Origin: Candidatus Poribacteria bacterium
GTDB taxonomy: Bacteria > Poribacteria > WGA-4E > WGA-3G
Length of the DNA: 64,000 bases
Reading direction: 5' to 3'
Assembly: GCA_965198235.1 (NCBI GenBank)
Contig: OZ240248.1
Span: 32,001-96,000 of the forward strand
In this document: positions 1 to 64,000 of the stretch, piece after piece
Layout of the letters: each line of letters starts with the position of its first letter
Position numbering within the stretch: the stretch's first letter is position 1
The notes under the pieces: generated by a model
What the model was told of the DNA's origin: nothing
The model's database searches: none
Seen by the model: only the letters and a program-made list of their open reading frames with translations
Made by a program: the position numbers and the translations under genes

Positions 1-645
1 GAGAGTCTCATCCGGCTCCGCACCGATTATATAGACCTTTACATGCTCCATCGCGACGACCCCGTGATTCCGGTTAAAACGATTATTGATTACCTGAACG
101 AGGAGATCGGTGCAGGACGCATCCGAGCTGCTGCCGCCTCTAATTGGCAACCTCAGCGCATTATTGATGCCAACACCTATGCCGCCGAAAACGGGTTAGT
201 GGGCTTTGTTTCTTGTAGTAACAACATCAGTCTCGCAGTACCGATGGAACCGATGTGGGGGGGTTGCGTTTGCGTCGACGATGCCGCTCGCGAATGGCAT
301 AAAGAGAGCCAGTTCCCGTTGATGCCCTGGTCCTCGCAAGCACGAGGTTTCTTCAGCGGCGCGTTTACACCGGAGAACCGCGAAAACGGAGATATGATGC
401 GCGTCTATTACAATAATGGCAATTTTGAAAGACTCGCACGCGCAAAGAAATTAGGCGAAAAATACGGCTATTCCGCAATTCAGGTCTCCCTCGCATACTG
501 CTTGAATATTCCATTCCCCGTTTTTCCAATTGTTGGACCTGCAACCTTAACGGAGATGGATTCCTCTGTCGGTGCCATGGGACTTGAACTTTCTGATGCT
601 GAAATGCGGTGGCTCAACTTAGAAACGGATGGAGACCCGCTATGA
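1..645 (+). CDS. Aldo/keto reductase, 5'-truncated by window edge
   Basis: Frame open from base 1 (ESLIRLRTDYIDLYMLHRDD, AKR motif); C-terminal PIVG...LELSDAEM typical of AKR family. Confidence 0.9.
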   Translation, partial: ESLIRLRTDYIDLYMLHRDDPVIPVKTIIDYLNEEIGAGRIRAAAASNWQPQRIIDANTYAAENGLVGFVSCSNNISLAVPMEPMWGGCVCVDDAAREWHKESQFPLMPWSSQARGFFSGAFTPENRENGDMMRVYYNNGNFERLARAKKLGEKYGYSAIQVSLAYCLNIPFPVFPIVGPATLTEMDSSVGAMGLELSDAEMRWLNLETDGDPL

Positions 646-1721
646 TCGCAAGAATTCTTTTTCTATTGTTCTGCTTTCAATTCATCTTTCTACCCCTCGG
701 TTTTTCCCAAGAAAGCTGAGGCGCGTGAAGCAATCCCGCAATTCCACGAGGCGGGATTGGTGAAGTCAGTTTGACTTCAGAAGAGATGAAGCGATTTCAG
801 AGTACTGTCAGTATGATGCGGTGGTTTGATGCACAGGGTGGACACCTCGAAACAAAAGGGATTTCCGCAGGTGGAAAGGTGATAGATATCCCGGTACATC
901 GACACCATGTTACCCTGAATATTTTTCGCGTTGATATCGGCTTGAAGTATCAATTCGGTTCTCAATGGATGCTTGAAGCGAATGTGCCCTACGAGACCAA
1001 AGTCCAAGAAGCAACTATTGAAGAAATTGAGACAGTCTCACAAGTGGAACGCGAAGCAATTGTACGCAATCGCGACAATCATCATCGAAATGAGACCTAC
1101 ACGGGACTCACTGACCCCGATGTTTTTCTGGGATACCATACGGTAAGCCTTTTTAAGGAAAACGATTTCTTAATGGGGCGCATCGGAACCACGATTCCAT
1201 TTGGCAAAACCGAAGAAGATCCGTGGAAGTTGGGGGATGCTGGATTTGAACATCTCCATATCCAGTTCGGAACCGGGACCTTTAATCCGGTCGCAGACCT
1301 TCATTACAGCCTCCCTCTCTATAAAGGGTTGGGGGTAAATGCCAGTGTCCGCGGGAAGTTTCCGTTCTATGAAAACAGCAAAACCTATCGCGGTTCCAGG
1401 GAACTTACATATACGGCGGGGCTGAGTTATCGTTTCAGTGACTGGCTTTCGTTACAGGCAGGCTACCTCGGCTTTTATCAAGCTTATGCGTATTGGGCAG
1501 GTGAGCAGGACATCAATACCGGACTCCGTTTCAGCATGGCATCCGTGGGCGCGTCAATTGCAACGCCTTATAACGTTCCGTTGTCTCTGATGCTGATGTT
1601 GCCTTTGAGCCAAGAAACGCTTTATGATGATACCAGCTCTTTACTGGGTGGTGCGTATGAAGAGAGCGACGCTTTTGAATTCGGACCATTGGTGTCGTTA
1701 ACAGTTTTATATGCCTTCTAA
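642..1721 (+). CDS. Putative outer-membrane beta-barrel transporter with two in-frame TGA codons (candidate selenoprotein, U26-G-A-U29), 359 aa
   Basis: ATG 642 overlaps the upstream stop (ATGA) and encodes signal peptide MIARILFLLFCFQFIFLPLGFS-QES, then TGA(717) GGC GCG TGA(726), continuing in frame into the track ORF 771..1721; alternating beta-strand pattern, GTG motif, C-terminal Y-A-F. Barrel call fairly secure; Sec recoding is inference. Confidence 0.7.
731..778 (+). promoter_or_regulatory. Candidate SECIS-like hairpins downstream of the in-frame UGAs
   Basis: CAATCCCGC(731-739)/GCGGGATTG(751-759) perfect 9-bp stem starting after an 11-nt spacer from the first TGA; second stem GAAGTCA(762-768)/TGACTTC(772-778) with GTT loop. 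Confidence 0.5.
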
Positions 1722-1804
1722 ATTTCGGTTACCCACTGGGAAGCACCGCACACGGTGGGATCAGTTTTCAACTGCTCGGAATCTTGATTAGGTGTTTAAG
1801 TGTC

Positions 1805-1905
1805 GTCGGTTGGGTTGAACGGGTAAGATCGAAACTGTATGAGACGCAAAGCCAGTGCGTTCTGGTCTATGCTATTGTCCGTGAGAACTACCGGGTGAAC
1901 CCAAC
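1805..1905 (+). repeat. Half copy of the fixed-geometry REP-like element (arm-68 nt-arm)
   Basis: GTCGGTTGGGTTGAACGG + 68 nt + CCGGGTGAACCCAAC; same arms as at 32806 and 33581. Confidence 0.75.
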
Positions 1906-2021
1906 GTTTTCCCAAATTTCTATTCCTTCTTGGTAGAAGCGGTTTTCAACCGCTCCGGGTGAAATCCAACGTTTTCTTGAATAGTAGGTTGGGAACGAGA
2001 TTTGTATATTGCAAGTCTTAA

Positions 2022-2047
2022 GTCCCATAGGGACGACATCTTTATAG
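2022..2047 (+). repeat. Single REP-like hairpin of the 'hairpin + ...TATAG' family
   Basis: GTCCC-ATA-GGGAC followed by GACATCTTTATAG; resembles units at 10098 and 29945. Confidence 0.5.
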
Positions 2048-2061
2048 ACTTTTGAGGAAGA

Positions 2062-4200
2062 ATGATGCAAATCATATTGTCGAAATTTTCAAGCCGATAT
2101 TGCGTAGCCTTAACACTGGCTCTTTTTTTCTTTGGTTGTGGTGTGCCAAATAATCCATATCCGAAATCTGAACATAATCAAGAGATTTACTACAACACGT
2201 TCGTTGCAGAGCCGAAGCACTTCGATCCAGCGATCTCCTACAGTTCGGACGAATACAGGTTCATTCAGCAGATTTATGAGCCGCCATTGCGATATCATTA
2301 CTTGAAAAGACCCTATGAACTCATCCCGTTGACCGTAGAGGCGGTCCCACAACCCCGCTACTTTGATGCCAACGGACAGCAGTTATCGCCCAATGCTCCT
2401 GCGGAATCAGTGGCGCGTGCCGTTTATGAAATTCGCATCCGTGCAGGGATTATGTATCAGCAACATCCCTGTTTTGCGAAGACTGAAGACGGGGAGTGGC
2501 GTTACCGTAACTTAGCGAAATCAGATGTCAAGGGCTTTAATGAGGTCAAAGATTTCTCAATGACGGGCACGCGTGAACTCATCGCTGCGGATTATGTCTA
2601 TCAGATCAAACGGATGGCAGATCCGAGCGTTTCCTGCCCTATTCTCAGCACCCTGAAGGATTATATCCTCGGCATGGAAGCGTATTCAACCGCTATTGCT
2701 AACGGACAGAAGGATGCTCCTTTTCCCGGTGTTGAGGTCGTGGATCGGTACACCTATCGGATTATCCTCAAGACGAAGTATCCGCAGTTTGTCTATTGGT
2801 TAGCGATGCCATTCTTTTCGCCAATGCCTAAAGAGGCTATTGATTTTTACAGTCAACCTGCTGTCGAAGATCGGAACATCACGATTGACAGGTTTCCTGT
2901 AGGAACTGGTGCTTATCGGATAGAAACCCTTCTCGCCCACAAAGAGATAGTTCTCGTGAAAAATGAGAATTTTCGGGTGGTACGTTACCCATCAAGTGGA
3001 GAACCCGGTGATAGGGAAGCCGGACTTTTGGACGACGCATGGGAAATTGTTCCCTTTATTCCAAGAATCGTCTACAAATTGGAGAAGGAACACATTCCGC
3101 GCTGGAATAAGTTCTTGCAAGGCTACTATGATAGTTCCGCTATCTATTCGGATACGTTTGACAGTGCCGTCACGTTTAACGATACAGGCGATCCGAGGAT
3201 AAGTGAATCAATGAAAGCGAAGGGTATCGTGCTACGTACCAGTGTTGAACCGACGACGAGATACCTTGCTTTTAATATGTTGGACGATACCCTTGGTGGG
3301 AACACAGTGGAAAAGCAGAAACTCCGTCAAGCCATTTCGATCGTTTTAGATTATGAGGAGTACGTTGAAATTTTCTACAATGGACGCGGTGTTAGTTCCC
3401 AGAGTCCCATTCCACCCGGTATCTTTGGTTACGAAGCGGGCGAGAGCGGCATGAACCCTTATGTCTATAATTGGGATGCCGTGAAGCAACGTCCGGTTCG
3501 CAAATCCATTGAAGAAGCGGGGCAGCTTCTCGCAGAAGCCGGCTACCCAGATGGACAGGATAGGAACGGAAACCCTCTCGTCGTCACTTTTGACAACGCA
3601 TGGAACTCCGCAGGTGCTACATCGCACATAATGTGGATGCGGAATAAATTAGATCAACTCGGCATCACCATGGAAAACCGAACGACTGATTACAATCGAT
3701 TTCGTGACAAAGTAAAGAACGGGAACTTCCAAATCATCTCATGGGGATGGCACGCAGATTACCCGGATGCAGAAAATTTCCTGTTTCTCCTCTACGGACC
3801 GAATGCCAGAGCCATTCACGGTGGTGAAAATGCGGCTAACTACGATAACGCCGAATACAACAAACTCTTTGAGCAGATGAAAAATATGGAAAACTCACAA
3901 GAACGGTTGGCAATAATTCGCGAAATGAATCATCTGCTTCAACGAGATGCACCGTGGGTCTTCACCTTCCATCCTGTTACTTTCGGTTTGTCGCATCAAT
4001 GGGTGAAGAACAGCAAGCCGAGTGCCTTGGGCGGCGGATCCCTGAAATATCTTCGCATTAATGCTGGCCAGCGGACGGAAAATCGGCAGGCATGGAATCA
4101 ACCCGTCGTCTGGCCCCTGTGGGTATGTATCGCTTTTCTCATTTTAGGCACTATTCCGGCTGTGATCACAATTTGGAAACGGGAACGAGGAACTCCGTAA
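2062..4200 (+). CDS. ABC transporter substrate-binding protein, OppA/DppA/NikA (family 5), lipoprotein with C-terminal membrane anchor
   Basis: Lipobox-like FFFGC; EPKHFDPA, PVGTGAY, LRQAIS, GWHADYPDAENFL motifs; hydrophobic C-terminal helix. Confidence 0.9.
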   Translation: MMQIILSKFSSRYCVALTLALFFFGCGVPNNPYPKSEHNQEIYYNTFVAEPKHFDPAISYSSDEYRFIQQIYEPPLRYHYLKRPYELIPLTVEAVPQPRYFDANGQQLSPNAPAESVARAVYEIRIRAGIMYQQHPCFAKTEDGEWRYRNLAKSDVKGFNEVKDFSMTGTRELIAADYVYQIKRMADPSVSCPILSTLKDYILGMEAYSTAIANGQKDAPFPGVEVVDRYTYRIILKTKYPQFVYWLAMPFFSPMPKEAIDFYSQPAVEDRNITIDRFPVGTGAYRIETLLAHKEIVLVKNENFRVVRYPSSGEPGDREAGLLDDAWEIVPFIPRIVYKLEKEHIPRWNKFLQGYYDSSAIYSDTFDSAVTFNDTGDPRISESMKAKGIVLRTSVEPTTRYLAFNMLDDTLGGNTVEKQKLRQAISIVLDYEEYVEIFYNGRGVSSQSPIPPGIFGYEAGESGMNPYVYNWDAVKQRPVRKSIEEAGQLLAEAGYPDGQDRNGNPLVVTFDNAWNSAGATSHIMWMRNKLDQLGITMENRTTDYNRFRDKVKNGNFQIISWGWHADYPDAENFLFLLYGPNARAIHGGENAANYDNAEYNKLFEQMKNMENSQERLAIIREMNHLLQRDAPWVFTFHPVTFGLSHQWVKNSKPSALGGGSLKYLRINAGQRTENRQAWNQPVVWPLWVCIAFLILGTIPAVITIWKRERGTP

Positions 4201-4342
4201 TACGTTCCTTTGCTGGCGAGGCTGCTTGGGGAAATCCGTAGAAATCCGCAGGGAAATCCGCAGAAATACCCTATCAAAGACCCCAAGCAAAAACCCCTAT
4301 CAAAAACACCTCATTTATTTTCAACGAGGCAATTTTTTTTTA

Positions 4343-5335
4343 ATGATCACTTATATTGTCCGACGGATCCTTTACGCAATCCCAATCTTGATCGGTGTGA
4401 ACATCACTGTATTTCTACTTTTCTTTGTCGCCAGTTCTCCCGACCAGATGGCACAACGAATTCTCGGTGAGAAAAATATTACGCAAGAAGATATTGACAA
4501 TTGGAAGCAGCAAAACGACTATCACCTGCCCCTCTGGTTCAATACCAAGGCATCTGGAACCGAGTCTTTTACACAGACTATTTTCTTCCAGAAATCGGTT
4601 AAACTCTTTTTCTTCGATTTTGGGACATCAGATGCCAACAACATTGACATCACAGCACAAATTTCTCAACGCATGTGGGCGAGTCTCGCGATAGCTCTCC
4701 CGACCTTTCTGGTTGGCGTTCTGGTAAATATCACCGTTTCAATGATTGTCGCTTACTACCGCGCAACCTACGTCGATTTCTGGGGCACAATCCTTGCGGT
4801 TATTCTCATGTCTGTTTCAACACTTTTCTATATTATTGGTGGGCAGTGGGTGTTTGGAAAAATATTGCGACTCTTTCCAATCTCTGGATATGATTCCGGT
4901 GTAGACATGCTGAAGTTCGTTATTCTGCCAGTGGTTATCGGCATTATTGGTGGAGTCGGCAGCGGTATCCGTTTTTACCGGACGATATTTCTTGAAGAAG
5001 TCAATCAGGACTATGTACGTACAGCACGGGCAAAAGGGTTGAGTGAAGCGGTGGTTCTCTTTAAACACACCCTGAAGAACGCAATGATTCCGATTTTGAC
5101 GAATGTGGTTTTGGTAATCCCCTTGCTCTTTATGGGAAATTTGGTGATGGAAGCGTTTTTCGCAATTCCGGGACTTGGGGGATTTACGATAGAAGCCATC
5201 CACGCACAGGATTTCGCCATTGTGCGGAGCATGGTTTATCTCGGTTCTGTGCTGTATATCGTCGGTTTATTACTAACAGACATCAGTTATACGCTGGTTG
5301 ACCCGCGCATTCGGCTTGGATCTTCTGCCGCGTAA
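4343..5335 (+). CDS. ABC transporter permease, OppB/DppB family
   Basis: MITYIVRRIL start; EAA loop DYVRTARAKGLSE...HTLKNA; ends YTLVDPRIR. Confidence 0.92.
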   Translation: MITYIVRRILYAIPILIGVNITVFLLFFVASSPDQMAQRILGEKNITQEDIDNWKQQNDYHLPLWFNTKASGTESFTQTIFFQKSVKLFFFDFGTSDANNIDITAQISQRMWASLAIALPTFLVGVLVNITVSMIVAYYRATYVDFWGTILAVILMSVSTLFYIIGGQWVFGKILRLFPISGYDSGVDMLKFVILPVVIGIIGGVGSGIRFYRTIFLEEVNQDYVRTARAKGLSEAVVLFKHTLKNAMIPILTNVVLVIPLLFMGNLVMEAFFAIPGLGGFTIEAIHAQDFAIVRSMVYLGSVLYIVGLLLTDISYTLVDPRIRLGSSAA

Positions 5336-5387
5336 ATTACCTGCAAATGTGCGTTGTAGATACCTCTATTCCGCACTTGGGGCAAAA

Positions 5388-5825
5388 ATGGTCTCACGCA
5401 ATAGAAACTATCAAATTATGCAAGGGGTAATGAGCCTCATTCTGGGGTGTTTCAGTATCGGTTTGTTGATAACACTCCGGGGTTCAGGGTATCCAGCCGT
5501 AATTCTCTCCATCTTTCTGGTCGTCGGAATCGCCCTAATCTTCTCTGGAGATTACCTCCTGAATCCGTTCAAATTGCCAGTCACTCCTCGAAAACAGGAA
5601 TTGGCGAGTGACATCGGTCTTATCGCTTATGGAACGCTGTATTTCGGCATCGCTATGTCAAAACTCTTACAACCCCGTTGGTTCATCGTCAATTTGCCGA
5701 TCTTTTTACAACCGATTTGGGTACGGCGCGGCTTAGCAACTGTCGGGATTGTCTTGATTGCTGTCGGCATTTATGGGATTTATAAGTTACTCTCGGAGGG
5801 ATTGCCGTTAGAGTCTTCAGAGTAG
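5388..5825 (+). CDS. Hypothetical membrane protein (about 4 TM helices)
   Basis: Four hydrophobic segments; start uncertain (5388 or 5418). Confidence 0.6.
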   Translation: MVSRNRNYQIMQGVMSLILGCFSIGLLITLRGSGYPAVILSIFLVVGIALIFSGDYLLNPFKLPVTPRKQELASDIGLIAYGTLYFGIAMSKLLQPRWFIVNLPIFLQPIWVRRGLATVGIVLIAVGIYGIYKLLSEGLPLESSE

Positions 5826-6000
5826 AGTGAACACGAATTGTGTAAAACGCGGTTATAATGAAGATTAATGATTTAATTCGGTAATGCAAAGAAGGTTATG
5901 TGGGAGGGGTTTCTAACCCCGACTTTTCTTGCGGAAGTTCTAACCCCATATACGAAGTATCTCTTCAAACTTCATAAAACCGCGCCGAATTGCGATGGGT

Positions 6001-6306
6001 TCACTTCGCGATAATCACGGCGTAGCGAAGGGGTCCCTCACCCACATTACGTATGCCGTGTAAAACTTGACAATCAACATGGACGGCTTCGTTGTCGCTG
6101 ACACGGTGCGTCTGATCACCAAATAAGACTTCGCCTTCACCGGAAAATACATAGAAAATTTCTTGACCTTCGTGTGTATGTGGTGGATGCGCCCGGCTTC
6201 CCGGTCCGACTTCGGAGATGTGAAGGTGAAGTTGTTCCCGGTCCGACCCGGCTTCAAATATAAAACGATCAATACCTTTGATGTCGTTTCTAACCTCTTT
6301 TTCCAT
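6001..6306 (-). CDS. Cupin-domain protein
   Basis: HPPHTHEGQEIFYVFSGEG...LHGIRN cupin motifs; RBS AAGGGAG before ATG at 6306. Confidence 0.88.
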   Translation of the reverse strand: MEKEVRNDIKGIDRFIFEAGSDREQLHLHISEVGPGSRAHPPHTHEGQEIFYVFSGEGEVLFGDQTHRVSDNEAVHVDCQVLHGIRNVGEGPLRYAVIIAK

Positions 6307-6462
6307 GAAAATTCTCCCTTTCAACTGAGTTTGTCACACAGAATTGGGTCTAAAAAGATTGGTGTTAACTTAACACACCCGTCAGAAATTGTCAATTGCC
6401 AATCTCAACATGAGTGCGATTTACTGAAAACTGAATGCCTCTGACTGTGCTCTCATTTTGAA

Positions 6463-6491
6463 TTGACTTAGTTTTTTAAGTATGCTACAAT
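6463..6491 (+). promoter_or_regulatory. Sigma70-type promoter
   Basis: TTGACT-17-TACAAT with extended TG. Confidence 0.6.
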
Positions 6492-6556
6492 GCGTAGATA
6501 CCGTTTGAGTCCGACAGTTGATACGGCACATTCAATTGTCAAAGGAGAACGAAACG

Positions 6557-7552
6557 ATGGATAGACCTGAGAAACAACCACATAAAAAGGCGGCAATGCA
6601 CGTCGGTGTTCAAGGCATCGGAACATCTCTTAAAGAGTTGGCATTCCTCGTGCGCCACGGTGTAACGCACATGGATGCCTCCGTTGGCGATACTGAAACC
6701 GAAACGCTGGTTCGGCACAAAGCGGAAGCGGCAGAAGTGGGTGTCAGTCTTGAGATGATTCATATAGGGCTTCCGAGGAGCATTACGCTTGCCCAAGATG
6801 CGCAGCGCGATACGGATATTGATGCCGTTTGCAAAATGATCGAGAATGCAGCAGCGGCAGGACTGCGAGGTTTGAATTATAATTTTTGCATCCTAAATCA
6901 TCAGCGGACCGAGAGTACACCCGGACGTGGTGGCTCAAGTTACAGCACATTCGACTTCTCCAAGTACAATAACGAAACGCTCTCGGAGGCAGGTGAGGTG
7001 AGTCGCGAAGAAGCGTTTGATCGGATCGCGTATTTCCTCGAGCGTGTGATTCCAGTCGCCGAGGCAAACCGAGTCCAGATGGCGTGCCACCCGAACGATC
7101 CACCCGCGCCTGTGCTGAGGGGCGTTGAACGATGGAATTACCCCATCTTTGACGGCTTGAAACGTTTCGCTGAAATTGTGGATAGCCCGTATCACGGCTT
7201 TAATTTCTGCTGTGGAACAGTTTCGGAAGGTTTAGATGATCCGGGTACCGAATTCTACGAAATTCTTCACTATTTTGGAGAGCAGAAGAAACTTTTCAAC
7301 ATTCACTTTCGTAATATTCGTGGCGGACTGCACAACTTCCAAGAAGTCTGGCCCGACGAAGGACACTTGGACATGCACAAGGTTGCACAGGTCCTTCGAG
7401 ATGTAGAGTATCCGTATATGCTGATGCCCGACCATGCGCCATCACACGTGGATGACACATCGCCACCGGGTGTTTCTGGTAGGGTTCGACAGGCATGGGC
7501 ATTCCAGTTTGGATATATCATCGCCCTGATTCAGGTGGTAAATTCGGAATAG
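6557..7552 (+). CDS. uxuA: Mannonate dehydratase (UxuA)-family protein
   Basis: YFLERVIPVAE...MACHPNDPP, NFCCGT, HFRNI, MPDHAP motifs; RBS AAGGAG. Confidence 0.75.
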   Translation: MDRPEKQPHKKAAMHVGVQGIGTSLKELAFLVRHGVTHMDASVGDTETETLVRHKAEAAEVGVSLEMIHIGLPRSITLAQDAQRDTDIDAVCKMIENAAAAGLRGLNYNFCILNHQRTESTPGRGGSSYSTFDFSKYNNETLSEAGEVSREEAFDRIAYFLERVIPVAEANRVQMACHPNDPPAPVLRGVERWNYPIFDGLKRFAEIVDSPYHGFNFCCGTVSEGLDDPGTEFYEILHYFGEQKKLFNIHFRNIRGGLHNFQEVWPDEGHLDMHKVAQVLRDVEYPYMLMPDHAPSHVDDTSPPGVSGRVRQAWAFQFGYIIALIQVVNSE

Positions 7553-7636
7553 TTGGTTAATTAGTTTCAGTTAGAGGGACACACTCAGTCAAAACGTCCC
7601 TTAATTAATGGTAAATTCAACCTTGAGGAGGTAAAA

Positions 7637-8425
7637 ATGAAATCCATTATAGTTTGCTTAGCGATCATCACCATCAGTGTGACCTTCACGGTACATACTT
7701 ATGCGGAGATCGACTTTGAAACCGCAAGAGGAATTTGGCTACTCGACGAAGGTAAAGGTGATAAAATTGAGGATATCTCTGGAAACGAGAACCACGGTGA
7801 ACTTCAGGGCGGAAAATGGGTCAAAGGACCAGATCGGCGTCCCGCCGCCCTAAGTTTAAACGGACAAAATGATCGGGTTATCATTGCTGACTCCGACAGT
7901 ATGTATCTGGAAAAGGCGTGGTCAATTACTGCCTGGGCTTATGTGAACAAATCCGAGAACGGTTATGGACATATTCTCGGCAAAAGACCTGCGGGGGGTG
8001 TGGTGGCAAATTATGCCTTCAGGACAAGCTCCAGCGGCACCGGCTGGGAAGCTTACTTTTCGAACGGCGGCTGGAAAGGGGCTTGGAATCAAGGTCAAGT
8101 GAAAAAAGATGAATGGTTGTATATGACCGCAACTTATGACGCAAAGGATACCATCAAGATCTACGAAAATGCTGAGGAAATCGCTTCTGTTGGCGGGATG
8201 GGGAAACCAGCACCTCAGAATGAGACGGATGTCAACATCGGGGGTTGGACCAACAACACTTCAGAGACCCTTGATGGTATACTCTATGAGGTCGCAATTT
8301 TCAGTTCCGTACTGGAAGCAGAGGATATAGAGAAACTGATGGAGAAGGGAATCGAAAAACTACTGCCTGTTGAACCTGCTGATAAACTTGCCACTACGTG
8401 GGCGAGTCTCAAATCTCGGCAATAG
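7637..8425 (+). CDS. Secreted LamG-like jellyroll protein with C-terminal VEP...TTW motif
   Basis: Signal peptide; IWLLDEGKG...DISGNENHG, WLYMTATYD, GILYEVAIF; ends VEPADKLATTWASLK. Confidence 0.85.
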   Translation: MKSIIVCLAIITISVTFTVHTYAEIDFETARGIWLLDEGKGDKIEDISGNENHGELQGGKWVKGPDRRPAALSLNGQNDRVIIADSDSMYLEKAWSITAWAYVNKSENGYGHILGKRPAGGVVANYAFRTSSSGTGWEAYFSNGGWKGAWNQGQVKKDEWLYMTATYDAKDTIKIYENAEEIASVGGMGKPAPQNETDVNIGGWTNNTSETLDGILYEVAIFSSVLEAEDIEKLMEKGIEKLLPVEPADKLATTWASLKSRQ

Positions 8426-8437
8426 ACAAGGCAAACC

Positions 8438-8482
8438 GAGTGCAGCGGGTGCTACCTGAACGACCGGCTGCACTCATCTTTG
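8438..8482 (+). terminator. Probable intrinsic terminator hairpin
   Basis: GAGTGCAGC/GCTGCACTC stem followed by ATCTTT, just after the LamG gene. Confidence 0.5.
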
Positions 8483-8551
8483 AAGGGTTGCTGTAAGGAA
8501 GACAGCATGGCTGAGTATAAGGTAGCAACTTAGGTTAATGTGGAGATTACT

Positions 8552-9829
8552 ATGGCGAAGTCACCGAACGTACTTCTTATTCTCGCCGATGACCACGGCT
8601 ATGGTGATATTTCAGTTCACAACGGTCCATCAATTCAGACACCCAATATTGACAGGATTGCCGCAAACGGAGTGCGATTTACCAAATTTTATGCCAATTC
8701 CTCCGTCTGTTCTCCCAGTAGAGCCTCTCTTATGACCGGACGCTACCCCGACCGAGTCGGAGTCCCAGGCGTAATCCGCACTCATCCAGAAAACAGTTGG
8801 GGATACTTTCGACAGGATGCAGTCACACTCCCTTCAGTTTTGAAGCAGAAGGATTATCATACTGCACTCATCGGTAAGTGGCACCTTGGACTTGAACAGG
8901 AGAACCATCCGTGCAAGCGAGGCTTTGACCATTTTCACGGCTTCCTCGGCGACATGATGGATGACTACTACACGCATCTCCGGCACGACCTTAATTACAT
9001 GCGACACGGCTCCGATACGATCGATCCGCAGGGACACGCCACAGATCTCTTCACGGAATGGAGTGTGGATTTCATCCGTGCGCAGGCGCAATCCTCACAG
9101 CCTTTTTTCCTCTATCTTGCCTATAATGCACCCCATACACCGATCCAACCGCCTGACGATTGGGTGGAACGGGTGAGGGAACGCGAGCCGGATATTTCTC
9201 CACAACGCGCCAAATACATTGCCCTTGTTGAGCACATGGATACTGGCATTGGGCGAGTACTTGATACGCTTGCTGAAACAGATCAGTTGTCCAATACGCT
9301 CGTTATTTACACCTCTGACAACGGCGGGTCGATGGACGTTGGGGCGCACAACGGTCCCTTGCGCGGGCAAAAGGGCGAAATGTACGAAGGCGGCATCCGA
9401 GTCCCGGCGTGTGCAATGTGGCCAGGACACGTTCCCGATGGATATGTCACCGATCAGGTTGCATTGCTGATGGATCTTTTCCCGACAGTATGTGAGGTGG
9501 CAGGGGCACCGATCACTCATGAGATCGAGGGACGTTCAATTTGGCAAACACTCCAAGCGGAACAGCAAGACTTCTCTGACCGCATCCTTTACTGGTTGCG
9601 AAGAGAGGGGGGACAGCGGTTTCTTGGGCAGTGTCAGCATGCCGTACGGCGTGGGGACACTAAATTGTTGCACAACAGCCCTTTTGAGCCATTGGAGCTC
9701 TATGATTTGTCAAGCGATCCACTGGAAACGACAAACGGCTCACAGACACAGATGGACCTTTTTAGAGAAATGAGTCAGTTATTTCAGACGGAAACGCAAA
9801 AGGCTGGGTGTGTTCCGTGGCAGCGGTAA
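8552..9829 (+). CDS. Formylglycine-dependent sulfatase (arylsulfatase A-like)
   Basis: PNVLLILADD, CSPSRASLMTGRY, GKWHLG, TSDNG, KGEMYEGGIRVP. Confidence 0.95.
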   Translation: MAKSPNVLLILADDHGYGDISVHNGPSIQTPNIDRIAANGVRFTKFYANSSVCSPSRASLMTGRYPDRVGVPGVIRTHPENSWGYFRQDAVTLPSVLKQKDYHTALIGKWHLGLEQENHPCKRGFDHFHGFLGDMMDDYYTHLRHDLNYMRHGSDTIDPQGHATDLFTEWSVDFIRAQAQSSQPFFLYLAYNAPHTPIQPPDDWVERVREREPDISPQRAKYIALVEHMDTGIGRVLDTLAETDQLSNTLVIYTSDNGGSMDVGAHNGPLRGQKGEMYEGGIRVPACAMWPGHVPDGYVTDQVALLMDLFPTVCEVAGAPITHEIEGRSIWQTLQAEQQDFSDRILYWLRREGGQRFLGQCQHAVRRGDTKLLHNSPFEPLELYDLSSDPLETTNGSQTQMDLFREMSQLFQTETQKAGCVPWQR

Positions 9830-10097
9830 GCGTAGTCTCGAACGTGCTGTTTTGTTGAGTTGTTTTTGTTGTCATGGTTTTCAACCCGAAGAACTTGATG
9901 AATTTCAAGTCGCTTGAGCCACTGGGTCAATATATGTTACACTTAAGAAATTACTAAAGTTTGGACAATTTGTGTGCTATCCAGACTTACTTATCACCAA
10001 TGCGTGCCGACGTTTGTTAGAAACCTGAATGAATATTCTGTTGTTTCATTACTTTGATGAAACTCGTAGAAAAAGATTCTCGGCATCAACAGCGAGC

Positions 10098-10174
10098 AGC
10101 CCCAGCGGGGCGAAATGTCTATAGCGCGCGACACATAAATACCCTAAAGCCCCAGCGGGGCGAAATGTCTATAG
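10098..10174 (+). repeat. REP-like direct doublet, 27-bp unit, 50-nt period
   Basis: AGCCCCAGCGGGGCGAAATGTCTATAG at 10098-10124 and 10148-10174. Confidence 0.85.
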
Positions 10175-10223
10175 AAGAAGTATTGGGTTAGAAGAGTGCC
10201 TAAAGTATGGTTTCCATGATGTC

Positions 10224-10511
10224 ATGGAAGCTACCTCAGGAATAGATACGGGAAAGACGGGGGATTCATCAACATCTAAGCGCGTTGCGCGTCCAGTCAA
10301 CTCGGAGGAAAAATCTGGCTATACTTCCCTGCATGATGCGGCACGGGACAATGCTTACAAGGCAGCAGCAGTATTGCTGGAAAATGGCGCGGATGCTAAC
10401 GCTGAAGATGATAAAGGTCATACGCCTTTACACATCGCGGCAGAGAGGAAAGCGCATGAGGCAGTGAAGGTGCTATGCCGTCACCGAGAACGAAGGGGAT
10501 GGTCATGGTGA
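10224..10511 (+). CDS. Short ankyrin-repeat protein (about 2 repeats), possibly a remnant
   Basis: GYTSLHDAA...LLENGADANAEDDKGHTPLHIAA. Confidence 0.75.
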   Translation: MEATSGIDTGKTGDSSTSKRVARPVNSEEKSGYTSLHDAARDNAYKAAAVLLENGADANAEDDKGHTPLHIAAERKAHEAVKVLCRHRERRGWSW

Positions 10512-10553
10512 TCGTCGTTCAATACGTGAGCTCTAAAGAATTACGGATAGTCA

Positions 10554-12869
10554 ATGACAAATATAGACACAAATAATCTTGTTTTATGGTATCAGAAACC
10601 AGCCGAGGTATGGACAGATGCACTACCCATTGGAAACGGACGGCTCGGTGCTATGGTGTTTGGCGGTGTGGAACGCGAGCGTATTCAACTCAACGAAGAA
10701 ACTCTTTGGGATGGCGGGCCCCGCGACACCAACAACCCAAAAGCTTTGGAAGCACTCCAGAAAGTGCAGCAGTTGCTCTTTGACGACAAAAACGAAGAAG
10801 CCACTAAACTCGCTGGCGAGACGATGCTTGGCGTACCAGAACGTATCAAGTCCTATCAATCCTTGGGCGATCTGTCTCTGGAGTTTTCGTATGATGATGA
10901 TCCTACTGAGTATCGCCGAGAGTTAAATCTGAACACAGGCATTGCAAAGACAACCTATCGCTGCGGAGATGTCAATTTTAGCAGAGAAGTTTTTGCGACA
11001 GCGGTAGACAACCTCATTGTCGTTAGAATTGAATCTGACACAACAGGGCAACTCGCTTTCGATGTCGCGATAACTCGGGAACAAGATGCCACTGTTGAAG
11101 CAATTGCCGCTAATATCCTTAGATTGGATGGGCAATGTGGCAATAATGGAATGCGCTTTTCAGTGTATCTACAGGTGCAAATTAAGGGCGGAAAGGTCCA
11201 GTCGGAGAACGACCAGCTTGCTGTGCGTGACGCAAATGCCGTGACCCTTCTTCTCGCCGCTGCAACAAGTTACATTAATCAGAACGATGTGAGTGGAAGC
11301 CCGCACGCGCTTTGCGAAGGTCATCTCACTAATATTGACGCAAAATCTTATACGACGGTTCGAACAGATCATATTGTCGATCATCAGGACCTCTTTCAAC
11401 GAGTGCATCTGGATCTCGGTACTACCGACGCTACGAATTTCCCTACTGACGAACGTTTGGAAGCAGTAAAGGTAGGCGCATCGGATCCGGAACTTGTTGT
11501 CCTTTACTTCCAGTATGGACGCTATTTGATGATGGGAAGTTCGAGACCAGGATGCTTCCCCGCAAATCTGCAAGGCATCTGGAACGAGCACATGAACGCC
11601 CCTTGGAATAGCGATTTCCATACCAATATCAACCTCCAAATGAACTATTGGATCCCTGAGATTTGCAACCTTGCGGAGTGCCATATCCCCTTATTCGATT
11701 ATATGGATACACTCGTTGGACCGGGGAGTCGCACAGCGAAGTGCCATTACGGTGCCAATGGCTGGGTTGTCCATCATCTTTCTGACGTATGGGGTTTCAC
11801 AACACCTGCTGACGGCATCTGGGGTATTTGGCCCGTAGGTGCCGCGTGGCTATGTGAACATGTGTGGGAACACTATCTTTTCGGTGGCGATAAAGATTTT
11901 CTCATAGGACAGGGCTATCCACTCATGAAAGGTGCCGCCCGCTTCATACTGGATTTTCTCGTTGAGGCACCCGAAGGCACGCCTTTTGCTGGTAAACTCG
12001 TCACGAATCCGTCACACTCACCCGAAAACAGCTTCCTAAAGTCTGATGGCACACGCTCCCTTTTTACCTACGCTGCAACGATGGACCTGGAAATTATTCA
12101 TGAGCTCTTTACCAACTGTATCGCCTGCATTGATGTTCTCGGGGAGGATGCCGAATTCCGTGCTGAATTGGTTTCCGCTCTGGAACGACTCGCACCGCTC
12201 CAGATTAGCGAGAAAACAGGACGGCTGCAGGAATGGGTCTTTGACTACGACGAACCGGAACCAGGACACCGACACATGTCCCACATGTATGCACTCCACC
12301 CAAGTTGCCAGATTACGCTGCATGGGACACCGAAGTTAGCAGCCGCGGCAAAGAAATCGTTGGAATATCGCTTGGCACACGGGGGTGGACATACGGGTTG
12401 GAGCCGCGCGTGGCTCGTCAATTTCTGGGCACGGCTTGAGGATGCCGAGGAGGCATACACGCATCTCCAAGCACTTCTGGCGAAATGCACCTTAACGAAC
12501 CTCTTTGATACACATCCACCTTTCCAGATCGATGGAAATTTCGGGGGAACCTCCGGCATTGCAGAGATGTTGCTTCAGAGCCATGCGGGTGAGATTCACC
12601 TATTGCCCGCGCTTCCAAAAGCATGGGGCACAGGAAGCGCCAGTGGATTGCGTGCCCGCGGCGGATTTGAAGTGGCAATGGCATGGGAGAATGGACAACT
12701 CACCGAGGCACACCTTCATTCCACATTGGGAGAAGACTGCACTGTCCGAACAGCCGCAACTGTTTCGGTGACATGTGATGGTGTACCGGTTGAAACGGAA
12801 CAATCGGAGTCGATTGTCGCATTTGGAACAGAGGCACGAAAAACTTACGCACTATCGGTTTCGAGTTAA
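10554..12869 (+). CDS. Glycoside hydrolase family 95 (alpha-1,2-L-fucosidase-like)
   Basis: [58 protein letters not shown]. Confidence 0.95.
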
Positions 12870-12875
12870 GTCTAC

Positions 12876-13793
12876 TTATATTGGCAAACGTCCTTGATTG
12901 GTATATTGCTTGATCCGCTCATTTGCCAGTTCGACGTATTTCTCCTCAATGTCGTACCCAATATAGTGTCTCCCTGATTTTAAGGCACTCAGGCACGTGG
13001 TGCCGCTTCCACAGAATGGGTCCAGGACGACATCACCTACAAAGGTATAGAGTTGAATTAACCGATGCGGCAACTCCTCCGGAAAAGGCGCAGGATGTCC
13101 GATCCGCTTCGCCGAGACGGACGGAAACGTCCAAACGCTTTTTGTCCACTCTAAGAAATCCTCTTTGCAAATCGAATTCTCTTGGTTCCCGTTGCGTTTC
13201 CGAGAAAAGGAGTCTTTGGAAAAAACGAGGATATATTCATGAACGTCCCTCAGTACGGGGTTCGCTGCCGATAACCAACTTCCCCACGCCGTTGAAGATC
13301 CAGCACTTGAAGCTTTGTCCCAAATAATCTCACCCCGCATATAGTAACCAATCGCTAACATGTCTTCTATGATGTAACTATGCAACGGGATATAGGGTTT
13401 CCGTCCTAAGTTGGCGATATTAATACATGCTCTGCCCCCAGTAACCAATTTTTTGTAGGTTTCAGCGAAAACAGCGTAGAGGAGTTCTCTGTATTCCGCG
13501 AGCGACAAATCCTCGTCATACTCCTTTTTCGCATTATACGGAGGAGACGTAACCATCAGATGAACACTGGCGTCGGGAATTGCGGACATATTTGTGCTCG
13601 AAGCACAATAGAATCGATCAAGGTTTTCAGCAGGGATAGGATTTTCTGTCCACGTGTCGGGTTTTGGAGGTTCCTGATCGGCGTAGAGTTTGCTCCCATA
13701 AAACTCACTGGCATCGTGATTGATTCTTCCAGAGGTTCCGAACGCGCTGGTTTGGGTGCCCTGTTTCCGAGATTCCGAGTTCATTTTACCCAT
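12876..13793 (-). CDS. Orphan DNA methyltransferase (N4-C/N6-A, beta class)
   Basis: TSPPY catalytic motif N-terminal, HPAPFP and VLDPFCGSGTT SAM motif C-terminal; no adjacent nuclease. Confidence 0.9.
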   Translation of the reverse strand: MGKMNSESRKQGTQTSAFGTSGRINHDASEFYGSKLYADQEPPKPDTWTENPIPAENLDRFYCASSTNMSAIPDASVHLMVTSPPYNAKKEYDEDLSLAEYRELLYAVFAETYKKLVTGGRACINIANLGRKPYIPLHSYIIEDMLAIGYYMRGEIIWDKASSAGSSTAWGSWLSAANPVLRDVHEYILVFSKDSFSRKRNGNQENSICKEDFLEWTKSVWTFPSVSAKRIGHPAPFPEELPHRLIQLYTFVGDVVLDPFCGSGTTCLSALKSGRHYIGYDIEEKYVELANERIKQYTNQGRLPI

Positions 13794-13807
13794 ACCTTCC
13801 ATTCACC

Positions 13808-15025
13808 TCAATACCGGTCTGGAGACCAGAAGATGACATCGCGTTTAGGAAACAGCATTTTTAAAAACGCCGAAACCTCAGCAGATACCGAAGCATCGGG
13901 GCTTATCTGCTCCCACCCTATCTCGCCGAACAGAAGTTTCCAGAAATCTGCTTCGGTTAAGTCTACTCCTAAGTCAACAGCATCAATATCTTCATGAACG
14001 ATTTGCAGCGTGCCATCGGCATTGTGTCGTAGAGCTGCTTGCTGATTGTTGAGAGCGGGCAATTTGACGGTGAGCGGTGGAAACGTCTCTTCGGCATCCG
14101 CAATTCGCGATTCCCACCCGACGACAAGGCGACGCAAAAGCACAGGTAGGTTCACAGCGTAGAGCATCATTGTCGTATCAGTTGTCGGAGTTAATGCGCC
14201 ATTGCATCCTGCTGTGAGGCGTTCTACAAATGGATGTTGAGGCGGGAATGTACCTTCTATTTTCTCAACCTCTTGTGCTTCACACGCTTTCAGAAAATGG
14301 GATACGAATGCCTCTAAGACTCCTGGATTATTAGGGATGTATCCTACCTCACGCACTTCTGCGGTCTTTTCATATATCTCATAGTTAAGATACCCGCCGA
14401 TGTGTCCGTCTCGGCGTGCCACGAGGGTTGGAAAAACACCACGGATGCGGCAGGGGGCCATATCCCAATAAGCGCGTGTCCGTGCGATGGTTCCACTCTG
14501 CTGGGCATTGATGAGGTCGTGTAGTCTCGCCACCGCATCTAAATCTGTTTCTGGGTTGAAAGTGTTTATCTCCCATCCGGATGGATATTCTACGTTCATC
14601 GTCGAGTTGCGCGGCACGACGAAACCGTGCAAAGGGAGGGAGGTCCATCCCAATTGGCGGTAAAAGCCCTCTGGAATGATAGTAAACAACGCACCGATGT
14701 CACATCCCGTCATCCGCAGATAGTCAATTGTATCCCGCATGAGGGCAGATGCATACCCAACCCCACGATACTTCGGATGTGTGCAAACACCACCAATGCC
14801 ACCCATCGTTACGAAGGATGCCCCGACCCGTATCCGTCGTTCCCAGACGCGCAAGGTTGAAATAACTGTGTCGTTCACAACAACAACCCGGGTTTGCGGA
14901 AGTCTGTAACTGCTGTCACCGCGCACATACTGCCAATAACGTTCATGTCCATCGGGATTAAACGCTAAGCAGCAAAGTTCAACGACCTGCTCTAATTCTG
15001 ATTCGCGACCTGCTCTAATTTCCAT
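13808..15025 (-). CDS. GNAT acetyltransferase, Eis-like
   Basis: GGIGGVCTHPKYRGVGYASALM, FYRQLGW; tandem GNAT plus SCP2-like tail architecture. Confidence 0.85.
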   Translation of the reverse strand: MEIRAGRESELEQVVELCCLAFNPDGHERYWQYVRGDSSYRLPQTRVVVVNDTVISTLRVWERRIRVGASFVTMGGIGGVCTHPKYRGVGYASALMRDTIDYLRMTGCDIGALFTIIPEGFYRQLGWTSLPLHGFVVPRNSTMNVEYPSGWEINTFNPETDLDAVARLHDLINAQQSGTIARTRAYWDMAPCRIRGVFPTLVARRDGHIGGYLNYEIYEKTAEVREVGYIPNNPGVLEAFVSHFLKACEAQEVEKIEGTFPPQHPFVERLTAGCNGALTPTTDTTMMLYAVNLPVLLRRLVVGWESRIADAEETFPPLTVKLPALNNQQAALRHNADGTLQIVHEDIDAVDLGVDLTEADFWKLLFGEIGWEQISPDASVSAEVSAFLKMLFPKRDVIFWSPDRY

Positions 15026-15195
15026 TTTTCTAACTATGGGCTCCTGGGCATCGTTCCACTTCGTTTCACGATGGTTTCTGGTTAGATTCAACAGGGTTTG
15101 GGATATGTGCACCTTTAAGAGTATTCCATCCCTTTATCAAATCTTCCCGCCAAACTCCTGCTTGAGCGGCGGGAGTATGCCAACCTAATGTTCAT

Positions 15196-16245
15196 CTACT
15201 GCATTGAGAAAACAACGCCCAACGCCTCATTCGGCGTTTGAATCAATTTTTCACACCCTTCGGGTGCCTGATCAATCGGAATCATATCTGTAATCAGCGG
15301 TTTCACCTGGACTTTGCCCTCCGACATCAGCCGTAGTGATAATTCTAAGTTGCGCTGTGTGGGCCAAGGGACAAACACCGGTGGGTAATCCGCGCCGTGC
15401 TCATAATCCTCGTCGTGGTAACCGGGTCCCGTGCGAGCCGCACTAATAACATCAACGTTGCCGAGACCCGCCGCAAAACCGTGTGTAATGTTCGCACCAC
15501 CGACGATAACAATCCGTCCAACTTTGTGGGTATCGGGTGCGGTTTTCAGCATCGCACGGATCTGTTGAAACGCACTTGTTCCATCGCCACCGAAGGCGAT
15601 AATTCCGCAATCCATACCGTAACCATTCGTAAATTCATTCGCAATTGGAATCGGATCTGCGTCCGAGACGTTTATCGCGCGATGTATCCCCGCGGCTTCT
15701 GCAATGCCTATCCGTAGCGGCAACCTATCCAATCCAATGACATAGGCACCTGCGACTCTGGCTATCTGACACGCGAATTGTCCGACAATACCTAATCCAG
15801 CAACGACAACGTTTTCGCCGATACGGATGCGCCCGCGTTGCACCGCGTGCAACGCCGTTGCTGTAAGATGAATAGATGCCCCTTCTTCGTCGCTGACGTT
15901 ATCCGGAATCTTCGCGCATAGGTTGTGTGGAACACAGGCATACGTGGCGTGGAGCGCATATCCGCCTCCCATACCAGCCACCCTATCGCCGATCTCAAAT
16001 TCGTCGCAATCTCCCTCTTTGCCAATGACCACCCCCGCGTTCGTATAACCGAACGGACGTTGTCGCGCTTCAGAACCTGGGTTCTCGCGTCGTCGTTTGA
16101 CACCACCGAGTTCCGAGCCGGGACTTACCATCGAAGCATGAACTTCAATTAAGAGTTGTCCGGGTTTCGGTGCAGGCGTTTCCTCTTCATCTGTCCAGAT
16201 ACGTCCCGCTTCATTCATCATCAAAACTTTTCTTGTTTTACTCAT
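15196..16245 (-). CDS. MDR-family (zinc-type alcohol dehydrogenase-like) oxidoreductase
   Basis: VSPGSE, PFGYTNAG, GLGIVGQ NAD-binding motif. Confidence 0.88.
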   Translation of the reverse strand: MSKTRKVLMMNEAGRIWTDEEETPAPKPGQLLIEVHASMVSPGSELGGVKRRRENPGSEARQRPFGYTNAGVVIGKEGDCDEFEIGDRVAGMGGGYALHATYACVPHNLCAKIPDNVSDEEGASIHLTATALHAVQRGRIRIGENVVVAGLGIVGQFACQIARVAGAYVIGLDRLPLRIGIAEAAGIHRAINVSDADPIPIANEFTNGYGMDCGIIAFGGDGTSAFQQIRAMLKTAPDTHKVGRIVIVGGANITHGFAAGLGNVDVISAARTGPGYHDEDYEHGADYPPVFVPWPTQRNLELSLRLMSEGKVQVKPLITDMIPIDQAPEGCEKLIQTPNEALGVVFSMQ

Positions 16246-16308
16246 AAACAGTCCTCTCTGTTTCTTTATGTTTGTGGGCGCGCTTTGCAAGCGCGCTAAA
16301 CCGAATAT

Positions 16309-17271
16309 CTACCGATAGGGATCCAAATCAATACCCGGATATGCCTGTTCAAGACGTGCAAGGGCTTCCGGCGTATAGTATGCATCACCCGGAGCGGGCC
16401 ACCCCAGAACGCGTCGCACGGCGGGGGTCGTTTGCGCGACAAATTTCATATATTGTGGGCTACCCCAGCCGGGTACAGGGCGCGTCGTTTTGCACCAATC
16501 GGCATTGTCCGCACGATGAAAATGATAGCCCATCCATCCGCGCTGTCTGGTTTTGTTCTGAAACGGTTGCGCTGCGTGAACCAAGTAACTGGAACGGAAC
16601 GCGACACTCCCCGCTTTCGCCGTAAGGGGAATCGGATCTCCGAGTTCTTTAAATTCACGTAAGTCAGGAATACCCATTCCGCCTGCTCTACCCGGGTACC
16701 TCGCCCATATTTTATCCAACTGGTTCTGTGAACCTGGGCAGACGAGCATCGGTGCACCGTCCAATTCGATGTCATGTAGGAAAATAGCGGACAGAATATA
16801 TCCGTAGCGTTGCCAATCCGGATGTGGTGGCAAGGCGGAATTCGTCGCATTGTCAATATGATACCCCTGCCACGGATGTTCACTGTGACGGCTATCGGTG
16901 AGCCCCTCTCGAAGGAAGATTTGTCCATAACTGAGCCGAATTTCTTCTGTGCCTAACAATTGCTGCGCGATTGCGAGATATGTCTCGTTTTCGATGAGCT
17001 TATCCACCACTTCCAAGCCTGTCGGAAAATGCAGTGCTTTACCAAAGGGACCAGCGAGCCGTTGCATATCGCTGTTTTTCTCATAGGCACTTTTCAGTGC
17101 GTCTGGTTGCGGATCCCATTTCGCTCGATATTCGGCGTAAGTCAAGCCATCGTAAGCATTTTGTTCAACCTTTTCTAACGCGGGTGCAATTGCTTTCGGT
17201 GAAAACACGTTGGGCACCACGATTATTCCATTTCGGTTCCATGCTGTCAATTGTTCCGTTGTGAGTTGCAT
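16309..17271 (-). CDS. Phytanoyl-CoA dioxygenase (PhyH) family Fe/2OG enzyme
   Basis: QLTAWNRNGIIVVPNVFS, YHID, CPGS, AKAGSVAF...LVHAA; RBS GGAGG. Confidence 0.85.
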   Translation of the reverse strand: MQLTTEQLTAWNRNGIIVVPNVFSPKAIAPALEKVEQNAYDGLTYAEYRAKWDPQPDALKSAYEKNSDMQRLAGPFGKALHFPTGLEVVDKLIENETYLAIAQQLLGTEEIRLSYGQIFLREGLTDSRHSEHPWQGYHIDNATNSALPPHPDWQRYGYILSAIFLHDIELDGAPMLVCPGSQNQLDKIWARYPGRAGGMGIPDLREFKELGDPIPLTAKAGSVAFRSSYLVHAAQPFQNKTRQRGWMGYHFHRADNADWCKTTRPVPGWGSPQYMKFVAQTTPAVRRVLGWPAPGDAYYTPEALARLEQAYPGIDLDPYR

Positions 17272-17276
17272 GACAT

Positions 17277-18314
17277 TCACCTCCGTGTGAACGTTTCCCA
17301 TTTATCCTCTTGAATCATTTCACTATCTGCTTTCTGCTGAATCGTCTGCCACCATTCCTGGTTCTCAACGTACCATTGGATCGTCTCGCGCATACCATCT
17401 TCAAATGCAATAATCGGTTTCCAACCCATATCATGGGCAATCTTGCTTGAATCAAGGAGATAACGGCAATCATGCCCCGGTCGGTCGGGAACATAAGTTT
17501 TCAGAGCCTGTGGTTTGTTAAGAATATCCAATATGAAATCGCTAATCTCTTCAATACTCTTCTCCACGCCACTTCCGACGTTGTAGGTCTCGCCGATTTT
17601 GCCGTACTCAAGAACTGCCGCGATTGCCCTGCAATGATCCTCGACGTGCAACCATTCTCGTCGGTTATGACTGCTTCGGTAGAGCGTTAACGGTAAATCT
17701 TGGATTGCATTTGTTGTAAAGAGTGGAATGAGTTTCTCCGGATGCTGATACGGACCGTAGTTGTTCGCACAATTGGAAATCGTTATCGGCATACCGAAAC
17801 TATGGAAGTAGGCGTTCACGAGATGATCCGCTGCCGCTTTAGAGGCGTTGTAGGGCGTCTGCGGACGGTATGGTGCGTTTTCGCTGAATCTGTCAGGTGA
17901 GTCCAAAGGGAGTTCGCCATAAACCTCGCATGTAGAGATGTGATGAAACCGCTGTACACCGTGCTTCCGAGACGCATCCAGTAACACCTGTGTCCCTATC
18001 ACGTTCGTTTCAAAGAAACGCCGCGGATGCAGAATTGCACGACTGTTGTGTGACTCCGCAGCGAAATTGACAATTACGTCCGGATGCTCTTTTTTCAGAG
18101 TGCTTTCCACAAGAGCAGTGTCCAGAATATCACCGCTCACAAACCTGTACCGATTTGGGTGGTGGGTTTCCGCTATGTCCGTCAGATTGGAGAGATTTCC
18201 AGCGTACGTCAGTCGGTCAAAGTTGACGATAACATCGTCCGAATTACATTGCAGCCAGTATCGGATGAAGTTGGTACCGATAAATCCAGCACCACCCGTG
18301 ACCAATAATTTCAT
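17277..18314 (-). CDS. rfbB: dTDP-glucose 4,6-dehydratase
   Basis: LVTGGAGFIG, DRLTYAGN, NFAAESH, YNASKAA, NNYGPYQHPEKLIP, DRPGHD. Confidence 0.92.
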   Translation of the reverse strand: MKLLVTGGAGFIGTNFIRYWLQCNSDDVIVNFDRLTYAGNLSNLTDIAETHHPNRYRFVSGDILDTALVESTLKKEHPDVIVNFAAESHNSRAILHPRRFFETNVIGTQVLLDASRKHGVQRFHHISTCEVYGELPLDSPDRFSENAPYRPQTPYNASKAAADHLVNAYFHSFGMPITISNCANNYGPYQHPEKLIPLFTTNAIQDLPLTLYRSSHNRREWLHVEDHCRAIAAVLEYGKIGETYNVGSGVEKSIEEISDFILDILNKPQALKTYVPDRPGHDCRYLLDSSKIAHDMGWKPIIAFEDGMRETIQWYVENQEWWQTIQQKADSEMIQEDKWETFTRR

Positions 18315-19081
18315 CAAAGTTTCCCTTCTAAGAGATCGAATAGTTCGGCTTGATCTGGTTCTATTTCTTCGGTCCGGGTGATGTCATCCTCATATATCTC
18401 ACGTTCCCTGCCTATTGCCTGATTTTTCAAGTTTGCTGGTGCTTTTCTTCTTCCTGTCGGCGCGAGAATGTCTAAATCTATTTTTTCATGCGCCGCGGCG
18501 ACCTGTTTTTGAGCATGGTTGAGTTCGTGGCGAACAAAGATAAAATAGGCATCATCACCGTTTGGCATGTCGTCAAGCGACTCAAGAAGATTTAGAAATG
18601 TATTCGGTTCGTTTTCTTCTAACCACTTCATAGACTCGGCAAAGGCAACTCGCGTTCTATATTGATACATGTTATGATTGCGCTCTCGCAGGACAGACCA
18701 AAGCCGTTCCACCCGGTCGATATGTTGTGCTATCAGTGTGCCTTCGCCGTTAAGGGCAAGTTTTCGTCTTTTCCGTTCTGCTTTTGCTGCTACGCGCTCC
18801 GCTGCCTGCTGTGCTTCTTGTGCTGCCCGGTCATCTAATATTGTCTGCTCGCGTGTTTTCCTCCGGGCATCAAACCGATCGTAAAGTGCCGCGACTGCTG
18901 GCTCCATCATAACAGTCTTAAATTTTTCCGGATCCTGACGTTCAACGTACAACAAAGAGTCGTATGCAAGCGGATCCGCATTAGGCGAATTTAACTTCAC
19001 CAACCGCAAGGCTCGCTCAGCATGCTGCTCTGTCTTTGTGCCGACACCATTCAAACGAAATTTACCGCGTTTTTTAGCCAT
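18314..19081 (-). CDS. Hypothetical protein (charged, helical)
   Basis: RBS AAGGAG; stop overlaps the rfbB start (TGATG); no family recognised. Confidence 0.7.
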   Translation of the reverse strand: MAKKRGKFRLNGVGTKTEQHAERALRLVKLNSPNADPLAYDSLLYVERQDPEKFKTVMMEPAVAALYDRFDARRKTREQTILDDRAAQEAQQAAERVAAKAERKRRKLALNGEGTLIAQHIDRVERLWSVLRERNHNMYQYRTRVAFAESMKWLEENEPNTFLNLLESLDDMPNGDDAYFIFVRHELNHAQKQVAAAHEKIDLDILAPTGRRKAPANLKNQAIGREREIYEDDITRTEEIEPDQAELFDLLEGKL

Positions 19082-19193
19082 CAACTGCTCCTTTCAAATG
19101 AATAACTCTATCTTATCAAAAATGAGTGTGGTCTGTCAATCTAAATTCGTTTGTATGAATGAAGATTCCGAGTTACAGAAAACGATAAAACTG

Positions 19194-19222
19194 TTGACAA
19201 ATAATCGTGAATATCCTAAAAT
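19194..19222 (+). promoter_or_regulatory. Sigma70-type promoter
   Basis: TTGACA-17-TAAAAT. Confidence 0.65.
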
Positions 19223-19288
19223 AAAAGACAAATCTAATGCGTAATACTTCAATACCGCAGGGTTCCGTGCCTTGCGAAGGGGGAAAGA

Positions 19289-20227
19289 ATGCGCCAACGC
19301 AAATTAGGAAATACAGGGTTAACCGTTTCTGAAATCGGCATGGGAACATGGGAGCTCGGGGGCCGTGAATGGGGAGACATCGGTGAAACTGACGCTGTGG
19401 ATCTCCTCCGATACGCCTTTGAAAGTGGTGTTACCTATTACGATACAGCAGACCAATACGGTGGCGGCCGTGCTGAACGCCTGCTCGGTGAAGCCTTTTC
19501 GGCACTCGGCAATAGGGTTGTCATTGCAACGAAACTCGGCTATGAATTAGATTCCGATGGCTGGATTAGCCATGGATGGGAGCATCCATCGTTCAACGTC
19601 TCGCCGGACTATATCCGTCTGGCAGTTGAAGGGAGTCTCACACGGTTGAAGCGCGATGTTATAGACATCTACCAATTCCACTCGTCACCCCCCGCAGACG
19701 CATGGGATGACGCGTTTGGAACAATGGAGGAACTCAAAGCCGAAGGGAAAATTCGCTTTTACGGGATGGGTCTCGGCAGCGAGGCAGACGCGCTAAAGGC
19801 AATGGAAGACACCGGTATCTCTTCATTGATGCTCACCTATAACATTCTCACGCAAGGGATGGCGACCCCTGTGATGGAAACCGCCGCCGAGAACGGTATC
19901 GCTGTTGTCGTACGGCAGCCCCTATCGTCAGGTTTACTCTCTGGGCAACTCGGACCGGAGACTGTCTTTGCGGAAAACGATTATCGAAAAACTTGGTCTC
20001 GTGAGAAATTTCTCGCCGATCTGGAGCGGGTAGAACAGGTTAAGTCGATCATTGGTACTAAAGCGCGCAGTCTCCCACAAGCCGCTCTCAAATTTATCTT
20101 GGCACACCCAACTGTTTCCAGTGTTGTCCCAGGGATGATGACACCGGCGCAAGTTGACGACGGGGTTGCGACTTCGGGTTCCGCGCCTTTGCCTGCTGAC
20201 ATTTTGGAACAATTACGCAACGATTGA
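19289..20227 (+). CDS. Aldo/keto reductase
   Basis: LGNTGLTVSEIGMGT, YDTADQYG, SLTRLKRDVIDIYQFH. Confidence 0.93.
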   Translation: MRQRKLGNTGLTVSEIGMGTWELGGREWGDIGETDAVDLLRYAFESGVTYYDTADQYGGGRAERLLGEAFSALGNRVVIATKLGYELDSDGWISHGWEHPSFNVSPDYIRLAVEGSLTRLKRDVIDIYQFHSSPPADAWDDAFGTMEELKAEGKIRFYGMGLGSEADALKAMEDTGISSLMLTYNILTQGMATPVMETAAENGIAVVVRQPLSSGLLSGQLGPETVFAENDYRKTWSREKFLADLERVEQVKSIIGTKARSLPQAALKFILAHPTVSSVVPGMMTPAQVDDGVATSGSAPLPADILEQLRND

Positions 20228-20288
20228 GGGAGTCCGTATGCAGGCAGAATGACCGATGGTTATTTTCAAATTTAATGAAAAAATAAGT

Positions 20289-20317
20289 TTGACATTTTTG
20301 GTAACTTGCGCTAAACT
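20289..20317 (+). promoter_or_regulatory. Sigma70-type promoter
   Basis: TTGACA-17-TAAACT. Confidence 0.6.
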
Positions 20318-20390
20318 GTTTTCGTTAGTTGAACAGAGGCAAAAACCACAACATATTTTTCTACAATCGAAGTACGGAGGTTAGAGAAAA

Positions 20391-21083
20391 ATGAAACGCA
20401 TATTCACGATTATGGCAATATGTGTTATCGGGTTTCTTCTTATGGCACAATTTGCTACTGCCTTAGACAAAATTGAAGGTCCTTGGATGTGGATGATCAC
20501 CGAAAGCCCCGCAGGCGGAGGCGGTGCTGCCGTAACAGATGACGACGGTATCGACGACGCAACAAAGGGTAAACTGACCGAGGAAGACGTTGCAGAACAA
20601 GGACTTACGAAGAAAATTCTGAAGGTCAAATTTGCCGAAAATTACAAATGGACCGAGGGAGAAATCTCCGCAACCGGGGGGAACAACATCAACGACACGC
20701 TCATAAAGATTAAGTTGGGCCCCGGGGGCGATGTCAATGACCACTGCTCCTACGCCGTGATCAACGCTGTATCAAAGGCTAAGAAGAATGGCGTTGAAGC
20801 CCGTGTCGGCAGTGATGATTCCGTTAAGGTCTGGATGAACGGCAAAGAGGTTCACAAAAACGCTATCAACCGCGGTGCGGGTGATTTTCAGGACACATTT
20901 AAGGTAGATATCAAAAAAGGCGATAACGTCTTTATGGTTAAAGTGTGTGAACGCGGCGGTGGGTGGAGCATGTTCGCCGGGATTGACGCGCCTTTGGAAT
21001 ACAACCTGAAGTTCAAGGGACTTCCCGTTGAACCTGCTGGAAAATTAGCGACGCAGTGGGCAGAAATCAAACGTTCTTACTAA
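20391..21083 (+). CDS. Secreted beta-sandwich protein (one GSDDSVKVW domain) with C-terminal VEP...W motif
   Basis: Signal peptide; GPWMWMI...VGSDDSVKVWMNG...GDNVFMVKV; ends VEPAGKLATQWAEIK. Confidence 0.85.
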   Translation: MKRIFTIMAICVIGFLLMAQFATALDKIEGPWMWMITESPAGGGGAAVTDDDGIDDATKGKLTEEDVAEQGLTKKILKVKFAENYKWTEGEISATGGNNINDTLIKIKLGPGGDVNDHCSYAVINAVSKAKKNGVEARVGSDDSVKVWMNGKEVHKNAINRGAGDFQDTFKVDIKKGDNVFMVKVCERGGGWSMFAGIDAPLEYNLKFKGLPVEPAGKLATQWAEIKRSY

Positions 21084-21091
21084 GTTGGCAT

Positions 21092-21151
21092 TTTTAGCCG
21101 GTATTATTGTTCCGGGAGTTCGCAATCCGGAACCGTTTTTACCGGCTAAAA
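21092..21151 (+). terminator. Long hairpin / probable terminator
   Basis: TTTTAGCCGGTA/TACCGGCTAAAA outer stem with inner GTTCCGG/CCGGAAC. Confidence 0.5.
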
Positions 21152-21350
21152 CCGCACAAAGTTTTTTGTGCTTGATTTAATTGTGGTATATTTGTTAAAC
21201 TACTCTAAAGAAGTTGTCCTATCTTTGTAAGTATCGGCATTATATTGTAGCCACGATTTTCTGATCACGGTGCAACCGGACCCGCGAGAACGGGCAACGC
21301 TAATTTCACTTTGTTTGATTTAAAAGTAAAAAATTAATTGGAGGATTTTC

Positions 21351-22583
21351 ATGTATAGGAAACTTTTTACAATAGGGTTGGCATGTCTCATGACCCTCTT
21401 GGTCATGACGATGACGAACGTCGCTGATGCCCAAGATAAAATTACCGGTCCATGGCTTTGGATGATTGCCCCAACGGAAGCCGGTCAAGGCGGTGCAGCT
21501 GCTACAGATGTCGATTCGCTTGCTGAAGCCAGCGGTGGTGATGTTACCGAAGAGATGATCGCCGCAAACGGTGCCAACGAAGGCGATGCTGTCGGTGATT
21601 TGGCATGGACACTCGGCGAGATTACCGAAACAGGCGGTAATAACGTCAACGATACCGTCACTGATATTGGCTTGGGTGAAGGCGATGTCAATGACCATTC
21701 GTCTTACGCGCTCATCACGCTTGAATCCGATTCCGATCAAGACGGCGTAGATATGAAAGTTGGCAGTGATGACTCTGTCAAGGTCTGGCTCAACGGTGAA
21801 GAGGTTCACAAAAACGCTATTAACCGGGGTGCTGGTGACTTTCAGGACACATTTCAGGTTGATATAAAGAAAGGCGATAATCTGTTGCTCGTGAAGGTCA
21901 GTGAGCGTGGTGGTGGTTGGAGCATGTTCGTCGGTGTCGATGCCGATGTGACTGCTATCTTTAAACCCGCTACTCCGGGTGTAGCTGGAAAAATTACGGG
22001 TCCATGGCTCTGGATGATTGCCGCAACAGAAGCAAATCAAGGCGGCGCAAATTCCACTGATGTGGATTCGCTTGCTGAAGCCAGCGGTGGTGATGTCACT
22101 GAAGATATGGTCGCAGCAAACGGTGCCAAGGAAGGCGATGCTGTCGGTGATTTGGTATGGACGCTCGGTGAGATTTCCGAAACCGGTGGCAACAACATCA
22201 ACGATCTCGTCAACGAGATTGGCTTGGGCGAAGGTGATGTCAACGACCATTCGTCTTATGCACTCATCATCCTTGAAACTTCCGAAGCTCAGGATGGCGT
22301 TCCGGCGAAAGTCGGTAGTGATGATTCCGTCAAAGTCTGGTTCAACGGTGAAGTGGTTCACACAAACGCCGTCAACCGGGGTGCTGGCGATTTCCAAGAT
22401 GATTTCAAAGTTAACTTGATCGCAGGTAAAAATGTCCTCTTGGTGAAGGTCAGTGAACGCGGCGGCGGTTGGAGCATGTTCGCCGGTGTCGGTGGTACAT
22501 GGGATATTTACACCGGTGGATTTGTTTCCGTTGAACCTGCTGGAAAACTCTTCACAACTTGGGGAAGCCTGAAAACCAAGTAA
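21351..22583 (+). CDS. Secreted protein with two tandem copies of the same beta-sandwich domain; paralog of 20391..21083
   Basis: Internal duplication starting KITGPWLWMIA twice; very acidic; ends VEPAGKLFTTWGSLK. Confidence 0.88.
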   Translation: MYRKLFTIGLACLMTLLVMTMTNVADAQDKITGPWLWMIAPTEAGQGGAAATDVDSLAEASGGDVTEEMIAANGANEGDAVGDLAWTLGEITETGGNNVNDTVTDIGLGEGDVNDHSSYALITLESDSDQDGVDMKVGSDDSVKVWLNGEEVHKNAINRGAGDFQDTFQVDIKKGDNLLLVKVSERGGGWSMFVGVDADVTAIFKPATPGVAGKITGPWLWMIAATEANQGGANSTDVDSLAEASGGDVTEDMVAANGAKEGDAVGDLVWTLGEISETGGNNINDLVNEIGLGEGDVNDHSSYALIILETSEAQDGVPAKVGSDDSVKVWFNGEVVHTNAVNRGAGDFQDDFKVNLIAGKNVLLVKVSERGGGWSMFAGVGGTWDIYTGGFVSVEPAGKLFTTWGSLKTK

Positions 22584-22615
22584 TGTTTGGCTTTGCCATG
22601 CATAGTTAAAAAATT

Positions 22616-22659
22616 AAAGGACGCAGTCAAAATGTATCGGCTGCGTCCTTTTCCTTTTT
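22616..22659. terminator. Probable bidirectional intrinsic terminator
   Basis: AAAGGACGCAG/CTGCGTCCTTT stem, T-tract on + and A-tract upstream, between convergent genes. Confidence 0.7.
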
Positions 22660-22667
22660 AAGTCTTG

Positions 22668-23519
22668 CTATCGTCCCATGAGTTCCATAAAGACTGGTAG
22701 CGATTCCCTAAATCCGTCCTCGCGTGTCCCGCCCACCGGCGTGTAGACGCTCTCTAAGGAGATCGCACCGTCGTATCCGTCCCGTTTCAACGCATTCACG
22801 ATGTCATTGTAGTAAGGATCCATCTGTCCTTGGCGCATCGCACAGAAATCGAATGTCGCCGCTGGGAGATTCACGACACCGTCTTTGAGGTGAACATGTG
22901 CAATGTGCTCGCGGATAATTTCGTAGCCGTTCGGATAGGGGATTTCGGTACAATAGAGGGAACTGCACGGATCCCAGAGTACTTTCAGATGTGGCGCGTC
23001 TAATTCATCAATCAACTTTCTCGCAAGGTGTGCCGATGTCACGTTACCGGAGATTGCTGTTTCCATAACGAGCGTAATGCCCGCCGTATCGGCGATTCGC
23101 AACGGTTCCTTTAACCTTTTCAGGAGTGTCGTCCAAGCACCTTCGGAGATAATGGGTTCCGCCCCAAAAAGCACCATCTCTTTTCGGAAACTGAAAATCC
23201 GGACCAGGTTCGTGCCAAGTGCTTGGGCAACATCAATACACCGTTGTAACGTCGCAATGTGTGACCGATATGCCGGCGCATCAACTGTCGTATCCAGAGG
23301 AAGTGCCGTGAGATTGTGATGCGAGATACACGACATCTTTAGATTCCGCTCCTCGATTAACCCTTTGACTCGCTCTATGTCCGCATCCGTCAGATCGCCA
23401 ACCTGTTTTTCCCAAAGGTACTGTAATTCAACGTATTCCAATCCAGTTTCTACCATCGTATCGAGCGCATACTCGAAGTCCCGGCTGATTCCATCTGTGA
23501 TAGTTCCCAATTTGAGCAT
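22668..23519 (-). CDS. Sugar phosphate isomerase/epimerase (xylose isomerase-like TIM barrel)
   Basis: LVMET, LWDPC, HVHLKD, GYDGAISLE metal-ligand motifs. Confidence 0.88.
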   Translation of the reverse strand: MLKLGTITDGISRDFEYALDTMVETGLEYVELQYLWEKQVGDLTDADIERVKGLIEERNLKMSCISHHNLTALPLDTTVDAPAYRSHIATLQRCIDVAQALGTNLVRIFSFRKEMVLFGAEPIISEGAWTTLLKRLKEPLRIADTAGITLVMETAISGNVTSAHLARKLIDELDAPHLKVLWDPCSSLYCTEIPYPNGYEIIREHIAHVHLKDGVVNLPAATFDFCAMRQGQMDPYYNDIVNALKRDGYDGAISLESVYTPVGGTREDGFRESLPVFMELMGR

Positions 23520-23596
23520 TCAATCCCTCGCAATTTCTTTGTCTTTGTAGGCTTCAAAAATGCTAAATACACTCTCGCAAGATTCCTGCCTCACAA

Positions 23597-24490
23597 TTAT
23601 TTCGTTTTTTGAATCTCGATACCTGCAATGTTTTCAAGGATTTTGATAATCGTCCAGTTATCCTCGTCAGGGTTTACTGCTTTTCCCGCTTGAAACAGTT
23701 CAAAAGCGGCACTTGCCGCGAAGAGTGGCACCCCACAATCACTTGCCATGTTTTTCGCCAAAGTAAGATCCTTATACATTGTGCCGATATTACTTTGTCC
23801 CTTGAAATTCCGATCCAAGATATTTTGTGTTGTGTCTCTGAAAAGGAAATTCCCAACAACACTTGTGCTGACAACGTCGCGAAGTGTTTCCGGTGCTACA
23901 CCCGCCTTCACCGCCAACGTCAGTGCTTCAAAGATACCGGCATAGGTAACGCCTATTAGAACTGCGAGTGCAGATTTGACGGTTTGCCCCATCCCAGCCT
24001 CTTCCCCAACATGATAGATATCCCGTCCGACTGCTTCGAGCACCGGTTTTGATGCTGCAAACGTCTCCTTTGGTGCCGACACCATCATTGTAAGGGTTCC
24101 AGCGGCTGCACCCGGTGCCCCGCCACTGACAGGAGCATCAACAATATTAAACCCTTTTTCTGTCACCAGTTCAGCGACCTCCATCACCTGTGAGCGCCCG
24201 ATGGTCGCCGTACAGATGACCGTGCTTCCCGGTTTGAGTCCTGCCAATAACCCATCTTCTGTAAGAAGTGCTGCTTTGACCTGTTCGACATTCAGCACCA
24301 TGATAAAGACGGTGTCTGCAGCTGCGCCTACTTCACGCGGCGATGTAGCGGCGTATGCACCCTCTTGTGTAAGTGTTTCCAACGGCGCTGGGAGGACATC
24401 ATACACTGTGAGTTCGTGTCCAGCTTTCAGGATGTTTCTTGACATCCCCATCCCCATGTTGCCAACCCCGATTAATCCAACTTTTGCCAT
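23597..24490 (-). CDS. NAD-dependent beta-hydroxyacid dehydrogenase (3-hydroxyisobutyrate/L-threonate dehydrogenase family)
   Basis: VGLIGVGNMGMGM, DAPVSGG, GQTVK, MYKDL. Confidence 0.9.
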   Translation of the reverse strand: MAKVGLIGVGNMGMGMSRNILKAGHELTVYDVLPAPLETLTQEGAYAATSPREVGAAADTVFIMVLNVEQVKAALLTEDGLLAGLKPGSTVICTATIGRSQVMEVAELVTEKGFNIVDAPVSGGAPGAAAGTLTMMVSAPKETFAASKPVLEAVGRDIYHVGEEAGMGQTVKSALAVLIGVTYAGIFEALTLAVKAGVAPETLRDVVSTSVVGNFLFRDTTQNILDRNFKGQSNIGTMYKDLTLAKNMASDCGVPLFAASAAFELFQAGKAVNPDEDNWTIIKILENIAGIEIQKTK

Positions 24491-24738
24491 AAATTACCTC
24501 AAGGAGTCTCATAAATAATAGTATGTAGAAATGACACAGATTGCGCATCCTTTAGGAGTTGTATTTTGTATACGATCCCGCTGCAACTATGCCAGCAAAC
24601 ATCGGTTGAGTCTATCACAAATTTTCGGAAATGTCAATCAGTTTCCGATCCGGCGATGCACATGTAATTTTTATGCGAATTTTTCTGGTTTATGCTATAA
24701 TTAGGCATTCATACAAGAAAAAGAAGGAGCCAAAACAA

Positions 24739-25776
24739 ATGGCAGATACCATCAAAGGTGCCGTCCTCGGGTATGGAGCGGCATTTAATATGGGCAAAGC
24801 CCACGCAAATATGATGCAAAATACAGACGGCATCGAATGTGTTGCCATCTGTGACATCGACCCGGCGCGAACAAAAGCCGCGCAAGAGGATTTTCCCGGA
24901 GTCCGCACCTATAACTCGGTTGAAGAACTCAATGCGGACGATGGCATCGATCTTATCGCGAATGTCCTTCCGCATAGTCTGCACTGTGGTCCAACTGTAG
25001 CAAGTCTTAAAGCAGGCAAGCATGTCATTGTCGAGAAGCCGATGTGCGTCACAATCGCAGAAGCCACTGAAATGATTACAACCGCCGAAGAGAATGATGT
25101 TATGTTATCCGTTCATCACAACCGACGGTGGGATGCCGACTTTTGGACGCTTCGTGAACTCGTCCATTCTGGTATCATCGGCAAAGTCTTTAGTGTTGAG
25201 ATGTGGGGTGGCGGCTATGGTAGACCCAATCCAGATTGGTGGCGCAGTGTCAAGGCGATCTCCGGTGGACAATTCTACGATTGGGGTGCCCACTACCTGG
25301 ATTGGCTACTCAATATTATTGAGACACCCATGATTAATGTCATCGGCTTCTATCAACCGAACCTCGTTTGGGACGATATTACCAACGAGGACCATGTCCA
25401 AGCAATTATTCGATTTGCGGGCGGAGAGGTCGTTGCGGATGGAGCGGCGGCGAATATCCAGATGTCTAACATCGCGAAAATTGGTGGACAGCGGTGGAAA
25501 CTGCTCGGCTCACACGGCGCGATTACCTCCGAAGACGGAGGGTTTAAGGTTTTATCCGAAGTCAAGGGACAGCCCAAAGAGCAGCAGGTCGGTCATCACG
25601 GCAGACCGGGACCTACCTACTATGAAAATATCGTCGCCTATTTAAACGATGGCACGCCACTGCTTGTGACACCGGAGTCGGCGCGCCGCGTCATCGCTAT
25701 CATGGATTTGGCGGAAAAATCTGCCAAGACACATCAGGCAGAAACCGTGCCTTACGAGTTTGAATCAGCCGTGTAA
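24739..25776 (+). CDS. Gfo/Idh/MocA oxidoreductase
   Basis: GKHVIVEKP, HNRRWD, GGQFYDWGAHYLD; RBS AAGGAG. Confidence 0.92.
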   Translation: MADTIKGAVLGYGAAFNMGKAHANMMQNTDGIECVAICDIDPARTKAAQEDFPGVRTYNSVEELNADDGIDLIANVLPHSLHCGPTVASLKAGKHVIVEKPMCVTIAEATEMITTAEENDVMLSVHHNRRWDADFWTLRELVHSGIIGKVFSVEMWGGGYGRPNPDWWRSVKAISGGQFYDWGAHYLDWLLNIIETPMINVIGFYQPNLVWDDITNEDHVQAIIRFAGGEVVADGAAANIQMSNIAKIGGQRWKLLGSHGAITSEDGGFKVLSEVKGQPKEQQVGHHGRPGPTYYENIVAYLNDGTPLLVTPESARRVIAIMDLAEKSAKTHQAETVPYEFESAV

Positions 25777-25813
25777 TGAAATGGAACGGCACCCAGACTT
25801 AATAGTTAAAAAA

Positions 25814-26830
25814 ATGAAAGCTATCGTTTTTGAGAAAATTCAGCAATTACGTATCCATGAGAAACCCATCCCTACACTCACTATCGGTGATGTGCTCATC
25901 CAGATGGAACTCTGTGGTATTTGTGCGTCTGACCTCGCCGCGCTACGTGGAGATGTATCGGATTATGCACCACCCGTCGTGATGGGACACGAACTCGCAG
26001 GCGTAGTGGTAGAGAGTCGACATCCCGATGTCAAAATCGGGGAACGGGTTACTGTCAATCCGATGCTTTCCTGCGGTGTATGTCCCGAATGCCAGAACGA
26101 TCTGGACAAATACTGCAATACCATTGAGGGCATCGGTCACGATATTGATGGTGGCTACGCCGAATATATGCGGATGCCAAAACACGGCGTGGATACCGGC
26201 AAGCTTATCCGAGTGCCCGACAGCGTTCCACCTGAAGAGTTGCTCTTTCTGGAACCCTTGGGCTGCTGTCTGAATGCAATGCGGGAAACCCTTTTCAAGA
26301 ATTCTGTTGCTATTCTGGGTGCCGGTCCCATCGGCTTGATATTCACGCAATTGGCGAAGCGAGCGGGTTTGACAACCTATGTGTTTGAACCACTGGCTCA
26401 CCGCAGGGCTGTCGCCGAAACCCTCGGTGCCGATCTCACTTTTGATACCTCACCCGAGGCTATCGCGCAACTCCAGGACATCACCCGTGGGGGGGTCGAT
26501 ACTGTCATCTCTTCCACAACCAACAATGCGTCCGTAATTACACTCGCTTTTGATATTGTCCGCAGAGGCGGATGCGTCAACTTCTTTGGGCTCGCTCCCG
26601 ATGGCGAAACGCTCAATATCAATTTAGAAGAATTCCACTATGCAGGTCATAAACTGATGGCTTCGTGGGCGTTTTCTCGCGCCAGTCTTGAAGAGGCACG
26701 GCAACTCCTGATAGAAAGAGCATTCAATTTTGAGCCGCTGTTAACAGATCGGTTTCCAATTGCACAAGGTTTAGCAGCGTTCGATAATGCTGGCGCAGGG
26801 CTTGGAGTCAAGACGGTAATCCATCCGTAA
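25814..26830 (+). CDS. Zn-dependent alcohol/polyol dehydrogenase
   Basis: CGICASD, GHELAG, CGVCPEC...C, GAGPIG. Confidence 0.92.
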   Translation: MKAIVFEKIQQLRIHEKPIPTLTIGDVLIQMELCGICASDLAALRGDVSDYAPPVVMGHELAGVVVESRHPDVKIGERVTVNPMLSCGVCPECQNDLDKYCNTIEGIGHDIDGGYAEYMRMPKHGVDTGKLIRVPDSVPPEELLFLEPLGCCLNAMRETLFKNSVAILGAGPIGLIFTQLAKRAGLTTYVFEPLAHRRAVAETLGADLTFDTSPEAIAQLQDITRGGVDTVISSTTNNASVITLAFDIVRRGGCVNFFGLAPDGETLNINLEEFHYAGHKLMASWAFSRASLEEARQLLIERAFNFEPLLTDRFPIAQGLAAFDNAGAGLGVKTVIHP

Positions 26831-26844
26831 TAACACATGCCTTG

Positions 26845-27000
26845 GTGATAGCACCCAAACCTAAAGGGTTGGGCTTCGGTTTCATAGCAACTGCGTTTTT
26901 CCCAAAGGGTCAAACGTCTTATTGTCGCTCCACCTGCGGGGATTTATTCCGAATCAGATCGGTTTTATGGTCTCGTTAGACCGCTACCCCTACCCGCAAA
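26845..27000 (-). ncRNA. Probable TnpB omega/reRNA scaffold (5' boundary approximate)
   Basis: Region from tnpB 3' end to the right-end TCAC; position inferred from known TnpB biology. Confidence 0.55.
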
Positions 27001-28085
27001 ATGTTTTTCGCAGCATTTATATCTCTATCGTGAGAGGTGCTGCATTTCGGACATGTCCAGTCTCTGTCTGATAGTGTGAGCGTCTCATTCTTATGCTCAC
27101 AGACGTTACAGGCTTTTGTCGTCGGTTGCCACTGTCCTGCTTTTGCCAATGTTTTACCGTATTTCGCACATATCCACTGAAGTATGAGAGCAAACTCACC
27201 GAAGGCGAGATCGGAGACTTTCCGACCCCACAGGCGTTTCATGCCATCAAGGTTTAGGGTTTCAATCGCAAGCGTATCATACTTTCGCAGAAGCCGAAGG
27301 GCCAACTTGAAGAACCAGTCTCGCCTTCTATTGGCGATCTTCTTATAGACACGTGCGAGGTGGCGTTTCGCACGATACCAACCATTGGAGAGATATTGCT
27401 TTCGTGAGAGTGCTTTATTTGCTGAACGGATTTCATTCAGGCTTTGCTTATAGAACTCTGGTGATTCTATCTTGATACCGTCTGAGAGTGTGAGAAAGGT
27501 TTTCATACCGAAGTCCGCCCCTGCTACATTACCTGTCAGTGGAAGGACTTCAGTGGGTTCAGGATTTTCACAGACGATTGTTAAATAATAATCACCAACA
27601 TTATCACGTTTGATGGTGACTTTCTTGACTGTGCCAGTGAATTCACGGTGTTTCCAAAAGGTGAACCACTTTTTTAGACAGCCGATATAGATACGATTGC
27701 CTTCAATCTTATACCCCGCTTGTTTCAATGTGAGAGAGTTGTATTTATGCTGCGGTTTGATATGCGGTTTACCCACTCGTCGGGTCGTTTTACCAGACTG
27801 CCGATCTTCTATATTATCAAAGAAACGCTGATATCCTAAATCAATACGCTTCGCAACGTCTTGGATCGCTTGACTTGGAAGTTGTTTCCAATGCGGTTTT
27901 GTCCGTTGTTTTAACTTCGTGATATGTTTGCATATCCGTTCAAAAGACGCATATTTACCATAGATACGGAAATACCTTCGCTGCAACCTTAGGAGGTGGA
28001 CATGCACTTGGTGCATATCGGCTAAAAGATTGCCGATAAGGATCGTATTTGACTGGTGATATAACTCATATCTCTCTGTTTTCAC
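26976..28085 (-). CDS. tnpB: RNA-guided endonuclease TnpB
   Basis: RuvC D (GADFGMK), E (AIETLN), D (DRDINAAKNI); Zn finger CNVC/CPKC; GTG start. Confidence 0.93.
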   Translation of the reverse strand: MKTERYELYHQSNTILIGNLLADMHQVHVHLLRLQRRYFRIYGKYASFERICKHITKLKQRTKPHWKQLPSQAIQDVAKRIDLGYQRFFDNIEDRQSGKTTRRVGKPHIKPQHKYNSLTLKQAGYKIEGNRIYIGCLKKWFTFWKHREFTGTVKKVTIKRDNVGDYYLTIVCENPEPTEVLPLTGNVAGADFGMKTFLTLSDGIKIESPEFYKQSLNEIRSANKALSRKQYLSNGWYRAKRHLARVYKKIANRRRDWFFKLALRLLRKYDTLAIETLNLDGMKRLWGRKVSDLAFGEFALILQWICAKYGKTLAKAGQWQPTTKACNVCEHKNETLTLSDRDWTCPKCSTSHDRDINAAKNILRVGVAV

Positions 28086-28212
28086 TGGAGTTCACGTATC
28101 GCGCTTTTTAACCCCTTCAGAGTGGGTAGGCAGACACATAACCTTGCGATTATGCTATGAATGTCTGCCAACGTGATACATTAATTATAACACATTTTAA
28201 TAGCAAAGTCAC
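28086..28212 (-). promoter_or_regulatory. tnpB promoter (GTGACT-17-TATAAT, extended -10) and conserved structured 5' leader
   Basis: Near-identical to 47491-47614 upstream of the second tnpB; GGCAGACA/TGTCTGCC stem enclosing a GCAA-tetraloop hairpin. Confidence 0.7.
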
Positions 28213-28534
28213 GCTTATTTTTAAACAACGCCTCGGTCTTATTCACGAGGGCGGACTTTCATCCCAAACCTGAAGGATTGGGCTTTCAGTCCGTGAACAT
28301 CGTAATTTTCCAACTTGTTACTTTCACCTCGATAAACCTAATAAATGCAATTAGATTTCTAAAGATTTTTGGACAAACATCCCCCCGTAACGTATTTTAA
28401 ACGCATTTTGTTTGACTTCGTTGCTTTTTTGTGGTATCTTTAATAATATAGGGTGCTAAATAGGTCTAATCACAGACATATAGGGAGATACCAATTTCGG
28501 TATAGTTTGCGAACCGAAACTTGCAATAACAAAT

Positions 28535-29374
28535 ATGATCCTCGGTGCACATGTATCTACTTCAGGCGGCTTACACAATGCCATTACAAATGGCGATAAA
28601 CTCCACTGCGACACAATCCAAATTTTCTTAAGAAACCCAAACCGGTGGGCGGCGAAACCGCCGACCCCCGCAGTAATTGATAAGTTTCGTGATGCTTGGG
28701 CAGCATCTCCGATTGGAGATGTGATTGTTCACGATATTCACTTGAGCAATCTCGCTTCGCCGAAAACAGATGTCCGTGAAAAATCACGCCAGCAGTTTCA
28801 CGAGCAAATGGAACTTGCGGATACACTCGGTCTCCGATATATCGTGACACACCTCGGCTCGCATCTCGGCGAAGGTGAGGAGCTCGGCTTAAAACTGTTA
28901 AGCGAGAGCTTCGAGTTTCTATTTGAAAACGTTGATGCACCGGATGTCACTGTTCTCCTTGAAACGACCGCTGGACAAGGCACGAACCTCGGCTACTGCT
29001 TTCAACACTTGCGTGATGTCATCGGTAGGTCGAAATACCCAGATCGATTTGGTGTCTGTTTGGATACCTGTCATGTTTTCGCCGCTGGCTACGATATCCG
29101 GACTGAGGTTGATTGCGAGGCGACCTTTAATCAGTTTGACGAGGTTATCGGCTTAGCGCGATTGAGGGCTTTTCATCTCAACGACGCAAAATCGACCTAC
29201 CAGAGTCGCGTGGACCGGCATGAACACATCGGCGATGGCAATATCGGTGCAACCGCATTCGCTTATATCCTCAACGATTCCCGGTTCTCGGAAATTCCAC
29301 TTATCATTGAAACACCACAGATGGAGACAATGCACGAGACAAACCTCACAACCTTACGCAGATTAAGTGTGTAG
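28535..29374 (+). CDS. nfo: Endonuclease IV
   Basis: LGAHVS, LLETTAGQG, GVCLDTCH, HLNDAK...DRHEHIG, IIETP. Confidence 0.95.
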   Translation: MILGAHVSTSGGLHNAITNGDKLHCDTIQIFLRNPNRWAAKPPTPAVIDKFRDAWAASPIGDVIVHDIHLSNLASPKTDVREKSRQQFHEQMELADTLGLRYIVTHLGSHLGEGEELGLKLLSESFEFLFENVDAPDVTVLLETTAGQGTNLGYCFQHLRDVIGRSKYPDRFGVCLDTCHVFAAGYDIRTEVDCEATFNQFDEVIGLARLRAFHLNDAKSTYQSRVDRHEHIGDGNIGATAFAYILNDSRFSEIPLIIETPQMETMHETNLTTLRRLSV

Positions 29375-29426
29375 AGTGGTCTGCAGGTTTTCCCTATTGC
29401 GTGTAAAGAACGGCGGAGAGTAAAGG

Positions 29427-29606
29427 GTGTCTATCGGTTTTTGGGAAGTTACCTTTCTCATTATTCTTTTTTTCGGAATCGTCATTGTGTCTCGTTTTGT
29501 TGAACGCTTTCGGATGAAACGTATTTGTCCTGAGTGTGGATTGGCAATTCGTACAGATACGCAAACCTGTCCGTCGTGCAAGTACAGTTTTCCTACAAAG
29601 GCATAA
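29427..29606 (+). CDS. Small membrane-anchored zinc-ribbon protein (59 aa; below the ORF-track cutoff)
   Basis: GGAGAG RBS then GTG; MSIGFWEVTFLIILFFGIVIVSRFVERFRMKRICPECGLAIRTDTQTCPSCKYSFPTKA; ends 4 nt before copZ ATG. Confidence 0.75.
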   Translation: MSIGFWEVTFLIILFFGIVIVSRFVERFRMKRICPECGLAIRTDTQTCPSCKYSFPTKA

Positions 29607-29610
29607 AATC

Positions 29611-29820
29611 ATGGACAAAACAAAATTAAAAATCAGCGGAATGTCCTGTCAACATTGCGTCAAAACCGTAACGGATGCACTCATAGAACTTCCGGGCGTT
29701 CGGCGTGCGAAAGTAAACTTGCGCAAAGCCGAGGCTGTCGTTCACTTCGATGCCTCACGCGTCACCCCTGCAAATCTCACAGAGGCGATAACCGCAGTGG
29801 GTTTTAAGGTTTTTGAATAA
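29611..29820 (+). CDS. copZ: Heavy-metal-associated (HMA) copper chaperone, CopZ-like
   Basis: LKISGMSCQHC...GF motif, 69 aa. Confidence 0.88.
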   Translation: MDKTKLKISGMSCQHCVKTVTDALIELPGVRRAKVNLRKAEAVVHFDASRVTPANLTEAITAVGFKVFE

Positions 29821-29944
29821 TATTCAATTGGCTGATGAATTGAAGAGACTATGTATCCCTAAGGTTAAACGGACTGCTTTATAATCACTCATTGGCTGAT
29901 AGCGTCCACGTTTTCAATAAAATAATCCAAGTTGCCACCTATTC

Positions 29945-30019
29945 ATAGACATAGCACCCCTACGGGGTGCGGTTGCTTAAACACGCCATTTTCTATAGAC
30001 ATAGCACCCCTACGGGGTG
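29945..30019 (-). repeat. REP-like direct doublet, 25-bp unit, 50-nt period
   Basis: ATAGACATAGCACCCCTACGGGGTG at 29945 and 29995; reverse complement is hairpin + CTATGTCTAT, same family as 10098. Confidence 0.85.
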
Positions 30020-30108
30020 GGAAGCCCCTGAAAAACCTTGTTGAAACGTCCAAAATTTGTTAGTAGCAACTTGAGTTAAAATAACTAAAATAAGAACGGA
30101 GGTAATTG

Positions 30109-30999
30109 ATGAAAAAATTGCTCATTGCAATTTTTATAGTGTCTCTGACTGTCATTGGATGTGAAATCCCTTATACAGGTCCCATGCTAACGGTTGATGA
30201 TGTAGACCAGTATCTTCACTCGACTGGTGAAGACGCTGTCTGCCTGCAAGACGGACTTGACTCTATCTGCGTAAAGCTTACTCCGGGATCCCAGGGACCC
30301 AGAGGACCCCAAGGACCCAGAGGACCCCAAGGACCACAGGGACCCCAGGGGCCCAGAGGACCCCAAGGAGAACAAGGAAGCCCTGGTGTAAACGCTCCAA
30401 CCATCCACATTCATGAAAACAGTATCCTTTACGATTTCTATTATGAAGACAGACTGATTCTGCGCGCAGAAAGGGAAACGGACACCACCCAGATTATAGC
30501 GCAGTTGACAGCACAAGAGCAGGATGGTAATGGTAGTTTCAATAACGGCGGCGATAACGATGATCCGACGGTGCCAACAGTACAGCCAAGTGCTGTCGAT
30601 ACACGCAAGAAAGTAGGGTGGATCGTGTGGATAACCTACCCAGATATAGATGGTGACAGACTCGGTGACACACCCAAGGGGGCAGGAACGAATTTTAATG
30701 TGGACACCGGACTTCAGGTCACAGTACACGCCAGAGATGAAAACGGCTTTGTGGAAAACCTTACTACATCATACGAGAAAGATGAGAATGGTAATAAAAT
30801 TCCCGTAGTCAGGAGTGTCGCACAAACCAAAGGGGGTCCCGGCGGAGATGCCCTTCAATTCTTCGTTTCAACGAAATTAAGTGAAATGGTTATTAGCGTC
30901 ATCGATTTATTCCCCAACCATAAGGCAATATTCACAATGACAGGTGATCAGGGTAGTGTAACGCCAGTAACTTCTACGTTCAAACTAAGTCCTCTGTAA
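30109..30999 (+). CDS. Collagen-like lipoprotein
   Basis: Lipobox VIGC; about 12 Gly-X-Y triplets (GPQ/GPR); RBS GGAGG. Confidence 0.88.
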
Positions 31000-31617
31000 A
31001 GTTGGTGATTTAGCGATTGGCAGAGGCACGTAAGTGGAAGCACCATGGTATCCTTTTAACCCGTAGATTGGCTTGAATGCAGTGAACCCAACGCAACTTC
31101 CTACCGCGAAAAACGCGTCTATACAGATAGCGTCCCCCAACACACGACAACGTTTCAGACACAAAAACTCTTAAAATCCGCAAAATTGACTTAATCCGCA
31201 ATTCAGACAATACACACCACACTCGTTCTGACACTTTATCCCTATTTTTATAGCACTTTTTCGTAACGCCCTCAGAAAAATGACGTTATTACCTTTGTAG
31301 GAAACTATTGAAAATTCGCGCGATTTCAACCGCGCCCGCAAAACAGGATAACCAAATTATAGTGAAATCCAAAAATTTATAGAGGCATGGAACTGGGCAC
31401 TTACTGGCCCATTAGAGAGGTTTCCGAACCGCGTCCGCAACAGTGTATCGGTAATTGTAGATTTTACTATAATGAGGTTTCAGAAAATACCTCGGTAATC
31501 CTATGTTTTCCGCAGGCACGGTAGGTGCGGGGTCTTTGCTTGGGGTTTTTTAACCTCGCCAACTATAGTGTCTAAGTAATTCTAAAATCTACCATAAAAT
31601 AAGAACGGAGGTAATTA

Positions 31618-32688
31618 ATGAAAAAATTGCTCATTGCAATTTTTATAGTGTCCCTAACTGTCACTGGATGTGAGCTCCCTTATACAGGTCCCATACTAAC
31701 GGTTGATGATGTAGACCGATATCTTTACTCAGTTGGTGAGGACACTGCCTGCCTGTTAGCCGGGTTTGATTCCATTTGCCTAAAGGTTATTCCGGGACCT
31801 CAAGGACCACAGGGACCCCAAGGACCACTGGGACTCCAAGGACCTCAAGGGCCTCAAGGACCCAGAGGACCCCAAGGACCACTGGGAAACCCTGGTGCAA
31901 ACACCCCCATCATCCACATTCATGAAAGAAGTATTGTTTACGACTTCTATTATGAAGAAAAACTTGTTCTGCGCGCAGAGAAGCAGACGGACACCTCCGA
32001 ACTCTTAGCATTATTAGCGGCACAACAAGGTAGTAATCAGGGTGGTGGCAATAACGGCAACATTGGCGGTGGAAACGGCGGTGGTAATGGAAACGGCGGT
32101 GGCAATGGAAACGGAAACGGAAATGGAAATGGAAACGGTGATGGAAACGGCAACGGTAATGGCAACGGTAATGGCAATGGCAACGGCAATGGTAATGGAA
32201 ACGGCGGTGGTGGTAATGGGGGCCCTGATGGAAACGGCAGCAATGGACAGGACCGACCGCCTCCAGCAAAACCAGGTCCCATTGATACACACCGCGTTTA
32301 CCCCGTGGATGAGCAAGGCGACTTGTTGCCAGGCAAGAAAGTAGGGTGGATCGTGTGGGTATACTATCAAGAGCCAGCCCCCGACAATCGTGGACTCACA
32401 TTTGGAACTAGCGGATTTATGGTCGACGTATATGTGGATGGTACTCACCAAGAAGATATAAACGCCAGTACAAGTATAGTACAAACCGCAGGCACCGATG
32501 ATCAGGGTGAGCAGGATCATAGCATTCAGTTCTTTGTTTCAACTAAAGATCTACCTGCTTCTCATAAGATAGAGATTAGGGTAACGGGTTTAATATCCGT
32601 CAACCATGTAGCAACATTTACGCTTCCAGACACGGTGACTCCAGGAGAGACTACTTTCCAAGACGGTCCTCTGGAAAGTAGTGATTGA
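31618..32688 (+). CDS. Collagen-like lipoprotein with Gly-Asn repeat tract; paralog of 30109..30999
   Basis: Near-identical upstream region and N-terminus; about 12 Gly-X-Y triplets; long (GN)n; shared KKVGWIVW and QFFVSTK. Confidence 0.88.
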
Positions 32689-32805
32689 GGAGATTGACAA
32701 AGGCACAAGTGGAAGGTTTTAGGTGTGATGGAATTTGCACGTTCCCTTCTTTGACAGCGTACCTCCAGAATCCATGAGCGGTTAATAACTGCTCTGGGTG
32801 GGAAT

Positions 32806-33048
32806 GTAGGTTGGGTTGAACGGTCAGGATCCAAAGGTTAAGGTATCACAGACCCCCGATGCCTGACCCGGACGATCTTATTGTAGAGATACCGAGTGAA
32901 ACCCAACATTTTCCGTTACCGGTTGCGTGAATCTATCGATATGAAGTTGGGTTTCACTCTGTCGCTCGGGGATACGCCGGTGTATTAGGTTTGGCGTATG
33001 TTTGGGATAGGCATATTATATTTCTTAGAACCGTTCAACCCAACCTAC
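32806..33048. repeat. Complete 243-bp palindromic REP/REPIN-like element
   Basis: GTAGGTTGGGTTGAACGG-68-CCGAGTGAAACCCAAC-38-GTTGGGTTTCACTCTG-69-CCGTTCAACCCAACCTAC. Confidence 0.85.
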
Positions 33049-33234
33049 GGAAACTTCTATTCACTAAATTGACACCTATGGGTGTTTCTTCAAGTAACCC
33101 CGCCAATCTTTTGATCTATGCGTAATTGTATATTTTGCTGTAAATATCCCTAAAAAAGTCGAGTCGTTCAATTCTCCTGTAGGAGGGATCTCCGAATCCT
33201 GGGGAAACACCCAAGCAAAAACACTCCCTCTTCT

Positions 33235-33416
33235 GTAGGAGCGACCTCCCGGTCGCGACCTTGTGAGAACATCTGACTCCTGACAATATTGGCTTTCAGC
33301 TATCAGGGTGGTGGCTACGCCACCTCTCGGCTATCAGTGACTGACATAGCGTCGCTTCCAACCTAAATCCTCTATTCTGCTAACCGCTATTGTAGGAGCG
33401 ATCTCCCGGTCGCGAC
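33235..33416 (+). repeat. GTAG-type REP pair
   Basis: GTAGGAGCGA(C/T)CTCCCGGTCGCGAC at 33235-33259 and 33392-33416. Confidence 0.8.
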
Positions 33417-33480
33417 TTTTCAAACAAAATGGCTAAAAAACCGATAACTGAATAACGCTGCTAAAATAGTTGAGATGAAG

Positions 33481-33509
33481 TTGTAAACCGCTGCAGAGTT
33501 GGGTATAAT
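33481..33509 (+). promoter_or_regulatory. Sigma70-type promoter upstream of the repeat element and obgE
   Basis: TTGTAA-17-TATAAT. Confidence 0.55.
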
Positions 33510-33519
33510 TAATAAAGAG

Positions 33520-33836
33520 CATAGGTGTCAATTTAAGAAAAGACTTCATCGTAGATGTTTTTGATAGGGTGTTTCCCCAAGGTTGAACGGGTGGGACCAA
33601 AACGCCAGCAACTCAAAGAAAACCGATGTTGGGTCGATACATCTTCCATTGCAGAGCACCGAGAGAAACCCAACGCTTTCCCGTGTGGTTACTTGGGATG
33701 TGAGGGTATAAAGTTGGGTTTCACTGCGTTGTTGATAGCATACAATTGGTATCATTTTCAAAGCGTACTTAGGGTGTCGGCACTGTCCTTTTTAGTTCCG
33801 TTCAACCCAACCTACAGCACTAAATTGACACCTATG
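33520..33836. repeat. Second copy of the 243-bp element enclosed by 16-bp perfect inverted repeats (MITE-like)
   Basis: CATAGGTGTCAATTTA (33520-33535) / TAAATTGACACCTATG (33821-33836); internal 68/38/69 spacing; another copy of the 16-mer at 33065-33080. Confidence 0.8.
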
Positions 33837-33932
33837 TGTATAATTAATTCAAGCGTATTACAGTGACAAGGCGTTTTGGTTGACACAACAGACAGTCGGA
33901 GTTCAACCCTTATTCTCTAAAGGGTGTAGTCT

Positions 33933-35222
33933 ATGGACACAGCAAGGATTCAAGTAAAAGCAGGTAACGGTGGAAACGGATGCATCAGTTTCCGCAGGGA
34001 AAAATATGTCCCTCACGGCGGTCCCGATGGCGGGGACGGTGGTAATGGCGGGAACGTCCTCGTCGTCGCTACCCTTGGGATGAGTACGCTGATCGACTTG
34101 CGTCATAATCCGCGTCAGGTCGCTGAAAACGGTGGACACGGCACTGGCAAGCAGCGAGACGGTGCAGATGGCGCAGATTGTATCGTTAGAGTTCCTGCCG
34201 GCACCATCGTCAGAGACCTCAATACAGCCGAGCTGCTTACAGATCTGACGGAGCCTGATGAAACTGTTGTTATTGCGCGCGGGGGAGTTGGTGGTAAAGG
34301 TAATACCCGTTTTAAGAGCAGCACCTTTCAGGCACCGCGCGTTGCAGAAAAAGGGGAACCGGGGGCAGAACGCGAGATACGCCTCGAAGTCAAACTCATC
34401 GCTGATGTCGGATTGGTTGGCTATCCGAACGCCGGTAAATCGACACTACTGGCGCGAACCTCTGCCGCGACCCCGAAAATCGCCGCCTATCCGTTCACCA
34501 CACTCCGTCCGAATTTAGGGGTTGTCCGCATCAATCGGGAGCAGAATTTCGTCCTCGCCGACATCCCTGGGTTGATAGAAGGCGCCCACAAAGGGGCAGG
34601 CTTGGGGCATCAATTCCTACGGCACATTGAGCGCACAAAAATGCTGATTCATGTCATCGATCTGAGCGCGACAGATGGACGAGATCCGATTCAAGACTAC
34701 GAACAACTCAACCTTGAACTGGGGCATTACAACGAACTGCTAACAAAACTTCCGCAAATCATCGCCCTGAATAAGATAGATATGCCGGACGCTGAGGCGA
34801 ATTTGGAACGCGTCCAAAAATATTTTGATAAGCGGAAAGTCTTTCCTATCTCTGCAGTTACAGGCGAGGGGGTAAACCCACTCATACAACAAGCGTATCG
34901 TTCCCTACAATACCTTGAAACGCGCGCCCGAAAGGAAGCGGAGACGACGATTGTCTTTGAAGAGGAACTCCCCCCAGAGCCGCGCGCACGGTTTGAACTT
35001 GCTGAGACACAGGAAGGATTTGTTGTCAACGGTGAGGAACCTCGCCGCGCTGTCCTCATGACCGACATGGAAAATGAGCAAGCACTGATTCTACTGTACC
35101 GGAAACTGAAAAGGATCGGAGTGATTAACGCACTGGAACGCGCAGGGGCAGTGGAAGGAGACACCATTCAAATTGATGAATTTGAGTTCACCTATAGCCC
35201 ACGAGCAATGCGATCCCGCTGA
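33933..35222 (+). CDS. obgE: GTPase ObgE/CgtA with C-terminal OCT domain
   Basis: FRREKYVPHGGPDGGDGG, GYPNAGKST, YPFTT, DIPGLIEGA, NKID. Confidence 0.97.
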   Translation: MDTARIQVKAGNGGNGCISFRREKYVPHGGPDGGDGGNGGNVLVVATLGMSTLIDLRHNPRQVAENGGHGTGKQRDGADGADCIVRVPAGTIVRDLNTAELLTDLTEPDETVVIARGGVGGKGNTRFKSSTFQAPRVAEKGEPGAEREIRLEVKLIADVGLVGYPNAGKSTLLARTSAATPKIAAYPFTTLRPNLGVVRINREQNFVLADIPGLIEGAHKGAGLGHQFLRHIERTKMLIHVIDLSATDGRDPIQDYEQLNLELGHYNELLTKLPQIIALNKIDMPDAEANLERVQKYFDKRKVFPISAVTGEGVNPLIQQAYRSLQYLETRARKEAETTIVFEEELPPEPRARFELAETQEGFVVNGEEPRRAVLMTDMENEQALILLYRKLKRIGVINALERAGAVEGDTIQIDEFEFTYSPRAMRSR

Positions 35223-36339
35223 ACAGCGCGCCTGCTTGTCAGACGTGAAACGCATTGTCGTAAAAGTTGGCAGCAGTACCATTTCAAAAGGAGCACACCT
35301 CAACGAAGATGCACTTCATGGGCTCGTCCACGATTTAGCACTCGTTAAACAGGACGGTGTGGAGGTTATTCTTGTTACATCTGGGGCAATCGCCGCGGGT
35401 TGGCCCCGACTCGGTCTGAAACAACGTCCGCAGACGCTACCGCGCTTACAAGCCGCCGCCGCTGTTGGACAGATCCAGTTGATGACAGTTTACGAGGAGC
35501 TATTTCGCAACTATGGACAGCGGACGGCACTCATGCTCCTTACACGCGACGATTTCTCGAACCGGAAACGCTACACCCGCATGAACGATACCCTCCGCGC
35601 ACTTCTACATCTCGGTGTGATTCCGATTATCAACGAAAACGACACCGTCGCCGTGGACGAGATTCGGGTTGGCGATAACGACACGCTCTCTGCTTACGTA
35701 ACAAACCTCGCCCAAGCACAACTCCTCGTTATCCTTTCAGATCAGGCTGGTTTTTACACCGCAGACCCCAGACACAATCCTAACTCGGAATTGATACATA
35801 CCGTTACGACCATCTCAGAAGGAGTCTGGAAAGCCGCCGGGCACGCTGGCACAACAAGCGGCACTGGCGGGATGGTGACGAAATTACAAGCCGCTGATAT
35901 CGTCACCGGATCCGGAGAGATGATGGTGATGGCATACGGGCAGGAACCGCTTGTCGTAACGAGACTCTTGAAGGGTGAGCTTCTCGGAACGTTATTCCTT
36001 CCAAATTCCCGTATCTCTGGAAGGAAACGGTGGATCGCCTATTCACGTCCGCCTAAAGGCAGACTCTTTGTGGATAACGGCGCACGGGACGCGCTCGTGC
36101 AAGGTGGTAAAAGCCTACTACCTGCTGGCATCCGACGCGTTGAAGGCGATTTTGACTATAGCGATACGGTCTCCTGCCTCACCGAAAACGGCACGGAATT
36201 CGCACGCGGTTTGGTGAACTATAATGCCGTGGAGACTGCCAAACTCGCAGGAAAACACACCAAGCACATTGAAAATATTCTCGGCTACCGCGATTACGAT
36301 GAAATCATACATCGGGATAATTTGGTATTACTCGACTGA
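35176..36339 (+). CDS. proB: Glutamate 5-kinase with PUA domain (start uncertain)
   Basis: RIVVKVGSS, VTSGAIAAG, INENDTV, GDND, GTGGMVTKL, GKSLLPAG. Confidence 0.95.
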   Translation: MNLSSPIAHEQCDPAEQRACLSDVKRIVVKVGSSTISKGAHLNEDALHGLVHDLALVKQDGVEVILVTSGAIAAGWPRLGLKQRPQTLPRLQAAAAVGQIQLMTVYEELFRNYGQRTALMLLTRDDFSNRKRYTRMNDTLRALLHLGVIPIINENDTVAVDEIRVGDNDTLSAYVTNLAQAQLLVILSDQAGFYTADPRHNPNSELIHTVTTISEGVWKAAGHAGTTSGTGGMVTKLQAADIVTGSGEMMVMAYGQEPLVVTRLLKGELLGTLFLPNSRISGRKRWIAYSRPPKGRLFVDNGARDALVQGGKSLLPAGIRRVEGDFDYSDTVSCLTENGTEFARGLVNYNAVETAKLAGKHTKHIENILGYRDYDEIIHRDNLVLLD

Positions 36340-36620
36340 TTTCGCTCATCTACGGATATTCCTAACTTCGCCGGGTGCCCGCACCTTTTTTATACCATTT
36401 CTGGTTAATATATCTCCTAATTGTAGCATAGGAAACTGTTAGCCTGTGCCGTATCGCGCCACATTTCATAAAACCGGTAATGAAACATGAATTTTTAGAA
36501 ATGGTATTACAACAAAATTTGGCTGTGCAACTCCCTTGAAAATTTTCCAAAACTTATGTTATAATACCAACCACTATTTCCAATTACCATCTATCTATAG
36601 CAACCTCTCAAAGGAACACC

Positions 36621-37883
36621 ATGAACGGAAACATTCAAAAACTGATCCAATCGCAGGCACAAAAGGCAAAATCGGCGATGCGTGTTTTATCACGAAGTTC
36701 CGCCGATGTCCGAAACCATGCGCTTTTAGCGATGGCTGAAAGCTTACAGAATTCCAAAGATAAAATTCAGGATGCAAATCGAATTGACCTCGAAAAAGGC
36801 GAAAAAACCGGACTCGCTGCACCACTCATGCAACGCCTCCTATTGGACGACAAGAAGATTGAACGGATGGTGGACAATCTCCGTCAAGTTGCTGCCCTCC
36901 CCGATCCGATTGGCGCGATCATCAGTATGGGGGAACGTCCCAATGGGCTCAAAATTGGCACAGTTCGCGTGCCTATCGGTGTCGTCGCTGTGGTATATGA
37001 GTCGCGTCCCGACGTTACTGTTGAGGTATCAGCACTCTGCATCAAGTCCGGAAACGGAGTTATCCTCCGGGGCGGATCCGAAGCAATCCACTCCAACACA
37101 ACGCTTGCGGATATCCTCAGTGATACCGCTGCTGCAGAAGGCGTGCCAGACGCCATCCAGTTCGTTAACACGACCGACCGGCAAGCAGTTTATGAACTCA
37201 TCCGATTGCCAGACTACGTTGACCTCATCATTCCACGTGGTAGCAACGAATTCGTCCAGTTTTTGATGAAAAAATCCGATGTCCCGGTGTTAGGACATGC
37301 CGATGGCATCTGTCATATCTACGTTGACGAAGCCGCCGACCTTGATATGGCAACCAAGATTTGCATGAATGCGAAAGTTGGCTACAAGGTTGCTGTCTGC
37401 AATGCCGTAGAGACACTCCTTGTCCATACCGATGCCGCCGAGAAATTTCTTCCTATCCTCTGTGACAAGTTAAAGGGTGCGGATGTCGAAATCCGTGGAT
37501 GCGAACAAACGCAGCAAATCTATCCGGCAGCGAAATCCGCAACCGAAGAAGATTGGCGTACAGAATACCTCGATTATATCTTATCCGTTCGGGTGGTAGA
37601 TGACATAGGCACAGCAATTGATCACATTGAAACTTACGGTTCACATCATTCTGATGCGATTATCACCGAAAGTTACAGCGCGGCGCAACGGTTTCTCAAA
37701 GAGGTGGATTCCGCCGCAGTCTATGTCAATGCCAGCACTGTCTTCACTGACGGCTACGAATTTGGATTAGGTGCCGAGGTCGGGATTAGCACACAAAAAC
37801 TTCACTCCCGCGGACCGATGGGGCTTGAGGGATTGACGACTTATAAGTATATCGTCTACGGAGACGGTCAAGTGCGTGAGTAA
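36621..37883 (+). CDS. proA: Gamma-glutamyl phosphate reductase
   Basis: VPIGV...YESRP, LRGGSEA, VCNAVETLL, GAEVGISTQKLHSRGPMGL. Confidence 0.97.
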   Translation: MNGNIQKLIQSQAQKAKSAMRVLSRSSADVRNHALLAMAESLQNSKDKIQDANRIDLEKGEKTGLAAPLMQRLLLDDKKIERMVDNLRQVAALPDPIGAIISMGERPNGLKIGTVRVPIGVVAVVYESRPDVTVEVSALCIKSGNGVILRGGSEAIHSNTTLADILSDTAAAEGVPDAIQFVNTTDRQAVYELIRLPDYVDLIIPRGSNEFVQFLMKKSDVPVLGHADGICHIYVDEAADLDMATKICMNAKVGYKVAVCNAVETLLVHTDAAEKFLPILCDKLKGADVEIRGCEQTQQIYPAAKSATEEDWRTEYLDYILSVRVVDDIGTAIDHIETYGSHHSDAIITESYSAAQRFLKEVDSAAVYVNASTVFTDGYEFGLGAEVGISTQKLHSRGPMGLEGLTTYKYIVYGDGQVRE

Positions 37884-37912
37884 TTTCGTTTACGCCTTTC
37901 CTCAATCGCGTC

Positions 37913-39256
37913 ATGTCCACTCATGCACCTCAGTCCCAAGCCTCTCTCCTCAAGAACGTACTTATTATTACGCCGCTTAGTCTGATTGGACGTGCGGGAA
38001 CACTTCTTATCTACGTCGTTCTCGCCAATTGGTTCGGCGACCCGGCAGAAATGGATTTCATCTACTATTACTGGGGCATCGCTGTATTCCTGATAGAATT
38101 GCTCAGTGCCGCTTCCGCCTATTCCGTCCTCGTCCCGATGTTAGCTGAAGCCCGTGCGAAAGGCGAAACCGAGGCACAACGTTGTGTACAATCCATTTTT
38201 TCCCGATATATCATATTCATGCCGGGACTCTGCTGCCTCCTCGTCTTCCTTTCATGGGCTGTTTCCCAACCTTTTTTACCGAGCATGGGGCTCCCATCCT
38301 CTACGACAATCGGCATCGTGTGCGGATTCCTCTGCTTCGCGATCATCGCCGCAGCCCGCTGGATGCTCAAAGCGATCTTAGACACCTACCAAGCCTTTCA
38401 TCTTCCGGTCATTGTACAGGGACTCCGTGCTATTCTTGTCATCGGTGTGATATACCTATGCAAGCCGTTTCTGACTTGGTTTAGCATACCACTTGCCCTG
38501 ATCATCGGCGAGCTTTTCCAATTGCTTCTCCTATTTCGACGATGCTGTACTGTCCTGAATCTATCTGTACTTCATCTTAAACTCAGTTGGCAGACGACAC
38601 CCTACACGACACAATTCCTGCGGCAATGTCTACTGATGATGGGTGCAGCGATCTCAGACGGGTTAAACCCAGTTGTTGACAGAGGCATGGCGAGCTCATT
38701 GGGAGCAAGTTCTGTCTCGAAATTGGATTACGCGCTTCGTCTGTGTGCAATCCCTGAAACACTTACAGGTGTAACGCTTCCAGTCTTACTTTCGCATTGG
38801 GCAAAAATATCGTCTACCGACTCGCAATCCGGGAACGGTCTAACTGCTAACGGGATGCAGCTACAGCGAAGTGTCTGGCAAAGTGTCGTTGCGCTACTAA
38901 TCCTAATGGCACCGTTCCTGATAGGCTTTTACCTTTTACGGGTGGACATTGTCGCGCTATTGTATGGACACGGCGAATTGTCCGAGGCGGGACAGTCCCA
39001 TATCGCTTCGCTGCTCGGCATCTATCTATTAGGAATGCTTCCACGTTTAATCAGTCGCTTGCTAATCCGGGCACATCTCGCACGTCAAGCCCACCGGACT
39101 GTTGTCACGGCAACGCTTATCAGGCTTATCCTAAACCCTTTTCTCAATTGGGTTTTCATGCAATATTGGGGGTTAGAAGGAATCGCTTGGTCAACAGCGT
39201 TGTTGTCCTACCCAATTCTTGCATATATTGCGTTTATGTTTTGGCGGGGAAGATGA
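37913..39256 (+). CDS. MurJ/MviN-like (MOP superfamily) flippase
   Basis: About 12 TM segments; VDRGMASSLG...LDYALRL, VLLS, GLEGIAWST. Confidence 0.75.
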   Translation: MSTHAPQSQASLLKNVLIITPLSLIGRAGTLLIYVVLANWFGDPAEMDFIYYYWGIAVFLIELLSAASAYSVLVPMLAEARAKGETEAQRCVQSIFSRYIIFMPGLCCLLVFLSWAVSQPFLPSMGLPSSTTIGIVCGFLCFAIIAAARWMLKAILDTYQAFHLPVIVQGLRAILVIGVIYLCKPFLTWFSIPLALIIGELFQLLLLFRRCCTVLNLSVLHLKLSWQTTPYTTQFLRQCLLMMGAAISDGLNPVVDRGMASSLGASSVSKLDYALRLCAIPETLTGVTLPVLLSHWAKISSTDSQSGNGLTANGMQLQRSVWQSVVALLILMAPFLIGFYLLRVDIVALLYGHGELSEAGQSHIASLLGIYLLGMLPRLISRLLIRAHLARQAHRTVVTATLIRLILNPFLNWVFMQYWGLEGIAWSTALLSYPILAYIAFMFWRGR

Positions 39257-39401
39257 TGACATTGAACAAACCAAAAAAAATCTCAACGGGAACGACCTTT
39301 GAAACGGAAATGTTATTGCTTCGTAACCTCCGGTATGTTACAATATTAGGCCTATCAGAAAAAACACCACCCAATGCGCTGGTGTCAAAAGAGGGATTTG
39401 T

Positions 39402-41036
39402 ATGGTTTACAAGCAATGGAATTTTGCGGTTTTAATCGTCATCTTGATTTTTTTTTGGATTGGAAACAGTGTAGCGGCAAATGCAATCGCAACTGGCACT
39501 GTATTTTTAGATACAAACAGAAACCAGGCAAAGGACGACAACGAGAAGGGGTTGCCTGGGGTTCGCGTCTCTAATGGGCAGGAGGTTGTAAAAACCGATG
39601 CCAACGGGCAATACTCGCTCGCAGTCAGTGATGATACCATTCTCTTTGTCATTAAGCCTCGTGGGTTTATGACACCGGTTGATGAAAATCGTCTCCCAAG
39701 ATTTTATTACATTCACAAACCGCACGGTTCACCAGAAGGACTGAAGTATGCCGGCATTGCACCGACCGGTCCATTACCGGAGTCGGTTGATTTTCCGCTC
39801 ACTGAGCAGTCCGAGGCTGATACCTTCAAGGTACTTGTCTTCGGGGATACACAACCCTATAATATGCAAGAGATTGAGTGGTTAGCACATGATGTGATTG
39901 AAGAAGTTATTGGAATTGATGCAGTGTTCGGACTCAGCCTTGGCGATTTGGTAGGTGACGATTTAAGCTTATTCCATCCACTTAACGAAGTGATGGCTAC
40001 CGTTGGGATACCATGGTACAACGTCCACGGTAACCATGATATGAACTTTCTTGCTATGGATGACCGGTACGCCGATGAAACATTCGAACGTGTTTATGGT
40101 CCCACGTGCTATTCATTTGATTGGGGACCCGTCCATTTCATCAACATCGACAATGTGCACTTTTACCACGATGAGGAGAACAAGCCTCGCTACTTGAGTG
40201 AGGTGGGAGAACGGCAGTTGACGTTCCTTCGAAACGACCTTGCTTTTGTGCCGAAAGATCAGCTTGTCGTTGTATCCCTACATATTCCGTTGACCGAGAT
40301 GCGCGATGTGAAGAAACTGATGAATCTACTCGGCGATCGACCCTACACGTTATCCCTATCAGCGCACACGCACTTCCAACGGGATGACTTCGTCGGACCC
40401 GAGCACGGTTGGCATGGGGACGACCCACATCATCACCACAATCATGCAACCACATCAGGCTCTTGGTGGCGGGGCGCGCTTGATGAAATCGGTATTCCCC
40501 ACACAACCATGCGAGATGGAGCACCGAACGGATATGGCATCTTCACATTCAGCGGAAATCAATATTCAATTCGGTTTAAGGCTGCCCGTCGTCCAGCGGA
40601 TTATCAGATGAATATATGGGCACCCTGGGAAGTTACGTCGACAGAAACTGGCAAAACAGAAGTAGTCGTTAATATTTTTGGAGGCACCAAACGCTCAACG
40701 GTTGAAATCCGTCTGGGCGAAGTCGGCGAATGGGAACCGATGACCTATATGCCGCAGGAAGACCCATACTATAAAGCACTCAAGGCACGGGACGATACGA
40801 ACCACCTTGAGCGGAAACTGCATATCGCCCTTCGAGAAACAATGAAGCCACAGTTGAAGGAAGACAGCGAACTGCCACAAAGGGGACAAGGGCTTAGTGG
40901 AATTGCAAAATCATTGCACATCTGGCAAGCTAAGCTCCCAGCGAATGTCCCCAAAGGAACGCACGTTATCTACGTCCGTACAACCGATATGTTTGGTCAA
41001 ACTTTCACAGGGCACCGAATCATCCGAGTGCACTAA
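39402..41036 (+). CDS. Secreted calcineurin-like metallophosphoesterase
   Basis: Signal peptide; GTVFLDTNRN, FGDTQ, LGDLV, GNHD, AHTH, SGSWW, DGAPNGY. Confidence 0.9.
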   Translation: MVYKQWNFAVLIVILIFFWIGNSVAANAIATGTVFLDTNRNQAKDDNEKGLPGVRVSNGQEVVKTDANGQYSLAVSDDTILFVIKPRGFMTPVDENRLPRFYYIHKPHGSPEGLKYAGIAPTGPLPESVDFPLTEQSEADTFKVLVFGDTQPYNMQEIEWLAHDVIEEVIGIDAVFGLSLGDLVGDDLSLFHPLNEVMATVGIPWYNVHGNHDMNFLAMDDRYADETFERVYGPTCYSFDWGPVHFINIDNVHFYHDEENKPRYLSEVGERQLTFLRNDLAFVPKDQLVVVSLHIPLTEMRDVKKLMNLLGDRPYTLSLSAHTHFQRDDFVGPEHGWHGDDPHHHHNHATTSGSWWRGALDEIGIPHTTMRDGAPNGYGIFTFSGNQYSIRFKAARRPADYQMNIWAPWEVTSTETGKTEVVVNIFGGTKRSTVEIRLGEVGEWEPMTYMPQEDPYYKALKARDDTNHLERKLHIALRETMKPQLKEDSELPQRGQGLSGIAKSLHIWQAKLPANVPKGTHVIYVRTTDMFGQTFTGHRIIRVH

Positions 41037-41247
41037 CCCAATATCAGTGTTCAACCACCATTATAGTCACCCTTCTCTATTGAAGCTGGAGTCTCGCAGA
41101 TAACGATTCAAGTAGACGGATTAATCCCCGACCATACCGCAGAATTCTATATCAGCGCAGATGCGGTGGAATCCGATCCGGGCAGTAATACCCTCCGATT
41201 GCGACGTCTATAGTTCGCTGAGAAAATATGTGTGTCTCCAGCAGATG

Positions 41248-41963
41248 CTAAACTTTGGCGAAATGTTCAGGGTGATTTGAGGTGATACCTTGCACACCGA
41301 ATGCCTTCATTTCGCGCATACGGGAGATGTCGTCCACAGTCCAGCACCAGAGTGCGATACCGCGCCGTTGGACTTCGTAAGCGAATTCCGCTGTAATTAG
41401 TTGGTGATTGACGTTCAGCAGGTTGCTGCCGAGCTTTCCGAGTTGCTGGCACAACTGTACAGGAGAGGCGGGGTTGTTGTGATTCCCGATGAGCCACCCT
41501 GTTGGAATGCAAGGCTCTAATGAACGAACGGTCTGTAAAACAGCGGTATGGAAGGAGATAATAAGGGTGAGATCTGGTGTATGAGTCTCACGGATTTTTT
41601 CGACAACTGTTTCTCCTATCAAAGGATCTTTAATTTCCAAAACGGCAATAGTCTTCTTTGCGATGCATTCCAGTGCCTCTACAAGCGTCGGCACGCGCTC
41701 TCCAACGAATTCGGAAGCGAACCATCCTCCAGCATCAGCACGTTTAATGGTTTCTAAAATGGTTTGATTGATACGTCCACAGTGATTTGTCGTTCGATCC
41801 AAGGAGGTGTCGTGTATCACTACGACCTCGCCGTCGGCGGTTCCATGTAGATCAAGCTCAACCGCATCCACACCGATTTCGATTGCCTTCTCGAATGCCG
41901 CGAGCGTATTTTCCGGGGCACTTCCGATGCCCCACGGTGTGCAATCCGAATCCAAGGATGCAT
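41248..41963 (-). pseudogene. Glycerophosphodiester phosphodiesterase with a 1-bp frameshift near 41924 (pseudogene or sequencing error)
   Basis: RBS AGGAG + MHPWIRIAHRGAS in one frame, SAPENTLAAF...ELDLH...HD in another; adding one G to TCGGAAGT restores HRGASGSAPENT. Confidence 0.8.
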
Positions 41964-42003
41964 GATGCCTAATCTCCTATCGCGATCGGGAGATCGCTCC
42001 TGC

Positions 42004-43449
42004 CTATTGTTCACTATCGCTCTGTTTAATCTTCTTTATCTGTTTAATCTTTTTTAAAAGAGTCGTTCGACTCATCCCGAGCAAACCCGCTGTTTTACTG
42101 TGGTTACCCGAAAATTCATCTAACACCAGTTCAATGAGTGATTTATCCAACAGAGCAACAACCTCCTCGTAAAGTCCCCGCTTCCCTTGCGTGATAGCCT
42201 CTTTTGTAATGTCTTGTAAAACAGATTTGAGGGATACTTCCAGTTGTGATGTATCTGTAGAATCTATCTGATGCCCCGTTCGGATTTCTGGCGGCAGATC
42301 CTCCGGGAGAATCACATCTGCACGCGAGAGTGCTGCCGCGCTTCTGAGGCAGTTCTCCAACTCCCGAGCGTTGCCGGGCCATGAATAATCTTGCAATAGT
42401 TTCATCCCTTCTTCAGAAATACCCCACATCGGCTTACCAAGTTCCTCTTGGGCGAGTTTCAGGAAATGTGTAATCAGTAGTGGAATGTCCTCTTGGCGTT
42501 CCCGCAACGGGGGAAGGTGGAGCGCGATGCGCTTGAAACGGTAGTAGAGATCCTCACGGAACTGCCCTCGCTTCACCATTTCACTGAGCTCCTGATTCGT
42601 GGCAGCAATGACACGCACATCCACTTTAAGCCGCCGAGTCCCACCTAACCGTTCAATCTCTTGTGTTTGCAAAGCGCGAAGCAGTTTCATCTGTAATGTC
42701 GGGGTCATATTGCTGACTTCATCGAGGAAAAGCGTACCACCATTCGCCAATTCAAACCGCCCGGGTTTTCCCTCCTTTTTCGCATCTGTGAATGCTCCCG
42801 CTTCGTAACCAAACAGTTCGCTCTCTAACAGTTCATCGGGGAGCGCGCCACAATCAACAGGGACGAATGGTGCCTCCTTCCGGGGACTACCTGTGTGGAT
42901 CGCGCGTGCTACCAGATCTTTGCCTGTTCCTGTTTCGCCTTCAATCAGCACAGTCATCGTGTTGCTCGCCATGATTCCGATGAGTTTGTAGATTTCGCGC
43001 ATCTGGCTGCTCTTTCCAACCAATCGGTGTCCGCTCTGTGCTGTTGGCGATTCGTCTGCTGCTTCCACGGGCAAAGTACTTCGGACGGATTGTGTCCGGA
43101 AAGCACGTTCCAAGACACTTTTGACGATATCCAGATCGATCGGTTTTGGAACGAAATCGAACGCCTGCAAGCGCATCGCTTCTATTGTTGTTTCCACATC
43201 ATCATAAGCCGTGATGATAATTACTATTACCCACGGGTGGTGCTCCTTAATTTCGCCTAACGCCTCCAGACCACTCATCCCCGGTAATCTCACATCGAGT
43301 AAGACAACATCCGGCTTGTCAGCTGCAATGCGGCGTAAACCTTCCTCAGCATTATTCGCAATGCTCGGACGATAGCCTTCGCCTTCTAAAAACTGTTCGA
43401 ATGCCCAACAGATTTTTTCGTCGTCGTCAATTACCAATACATTTTTCAT
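42004..43449 (-). CDS. Sigma54-dependent response regulator (NtrC/AtoC family)
   Basis: Receiver (VIDDD, LLDVRLP), AAA+ [33 protein letters not shown], Fis-type HTH. Confidence 0.95.
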
Positions 43450-43551
43450 CTTTTTAACTATGTGCTTCTTCTCATCGCTCCACTACGTTTCGCGATGGTT
43501 TTCGGTTCAGGACCATGCAAATTTGGATTCCATACCGACATTGAAAAGACA

Positions 43552-44835
43552 TCAATCATTAGAAATTCGCTTGCCACCCTCTATTGACAACAAAAACTTT
43601 TTACCATCCTCACTCATCTCATTGTTGGTTTCTTCCGGTTTCTCCTCTAATTTCCGCTTGAGAACCGGATAAGAATCCACGATCGGGACCTCGCTAAGGG
43701 ATGTCAAAGCTGGTTTTCGTTCTTCCGCTCTCTCGGTTGCTTCAGCGTATCGTTCATTTTTTTTAGCAACGTGTGCTGCGTCCCGCGCTTTGAAATCTGG
43801 GAGTACCCGTTCCGCAAAGAGTTCCAACGATTCACATATATCCTCATGACGGTTCGCGCCAGCCTGCTGAATGAAGACGACTTGGTCCACCCCAGCGTCT
43901 TCCATTATCTCTAAGTGTTCACGGACCTGATCTGGCGTGCCGATCCCTGCTCTACCTTCGGCTGGATCCTGTGGTGTTTGCTTATATAACTGCCAAATAT
44001 CCGTTTCCCCCGGTATTTGCGAGCCGTTGTGATAGTAATGTGCGAGCCCAAATCGGAAGAAGCGCAAACCGTCTAAACCGCGGGCGATGGCAGTCTCTTC
44101 GTTGTCATGGCATGAAAAGCCTGAGACCATGGCGATGTTCGGGTTCACCCGCTGCGTCAAGGGTTCACACTCTTTCTCGAAAATCTCATAATACTCTTCC
44201 ACCCAGAATTTTGCTTCGTCTGCATCGACAAATGCAAAGGTTAACGCCCCGAGTCCATATCTGGCAGCGTATCGAAGGCTATCGCGGCTGGGACAGGCTA
44301 CCCACGGAGGTGGATGTGGTGTCTGCAACGGTTTCGGGAGGACGTTGCGGGTCGGCATCGAAAAGAACTGCCCGTCATAGCCTGCGTAAGGCGATTGGCT
44401 CATCATTTTCGCCGTTTCACGTGTGCATTCCGCCCACATTTCGCGCTTACATTTTGGATCAACGTTGAATCCATCAAGCTCCATACGAGAGGCGGATTCC
44501 CCCGTGCCCCACTCTACACGTCCATTTGAGACGAGGTCAAGCGTGGCGATGCGTTCGGCGACGCGCGCCGGGTGATTGTAAGCCGGGGGCATCAGCACTA
44601 TTCCGTGTCCCAGTCGAATCTGTGTTGTCCGCTGACTACACGCTGCGAGAAACACCTCCGGTGCTGAGGAGTGTGAATACTCCTCAAGGAAATGGTGTTC
44701 AACCTCCCAGATATAGTCGAATCCAAGTGTGTCAGCCAGTTCCACCTGTGCTAACGCATCTTGAAAGAGTTTATGTTCTGCTCCGTCGTGCCACGGGCGT
44801 GGAATCTGATGTTCATAAAACAGCCCAAATTTCAT
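43552..44835 (-). CDS. LLM-class flavin-dependent oxidoreductase (luciferase-like)
   Basis: GFDYIWEVEHHF, IRLGHG, RVAERIATLDLVSNGRVEWG, PKPLQTPHPP. Confidence 0.93.
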   Translation of the reverse strand: MKFGLFYEHQIPRPWHDGAEHKLFQDALAQVELADTLGFDYIWEVEHHFLEEYSHSSAPEVFLAACSQRTTQIRLGHGIVLMPPAYNHPARVAERIATLDLVSNGRVEWGTGESASRMELDGFNVDPKCKREMWAECTRETAKMMSQSPYAGYDGQFFSMPTRNVLPKPLQTPHPPPWVACPSRDSLRYAARYGLGALTFAFVDADEAKFWVEEYYEIFEKECEPLTQRVNPNIAMVSGFSCHDNEETAIARGLDGLRFFRFGLAHYYHNGSQIPGETDIWQLYKQTPQDPAEGRAGIGTPDQVREHLEIMEDAGVDQVVFIQQAGANRHEDICESLELFAERVLPDFKARDAAHVAKKNERYAEATERAEERKPALTSLSEVPIVDSYPVLKRKLEEKPEETNNEMSEDGKKFLLSIEGGKRISND

Positions 44836-45000
44836 TTTTTAATTTTACCTTGCGGTTAAATAACGTGAATTTGAAATTTAACGTCCCTTTCTCGAATCCG
44901 CTCTCCATTTCACTACGAGCTACGATCCTGAGAAAAATCCATGAAAACGCACAACCTAACAGGTTATGCTACAAGTGCCCTGAAATCGCTCTATCTGCCC

Positions 45001-45774
45001 CTACATTTCGGTATCAAGTCTATGCATCTCTTCGTCAGTCAATTGCCATGCGAAAACATCTAAATTCTCGCGTAAATGCGGCACCGAACCCGATTTGGGA
45101 ATTGTGATGATGTCTTGTTGGACTAACCACCTTAGCGCTACCTGTGCCGCGGTCTTGCCATGATTTTCCCCAATGCTCCGCAAGACTGCGTCACTGGCAA
45201 GGTTTCCAACAGCAAGCGGACGGTGTGCCGTCATCACAATATCGCGAGCGTGGCAGTAGTCTCGTAGTTCTGACCGGTTTCTGCGCACATGGTATTCCAC
45301 CTGATTCGTACAAATCGGGAGTTCGGAGACTTCACATGCCTCCTCGACCTGAGCGATGCTAAAATTGCTGATACCGATGCTTTTGACGCTACCGGCTTCA
45401 TGAAGTTTGTGGAAAGCTTCAAAGGTTTCGGTAACCGGAACGGAATCGCTCGGATGGTGAATCAATAACAGGTCGACGTAATCCATCTGCAAATCGTCCA
45501 GACACTCCTCAAAGTGGGCAAGAACATCGGCGTGTCTAAGATGGGGGTGCCAAATTTTGGTGGTCAAAAAGATTTCCTCGCGATCAATATCAGTATCGCG
45601 GAGTGCTTTCCCGATCTCGCGCTGGTTCTGGTACATCCACGCCGTGTCGATATGTGTATAACCCAATGCGACGGCTTCTTTGACGATACGCCGACACTGT
45701 CTACCTTTTAGTTGCCAAGTTCCCAAACCCAATATCGGCATTTCATGTCCTGATGCAAGTGTAATATTTTTCAT
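45001..45774 (-). CDS. Aldo/keto reductase (DkgB-like)
   Basis: LGLGTW, HIDTAWMY, YVDLLLIH, IGISNF, IPKS. Confidence 0.93.
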   Translation of the reverse strand: MKNITLASGHEMPILGLGTWQLKGRQCRRIVKEAVALGYTHIDTAWMYQNQREIGKALRDTDIDREEIFLTTKIWHPHLRHADVLAHFEECLDDLQMDYVDLLLIHHPSDSVPVTETFEAFHKLHEAGSVKSIGISNFSIAQVEEACEVSELPICTNQVEYHVRRNRSELRDYCHARDIVMTAHRPLAVGNLASDAVLRSIGENHGKTAAQVALRWLVQQDIITIPKSGSVPHLRENLDVFAWQLTDEEMHRLDTEM

Positions 45775-45818
45775 AATACCCTTATGATAGACGATTTAGA
45801 AAAAAAAGTCAAAAAAAG

Positions 45819-45847
45819 TTGACAAACACATAGAGATGGTGTATACT
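45819..45847 (+). promoter_or_regulatory. Sigma70 promoter for tRNA pair
   Basis: TTGACA-17-TATACT with A-rich upstream element. Confidence 0.75.
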
Positions 45848-45862
45848 ATTAACAACACTCAC

Positions 45863-45948
45863 GGTCGAGTGGTGGAATCGGTAGACACAACGGACTTAAA
45901 ATCCGTCGCCTGTAAAAAGGTGTGAGGGTTCAAGTCCCTCCTCGACCA
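45863..45948 (+). tRNA. tRNA-Leu(TAA)
   Basis: Acceptor GGTCGAG/CTCGACC, anticodon arm ACGGA-CTTAAAA-TCCGT, long variable arm, GGTTCAAGT; CCA not encoded. Confidence 0.93.
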
Positions 45949-46020
45949 TGATTTAGGACCTGATGAAAAAAAAGCCGAATCCAGGCAAAACCGAGCAGAA
46001 GGTCCATAGTTAACACTTGC

Positions 46021-46094
46021 CGCAGGGTAGAGCAGCCAGGTAGCTCGTCGGGCTCATAACCCGGAGGACGGGGGTTCAAATCCCCCCCCTGCAA
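46021..46094 (+). tRNA. tRNA-fMet(CAT), initiator
   Basis: C1:A72 mismatch, GGG/CCC anticodon stem, CTCATAA loop. Confidence 0.93.
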
Positions 46095-46209
46095 TCCCCC
46101 TTGAACTTTTTGTTTTTAAGGAACACAATTAGATTCACAAAGCCCTGCAATTGAAGTATTTTGCCCTTGTAGGATCCATCCCTTGTATCCACTTTTCTGT
46201 GCTGTCTTG

Positions 46210-47490
46210 TCAACTACCCAAGCCTAAAGACTTGGGAAACCTGTTAAGAGTGTCAAACAGCATTAGCTGTGTTGCTTTCTTAAAGCCCGAAATCTTTGCT
46301 TCGTTTTTGTTTCTCGTTTCATAGAGGGTGGTAACCCACGGCTCTCCACGAAGGGCAGCAGCTGCCCTGAGAAGTATGTTTATCGCAGCGTTGTGGTCTC
46401 GGTCTAATACCGTGTCACAAAAACTACAATTAAAGGTTCGTATCGCTAACGAAAGTTTCTTTAGCGATTTCTGACCGCAGCATGAGCAAGTTTGGGACGT
46501 ATTCTTAGGGTCAACTTGGTGGAAGTGGAAACCGTCTCTTTCGGCTATGTTTCCACACCACTCAAAGAAGGTTACCCAAGACGCGTCGGAAATGCTCTTG
46601 CTAAGGTGTTTATTTTTTACCATATTAGATACACGTAAGTCCTCTGCCACTAAAACATTGTTTTCTTTATGGTGGTAGAGTTTATAGACAAGTTTCCCGA
46701 TAAAGTCTTTGCGTTTGTTCGTTGTCCGTTCTTGGTGTAAGGCGGACGCATGCACGGCTTTATACCAACGCTTACTCCTTTTTTTACGACGGGATTGTGT
46801 TTTAGAGTGTTTTCGTAGTAAGCCTTCTGCTTTGCGATACCAACGCGGGTTGTCTTCCTTTTCACCGTCAGAAGTCGTCAAGTAATGCGTAGTGCCAACG
46901 TCAATCGCAATAGCGTCAGTCGGTTCAACTTTCGGGGTATCCGGCAACTCACAGGAAATATGTGCATACCAACCACTTGCCTTCTTAACAATTGAGACTT
47001 CTTTCGGGTCACCTTCAATCGGACGGTGCATGTATATTTTGACTTCACCTAACTTTGGCACTTTCAAACGATTGTGTCTCAAGTTAGTTTCAACAATCGG
47101 GTTCTGGCGGACACGTTCACCTGTCTTGAGTTTGTGTTTGCGCAGACTCCATGTCAAAGAACGGACGCGCTTTTTGTAACGAGGATACCCTTTTTTAGCG
47201 TCACCGTTCTTGCAACGTCTACGAAAGTTCGCAAAGGCTTTATCGTTGCGTTTGAGAGCAGAAACTTGAAAATCTTGTGGCACTTCACGAAAATCGTCGT
47301 GTTTCTCACGGGCTTTCGTCAACAATGTTTGCTGTTCATTCAGCGTAACAAAATGACCTTTTTCCTCATAAGTATATTTGCGATTATCACGGGCAGAGTT
47401 CTGCAGGTATTTTAAATGATCAAACCACTCTAAGAGTGTTTGGGCTTGTGTCTTTGTAGGACACAACGCATATCTAAATGTTAATTTCAT
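46210..47490 (-). CDS. tnpB: RNA-guided endonuclease TnpB
   Basis: FRYALCPT N-terminus; AIDVG, VAEDL, TSQTCSCC, CSFC, DRDHNAAINI. Confidence 0.93.
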   Translation of the reverse strand: MKLTFRYALCPTKTQAQTLLEWFDHLKYLQNSARDNRKYTYEEKGHFVTLNEQQTLLTKAREKHDDFREVPQDFQVSALKRNDKAFANFRRRCKNGDAKKGYPRYKKRVRSLTWSLRKHKLKTGERVRQNPIVETNLRHNRLKVPKLGEVKIYMHRPIEGDPKEVSIVKKASGWYAHISCELPDTPKVEPTDAIAIDVGTTHYLTTSDGEKEDNPRWYRKAEGLLRKHSKTQSRRKKRSKRWYKAVHASALHQERTTNKRKDFIGKLVYKLYHHKENNVLVAEDLRVSNMVKNKHLSKSISDASWVTFFEWCGNIAERDGFHFHQVDPKNTSQTCSCCGQKSLKKLSLAIRTFNCSFCDTVLDRDHNAAINILLRAAAALRGEPWVTTLYETRNKNEAKISGFKKATQLMLFDTLNRFPKSLGLGS

Positions 47491-47614
47491 GGTATATCCG
47501 TTATCCGTTCTTAACCCCTAATCAGTGGGTAGGCAGACACATAACCTTGCGGTTATGCTGATTATGTCTGCCAACGGATACTCTAATTATACCACATTTT
47601 CGGCTAAAAGTCTG
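47491..47614 (-). promoter_or_regulatory. tnpB promoter (extended -10 TG-N-TATAAT) and conserved structured 5' leader
   Basis: Homologous to 28086-28212. Confidence 0.7.
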
Positions 47615-47698
47615 CGGAAAAGTGGGCTTTTGTTTGCGAAAGCCAAACAAAAGGTAACGTTCTGCGAGCCGCAAGCCTCGCAGAACCCCACTTTTCCG
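47615..47698 (+). repeat. Three-way-junction palindromic insert (MITE or small structured RNA)
   Basis: CGGAAAAGTGGG/CCCACTTTTCCG closes two hairpins CTTTTGTTTG..GAAA..CAAACAAAAG and GTTCTGCGAG..GCAA..CTCGCAGAAC; absent from the homologous spot in the first element. Confidence 0.7.
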
Positions 47699-47935
47699 AA
47701 AATGTTTTTTTACATAGACCCATGGTCTAATTCACAAGGGCGGGCATTCCTCCCAAACCTAAAGGTTGGGGCTTCCTGCCCGTAAACGTGGGTGAAGAGA
47801 GTGTTGGATAGTTATCACTCTTCCCGCCAAGCCCAAAACCCAAATGGCTCCCGAGAATGAACCGCATTGTTGTTCGGCTTTTACCGGTTTTCGGTGCTCG
47901 CTTCTGTGGTTGAGGGCACGCCGGAGCAAAAACAT

Positions 47936-47964
47936 TTGACTTTTTTTTAATTATATGTTATACT
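47936..47964 (+). promoter_or_regulatory. Sigma70 promoter for tRNA-tilS-hpt
   Basis: TTGACT-17-TATACT, extended TG. Confidence 0.7.
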
Positions 47965-48009
47965 TAATGTAGATTTTAGGGCAGAATTTACACGCCCATT
48001 CAGACACGT

Positions 48010-48083
48010 GCCGGTGTAGCTCAGTGGTTTAGAGCACACGACTCATAATCGTGCTGTCCGGAGTTCGACTCTCCGCACCGGCA
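48010..48083 (+). tRNA. tRNA with CAT anticodon (Ile2 or elongator Met)
   Basis: Acceptor GCCGGTG/CACCGGC, arm CACGA-CTCATAA-TCGTG, GTTCGACT; directly upstream of tilS. Confidence 0.9.
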
Positions 48084-48143
48084 TTGCCTTTTTGGCGCAT
48101 CTTGCAAGTTTCCTAAACTTGCTGTCAAAAATAGGCATTTTTC

Positions 48144-49631
48144 ATGAAAGCCGATTTTGTGCGTCAGATGCACCGCTTCATTTTGCGGCACGCGATGATT
48201 AAAGATGGCGAGACAGTGCTTGTTGCAGTCTCAGGCGGTGCGGATTCCCTCGCACTCCTACACGGTTTGCATGCCTTACGCTCGCAACTCAACTGCCAAC
48301 TTCATGTTGCCCACTTAAATCATTGTCTCCGTCCAGACGCTGATGCGGATGCGGACTCTGTCCAGCAGCACGCAGCGCATTTGGAATTGTCTTGCACCAT
48401 CCAACGTACTGAAGTGGCTCGTTTGGTAAAGCAATGGAAGCTCTCTGTAGAAGCAGCGGCTCGGAGGGCGCGCTATCAATTTTATGAAGAGGTCTCGACG
48501 CAAATCGGTGCTACCAAGGTCGCATTGGGACACCATCAGGACGATACCGCTGAGACGGTTCTGATGAACCTCATTCGCGGGAGCGGATCCACTGGATTGA
48601 AAGGGATTACGCCTATAAGAGACATAAAGTTCATTCGACCGCTTGCGGGTTTTACACGGCAACAGATTGAAACGTTCCTTATGTCCAACGGATTAGTGCC
48701 ACGACATGATTCAACCAACACGGATACCCGCTATTTTCGCAATCGTATTCGCCATGAGTTGATACCGAGGCTTGAAAGCAACTATAATCCGAATATCAAA
48801 GTCGGATTAAGTCGGACTGCTGATGTATTAGGTGCCGAATCCGAATACTTGGACACGGTTGCACGAGAGGCGTTTGAAACCTGTCGGGTCCGAGATCCGG
48901 ATAGGCTTAAGGCACTCGCAACGTTGGAGAGTGTCGTGTTGGACAGAGCGAAGTTCCGACAGTTTCACATCGCAGTGCAGAGACGGGTGCTACGGTTGAG
49001 TTTCTTTGAAATGTTACGGAGTATGGGTGATCTCTATTTTGCACATTGTGAAGCGATGTTAAGCCTTGTCGAGGGGAATGCCCCCAACGCTGTATTAGCA
49101 CTGCCGAACGGCTTGCGATTCCGACGCACGTATCAATCCCTCATCTTTGAGGTGAACGCAAGTGCCAGATCGCTGCTTCCGGTTCAGACTGAGAGTTTTG
49201 CTTATCCGTTGGCTGTTCCCGGTAATACGTTTATCGCTGCTTTAAATACGGAAATTACCGCTGAATTGGGCGATATTCGGTCTGGCGAGACGCTTACATT
49301 ACCGGATGGAAAATATGAAGCAATTTTTGATTATGAAAAGGTAAGCGGAGCGTTTGCAGATCCCCCTTCAGAAGCATTTCCGCTTACAGTGCGCAATCGA
49401 CGACAAGGCGACCGGTTTCAGCCTTATGGTATGCGGGGAACGAAAAAGATTAAGGATTTTATGATAGATGCCAAGGTGCCTCGCTACGAACGCGATTGCA
49501 TTCCGATGTTTGTTTGTGGCGATGAAGTTCTCTGGATCGTTGGTTATACCACCAGTGATCCGTTCAAAATTCATTCCGGCACGCAGCAATATCTTTACCT
49601 ACGTTATGTCAGTGACAAAACCTTTTCCTGA
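48144..49631 (+). CDS. tilS: tRNA(Ile)-lysidine synthetase
   Basis: VAVSGGADS, AHLNH, EAAARRARY, GHHQDDTAET, IRPL, RNRIRH, TilS_C (GTKKIKDF). Confidence 0.96.
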   Translation: MKADFVRQMHRFILRHAMIKDGETVLVAVSGGADSLALLHGLHALRSQLNCQLHVAHLNHCLRPDADADADSVQQHAAHLELSCTIQRTEVARLVKQWKLSVEAAARRARYQFYEEVSTQIGATKVALGHHQDDTAETVLMNLIRGSGSTGLKGITPIRDIKFIRPLAGFTRQQIETFLMSNGLVPRHDSTNTDTRYFRNRIRHELIPRLESNYNPNIKVGLSRTADVLGAESEYLDTVAREAFETCRVRDPDRLKALATLESVVLDRAKFRQFHIAVQRRVLRLSFFEMLRSMGDLYFAHCEAMLSLVEGNAPNAVLALPNGLRFRRTYQSLIFEVNASARSLLPVQTESFAYPLAVPGNTFIAALNTEITAELGDIRSGETLTLPDGKYEAIFDYEKVSGAFADPPSEAFPLTVRNRRQGDRFQPYGMRGTKKIKDFMIDAKVPRYERDCIPMFVCGDEVLWIVGYTTSDPFKIHSGTQQYLYLRYVSDKTFS

Positions 49632-50169
49632 ATCCGTTCTGATCTCTGAATCCTGCCTTCAGAACCGCATTCGCGAACTCGGCACGCAAATATTCACTGA
49701 CTATGAGAACAAGGAGTTGGTCCTGCTTGGTGTCCTTAGGGGCAGCGTCCTCTTTTTTGCGGATCTTGCACGTGCCATCTTTAAGGCGCAGCATGAAAGT
49801 CAAACGAAAGAAGTCGCACTTCGCTTTGAGTTCGTGCAACTCGTGAGTTACCACGATAGTATGCAGCCTTCGACAGTACAGCTCATCCGTGGCGGCAGCG
49901 ATTATCTCAAACAGCGACATGTCCTCATCGTGGAAGATATTGTTGATACCGGACGGACTTTAAATTTTCTCTGTGAACACCTTCAAACATTGAACCCGAA
50001 AACCGTTAAAGTCTGTACACTACTTGATAAACCTTCTCAGCGTCAAGTGTCTGTTGCTGTTGATTATATCGGTTTTGAAATTCCTGATACTTTCGTCGTT
50101 GGGTATGGGCTTGACTATGCACAGCAGTATCGAAATTTACCCTACGTTGCTGTTTTGGAGTCAATTTAA
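49606..50169 (+). CDS. hpt: Hypoxanthine phosphoribosyltransferase
   Basis: VLRGSVLFFADL, VLIVEDIVDTGRTL, FVVGYGLDY..YRNLP; conserved tilS-hpt order. Confidence 0.95.
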   Translation: MSVTKPFPESVLISESCLQNRIRELGTQIFTDYENKELVLLGVLRGSVLFFADLARAIFKAQHESQTKEVALRFEFVQLVSYHDSMQPSTVQLIRGGSDYLKQRHVLIVEDIVDTGRTLNFLCEHLQTLNPKTVKVCTLLDKPSQRQVSVAVDYIGFEIPDTFVVGYGLDYAQQYRNLPYVAVLESI

Positions 50170-50300
50170 GTGCTTTTGGCACAGAATCAGGGCTGTACCG
50201 GCGTAAAATTCAGTGCAAAACGTATTTTTCATTTTTTCTTGACAATAAATTACATATTTAGTAGGATATCTGAAGTTATTATCTTGAAAGGAGATTCATA

Positions 50301-51083
50301 ATGCGTAAATTTGTTTCGCTTGGCCTCTGTGGCGTTTTGATTGTAGGGTTTATCCTTCTAACACAAGCCCAAATGTCAGACAAAGCGCAATTGGGGCGCG
50401 AACTTTTTCACGATCCAACTTTTAAGGGAACGATTAAACCCGGTAATAGATCAGGCTACGCAACTGGGCTTTCCTGCGCAAACTGCCATGCGGATTTCGA
50501 TGACACCGCAAATCCAGACGGTCTGCTCCGAGCAGGACACAGTGTTGTGGGTGTCCCGCACCGCGGAGAAGCAAAAGGCGGGATGATCAAGGGCGCGGAT
50601 TTCGCACGCGCAGCTGGCGGTGGTGGTTTCTGTTATGAGCACTTCTTACAGAGGGTACCAGGTGATAAAGTGAATCCCACTGCAATTCCAGCAGAGCATG
50701 CCGAAGCACTCATGGCTTATTTTGAGGCTATCTCTGGGGACAACAAAGGACCCGAATTTGAAATCGCAATGCTGGATGACGATGCGAAAAAGGCAGCAGG
50801 TGAGAAAATCGGTGCTATGAGTGGTGATTCAAGCAACGGATGGAAACTTTTCGGACGCGCATGCATTGTCTGCCATCCAGGAGCCAATAAAGCAGGTGTC
50901 GGTCCACAACTCGTCCGCTCCAGAGCCCCTCGCGATATTGATAAAACAATGGTGCGTTGGGCTACCAAAGTTCGAGGTGGTGGGTCTCTTATGCCGTTCT
51001 ATGCACCTGACATCCTTAGTGACCAGGACATCGCTGATATTCTCGCATTCCTGCGCCAAGAAATAGAAAGCACAAAGAAATAG
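50301..51083 (+). CDS. Periplasmic di-heme cytochrome c
   Basis: Signal peptide; CANCH and CIVCH; distal Met in LMPFY. Confidence 0.88.
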   Translation: MRKFVSLGLCGVLIVGFILLTQAQMSDKAQLGRELFHDPTFKGTIKPGNRSGYATGLSCANCHADFDDTANPDGLLRAGHSVVGVPHRGEAKGGMIKGADFARAAGGGGFCYEHFLQRVPGDKVNPTAIPAEHAEALMAYFEAISGDNKGPEFEIAMLDDDAKKAAGEKIGAMSGDSSNGWKLFGRACIVCHPGANKAGVGPQLVRSRAPRDIDKTMVRWATKVRGGGSLMPFYAPDILSDQDIADILAFLRQEIESTKK

Positions 51084-51094
51084 ACAATCGGTCA

Positions 51095-51132
51095 GGCTGG
51101 GATAATCCTTCCCAGCCGCACTTTCTATTTCT
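51095..51132 (+). terminator. Probable terminator
   Basis: GGCTGGGA/TCCCAGCC stem followed by T-rich tail. Confidence 0.55.
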
Positions 51133-51259
51133 GAATCTGTTTGATTTTTTGTAACCAACTCTCTTCGCTATTCGTTTGTTTCAAACAAAATAGTAGTCGT
51201 GTTAGTCCTAAAACGTATAAGCGTTTTGGCTGATCTAAATATGAAGAGAGGATGGTGTC

Positions 51260-51790
51260 ATGAGAGGATTTCGATTCCTTACAATATCTTTTTACATTCT
51301 CCTGGTAGGTTTCGTATTAAGTTTCGTGAGCTGTGGTGGGAGCAACCTAAACAACCCTGTATCAGAAGGGGATGCAACCGCTGAGGGTAGTGAAAGTACC
51401 GACGGTGTCGTTGAACTTTCACAAAACCTGGACGCTGAGGAGACGACGGGGCAGATTGCCAATCTTGACGTAAAAGTCACCGTTACGAAGAAAACGGTGG
51501 AACCTGGTGAAGAGGTGGAACTGGCTGCTTCCGTCAAAGGAGTTAGAGGTACCAGTGTCACGTTGAACTGGCTGAATATTACAAAACATGGGAAGCTTTC
51601 TGCCTCCAGCGAAAATCCAATTACTTGGACTGCTCCCCAAACATTAAATGGAGAGAACGTTCAAGTTGAAGTCATCCAACTTATTGTGACTGTGATTAGT
51701 GAGGTTGTTTCAGTCGGTGCCTCTGGAATTGATACTGATACCCAAATTTTTTCGGAAACGAAAACGGTTTTACTAACCGTTAGAGATTAG
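51260..51790 (+). CDS. Hypothetical lipoprotein with Ig/PKD-like domain
   Basis: Lipobox FVSC; VEPGEEVELAAS...ITWTAP beta pattern; RBS GAGG. Confidence 0.75.
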   Translation: MRGFRFLTISFYILLVGFVLSFVSCGGSNLNNPVSEGDATAEGSESTDGVVELSQNLDAEETTGQIANLDVKVTVTKKTVEPGEEVELAASVKGVRGTSVTLNWLNITKHGKLSASSENPITWTAPQTLNGENVQVEVIQLIVTVISEVVSVGASGIDTDTQIFSETKTVLLTVRD

Positions 51791-51891
51791 TTCGTAGAAG
51801 CAAAGTCTGTCCTAACAAGCGATAATGGTATTCGGTTCGTTTGGTATGCCGACAGAGTTTGTCTTCGCTTTGCATTGTCTTAGGGTATCAA

Positions 51892-52674
51892 ATGAAGAGA
51901 AAATTGATTCGTATTTTTATAGTTGTTATATCTGTGGTGACAATCTTTGGGGGGGAACTCAACGCTCGTGGGCACCAACATCTGGTCCAAAAAGGCGATA
52001 CGTTGTGGGGGCTTTCTCGGAAATACAAAGTACCTCTCAAATCGATTATCCGAGCTAACAGCATTCAGCCAACGAAACGGTTACAGATCGGAGAAAAACT
52101 CTTAATTCCTGGAGCCCCCGTTGAAGGAATTTGGTATCGGGTTAAAGCTGGGGATACGCTGTCTGGTATTGCGAGTCGTCATAATGTCAACTGGCAAGAC
52201 CTTCAGCGAATTAATGGTATCTCTTCGCCTCGCACCCTCCAGATTGGCACCAGAATTCGTATTCAACGAGATGACAGTCTCCGTTTTGGAAATCCGCTTC
52301 GGGTCCCTTTAGTTGTAACCTCAAAGTATGGTTATCGGCCTCACCCTGTGACTCGCCGCTACCAGCGCCATGAAGGTATAGATTTCCGTGCCTCCACTGG
52401 TACCCGCGTTTATGCTTCACGAGCAGGTCGGGTTATCTTTGCTGGATGGAGAGGTGGTTACGGTAAGATCGTAGGTATCGAACACGGGGACGATTTTACG
52501 ACATGGTATGGACACTTGTCACGTATTAGAGTGAGGGTTGGGCAAACTGTCAGAAAAGGAAAGGTAATTGGGCTTTCCGGGAACACGGGTATTTCAACAG
52601 GACCCCATTTACATTTTGAAATTAGGTACAAAGACAGAAGTGAAAATCCAACGAATCACATTACTATACCATAA
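51892..52674 (+). CDS. LysM x2 + M23 metallopeptidase
   Basis: VQKGDTLW, VKAGDTLS LysM; HEGIDF, YGHL, TGPHLHFE. Confidence 0.93.
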   Translation: MKRKLIRIFIVVISVVTIFGGELNARGHQHLVQKGDTLWGLSRKYKVPLKSIIRANSIQPTKRLQIGEKLLIPGAPVEGIWYRVKAGDTLSGIASRHNVNWQDLQRINGISSPRTLQIGTRIRIQRDDSLRFGNPLRVPLVVTSKYGYRPHPVTRRYQRHEGIDFRASTGTRVYASRAGRVIFAGWRGGYGKIVGIEHGDDFTTWYGHLSRIRVRVGQTVRKGKVIGLSGNTGISTGPHLHFEIRYKDRSENPTNHITIP

Positions 52675-54115
52675 ACAGGGTTTGCTACTTGTAGCAATTG
52701 TTTTTCTCTTATTAGCGTACTTTCTCGGTCAAGAAAGCACATTATCAGACCCTCTTAACCTGAGACCCGAAGTCGGCACGCGTGGACTTGGGTTGAGCGG
52801 CGCGTTTATTAGCAGCGCAGATGACGCGACAAGTCCCCTCTGGAATCCTGCGGGACTTGCCGCGTTGCAGCGTGGAAACCTGATTTACGACCTATCCCAA
52901 GGCGCTGTCTCCATCGCTTATCCTATCAAATATATTGGCACATTTGGTGTAAATTTCCTTGATTTAAATCGCAGCGATCGATTTCTCGTAGAACATACGG
53001 CGAACCCGATTGGTAGTTTCGAACTCGGCAATAACCAAGCACTTTTCTCTTATGCAAGGAAGTTCGGAACTTTTCAACTGGGTGCCAGCACAGGGTATAG
53101 TCGGGCACCTTATTACGGTAGCCTCTGGGCACAAAATTATGATGTGGGTGTGCTCACAGAGCTTAACCCTTACCTTGCTGTGGGGATGCGGTTACGCGAC
53201 ATTGCTGGGGTAACCATTCGACATAGAGATGGGCAGGTGTTACAAACCTTCGATCAGCAACTTGCCCTCGGCGCAGTCTTAACGCCTCACCCGATTATCC
53301 GATGGCATAACCGACTCGATATTATCCATCCCTGTTTTGGTACAAGCGTAGAAATCGGAAATAGAACGATCGCTGCTCGCGTCGGATCAATGTTTACCTT
53401 TGGCACCGGAACCCCTTCCCAATCTTGGAGTATAGGGTTTTCATTTAACCAATTAGGAAAGCAGTTCCATTATACATATTTGAATCACGATGATTTCAAG
53501 CATAGACATCTCGCTTCAGTAGGCATGTCTTTTGGCGGCACACAACTTATTTCACAGAAACCTCAAGCCAGCGACACTATCACAACGCAATCAACAGAAA
53601 CGAAATCGGTAACTCAGACGCGACAACCAAAACAAAAAGGTTCAGAATACAAGGCTGCCCAAATCGCACGGGAATACGACATTGATGTAGCACTCATGCT
53701 TGCTATTATTCATACCGAATCTAACTTTAACCCACTCGCCGTGTCGAAGAACGGAGCAGCAGGCTTAATGCAGATAATGCCTGATGCCGGACGAGACCTT
53801 GGGCTCAAGGTGCCGCAGTACAAAAATAGAAGAAAACCGAAACTCGATCCGAACATAGATGAACGATTTGACCCTAACAAGAACTTGCACGCTGGTTTAA
53901 CTTATTTCAAGATGCTTTATAAAAAACATTTGAACAATTTGACTCTGGCACTCGGAGCGTACAACGTCGGTCCCGCTAAGGTGAGAATACGCGGTCCCCT
54001 TATTAGCAGAGGTAAAAGATATGCGAAGAAGGTGATTAACCGTTCCCAATATTACCGTGATAAGGCAACACAAATGGAGATTGATCTTAAGCGGTTAGAA
54101 AGAATTCTGAACTAA
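52640..54115 (+). CDS. PorV/FadL-like beta-barrel fused to lytic transglycosylase (SLT) domain (start uncertain)
   Basis: GTRGLGLSGAF..ADDATSPLWNPAGLA barrel N-motif; C-terminal AIIHTESNFNPLAVS..GAAGLMQIMP..LALGAYNVG. Confidence 0.8.
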   Translation: MKIQRITLLYHKQGLLLVAIVFLLLAYFLGQESTLSDPLNLRPEVGTRGLGLSGAFISSADDATSPLWNPAGLAALQRGNLIYDLSQGAVSIAYPIKYIGTFGVNFLDLNRSDRFLVEHTANPIGSFELGNNQALFSYARKFGTFQLGASTGYSRAPYYGSLWAQNYDVGVLTELNPYLAVGMRLRDIAGVTIRHRDGQVLQTFDQQLALGAVLTPHPIIRWHNRLDIIHPCFGTSVEIGNRTIAARVGSMFTFGTGTPSQSWSIGFSFNQLGKQFHYTYLNHDDFKHRHLASVGMSFGGTQLISQKPQASDTITTQSTETKSVTQTRQPKQKGSEYKAAQIAREYDIDVALMLAIIHTESNFNPLAVSKNGAAGLMQIMPDAGRDLGLKVPQYKNRRKPKLDPNIDERFDPNKNLHAGLTYFKMLYKKHLNNLTLALGAYNVGPAKVRIRGPLISRGKRYAKKVINRSQYYRDKATQMEIDLKRLERILN

Positions 54116-54151
54116 AGAAGGCGCGAAGCGCGCCAACTGCAGGGAGATAGC

Positions 54152-55408
54152 ATGGATAAAATTAGATTGGCAATCGTTGGATGTGGCGGTATGGGACACC
54201 GACACATGTATGGGTTAGCAGAACTTCATCGAGCAGGATGGACGCGGTTTAACCTTGTCGGTGCTTGTGACCCTGTTCTCGCTAACGCCGAGTCGCTCGC
54301 TGCGCAAGCAGAAGAACGTTTCGGTCAGAAACCTGCTGTTGTTGGAAGTCTGGAAGCACTTGCTGAAGTCGGCGTGGATGCTGTGGATGTGACGACTACG
54401 CCACCGTATCATCACACCGTCGCTATTGAAACCCTTGAGCGTGGCTGGCACACTATGGTCGAAAAGCCGATGGGGTTAACCGTTCGAGCGTGTAACCTCA
54501 TTCGCCGTGCCGCCGATGCGTCCGATGCAATTCTCAGCGTCGCGGAGAACTATCGGCGCGATCCGATCAATCGACTTGCGAAGGCACTGCTGAATGCAGA
54601 AGTCATCGGCACACCCCGTTTTCTCATCCACCACGCAATCGGTGGAGCAAACCGTATGACTATCTCCGTCTGGCGACACCAGAAAGACCAAAGTGGTGTA
54701 TTACTCGATGTAGGTGTTCACTATGCTGACATGATGGAGTATCTTCTTGGTGAAATTGACACTGTCTATGCGCAAACACGTCTTCATGAACCTATCCGGC
54801 ATAATCCCGCCGCGGTGACGGGTGAATCCAGTTCTAACCCTGCTGGGGTGTATACGAAATGGCAACGCAAAATGCCTGCTGAATTTGAGGCAACCGCAGA
54901 AGATGCCGCTTATGCAACCTTGACTTTCAAAAACGGCGTTGTCGGGCAATATATTGAGGAACATGCCGCATGGGGACAAGGCGGTTGGCTCCGCCAGATT
55001 CACGGATCCCAAGGCTCTATGACCCTCCCCGGCGACCGAAGCGGCGGACTTATTACCCTCAATATTGATGGGCAGGAAACGATTAACAACGAACGACTTT
55101 TGGAGCTCGTTCCAGACTTTCACTTAGATGCTGTCACAGCAGACCTTTTCGGCGGCGACCGATTGTGGAACTACGCGTTTACGCAAGGTGACGCGAAGAA
55201 TATTGCCATTGAATACGGTGAATTTGCTGAAGCCATTGCTGGCAATCGGACAGTTGAAGTCGATGCCTACCAAGGCACACGCTCCGTCGCTGTCTCTTAC
55301 GCAATTCTTGAGTCCGGTGCAACGGGACAGATCGTTCAAATAGATCAGATGCTGGATGAGTCAATTAATACATACCAGCGTGAAATTGACGACGGGTTAG
55401 GTATCTAA
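54152..55408 (+). CDS. Gfo/Idh/MocA oxidoreductase
   Basis: IVGCGGMG, VEKP, AENYR, DVGVHYAD. Confidence 0.92.
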   Translation: MDKIRLAIVGCGGMGHRHMYGLAELHRAGWTRFNLVGACDPVLANAESLAAQAEERFGQKPAVVGSLEALAEVGVDAVDVTTTPPYHHTVAIETLERGWHTMVEKPMGLTVRACNLIRRAADASDAILSVAENYRRDPINRLAKALLNAEVIGTPRFLIHHAIGGANRMTISVWRHQKDQSGVLLDVGVHYADMMEYLLGEIDTVYAQTRLHEPIRHNPAAVTGESSSNPAGVYTKWQRKMPAEFEATAEDAAYATLTFKNGVVGQYIEEHAAWGQGGWLRQIHGSQGSMTLPGDRSGGLITLNIDGQETINNERLLELVPDFHLDAVTADLFGGDRLWNYAFTQGDAKNIAIEYGEFAEAIAGNRTVEVDAYQGTRSVAVSYAILESGATGQIVQIDQMLDESINTYQREIDDGLGI

Positions 55409-55445
55409 CCGTCTCGCAGTTGTGCGTTGGAGGACAATCCACACA

Positions 55446-56510
55446 ATGACAAGCAAGCAGGAATTCGGCATCGGTTTGATTGGGTTGGGTATCGGACAGC
55501 AGCATCTGCTCGGTTATCAACGCCAAGGTTTACGCGTTGCTGCAATCTGTGACAAAGATGCAGAACGCCTTAACGAGGTTGGAGAACGGTTTCAAATCGA
55601 TAAGCGATATACCCGCATCACCGACCTAATTGCCGATGCTGATGTTGATGTGGTTGACATGGCAGTGCAGCCGTGGATCCGTTCCCCTATCGTCAAAGCC
55701 GCTGCTAAGGCTGGCAAGCATATTCTCTGCCAAAAGCCGTTCTCGATGTCGATGCAACAAGCCGTTGAGATGGTGGAACTCTGTGAGCAACACAACGTGC
55801 AGCTTATGGTGAACCAGAATTCCTACTTTGTTCCGGGTTTCCTCGCTATTGAACCTTACATCAATGCTGAGCACCTTGGCGAAATCTACCATGTCTCAAT
55901 AACCTGCAACGGATTCTATACTGAGTTCCCAGAACGCCACTTGATTCCAGCGATGCAGGTGCATCATATTGGACTCATCTATAAATGGTTCGGTGAATAT
56001 GAGAGCGTTTACTGCCAAGCGCACGGACATAACCGCTCTATTGAGGACGGAGAAACCGTTTCGCTCGCGCTTTTCAAGAGTCGGAACGGCATACAGGGGT
56101 TGCTTTCGTGTAACTGGGCGTTCCTCGCCAATCCCGGACGCAATTTACAAAATCCGCACGAGGAAATCCGCATCCAAGGCACTAAAGGGGCGATCTACGG
56201 AAACAGCGATGACATGACCGTTCACCTCACGGAGCCGGAAGTACGTGAAATTAAACCCTCGATAGAGGGGACGTGGTTTCCAGATGCCTTTGGAAACGTC
56301 ATGGCGCACTTTTTGGAATGTCTACGTACCGGAGAAAAGCCTATCACTCATGGACGCGGCAATCTGCACATCGTCCAAACGCTTTTCGCCATGCACCAGT
56401 CCGCGAGTTCAGGGGAAGTTGTCCTGCTTGACGATATTTCGTTAAGTGGCGACTACGATCTGAACCCTCATCCCGTCCACAACGCGGATGATATTACTAT
56501 TTTGCAGTAA
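55446..56510 (+). CDS. Gfo/Idh/MocA oxidoreductase
   Basis: IGLIGLG, GKHILCQKP, VNQN. Confidence 0.9.
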   Translation: MTSKQEFGIGLIGLGIGQQHLLGYQRQGLRVAAICDKDAERLNEVGERFQIDKRYTRITDLIADADVDVVDMAVQPWIRSPIVKAAAKAGKHILCQKPFSMSMQQAVEMVELCEQHNVQLMVNQNSYFVPGFLAIEPYINAEHLGEIYHVSITCNGFYTEFPERHLIPAMQVHHIGLIYKWFGEYESVYCQAHGHNRSIEDGETVSLALFKSRNGIQGLLSCNWAFLANPGRNLQNPHEEIRIQGTKGAIYGNSDDMTVHLTEPEVREIKPSIEGTWFPDAFGNVMAHFLECLRTGEKPITHGRGNLHIVQTLFAMHQSASSGEVVLLDDISLSGDYDLNPHPVHNADDITILQ

Positions 56511-56592
56511 CACCACCGTAGGCGCACAGTGTCGTTGGGTAAAATCTCAAACTCACCTGCTTTCGCCAGTTTGTTCAAACGGGTTACCCTAT

Positions 56593-57780
56593 CTACCAAT
56601 CCCCTCTCCGGTCATCCCAGAGGTGCGCTTTGACAGCCTCCTCGTTGAGCTCAGTTCCCCACCCCGGACGCGTCGGGATTTTCATGTAACCATCCACAAT
56701 GTCTGGGACATGCGTCGTCAAGTCGTCTTTCCACGGGACATCATCAATATCAATCTCCATGATTCGCACATTGGGCAAGACAGCACAAAGACTCGCGCTC
56801 ATGTGGGTAGCAAGGTGGCTGTAGTAGTTGTGCGGTGCGACATTAAGTTGAAACACGTTCGCCAAGTCACCAATCTTCTTTGATGGTGCGAATCCGTTCC
56901 ACGGCACGTCTATCATGAACACATCGGCAGCACGACATTCAAAATACGGGAGGTATTCGCGCATGTAATAGAGGTTTTCGCCGGTACATATCTTTGTCGT
57001 TGTAGAATCCTTGATTTGCCGGATAGCCTCGTGGTCGTACATGTCGATTTCCAGCCACAGCATGTCGAACTGCTCAAGGACTTTGGCGATACGCATGCAC
57101 GCCTCCGGTTTGAAGTTGAAATTCAGATCGAGGTTGATACTGACATCGGGACCCACGGCTTCTCTGAAAGTGCCTATTAAGGTTTCAATGTGCCGTAAAA
57201 CTTGAGGCGTTACATTCCCGTCGGTAGTACCGGGTCCACCGCCGAAGCCTCCGAAATGGACAGATGCGGAGTCACCGGGAAAAATGACGTTGGTTTTGAG
57301 CGCAGTGAAGCCTCTTTCGACAACTTCACGACCTAATGCGGCGATGTCATCCATGCTTTTTAAGGGCGGCACGCCAATAAGCTCATAGTTGCGTGCCCGG
57401 GAAGAACCACAGTGCGACCAGTAGACACGTACATCATCGCGTGTCGGTCCACCGAACAACTCAACAACCGAAATTCCCAACGCTTTCGCCTTAATGTCTA
57501 CCAGCGCACATTCAATACCGGCGATCGCTTTCGCGGCGATACCCCCAGGACTTTGCCGAGAGCCGCGAATCATGTCCCAAAACCGCATCTCATAAGCGCG
57601 TGGATCTCGTCCAATCAGCAGTGGGGTAAAGTCCTTGATAGTTCCTACGACGCCGTTAGGATTCCTGCCGTCGCTACATTCGCCGTAGCCAGTGACACCT
57701 TCGTCGGTTTCCACTTTCACGAAAGTCCACGGACGCCAACCAGCATCCACAATAAAAGTTTCAATATTTGTAATTTTCAT
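56593..57780 (-). CDS. Mandelate racemase/enolase-superfamily acid-sugar dehydratase-like protein
   Basis: VKVETDEGVTGYGE, ALVDIKAK, GFTALK, CTGE, APHN. Confidence 0.9.
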   Translation of the reverse strand: MKITNIETFIVDAGWRPWTFVKVETDEGVTGYGECSDGRNPNGVVGTIKDFTPLLIGRDPRAYEMRFWDMIRGSRQSPGGIAAKAIAGIECALVDIKAKALGISVVELFGGPTRDDVRVYWSHCGSSRARNYELIGVPPLKSMDDIAALGREVVERGFTALKTNVIFPGDSASVHFGGFGGGPGTTDGNVTPQVLRHIETLIGTFREAVGPDVSINLDLNFNFKPEACMRIAKVLEQFDMLWLEIDMYDHEAIRQIKDSTTTKICTGENLYYMREYLPYFECRAADVFMIDVPWNGFAPSKKIGDLANVFQLNVAPHNYYSHLATHMSASLCAVLPNVRIMEIDIDDVPWKDDLTTHVPDIVDGYMKIPTRPGWGTELNEEAVKAHLWDDRRGDW

Positions 57781-57807
57781 AGCAATCCTCAATTTATTTT
57801 TCTGGTA

Positions 57808-58809
57808 TTACAACTTGACCACTTCTTTACATCGATCTGATTCAAGTAATGCATCACAGACGCGCACCGTGTTTACTGCCACTTCGGGCCACTTTGCCTC
57901 AAGGTTCCCAGATTGCACGATATGAGAGAACCGCTCAATCATTGTGACCTCTTGGATGCATCCCTCGATAGTATTCCGTTCGTTCCCATCTGCTCCATGA
58001 ACCCAAAACCGAGCGGAGTCCTCAGATGTAGGGACAGTGAAATCATCACAAACGATTGACGCACGCGTGCCGGCTACCTCAAACCACTTTCGAAGTCCTG
58101 TATTAAACCCACAATCTAAGGTAGCGATGCGTTCATCACTGAACCAGAGGATACCTGTAAGGTTAAAATCCACTCCGACTTTGTAACGCGCCGTCGCGAA
58201 AACCTGTGTCGGCATCTCCTCAAATGCCCAGAGAATCGCGCGGATACAGTAGTAGCCTAAATCTCCGAGACTTCCACCTGCGAACTCCTTCATCGCGCGG
58301 ATATTCCCGACAGGAATTGTGTCCCAATTGAAAGTAAACGCCGCTGTCACGCGTCGGAGCCGCCCGAGGGTGCTGTCAATTAACTTCTGCTTCATCGCCG
58401 CGGTGCGCTCATGGTGAACCCACATAACACCATCCATGAGCTGCACACCATTTTGGCGACAGGCATCTGCCATTGCAACAGCCTCGTCAGCGTTTGCAGC
58501 GAGCGGTTTCTCACAGAGGACGTGTTTGCCGTGTTCGGCTGCTCTGATTGTCCAGTCGGCGTGGAGTGAGGGAGGTAAGGGAATGTAAATGGCATCGAGT
58601 GAGTCATCAGCGAGAAGTGCGTCGTAGGTGCCGTAAGTCGTAGAGACATTCTGCGCTTGTCCCCACGCAGCAGCACGTTCTTCGGTCCGACTCGCGACCG
58701 CTATTAAGTCAGCATTCCGAGCAAGATGAATCGCGCGGGCAACTTTTGTGGCGATATTTGCTGTGCTGAGGATCCCCCAGCGGACAGGGTGTTTGGCTTC
58801 AGTTGTCAT
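57808..58809 (-). CDS. Gfo/Idh/MocA oxidoreductase
   Basis: RWGILSTANIA, GKHVLCEKP, GGSLGDLGYY. Confidence 0.92.
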   Translation of the reverse strand: MTTEAKHPVRWGILSTANIATKVARAIHLARNADLIAVASRTEERAAAWGQAQNVSTTYGTYDALLADDSLDAIYIPLPPSLHADWTIRAAEHGKHVLCEKPLAANADEAVAMADACRQNGVQLMDGVMWVHHERTAAMKQKLIDSTLGRLRRVTAAFTFNWDTIPVGNIRAMKEFAGGSLGDLGYYCIRAILWAFEEMPTQVFATARYKVGVDFNLTGILWFSDERIATLDCGFNTGLRKWFEVAGTRASIVCDDFTVPTSEDSARFWVHGADGNERNTIEGCIQEVTMIERFSHIVQSGNLEAKWPEVAVNTVRVCDALLESDRCKEVVKL

Positions 58810-59027
58810 ATTGTTTCGTCTGATATGAAGTTGTCTGTTCTGGTGCTTGAATTTACTATAATATACCGCGTAACAGAAAATTAATCAAGCATATAGGAAT
58901 AGAACCGAATCGATTTTATCTTGAATTTCAGCACGAAAATGATATAATTAGAACATTGAAATAATAAGCATTTCGCACGCTGTCAATAGACTGAAGCATA
59001 CACTGCATATGCTATCAAAGGAGTTTT

Positions 59028-60194
59028 ATGAACACTAAAAAATTCCCACTATTCGCATCTCTGTTTGCGATTGTTGGACTAATTGTGGGATTTTCCGCTT
59101 GCGATCGAGTTTCCCGGATTATCCAACCTGCCACACCTCAGATGGCGGAAACCAGTGAAGATATTTCCATCGGTGCCGTCTTACCTTTGACAGGTCGGCT
59201 CAGTGACTCGTTTGGTATCCCAATATCGCGAGGCTTTGAATTGGCACTCGATGAGATTAACGCCGCACAACACAATGGCGCACAACTCAAACTCATCATT
59301 GAAGACGATCAGAGCACGGTAGAAGGCGCAGTTGAGGCTTTTAACAAACTTATTCACCAAGATGGGGTGTCTGTTATTCTCGGACCTGCCACCTCAAGTC
59401 AAACTGAGGAAGGTTTTCCGATTGCACAAGAGAATCAGGTAGTAGCGATAAGCCCGACATCCGCTGCCCGCGGTCTCAGCGCGATTGGCGATTTTGTCTT
59501 TCGCGTCGCGCTTACCACAGATGTACTCACCCCAAGCGGCATTGAAGCAACGCAGACAAAACTCGGTTATCAACAAGCCGCTACGATATATGATAAGGCA
59601 GATCTTTTCGCTACCGATGCCGACGCAGCTGTCCGGGAAGTACTCGCTGCTAAAGGGATTGAAGTGATAGCCACTGAAACCTTCCAAGGTGGCGATACCG
59701 ACTTTTCTGAACAGTTAACCCGAATACAGGCACTGAATCCTGACATCATCTTTGTTTCATCTCTACCACCAGAAAAGCCTGGAATACTAACCCAAGGGCA
59801 TCAACTCGGTATATCTGCCCCTTTTATAGTGCGCACATTAACTGGAGCAGATGTACAAGCCGCAGGCGCAGCTGCTGAAGGAGCGATGACTTTTATAGGA
59901 TGGGGTGCCGCTATTGATACGCCAGAAAATCAGGTATTTGTGCAGAATTATAATGCCAAATTTGGTATGGAACCGAACAACTACGCTGCGCGTTCGTATG
60001 CCACACTGTATATCCTCGCGGAAGCGATCGCGAATGCTCAATCAACAGATGCCGCCGCGATTCGAGACGCACTTGCGAACATCAGCGATTTTGACACAAT
60101 TTTGGGTAAGTTCTCTTTTGATGCTAACGGGGACGCAGTTTACGACGCGAAAGTCTTGATTGTCAAGGATGGCGAATTAGTACTCTTTGAGTAG
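59028..60194 (+). CDS. Branched-chain amino acid (LivJ-type) ABC substrate-binding lipoprotein, stand-alone
   Basis: Lipobox FSAC; IGAVLPLTG, EDDQS, ILGPATS, DFSEQL, GKFSFDANGD. Confidence 0.9.
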   Translation: MNTKKFPLFASLFAIVGLIVGFSACDRVSRIIQPATPQMAETSEDISIGAVLPLTGRLSDSFGIPISRGFELALDEINAAQHNGAQLKLIIEDDQSTVEGAVEAFNKLIHQDGVSVILGPATSSQTEEGFPIAQENQVVAISPTSAARGLSAIGDFVFRVALTTDVLTPSGIEATQTKLGYQQAATIYDKADLFATDADAAVREVLAAKGIEVIATETFQGGDTDFSEQLTRIQALNPDIIFVSSLPPEKPGILTQGHQLGISAPFIVRTLTGADVQAAGAAAEGAMTFIGWGAAIDTPENQVFVQNYNAKFGMEPNNYAARSYATLYILAEAIANAQSTDAAAIRDALANISDFDTILGKFSFDANGDAVYDAKVLIVKDGELVLFE

Positions 60195-60320
60195 TCCACT
60201 GTTGAGTAACACATTAGGACGCACGAACATCTCTGATTTTTGGTGCATCTACTGCTGGTGTACTTTTCAGGAGTGTTCAGTTTTCCGTAAGTCATAGAGG
60301 TCTTTTAGTTCAGAAAAATT

Positions 60321-61178
60321 GTGCAAAATTCATTAAACCAATTTTATACTAAATCAGAGGTCGCGAGAGCATGTTGGAAGCATTTCACGGACACGCTTTC
60401 AACCCTAAACCGAAGTCTCAGCGACCTCTTTTTCATTGAGCCTGCTGCTGGCACTGGTGCGTTTTACAAACTCTTACCGTCGGAAAAGCGATTGGGCATG
60501 GATCTCGTGCCAAAATGTAGCGATGTGAAGTTCCAAGACTTCTTTAAAATCACCGATTTCCCGTTCACACCCAGTGATACAGCCATTATCGGTAATCCAC
60601 CCTTTGGCAAACGTGGAAAATTAGCGATAGACTTCTTTAACCATGCCGCCCGCTTGGCAGATATTGTCGCGTTTATCGTGCCTGTCAATTTCCGAAAGTT
60701 TGGCACTCACAAGCACCTTGATACCAGCATGCGGTTTATCAGTAAATTGCCACTTCCAAGAGATGCGTTCTATCTCGAAACTGGCAAATCCTATTCGGTA
60801 AATACGGAGTTCCAGACATGGACCCGTTTGGTAAGTGCACACCCAGACATGCGACAATACAAACCTTTACCGATTCGACATCGTGATTTTCAGATATGGC
60901 AGTATAACAACACATCTGACGCTTTGAAAGTCTTTCAAAACCCCTTCGATTTTGCTGTGCCGTGTCAGGGATGGCAGGATTACTCTCGCAGAGAGACAGA
61001 TGAAAAGCGGTGTGAGCGGAATAAGCAGTGGATGCTTTTAAAAGCGAACAACTTTAACGTTTTATCACGGTTGATACATATTGATTATGAGCATCTGGCA
61101 CAGGAGTGTGCTACGGCTGTTCCGGGTTTTCGGAAGGGGGACCTGGTGAAGGTGTACGCAGATTACTATGAGAAATAG
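60321..61178 (+). CDS. SAM-dependent amino-methyltransferase, probable orphan DNA N6-adenine MTase (gamma order)
   Basis: QFYT, IEPAAGTGAF, IGNPPFG, AFIVP. Confidence 0.8.
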   Translation: MQNSLNQFYTKSEVARACWKHFTDTLSTLNRSLSDLFFIEPAAGTGAFYKLLPSEKRLGMDLVPKCSDVKFQDFFKITDFPFTPSDTAIIGNPPFGKRGKLAIDFFNHAARLADIVAFIVPVNFRKFGTHKHLDTSMRFISKLPLPRDAFYLETGKSYSVNTEFQTWTRLVSAHPDMRQYKPLPIRHRDFQIWQYNNTSDALKVFQNPFDFAVPCQGWQDYSRRETDEKRCERNKQWMLLKANNFNVLSRLIHIDYEHLAQECATAVPGFRKGDLVKVYADYYEK

Positions 61179-61227
61179 GATTTACTTCAGAACAGCCTGT
61201 GTGAGATTGTTTGCTATCCTGTTAACT

Positions 61228-62361
61228 TTAGTGATTGGTTCTGAACCGTTCAGGTCGATAGGGCGAGAACCAGTCCACCCTTGCATCGTCGGCAATTTCC
61301 AAGGTTGCCATTTCACCCACCAAAGGTGCCAATGTTACACCGCTGTGCATTAAGGCGATATACAGATTTTGCACCGCTTCGGTAAACCCAAGTACCGGAA
61401 ACCCATCGAGCGGCATTGGACGATATCCGACCGGTGTTGGAATCGCTTCAGCGTCTGTTATCGCTGGCAAATAAGCTTTGGCACGAGCGAGGAGAGCATC
61501 GGCGTGCTGTTGAGAATTATCACGGTTTATCCCTTCTTGAGTACCCTGTCCGATGCTAAGACTCCCATCAGCCAGTTGTCGGAGGTGGAGATGCTGATGA
61601 TTCTCATCCTTCGACGGTGCATGAATGATCGCAACGTTATGTAAAACCTTAGCACACGGCGTTGTCTTAATAACGATACCCGGACTCCGTTGTTGCGGAA
61701 TATGTGTATGCGCTAAGGACGCGAGTTCAGTCGTCTGAACACCGCTTGCTAAGACAACAACATCGCACGGAAATTCGGCATCGGCGGTTTTGACAGCAGC
61801 GACACTACCGTTCCGAATAACAAACCCAGTAACGCTGGTTTGCGGGTGCACAACCGCACCCGTTTCGCGCGCGTGCTGGAGGCAAGCATCGATGAATCTG
61901 TCGGTTTCAACGTGGATATCTGCATCAGAAAAGGACGCTGCCGCCACAGTACCAGGGTGCAAGTGTGGCTCAAGTGTCAACATCTCGTCACGAGTGATTA
62001 GCCGACACGGGTAACCCCACGTCTGGATTTGCTGGATGCGTTGGCACAGTTGCGTCGCACGTTGTGGATCGTTTTCCCACCGCATTTCGCCCCCATAGTG
62101 AATACCTATATCTGCATCAAGTTGATGGGCAAGTCGGTACCACATATCCAACGAACGTCGATTGAGGGTATGGTAGGCACGCGGATCTTTCCCAAAGGCA
62201 TTTGCCCACGCGAAAGAGTGTCCAGATGCCCCGGCGCCGGGAATGTCGCGCTCCAGAACCGTTACAGCGATACCATTTCGTCGGGACAGATGATACGCGA
62301 TCGCGGCACCGATGACACCCGCACCGACTATCACAATTTTTAAATGATTGCTTCTGGTCAT
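61228..62361 (-). CDS. FAD-dependent oxidoreductase (DAO/glycine oxidase family)
   Basis: IVGAGVIG, GASGHSFAW, GYRPMPLDGFPVLG, HSGVTLAP. Confidence 0.92.
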   Translation of the reverse strand: MTRSNHLKIVIVGAGVIGAAIAYHLSRRNGIAVTVLERDIPGAGASGHSFAWANAFGKDPRAYHTLNRRSLDMWYRLAHQLDADIGIHYGGEMRWENDPQRATQLCQRIQQIQTWGYPCRLITRDEMLTLEPHLHPGTVAAASFSDADIHVETDRFIDACLQHARETGAVVHPQTSVTGFVIRNGSVAAVKTADAEFPCDVVVLASGVQTTELASLAHTHIPQQRSPGIVIKTTPCAKVLHNVAIIHAPSKDENHQHLHLRQLADGSLSIGQGTQEGINRDNSQQHADALLARAKAYLPAITDAEAIPTPVGYRPMPLDGFPVLGFTEAVQNLYIALMHSGVTLAPLVGEMATLEIADDARVDWFSPYRPERFRTNH

Positions 62362-62547
62362 CGTTCCACTTCGTTCCACGATGGTTTTGGGTGCGTTCTA
62401 ACACAATTAAGGATATGTACGTTTTTTAAGGAAATAGCATCTGGAGTCCGCTCTCACAAGCGTACACAGCACCAGTCGCGTTGCGATTTACCAAATATCG
62501 CTGTGGAACGTAGTGGAACAGCGTCCAGAGGCCCATAGTTAAAAAAT

Positions 62548-63168
62548 TTATCGATGTGCTGAGACAATAAACCCTGTTAATCCCACAAGCAACAGTTGGA
62601 AACCGGTTTGATAGAATAGCATCAAAAAAGGTTGACAGAGCGCGATTAAACCGAGCGCGATTAAGCCGACAGAAATTTGCTCACACAGGGTTTTCTGCGA
62701 AAAAACGATCGAGAAAACGATTACCCCGGGGAGAAGTAGGTGTAGGGCGGTGCTATTAAGTGATGGAAAGAAAGGCTGGTAAAGAAAAACGACACCGATG
62801 CAGGCACAGGCTGCTGAACCGATAGTCGCTGCTCGCTTCGCCGAGATCGTCATGCCAAACGCAATCGCACAGGCGAAAAGTACATGGAAAGCTGAACCAC
62901 GCAAGATTGAAGGAACAGGCAGACAGAGGAATCCGAGACTAATCGCTAAACCTATGCTGGAAATGATGGCAATTCGCCGTTTATTCTCGAAGGCAGTACC
63001 AGCGAGGATCGCAGCGATACTCAGCAACACCAGCGCGATACCTTTGAGCAAAACGGCATTTTGGGCGATGAGAGTTGGGACGAATGAGATACCCTCTACA
63101 TAGAGGAAGATCGTGCCGAGCACGAAGAACCCGATCGCAAGCAGTTGATTTCGTTTCTCTTTTGCCAT
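62548..63168 (-). CDS. Hypothetical polytopic membrane protein
   Basis: About 8 hydrophobic segments with internally repeated pattern. Confidence 0.7.
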   Translation of the reverse strand: MAKEKRNQLLAIGFFVLGTIFLYVEGISFVPTLIAQNAVLLKGIALVLLSIAAILAGTAFENKRRIAIISSIGLAISLGFLCLPVPSILRGSAFHVLFACAIAFGMTISAKRAATIGSAACACIGVVFLYQPFFPSLNSTALHLLLPGVIVFSIVFSQKTLCEQISVGLIALGLIALCQPFLMLFYQTGFQLLLVGLTGFIVSAHR

Positions 63169-63221
63169 AGCGATTTTTCGATACCTGTGGGGTGGCACCT
63201 TTAGCCGCGTTTGCCCAGATA

Positions 63222-63686
63222 TCAATCTCCCCGTTTTAGTAAACGGGCTACCCAAGTTTTGGATTGTTCCGCAATTAGTTGACTTTTCAGTGCGTCAACT
63301 TCTGCGGACAAATTCCCTCTCTCAGTTTGGAAAACTCCAATTCTTTCCCGGAGTTGCTCATTTTCGGCGATAAGTGCTTGATTCTCTGCTTCCAATTTTT
63401 CACAAGTTTCCCTGAGATGCGTAATATGAAAGACCTGACAACTGAGGTTCTCAATAATATCATCCGTTGGGATATTATAGGTGAGTTTTTTTATCAGCAG
63501 TGCGAGACCATCAATCCTTAACTGAATCTGTGGCTTTGGACGATCTCCAGAATTTTCGGGTGGGGCAGAGACGACACGCAGATATGGTTCAATGTCCACA
63601 TCTCGCCGTTCTAATGTTCGGTTGATGATTTCTTCTTCCACACCTATTATTTCGGTGATTTTGGAAGGATTCAGATAGAGGTCCAT
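63222..63686 (-). CDS. Hypothetical protein with C-terminal coiled coil
   Basis: Heptad region EKLEAENQALIAENEQL; ends KTWVARLL; RBS AGGG. Confidence 0.7.
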   Translation of the reverse strand: MDLYLNPSKITEIIGVEEEIINRTLERRDVDIEPYLRVVSAPPENSGDRPKPQIQLRIDGLALLIKKLTYNIPTDDIIENLSCQVFHITHLRETCEKLEAENQALIAENEQLRERIGVFQTERGNLSAEVDALKSQLIAEQSKTWVARLLKRGD

Positions 63687-63886
63687 TCCGAAATTTCCCT
63701 AACATGTTTCTGCTACTAACTGAAGGTTGATACTATTGCTTCCTATAGAATGCACTTAAGGAAAGCATAACATATATCAAAACATCTGACAAATTAAAAT
63801 TTCGGTGTATCTCTGCGTGTGGCTTTGAAGCACTACGTAAGTGCTCCAACACAAGGGAGCTTGGTACGGGGTAAGAAACCCAGACG

Positions 63887-64000
63887 CTATGAAATCCCAT
63901 CCCAATATTCCCACATGTCATCAGGGGTTTCAAACTTAATCTCGTCGAGATCTCTTCGGCGGTACCTACTAATGCAGGCAATTCGGACGTTGCGACCACA
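63887..64000 (-). CDS. Possible 3' end of a gene entering from the right edge
   Basis: Frame reads CGRNVRIACISRYRRRDLDEIKFETPDDMWEYWDGIS*; competes with track ORF 63733..63999; cannot decide. Confidence 0.3.
   Translation of the reverse strand, partial: CGRNVRIACISRYRRRDLDEIKFETPDDMWEYWDGIS

What the first reader, a model, noticed from the sequence alone, without database searches (positions are those of the whole stretch)
642..1721. Candidate di-selenocysteine (UxxU) outer-membrane beta-barrel hidden behind two in-frame TGA codons
Seen: an ATG at 642, coupled to the upstream stop by an ATGA overlap, encodes a clean signal peptide. It is followed by Q-E-S-TGA-G-A-TGA-S-N-P in the same frame as the 316-aa barrel ORF, which otherwise has no signal peptide and only a TTG start. 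The only two stops in the 43 upstream codons are both TGA, spaced like CxxC at the mature N-terminus. The barrel carries His clusters (HRHH, NHHRNE, EHLHIQFGTG) and ends in Phe. Established: UGA encodes Sec via SelA/B/C/D, and UxxU with a diselenide is known in thioredoxin-fold SelL. Inference: a metal-binding or redox-gated outer-membrane channel with two Sec ligands, a class I do not recognise among described selenoproteins.
Basis: partly seen in the sequence, partly recalled or inferred. Interest (0 to 1): 0.93.

Follow-up and report, generated by a model that had tools for sequence, protein, structure and literature searches.

The report
Two-selenocysteine outer-membrane barrel, copper-linked family
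The two in-frame TGA codons are almost certainly selenocysteines at the start of a secreted outer-membrane barrel protein, which belongs to a widespread, so far unannotated family that sits in copper-handling gene clusters.

Summary
Window 642-1721 (+) encodes 359 residues: a signal peptide, Q-E-S-U-G-A-U-S-N-P, then a 12-strand outer-membrane barrel.

- **Sec machinery:** the genome (Candidatus Poribacteria) has tRNA-Sec, selA, selB and a Sec-containing selD.
- **Conservation:** both TGAs sit at the same aligned codons in 34 of 36 other genomes of the genus and in relatives down to 36% identity.
- **Sec/Cys pairs:** the first position alternates with Cys (TGT/TGC) and the second is always TGA. 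Full-length Cys homologs (C-P-A-C-S-N-P) occur in Bacteroidota.
- **Beyond the phylum:** of 77 metagenome loci read, 58 are UxxU, 6 CxxU, 12 CxxC and none UxxC.
- **RNA structure:** two hairpins follow the UGAs.
- **Annotation:** public records start the protein at an internal Met and call it hypothetical. NCBIfam has no model, and the selenoprotein catalogues I read in part do not list it.
- **Fold:** closest to the COG4313 channel and FapF (Z about 23).
- **Neighbours across lineages:** a secreted HMA-thioredoxin fusion, multicopper oxidase, Cu-type P-ATPase and Cus-like RND systems.

Best reading: a soft-metal, probably copper, channel or relay with a di-selenolate N-terminus. The function is inferred, not shown.

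The parts
1..645 (+). 3' part of an aldo/keto reductase gene (starts upstream of the window); its TGA stop at 643-645 overlaps the next start
   Evidence: Pfam PF00248 hits at E 1.1e-27. The whole gene in L255 9695-10645 hits at E 3.6e-48. A homolog lies upstream on the same strand in 77 of 80 Poribacteria loci, and in 62 of them it ends less than 150 nt before the motif.
631..634 (+). GGAG, likely ribosome-binding site 7 nt before the ATG
   Evidence: Read from the sequence. A similar GGAG/GGA lies before the ATG in many genus orthologs. Its function is inferred.
642..1721 (+). Full coding sequence: 359 codons plus a TAA stop, with two UGA codons read as Sec
   Evidence: Translation with TGA=U. 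Orthologs align over residues 1-359.
642..707 (+). Signal peptide, residues 1-22; cleavage before Gln23 is inferred
   Evidence: All 60 aligned loci have a hydrophobic N-terminus ending ...[AS]-Q-[ED]-[SA]. No signal-peptide predictor was available, so this is read by eye.
717..719 (+). UGA, Sec26 (first position of UxxU)
   Evidence: TGA in 46 of the 60 aligned loci. The other 14 have Cys: TGT in 12 paralogs and TGC in L055 and L063.
726..728 (+). UGA, Sec29 (second position of UxxU)
   Evidence: TGA in 60 of 60 aligned loci. Aligned with Cys in Bacteroidota and other homologs.
729..737 (+). S-N-P, the invariant continuation of the motif
   Evidence: S31, N32 and P33 are invariant in alignment A4 of 23 sequences. 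N-P is kept in all motif variants read.
731..759 (+). Hairpin 1: 9-bp stem 731-739/751-759 with an 11-nt loop. Candidate SECIS.
   Evidence: Folds (z -2.36 and -2.90). The inner helix is 88.6% paired across 59 distinct sequences, and distant homologs carry compensatory variants.
761..779 (+). Hairpin 2: 8-bp stem 761-768/772-779 with loop GUU
   Evidence: Folds. It is 92.2% paired, with AU-to-GC double changes at two pairs (9 and 4 sequences). Its role is open.
795..1718 (+). Beta-barrel body (residues 52-359), ending in Phe
   Evidence: AlphaFold2 model with pLDDT of 90 or more for 206 residues and strands from residue 52. VIA-align Z is 23.6 to 4rl8 and 23.2 to 5o65. Foldseek E is 6.5e-14.
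843..1259 (+). Span holding the conserved His residues and D158: H68 (843-845), H86/H88 (897-905), H147/H148 (1080-1085), H204/H206 (1251-1259)
   Evidence: H68, H88, H147, H148, D158, H204, H206 and Q208 are invariant in 45 sequences, and H86 is kept in at least 90%. The same residues are invariant in A4.

Best explanation
Window 642-1721 is one gene for a secreted outer-membrane protein.

**What is shown or near-shown (about 0.9).**
- A Sec-type signal peptide is removed. The mature protein then begins Q-E-S-Sec-G-A-Sec-S-N-P.
- Both UGAs are decoded as selenocysteine by the genome's own SelA/SelB/SelD/tRNA-Sec system. Decoding is guided by the hairpin(s) that start 2 nt after the second UGA.
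- A flexible tether of about 25 residues follows, then a 12-strand barrel of the COG4313/FapF type that ends in Phe.

**What is inferred (about 0.55).**
- The family handles a thiophilic metal, most likely copper.
- The N-terminal di-selenolate (di-thiolate in the Cys forms) lies on the periplasmic side. It takes or hands over Cu(I) to periplasmic partners. In other lineages these are a secreted HMA-thioredoxin fusion, whose thioredoxin half would keep the pair reduced. In the Poribacteria paralog they are a His/Met-rich protein and a Cus-like RND pump.
- The invariant His residues (68, 88, 147, 148, 204, 206) lie in the outer half of the barrel and its long loops. They would form the site in the channel through which the metal passes.

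The direction of transport (uptake or release) is not known.
For: **It is a real selenoprotein gene.**
- The machinery is complete, and tRNA-Sec lies 170 nt from selB.
- Of 61 related genomes, 54 have a match. The 2-TGA ortholog is in G000 and in 34 of 36 other genomes of the genus. Homologs with 36-50% identity in three other families also carry 2 TGA, and two carry 1.
- Phylum-wide, 140 of 176 genomes match, and all 150 listed rows carry 1-3 TGA.
- In 60 aligned loci the second site is TGA in 60. The first is TGA in 46 and Cys in 14.
- Full-length Cys homologs exist: CPACSNP, CAGCRNP, CPACQNP, CAACGNP.
- Of 77 metagenome loci read, 58 are UxxU, 6 CxxU, 12 CxxC and 1 is cut by a contig end. 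Each has a signal peptide just before the motif.
- TGA is an ordinary stop here. It ends 12 of 44 long ORFs in the window, and it ends the upstream gene.

**Hairpins.**
- 86.8% of cells are paired, against 84.4 +/- 0.3 in shuffles (0 of 500 reach the observed value). Slid controls give 24-53%.
- The same two-hairpin layout appears in Sec forms whose G+C in the 66 nt folded ranges from 0.38 to 0.74. Mean z is -2.14 (87 UxxU) and -2.51 (16 CxxU), against -1.29 (9 CxxC).

**Reads.** An RNA-library contig spans window 400-1899 with the TGAs intact.

**Fold.**

**Metal link.**
- One homolog has a C-terminal HMA domain (5e-11).
- A secreted HMA+thioredoxin gene lies directly upstream in 15 of 54 metagenome loci of at least 4.5 kb, next to Cys and Sec forms alike.
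- Multicopper oxidase, HMA-P-type ATPase, RND and OEP genes lie beside others.
- The Poribacteria paralog lies between a Cys-rich ORF and a His/Met-rich secreted protein. Two OEP genes follow, then a CusB-like protein with four HMBD repeats and an RND pump, in 5 of 5 loci examined.
Against: - No experiment shows selenium in the protein or any bound metal.
- The window's own copy is not in a metal cluster. Its conserved partner is an aldo/keto reductase (77 of 80 loci), and downstream lie a peptide-type ABC transporter and sugar enzymes.
- G000 has no HMA-thioredoxin fusion. It has also lost the Cus-linked paralog.
- HMA domains do not tell copper from Hg, Cd, Zn or Ag.
- The hairpins overlap conserved codons, so part of their conservation is protein constraint.
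- Single-sequence fold z-scores are weak for some homologs (L066 +0.12, L054 +0.41) and also for this genome's own selD (-0.12).
- The CxxC control group is small (9) and its members are related.
- No Rfam family matched.
- The position of the His residues and of the N-terminus is read from the strand order of a model whose coordinates I could not inspect. Residues 13-47 have pLDDT under 50.
- Pfam PF13557 is just under its threshold (21 against 22 bits).
Confidence: 0.6

Rival explanations
1. The UxxU/CxxC pair is a redox centre, not a metal ligand. It would be a diselenide/dithiol switch, reduced by the neighbouring periplasmic thioredoxin domain, that gates the channel or reduces a substrate such as Cu(II) to Cu(I).
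For: The partner gene carries a thioredoxin domain with WC[GSAK]PC in 15 loci. The CxxC spacing is that of thiol-disulfide oxidoreductases. Most catalogued bacterial selenoproteins are redox proteins (passages of PMC13188914).
Against: The same partner also carries an HMA metal-binding domain. One homolog fuses an HMA domain to the barrel itself. The motif sits on a tail modelled with low confidence, not in a thioredoxin fold. The two readings do not exclude each other.
Confidence: 0.2
2. The barrel is a channel for an organic or hydrophobic substrate, as proposed for COG4313 channels. In Poribacteria it would be functionally tied to the co-translated aldo/keto reductase, and the copper neighbours of other family members would reflect other subfamilies.
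For: The closest solved fold is the COG4313 channel (Z 23.6). A near-threshold PF13557 hit was found. Aldo/keto reductase lies upstream in 77 of 80 loci, with an ATGA overlap in the window. The window's neighbours are transport and sugar genes.
Against: The U/CxxU-SNP motif and all the His residues are invariant between the reductase-linked copies and the copies in copper clusters. Such a set of soft and borderline ligands has no obvious role for an organic substrate. The genus paralog, at 59% identity, is in a Cus cluster.
Confidence: 0.12
3. The UGAs are read through as another residue (Trp, Cys or Gly by near-cognate or reassigned decoding), not as Sec.
For: Two database proteins show W at these sites (P0168, P0189). 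There is no direct proof of Sec.
Against: TGA is a normal stop in this window (12 of 44 long ORFs; the upstream gene). The aligned residue in homologs is Cys, one base away from TGA. The full Sec machinery is present. Hairpins stand where a bacterial SECIS is expected. The W's are most simply gene callers using another code.
Confidence: 0.05
4. The TGAs are real stops. The upstream piece is a dead leader, and the barrel starts at TTG 771 or an internal Met, as public annotation has it.
For: All 120 listed database relatives are annotated that way, with lengths 290-327 and 84-91% coverage of the query.
Against: A barrel without a signal peptide could not reach the outer membrane. The leader, the motif and both TGAs are conserved in frame down to 30-36% identity and across G+C from 0.38 to 0.74. 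Cys forms are continuous ORFs.
Confidence: 0.02

Closest known systems
COG4313 outer-membrane channel of Pseudomonas putida F1 (PDB 4rl8; Pfam Phenol_MetA_deg PF13557)
   Same: This is the best structural match: Z 23.6, rmsd 2.7 over 251 of 267 residues, and Foldseek E 3.6e-11. The size is the same and the barrel has 12 strands. ESM-Atlas neighbours are PF13557 clusters.
   Different: Sequence identity is 12%. The Pfam score is just under threshold (21 against 22 bits). COG4313 has no U/CxxU-SNP N-terminus, no set of invariant His residues and no copper-cluster context described. By my recollection its proposed substrates are hydrophobic molecules.
FapF, functional-amyloid secretion channel of Pseudomonas (PDB 5o65/5o67)
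   Same: The barrel fold is equally close: Z 23.2 and Foldseek E 6.5e-14.
   Different: FapF is part of the fap amyloid operon. No fap genes lie near any locus examined. It has no Sec/Cys motif.
PcoB/CopB copper outer-membrane protein (PDB 7pge; Pfam CopB PF05275)
   Same: It is an outer-membrane barrel encoded beside a multicopper oxidase in copper loci. By my recollection it has a flexible metal-binding N-terminal region. This is the nearest analogue in how the protein may work.
   Different: There is no Pfam CopB hit at E up to 1. The fold match is only at the generic 12-strand level (Z 12.1). The N-terminus here is a U/CxxU pair, not a Met/His-rich stretch. It is not a member.
Catalogued outer-membrane selenoproteins: GSU2204/MtrB-PioB family (NF041027) and a Sec-containing TonB-dependent receptor
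   Same: They are beta-barrel outer-membrane proteins predicted to contain Sec (passages of PMC13188914 and PMC9312934; passages of PMC12013277).
   Different: They are listed with one Sec each (MtrB/PioB) and belong to different barrel families. NCBIfam gives no hit for this protein.
[quoted passage not shown]
   Same: Two Sec residues at CxxC spacing. NF041115 is also metal-related (table passages).
   Different: Those are soluble HMA-like, thioredoxin-fold or zinc-ribbon proteins. Here the pair is at the mature N-terminus of a membrane barrel.
HMA-domain metallochaperones (MerP, CopZ) with GMxCxxC
   Same: A CxxC pair for soft metals, and HMA proteins are the conserved neighbours here.
   Different: The motif here lies on a tail modelled with low confidence and is followed by S-N-P. 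It is not in a ferredoxin-like fold.

Membership tests
Bacterial selenoprotein (UGA decoded as Sec) | In-frame UGA conserved among orthologs, with protein conservation on both sides | tested here: met
Bacterial selenoprotein (UGA decoded as Sec) | Cys at the aligned position in homologs | tested here: met
   First site: Cys in 14 of 60 loci. Both sites: Cys in Bacteroidota and other homologs.
Bacterial selenoprotein (UGA decoded as Sec) | selA, selB, selD and tRNA-Sec in the same genome | tested here: met
   All four are over their curated cut-offs.
Bacterial selenoprotein (UGA decoded as Sec) | SECIS stem-loop just downstream of the UGA | tested here: inconclusive
   Conserved hairpins with some covariation stand at the expected distance. 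No curated SECIS model was available, some single-sequence z-scores are weak, and the stem overlaps conserved codons.
Bacterial selenoprotein (UGA decoded as Sec) | Selenium found in the protein | not testable with these tools
   Needs 75Se labelling or mass spectrometry.
Pfam Phenol_MetA_deg (PF13557) / COG4313 channels | Score at or above Pfam's gathering threshold | tested here: not met
   21 bits against a cut-off of 22. A few database relatives do carry a precomputed PF13557 hit.
Pfam Phenol_MetA_deg (PF13557) / COG4313 channels | 12-strand barrel fold like 4rl8 | tested here: met
   Z 23.6, rmsd 2.7, 251 residues aligned.
PcoB/CopB (PF05275) | Sequence match to the CopB family | tested here: not met
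   PF05275 is not among the Pfam hits at E up to 1.
PcoB/CopB (PF05275) | Encoded beside a multicopper oxidase or other copper genes | tested here: met
   True for other family members (L196, L199, L201, L202). Not true for the window's copy.
MtrB/PioB-family selenoprotein (NF041027) | NCBIfam model match | tested here: not met
   0 NCBIfam families at E up to 1.
SelL-type UxxU thioredoxin-fold selenoprotein | Thioredoxin fold around the UxxU | tested here: not met
   No thioredoxin Pfam hit. The motif lies in a low-confidence tail before a barrel.

The most novel reading that the evidence does not exclude
This is a previously unrecognised, widespread family of extracytoplasmic di-selenocysteine proteins. 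A 'selenolate claw' at the mature N-terminus of an outer-membrane channel forms a copper (or other soft-metal) relay with periplasmic HMA-thioredoxin and Cus-type partners. That would tie selenium use directly to copper traffic across the outer membrane in marine bacteria and sponge symbionts. The second position is obligatorily Sec whenever any Sec is used.
Probability: 0.4. Interest if true: 0.82.

Novelty: new variant of a known kind. Interest (0 to 1): 0.74.

Why it matters
**Misannotation.** Every public record I saw starts this protein at an internal Met, so it has no signal peptide, and calls it hypothetical. An abundant family is therefore wrong in hundreds of genomes and metagenomes.

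**What would be new.** If the reading is right, it adds a two-Sec outer-membrane protein to the prokaryotic selenoproteome. The catalogues I read in part list only an MtrB/PioB-type barrel and a TonB-dependent receptor for that compartment.

**Link to copper.** It connects selenium to copper homeostasis at the outer membrane, where the route of copper is still poorly known.

**A tractable test.** The natural series CxxC / CxxU / UxxU, in otherwise conserved proteins, is a ready-made experiment on what Sec adds over Cys as a metal ligand in an oxidising compartment. The Cys forms in culturable-type Bacteroidota make the function testable by genetics.

Tried and rejected
- **Rfam.** A search of window 600-900 at E up to 10 gave four weak, unrelated matches and no SECIS family. 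This is not informative.
- **NCBIfam.** No family at E up to 1.
- **Pfam on Cys homologs.** Nothing beyond one HMA fusion and a weak OMP_b-brl hit.
- **Single-sequence folding.** It is not uniformly significant: L066 z +0.12, L054 z +0.41, own selD z -0.12. I rely on the comparative layout instead.
- **HMA-thioredoxin partner in G000.** I looked for one and found only a separate thioredoxin (E 4.5e-9) and two weak HMA-like stretches.
- **Cus-linked paralog in G000.** It is missing. Only 335 nt lie between the flanking c5 and c4 genes.
- **Model coordinates.** They are not in the script box, so I could not measure how the His residues cluster or where the tail goes.
- **Read laying.** Runs X6 and X8 leave parts of the gene uncovered, which proves nothing. 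RNA-library contigs do not prove transcription, because DNA may be present.
- **Taxa of the UPAU-type Sec forms.** They remain unknown, except for one named truncated relative from Acidobacteriota and an ESM-Atlas neighbour cluster labelled mostly Myxococcota.
- **Literature.** Searches found no description of this family: 'Poribacteria'+'selenocysteine' (3 papers, none on this); selenoprotein/outer membrane/beta-barrel; 'selenoprotein'+'COG4313' (0); selenoproteome/UxxU; 'COG4313'+'copper' (3, unrelated); selenocysteine/copper resistance/outer membrane/multicopper oxidase (1 review).
- **How much of each paper I read.** For PMC13188914, PMC9312934, PMC12013277 and bioRxiv 10.1101/2022.07.06.499078 I read only passages returned by 'find', not the whole tables. 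A short stretch of the PMC13188914 table was not seen. Supplementary tables were closed and may list further families.
- **Rows dropped.** In one search I left out L218, L219 and L252, where the match starts at the contig end. In one search identical 66-nt stretches were counted once. In one search one locus (L146) gave a chance pattern match and was not pursued.
- **Correction.** The right count is 34 of 36 other genus genomes (corrected in entry 4).
Full report
**The observation.** Searches confirm the sequence as described.
- The ATG at 642 overlaps the TGA stop (643-645) of an upstream aldo/keto-reductase gene (Pfam PF00248).
- GGAG lies at 631-634.
- The frame reads a hydrophobic leader, then Q-E-S-TGA-G-A-TGA-S-N-P, and continues without any other stop to TAA at 1719-1721 (359 codons).
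- The table-11 ORF list shows only the 316-aa TTG-started piece at 771-1721.

**The organism and its code.** Database relatives are named Candidatus Poribacteria. TGA is an ordinary stop here. It ends 12 of 44 ORFs of at least 250 aa in the window (TAA 20, TAG 12), and it ends the gene just upstream.

The genome (5.17 Mb, 2 contigs) holds the full selenocysteine machinery, all above the curated cut-offs:
- tRNA-Sec, 78.1 bits;
- selB, 348.2 bits, 170 nt away from tRNA-Sec;
- selA, 592.5 bits;
- selD, 359.8 bits, which itself contains one in-frame TGA at ...CAG-U-ASK....

**Conservation of the TGAs.**
- A six-frame search with the read-through protein matched 54 of 61 related genomes.
- The 71-90% identical ortholog with 2 TGA is in G000 and in 34 of the 36 other genomes of the genus. 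G004 and G012 show only a paralog.
- A paralog of about 59% identity with 1 TGA is in nearly all genus genomes, but not in G000.
- Homologs of 36-50% identity in three other families of the order carry 2 TGA, and two carry 1.
- Over the phylum, 140 of 176 genomes match: families f1 111/111, f2 11/11, f3 10/29, f4 7/7, and seven further families 0/17. All 150 listed rows carry 1-3 TGA, and 141 further rows were not listed.

I fetched 60 loci: the 30 best orthologs including G000's own, all 18 from other families, and 12 of the paralogs. I then aligned the read-through frames.
- The motif Q-[ED]-[SA]-X-[GPS]-A-U-S-N-[PL] is in register in all 60.
- The second site is TGA in 60 of 60.
- The first site is TGA in 46 and Cys in 14 (TGT in the 12 paralogs, TGC in L055 and L063).
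- Each locus has an ATG and a hydrophobic leader 20-30 codons upstream.

**Relatives elsewhere.**
- In the 5.8-billion-protein set, all 120 listed relatives are 290-327 aa, cover 84-91% of the query and start after the motif. Named ones are 'hypothetical protein'.
- The exhaustive HMMER search found 393 representatives at E up to 0.001, 225 up to 1e-10 and 49 up to 1e-30.
- Among them are full-length proteins with Cys at both sites: CPACSNP in P0126, P0131 and P0153; CAGCRNP, CPACQNP and CAACGNP in more distant ones.
- The CPACSNP group carries Bacteroidota names: Saprospirales, Cyclobacteriaceae, Flavobacteriales, Terrimonas.
- Two entries show W at the two sites, most simply TGA read as Trp by a gene caller.
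- Many other relatives start just after S-N-P and lack a signal peptide. That suggested hidden Sec forms outside Poribacteria.
- A metagenome scan seeded with these gave 80 loci. I read the frame upstream in 77. Three were dropped because the match starts at the contig end.
- The result was 58 UxxU (UPAUSNP, UGAUSNP, UPAUTNP, UPAUANP, UGGUSNP), 6 CxxU, 12 CxxC, none UxxC and one cut by the contig end. Each has a signal peptide ending just before the motif.
- Some of these loci are Poribacteria and some are duplicates. The others span G+C from 0.38 to 0.74 in the stretch I folded.
- One named truncated relative is from Acidobacteriota.

**RNA structure.**
- Two nt after the second UGA begins a perfect 9-bp hairpin (731-739/751-759), followed by an 8-bp hairpin (761-768/772-779). 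MFE z is -2.36 and -2.90.
- On the 60-locus DNA alignment, 86.8% of cells pair, against 84.4 +/- 0.3 in shuffles (0 of 500 reach it) and 24-53% when the partner is slid.
- Six pairs show double changes, including AU to GC at two pairs of hairpin 2 (9 and 4 sequences).
- Distant homologs keep a hairpin at the same place with a different sequence, for example CCCAU/AUGGG and CCCGUCU/AGACGGG.
- Over 112 distinct sequences, the 66 nt after the second codon fold better than mononucleotide shuffles. Mean z is -2.14 (87 UxxU) and -2.51 (16 CxxU), against -1.29 (9 CxxC). The two-hairpin layout recurs in the Sec forms only.
- Caveats: the sequences are related, the Cys group is small, and the stems overlap conserved codons.
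- The apical loop of hairpin 1 starts 11 nt after the second UGA and 20 nt after the first. In this genome's selD a candidate loop, read by eye because the predicted MFE fold does not show that hairpin, starts 14 nt after the UGA.
- As I recall the bacterial SECIS model, both UGAs lie within reach of one element. That would also fit the absence of UxxC. This last step is inference.

**Reads.** Twenty public runs hold the stretch or a part of it, eight of them recorded as RNA. I laid contigs of four.
- One 2475-nt contig of a metatranscriptome library covers window 400-1899 with eight differences in all. Three are listed (663, 1814, 1835) and none is listed at 717-728.
- Contigs of two other runs span both TGAs with no difference.
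- This excludes an assembly error. It does not prove transcription.

**Fold.**
- AlphaFold2 on a 45-sequence alignment gave pLDDT 83.3 and pTM 0.80. Residues 13-47 are at low confidence, strands start at residue 52, and one helix (134-147) ends at His147/His148.
- Foldseek ranks FapF first (E 6.5e-14), then the COG4313 channel 4rl8 (E 3.6e-11).
- The Foldseek-independent search gives 4rl8 Z 23.6 and FapF Z 23.2, well above autotransporter barrels (Z 18 or less) and PcoB (Z 12.1).
- Pfam PF13557 scores 21 bits against a cut-off of 22.
- Invariant in 45 sequences are H68, H88, H147, H148, D158, H204, H206 and Q208, and H86 is nearly so.
- From the strand order, these lie in the outer half of strands 1-2 and in the two long loops. 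That placement is inferred, because I could not inspect coordinates.

**Context.**
- The window's copy is coupled to the aldo/keto reductase. That pairing holds in 77 of 80 Poribacteria loci.
- Downstream of it lie a family-5 solute-binding protein, a permease and sugar enzymes.
- The genus paralog lies in a conserved cluster in 5 of 5 loci examined. The order is a 146-aa Cys-rich ORF, the barrel, a 209-aa secreted His/Met-rich protein, two OEP genes, a CusB-like fusion protein with four HMBD repeats, and an RND pump.
- G000 keeps that cluster but lacks the barrel in it.
- In 54 metagenome loci of at least 4.5 kb, the gene directly upstream in 15 encodes a secreted HMA domain (GM[ST]CxxC) fused to a thioredoxin domain (WCxPC). 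It stands beside Cys forms and Sec forms alike.
- Multicopper oxidases lie in L196, L199, L201 and L202. An HMA-P-type ATPase lies in L193 and L205. RND pumps lie directly upstream in L192 and L226, and an OEP gene in L199.
- One homolog (P0137) carries a C-terminal HMA domain.
- Other lineages have a TonB-dependent receptor or a BlaI/BlaR1-like pair upstream.

**Mechanism.**
- Shown by computation: one gene, an exported barrel, and two conserved UGA codons with Cys equivalents in an organism that makes selenoproteins.
- Inferred: the di-selenolate at the mature N-terminus is a soft-metal site on the periplasmic side. It exchanges Cu(I) with HMA or Cus-type partners, and a thioredoxin keeps it reduced. 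The His set forms the binding site in the channel.
- The direction of transport, the metal, and the role of the aldo/keto reductase are open.

**Comparison and novelty.**
- The protein works most like PcoB/CopB but is not a member of that family.
- Its fold is that of COG4313/FapF, but it just misses Pfam's threshold and has features those lack.
- Outer-membrane selenoproteins in the catalogues I read in part are an MtrB/PioB-type barrel and a TonB-dependent receptor. UxxU is listed for Prx-like, NF041115 and FmdB proteins.
- NCBIfam release 20 has no model that hits this protein.
- Six literature searches found no description.
- I therefore rate it a new selenoprotein family: a new variant of a known kind.

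**Verdict.** Observation confirmed. Interpretation supported. About 0.9 that it is a genuine two-Sec protein, and about 0.55 that it handles copper or a like metal.

Noticed in passing
G000:C1:3115227-3116150 (-), locus L020: selD of this genome is itself a selenoprotein, with one in-frame TGA at ...VKCAG-U-ASKL....
   Followed up: partly
G000:C1:3673008-3675162 (-), loci L001/L012: tRNA-Sec lies 170 nt from selB on the same strand.
   Followed up: no
G000:C1:675897-679523, locus L259: The Cus-type cluster (Cys-rich c5, His/Met-rich c4, OEP) is present in G000. The barrel paralog that lies between c5 and c4 in five other genus genomes is missing, and only 335 nt separate the two genes.
   Followed up: partly
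L170-L174 (c5), L167/L168 (c21), L221-L227 (c17), L225-L237 (c10), L243-L253 (c21): Small Cys-rich ORFs of 114-171 aa lie directly upstream of the barrel gene in several lineages. They have CC or CCCC motifs and a hydrophobic N-terminus, most have a Pro-rich C-terminal tail, and they have no Pfam hit. Whether they are partners is unknown.
   Followed up: partly
L170-L174, about 20-30 nt (13-67) after the paralog barrel: A 209-aa secreted protein with HKxHExHHHGDH and Met-rich stretches (GMMMK, YKMMMSHMGMEGM). It looks like a Cu(I)/Ag(I) binder but has no Pfam hit at 1e-4.
   Followed up: partly
L208, L212, L214-L216 (about 2441-3845): A Penicillinase_R (BlaI/CopY-type) repressor and a Peptidase_M56 (BlaR1-type) sensor lie directly upstream of the barrel gene in one Poribacteria lineage.
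   Followed up: no
proteins P0168, P0189: Database proteins with W at the Sec sites (SWGAWSNP, and CSLWSNP at the one Sec site), evidently called with a code that reads TGA as Trp.
   Followed up: no
window 29626-29811 (+): A 100-aa open frame with weak similarity (E 8.6e-4) to the HMA part of the HMA-thioredoxin partner (G000:C1:61626-61811).
   Followed up: no
window 6518-12869: UxuA-like dehydratase, Laminin_G_3 protein, sulfatase and GH95 fucosidase genes. This looks like a glycan-degradation stretch, as I recall being reported for sponge-associated Poribacteria.
   Followed up: no
window 45863-48084: tRNA-Leu(taa) and two tRNA-Met(cat) genes.
   Followed up: no
G146, G126, G118, G143, G130, G124, G120 (genus g13), rows: In another genus of the family, the copy at about 60% identity carries 2 TGA, where genus g1 has Cys at the first site. 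The Sec/Cys choice at the first site has therefore changed between genera.
   Followed up: no
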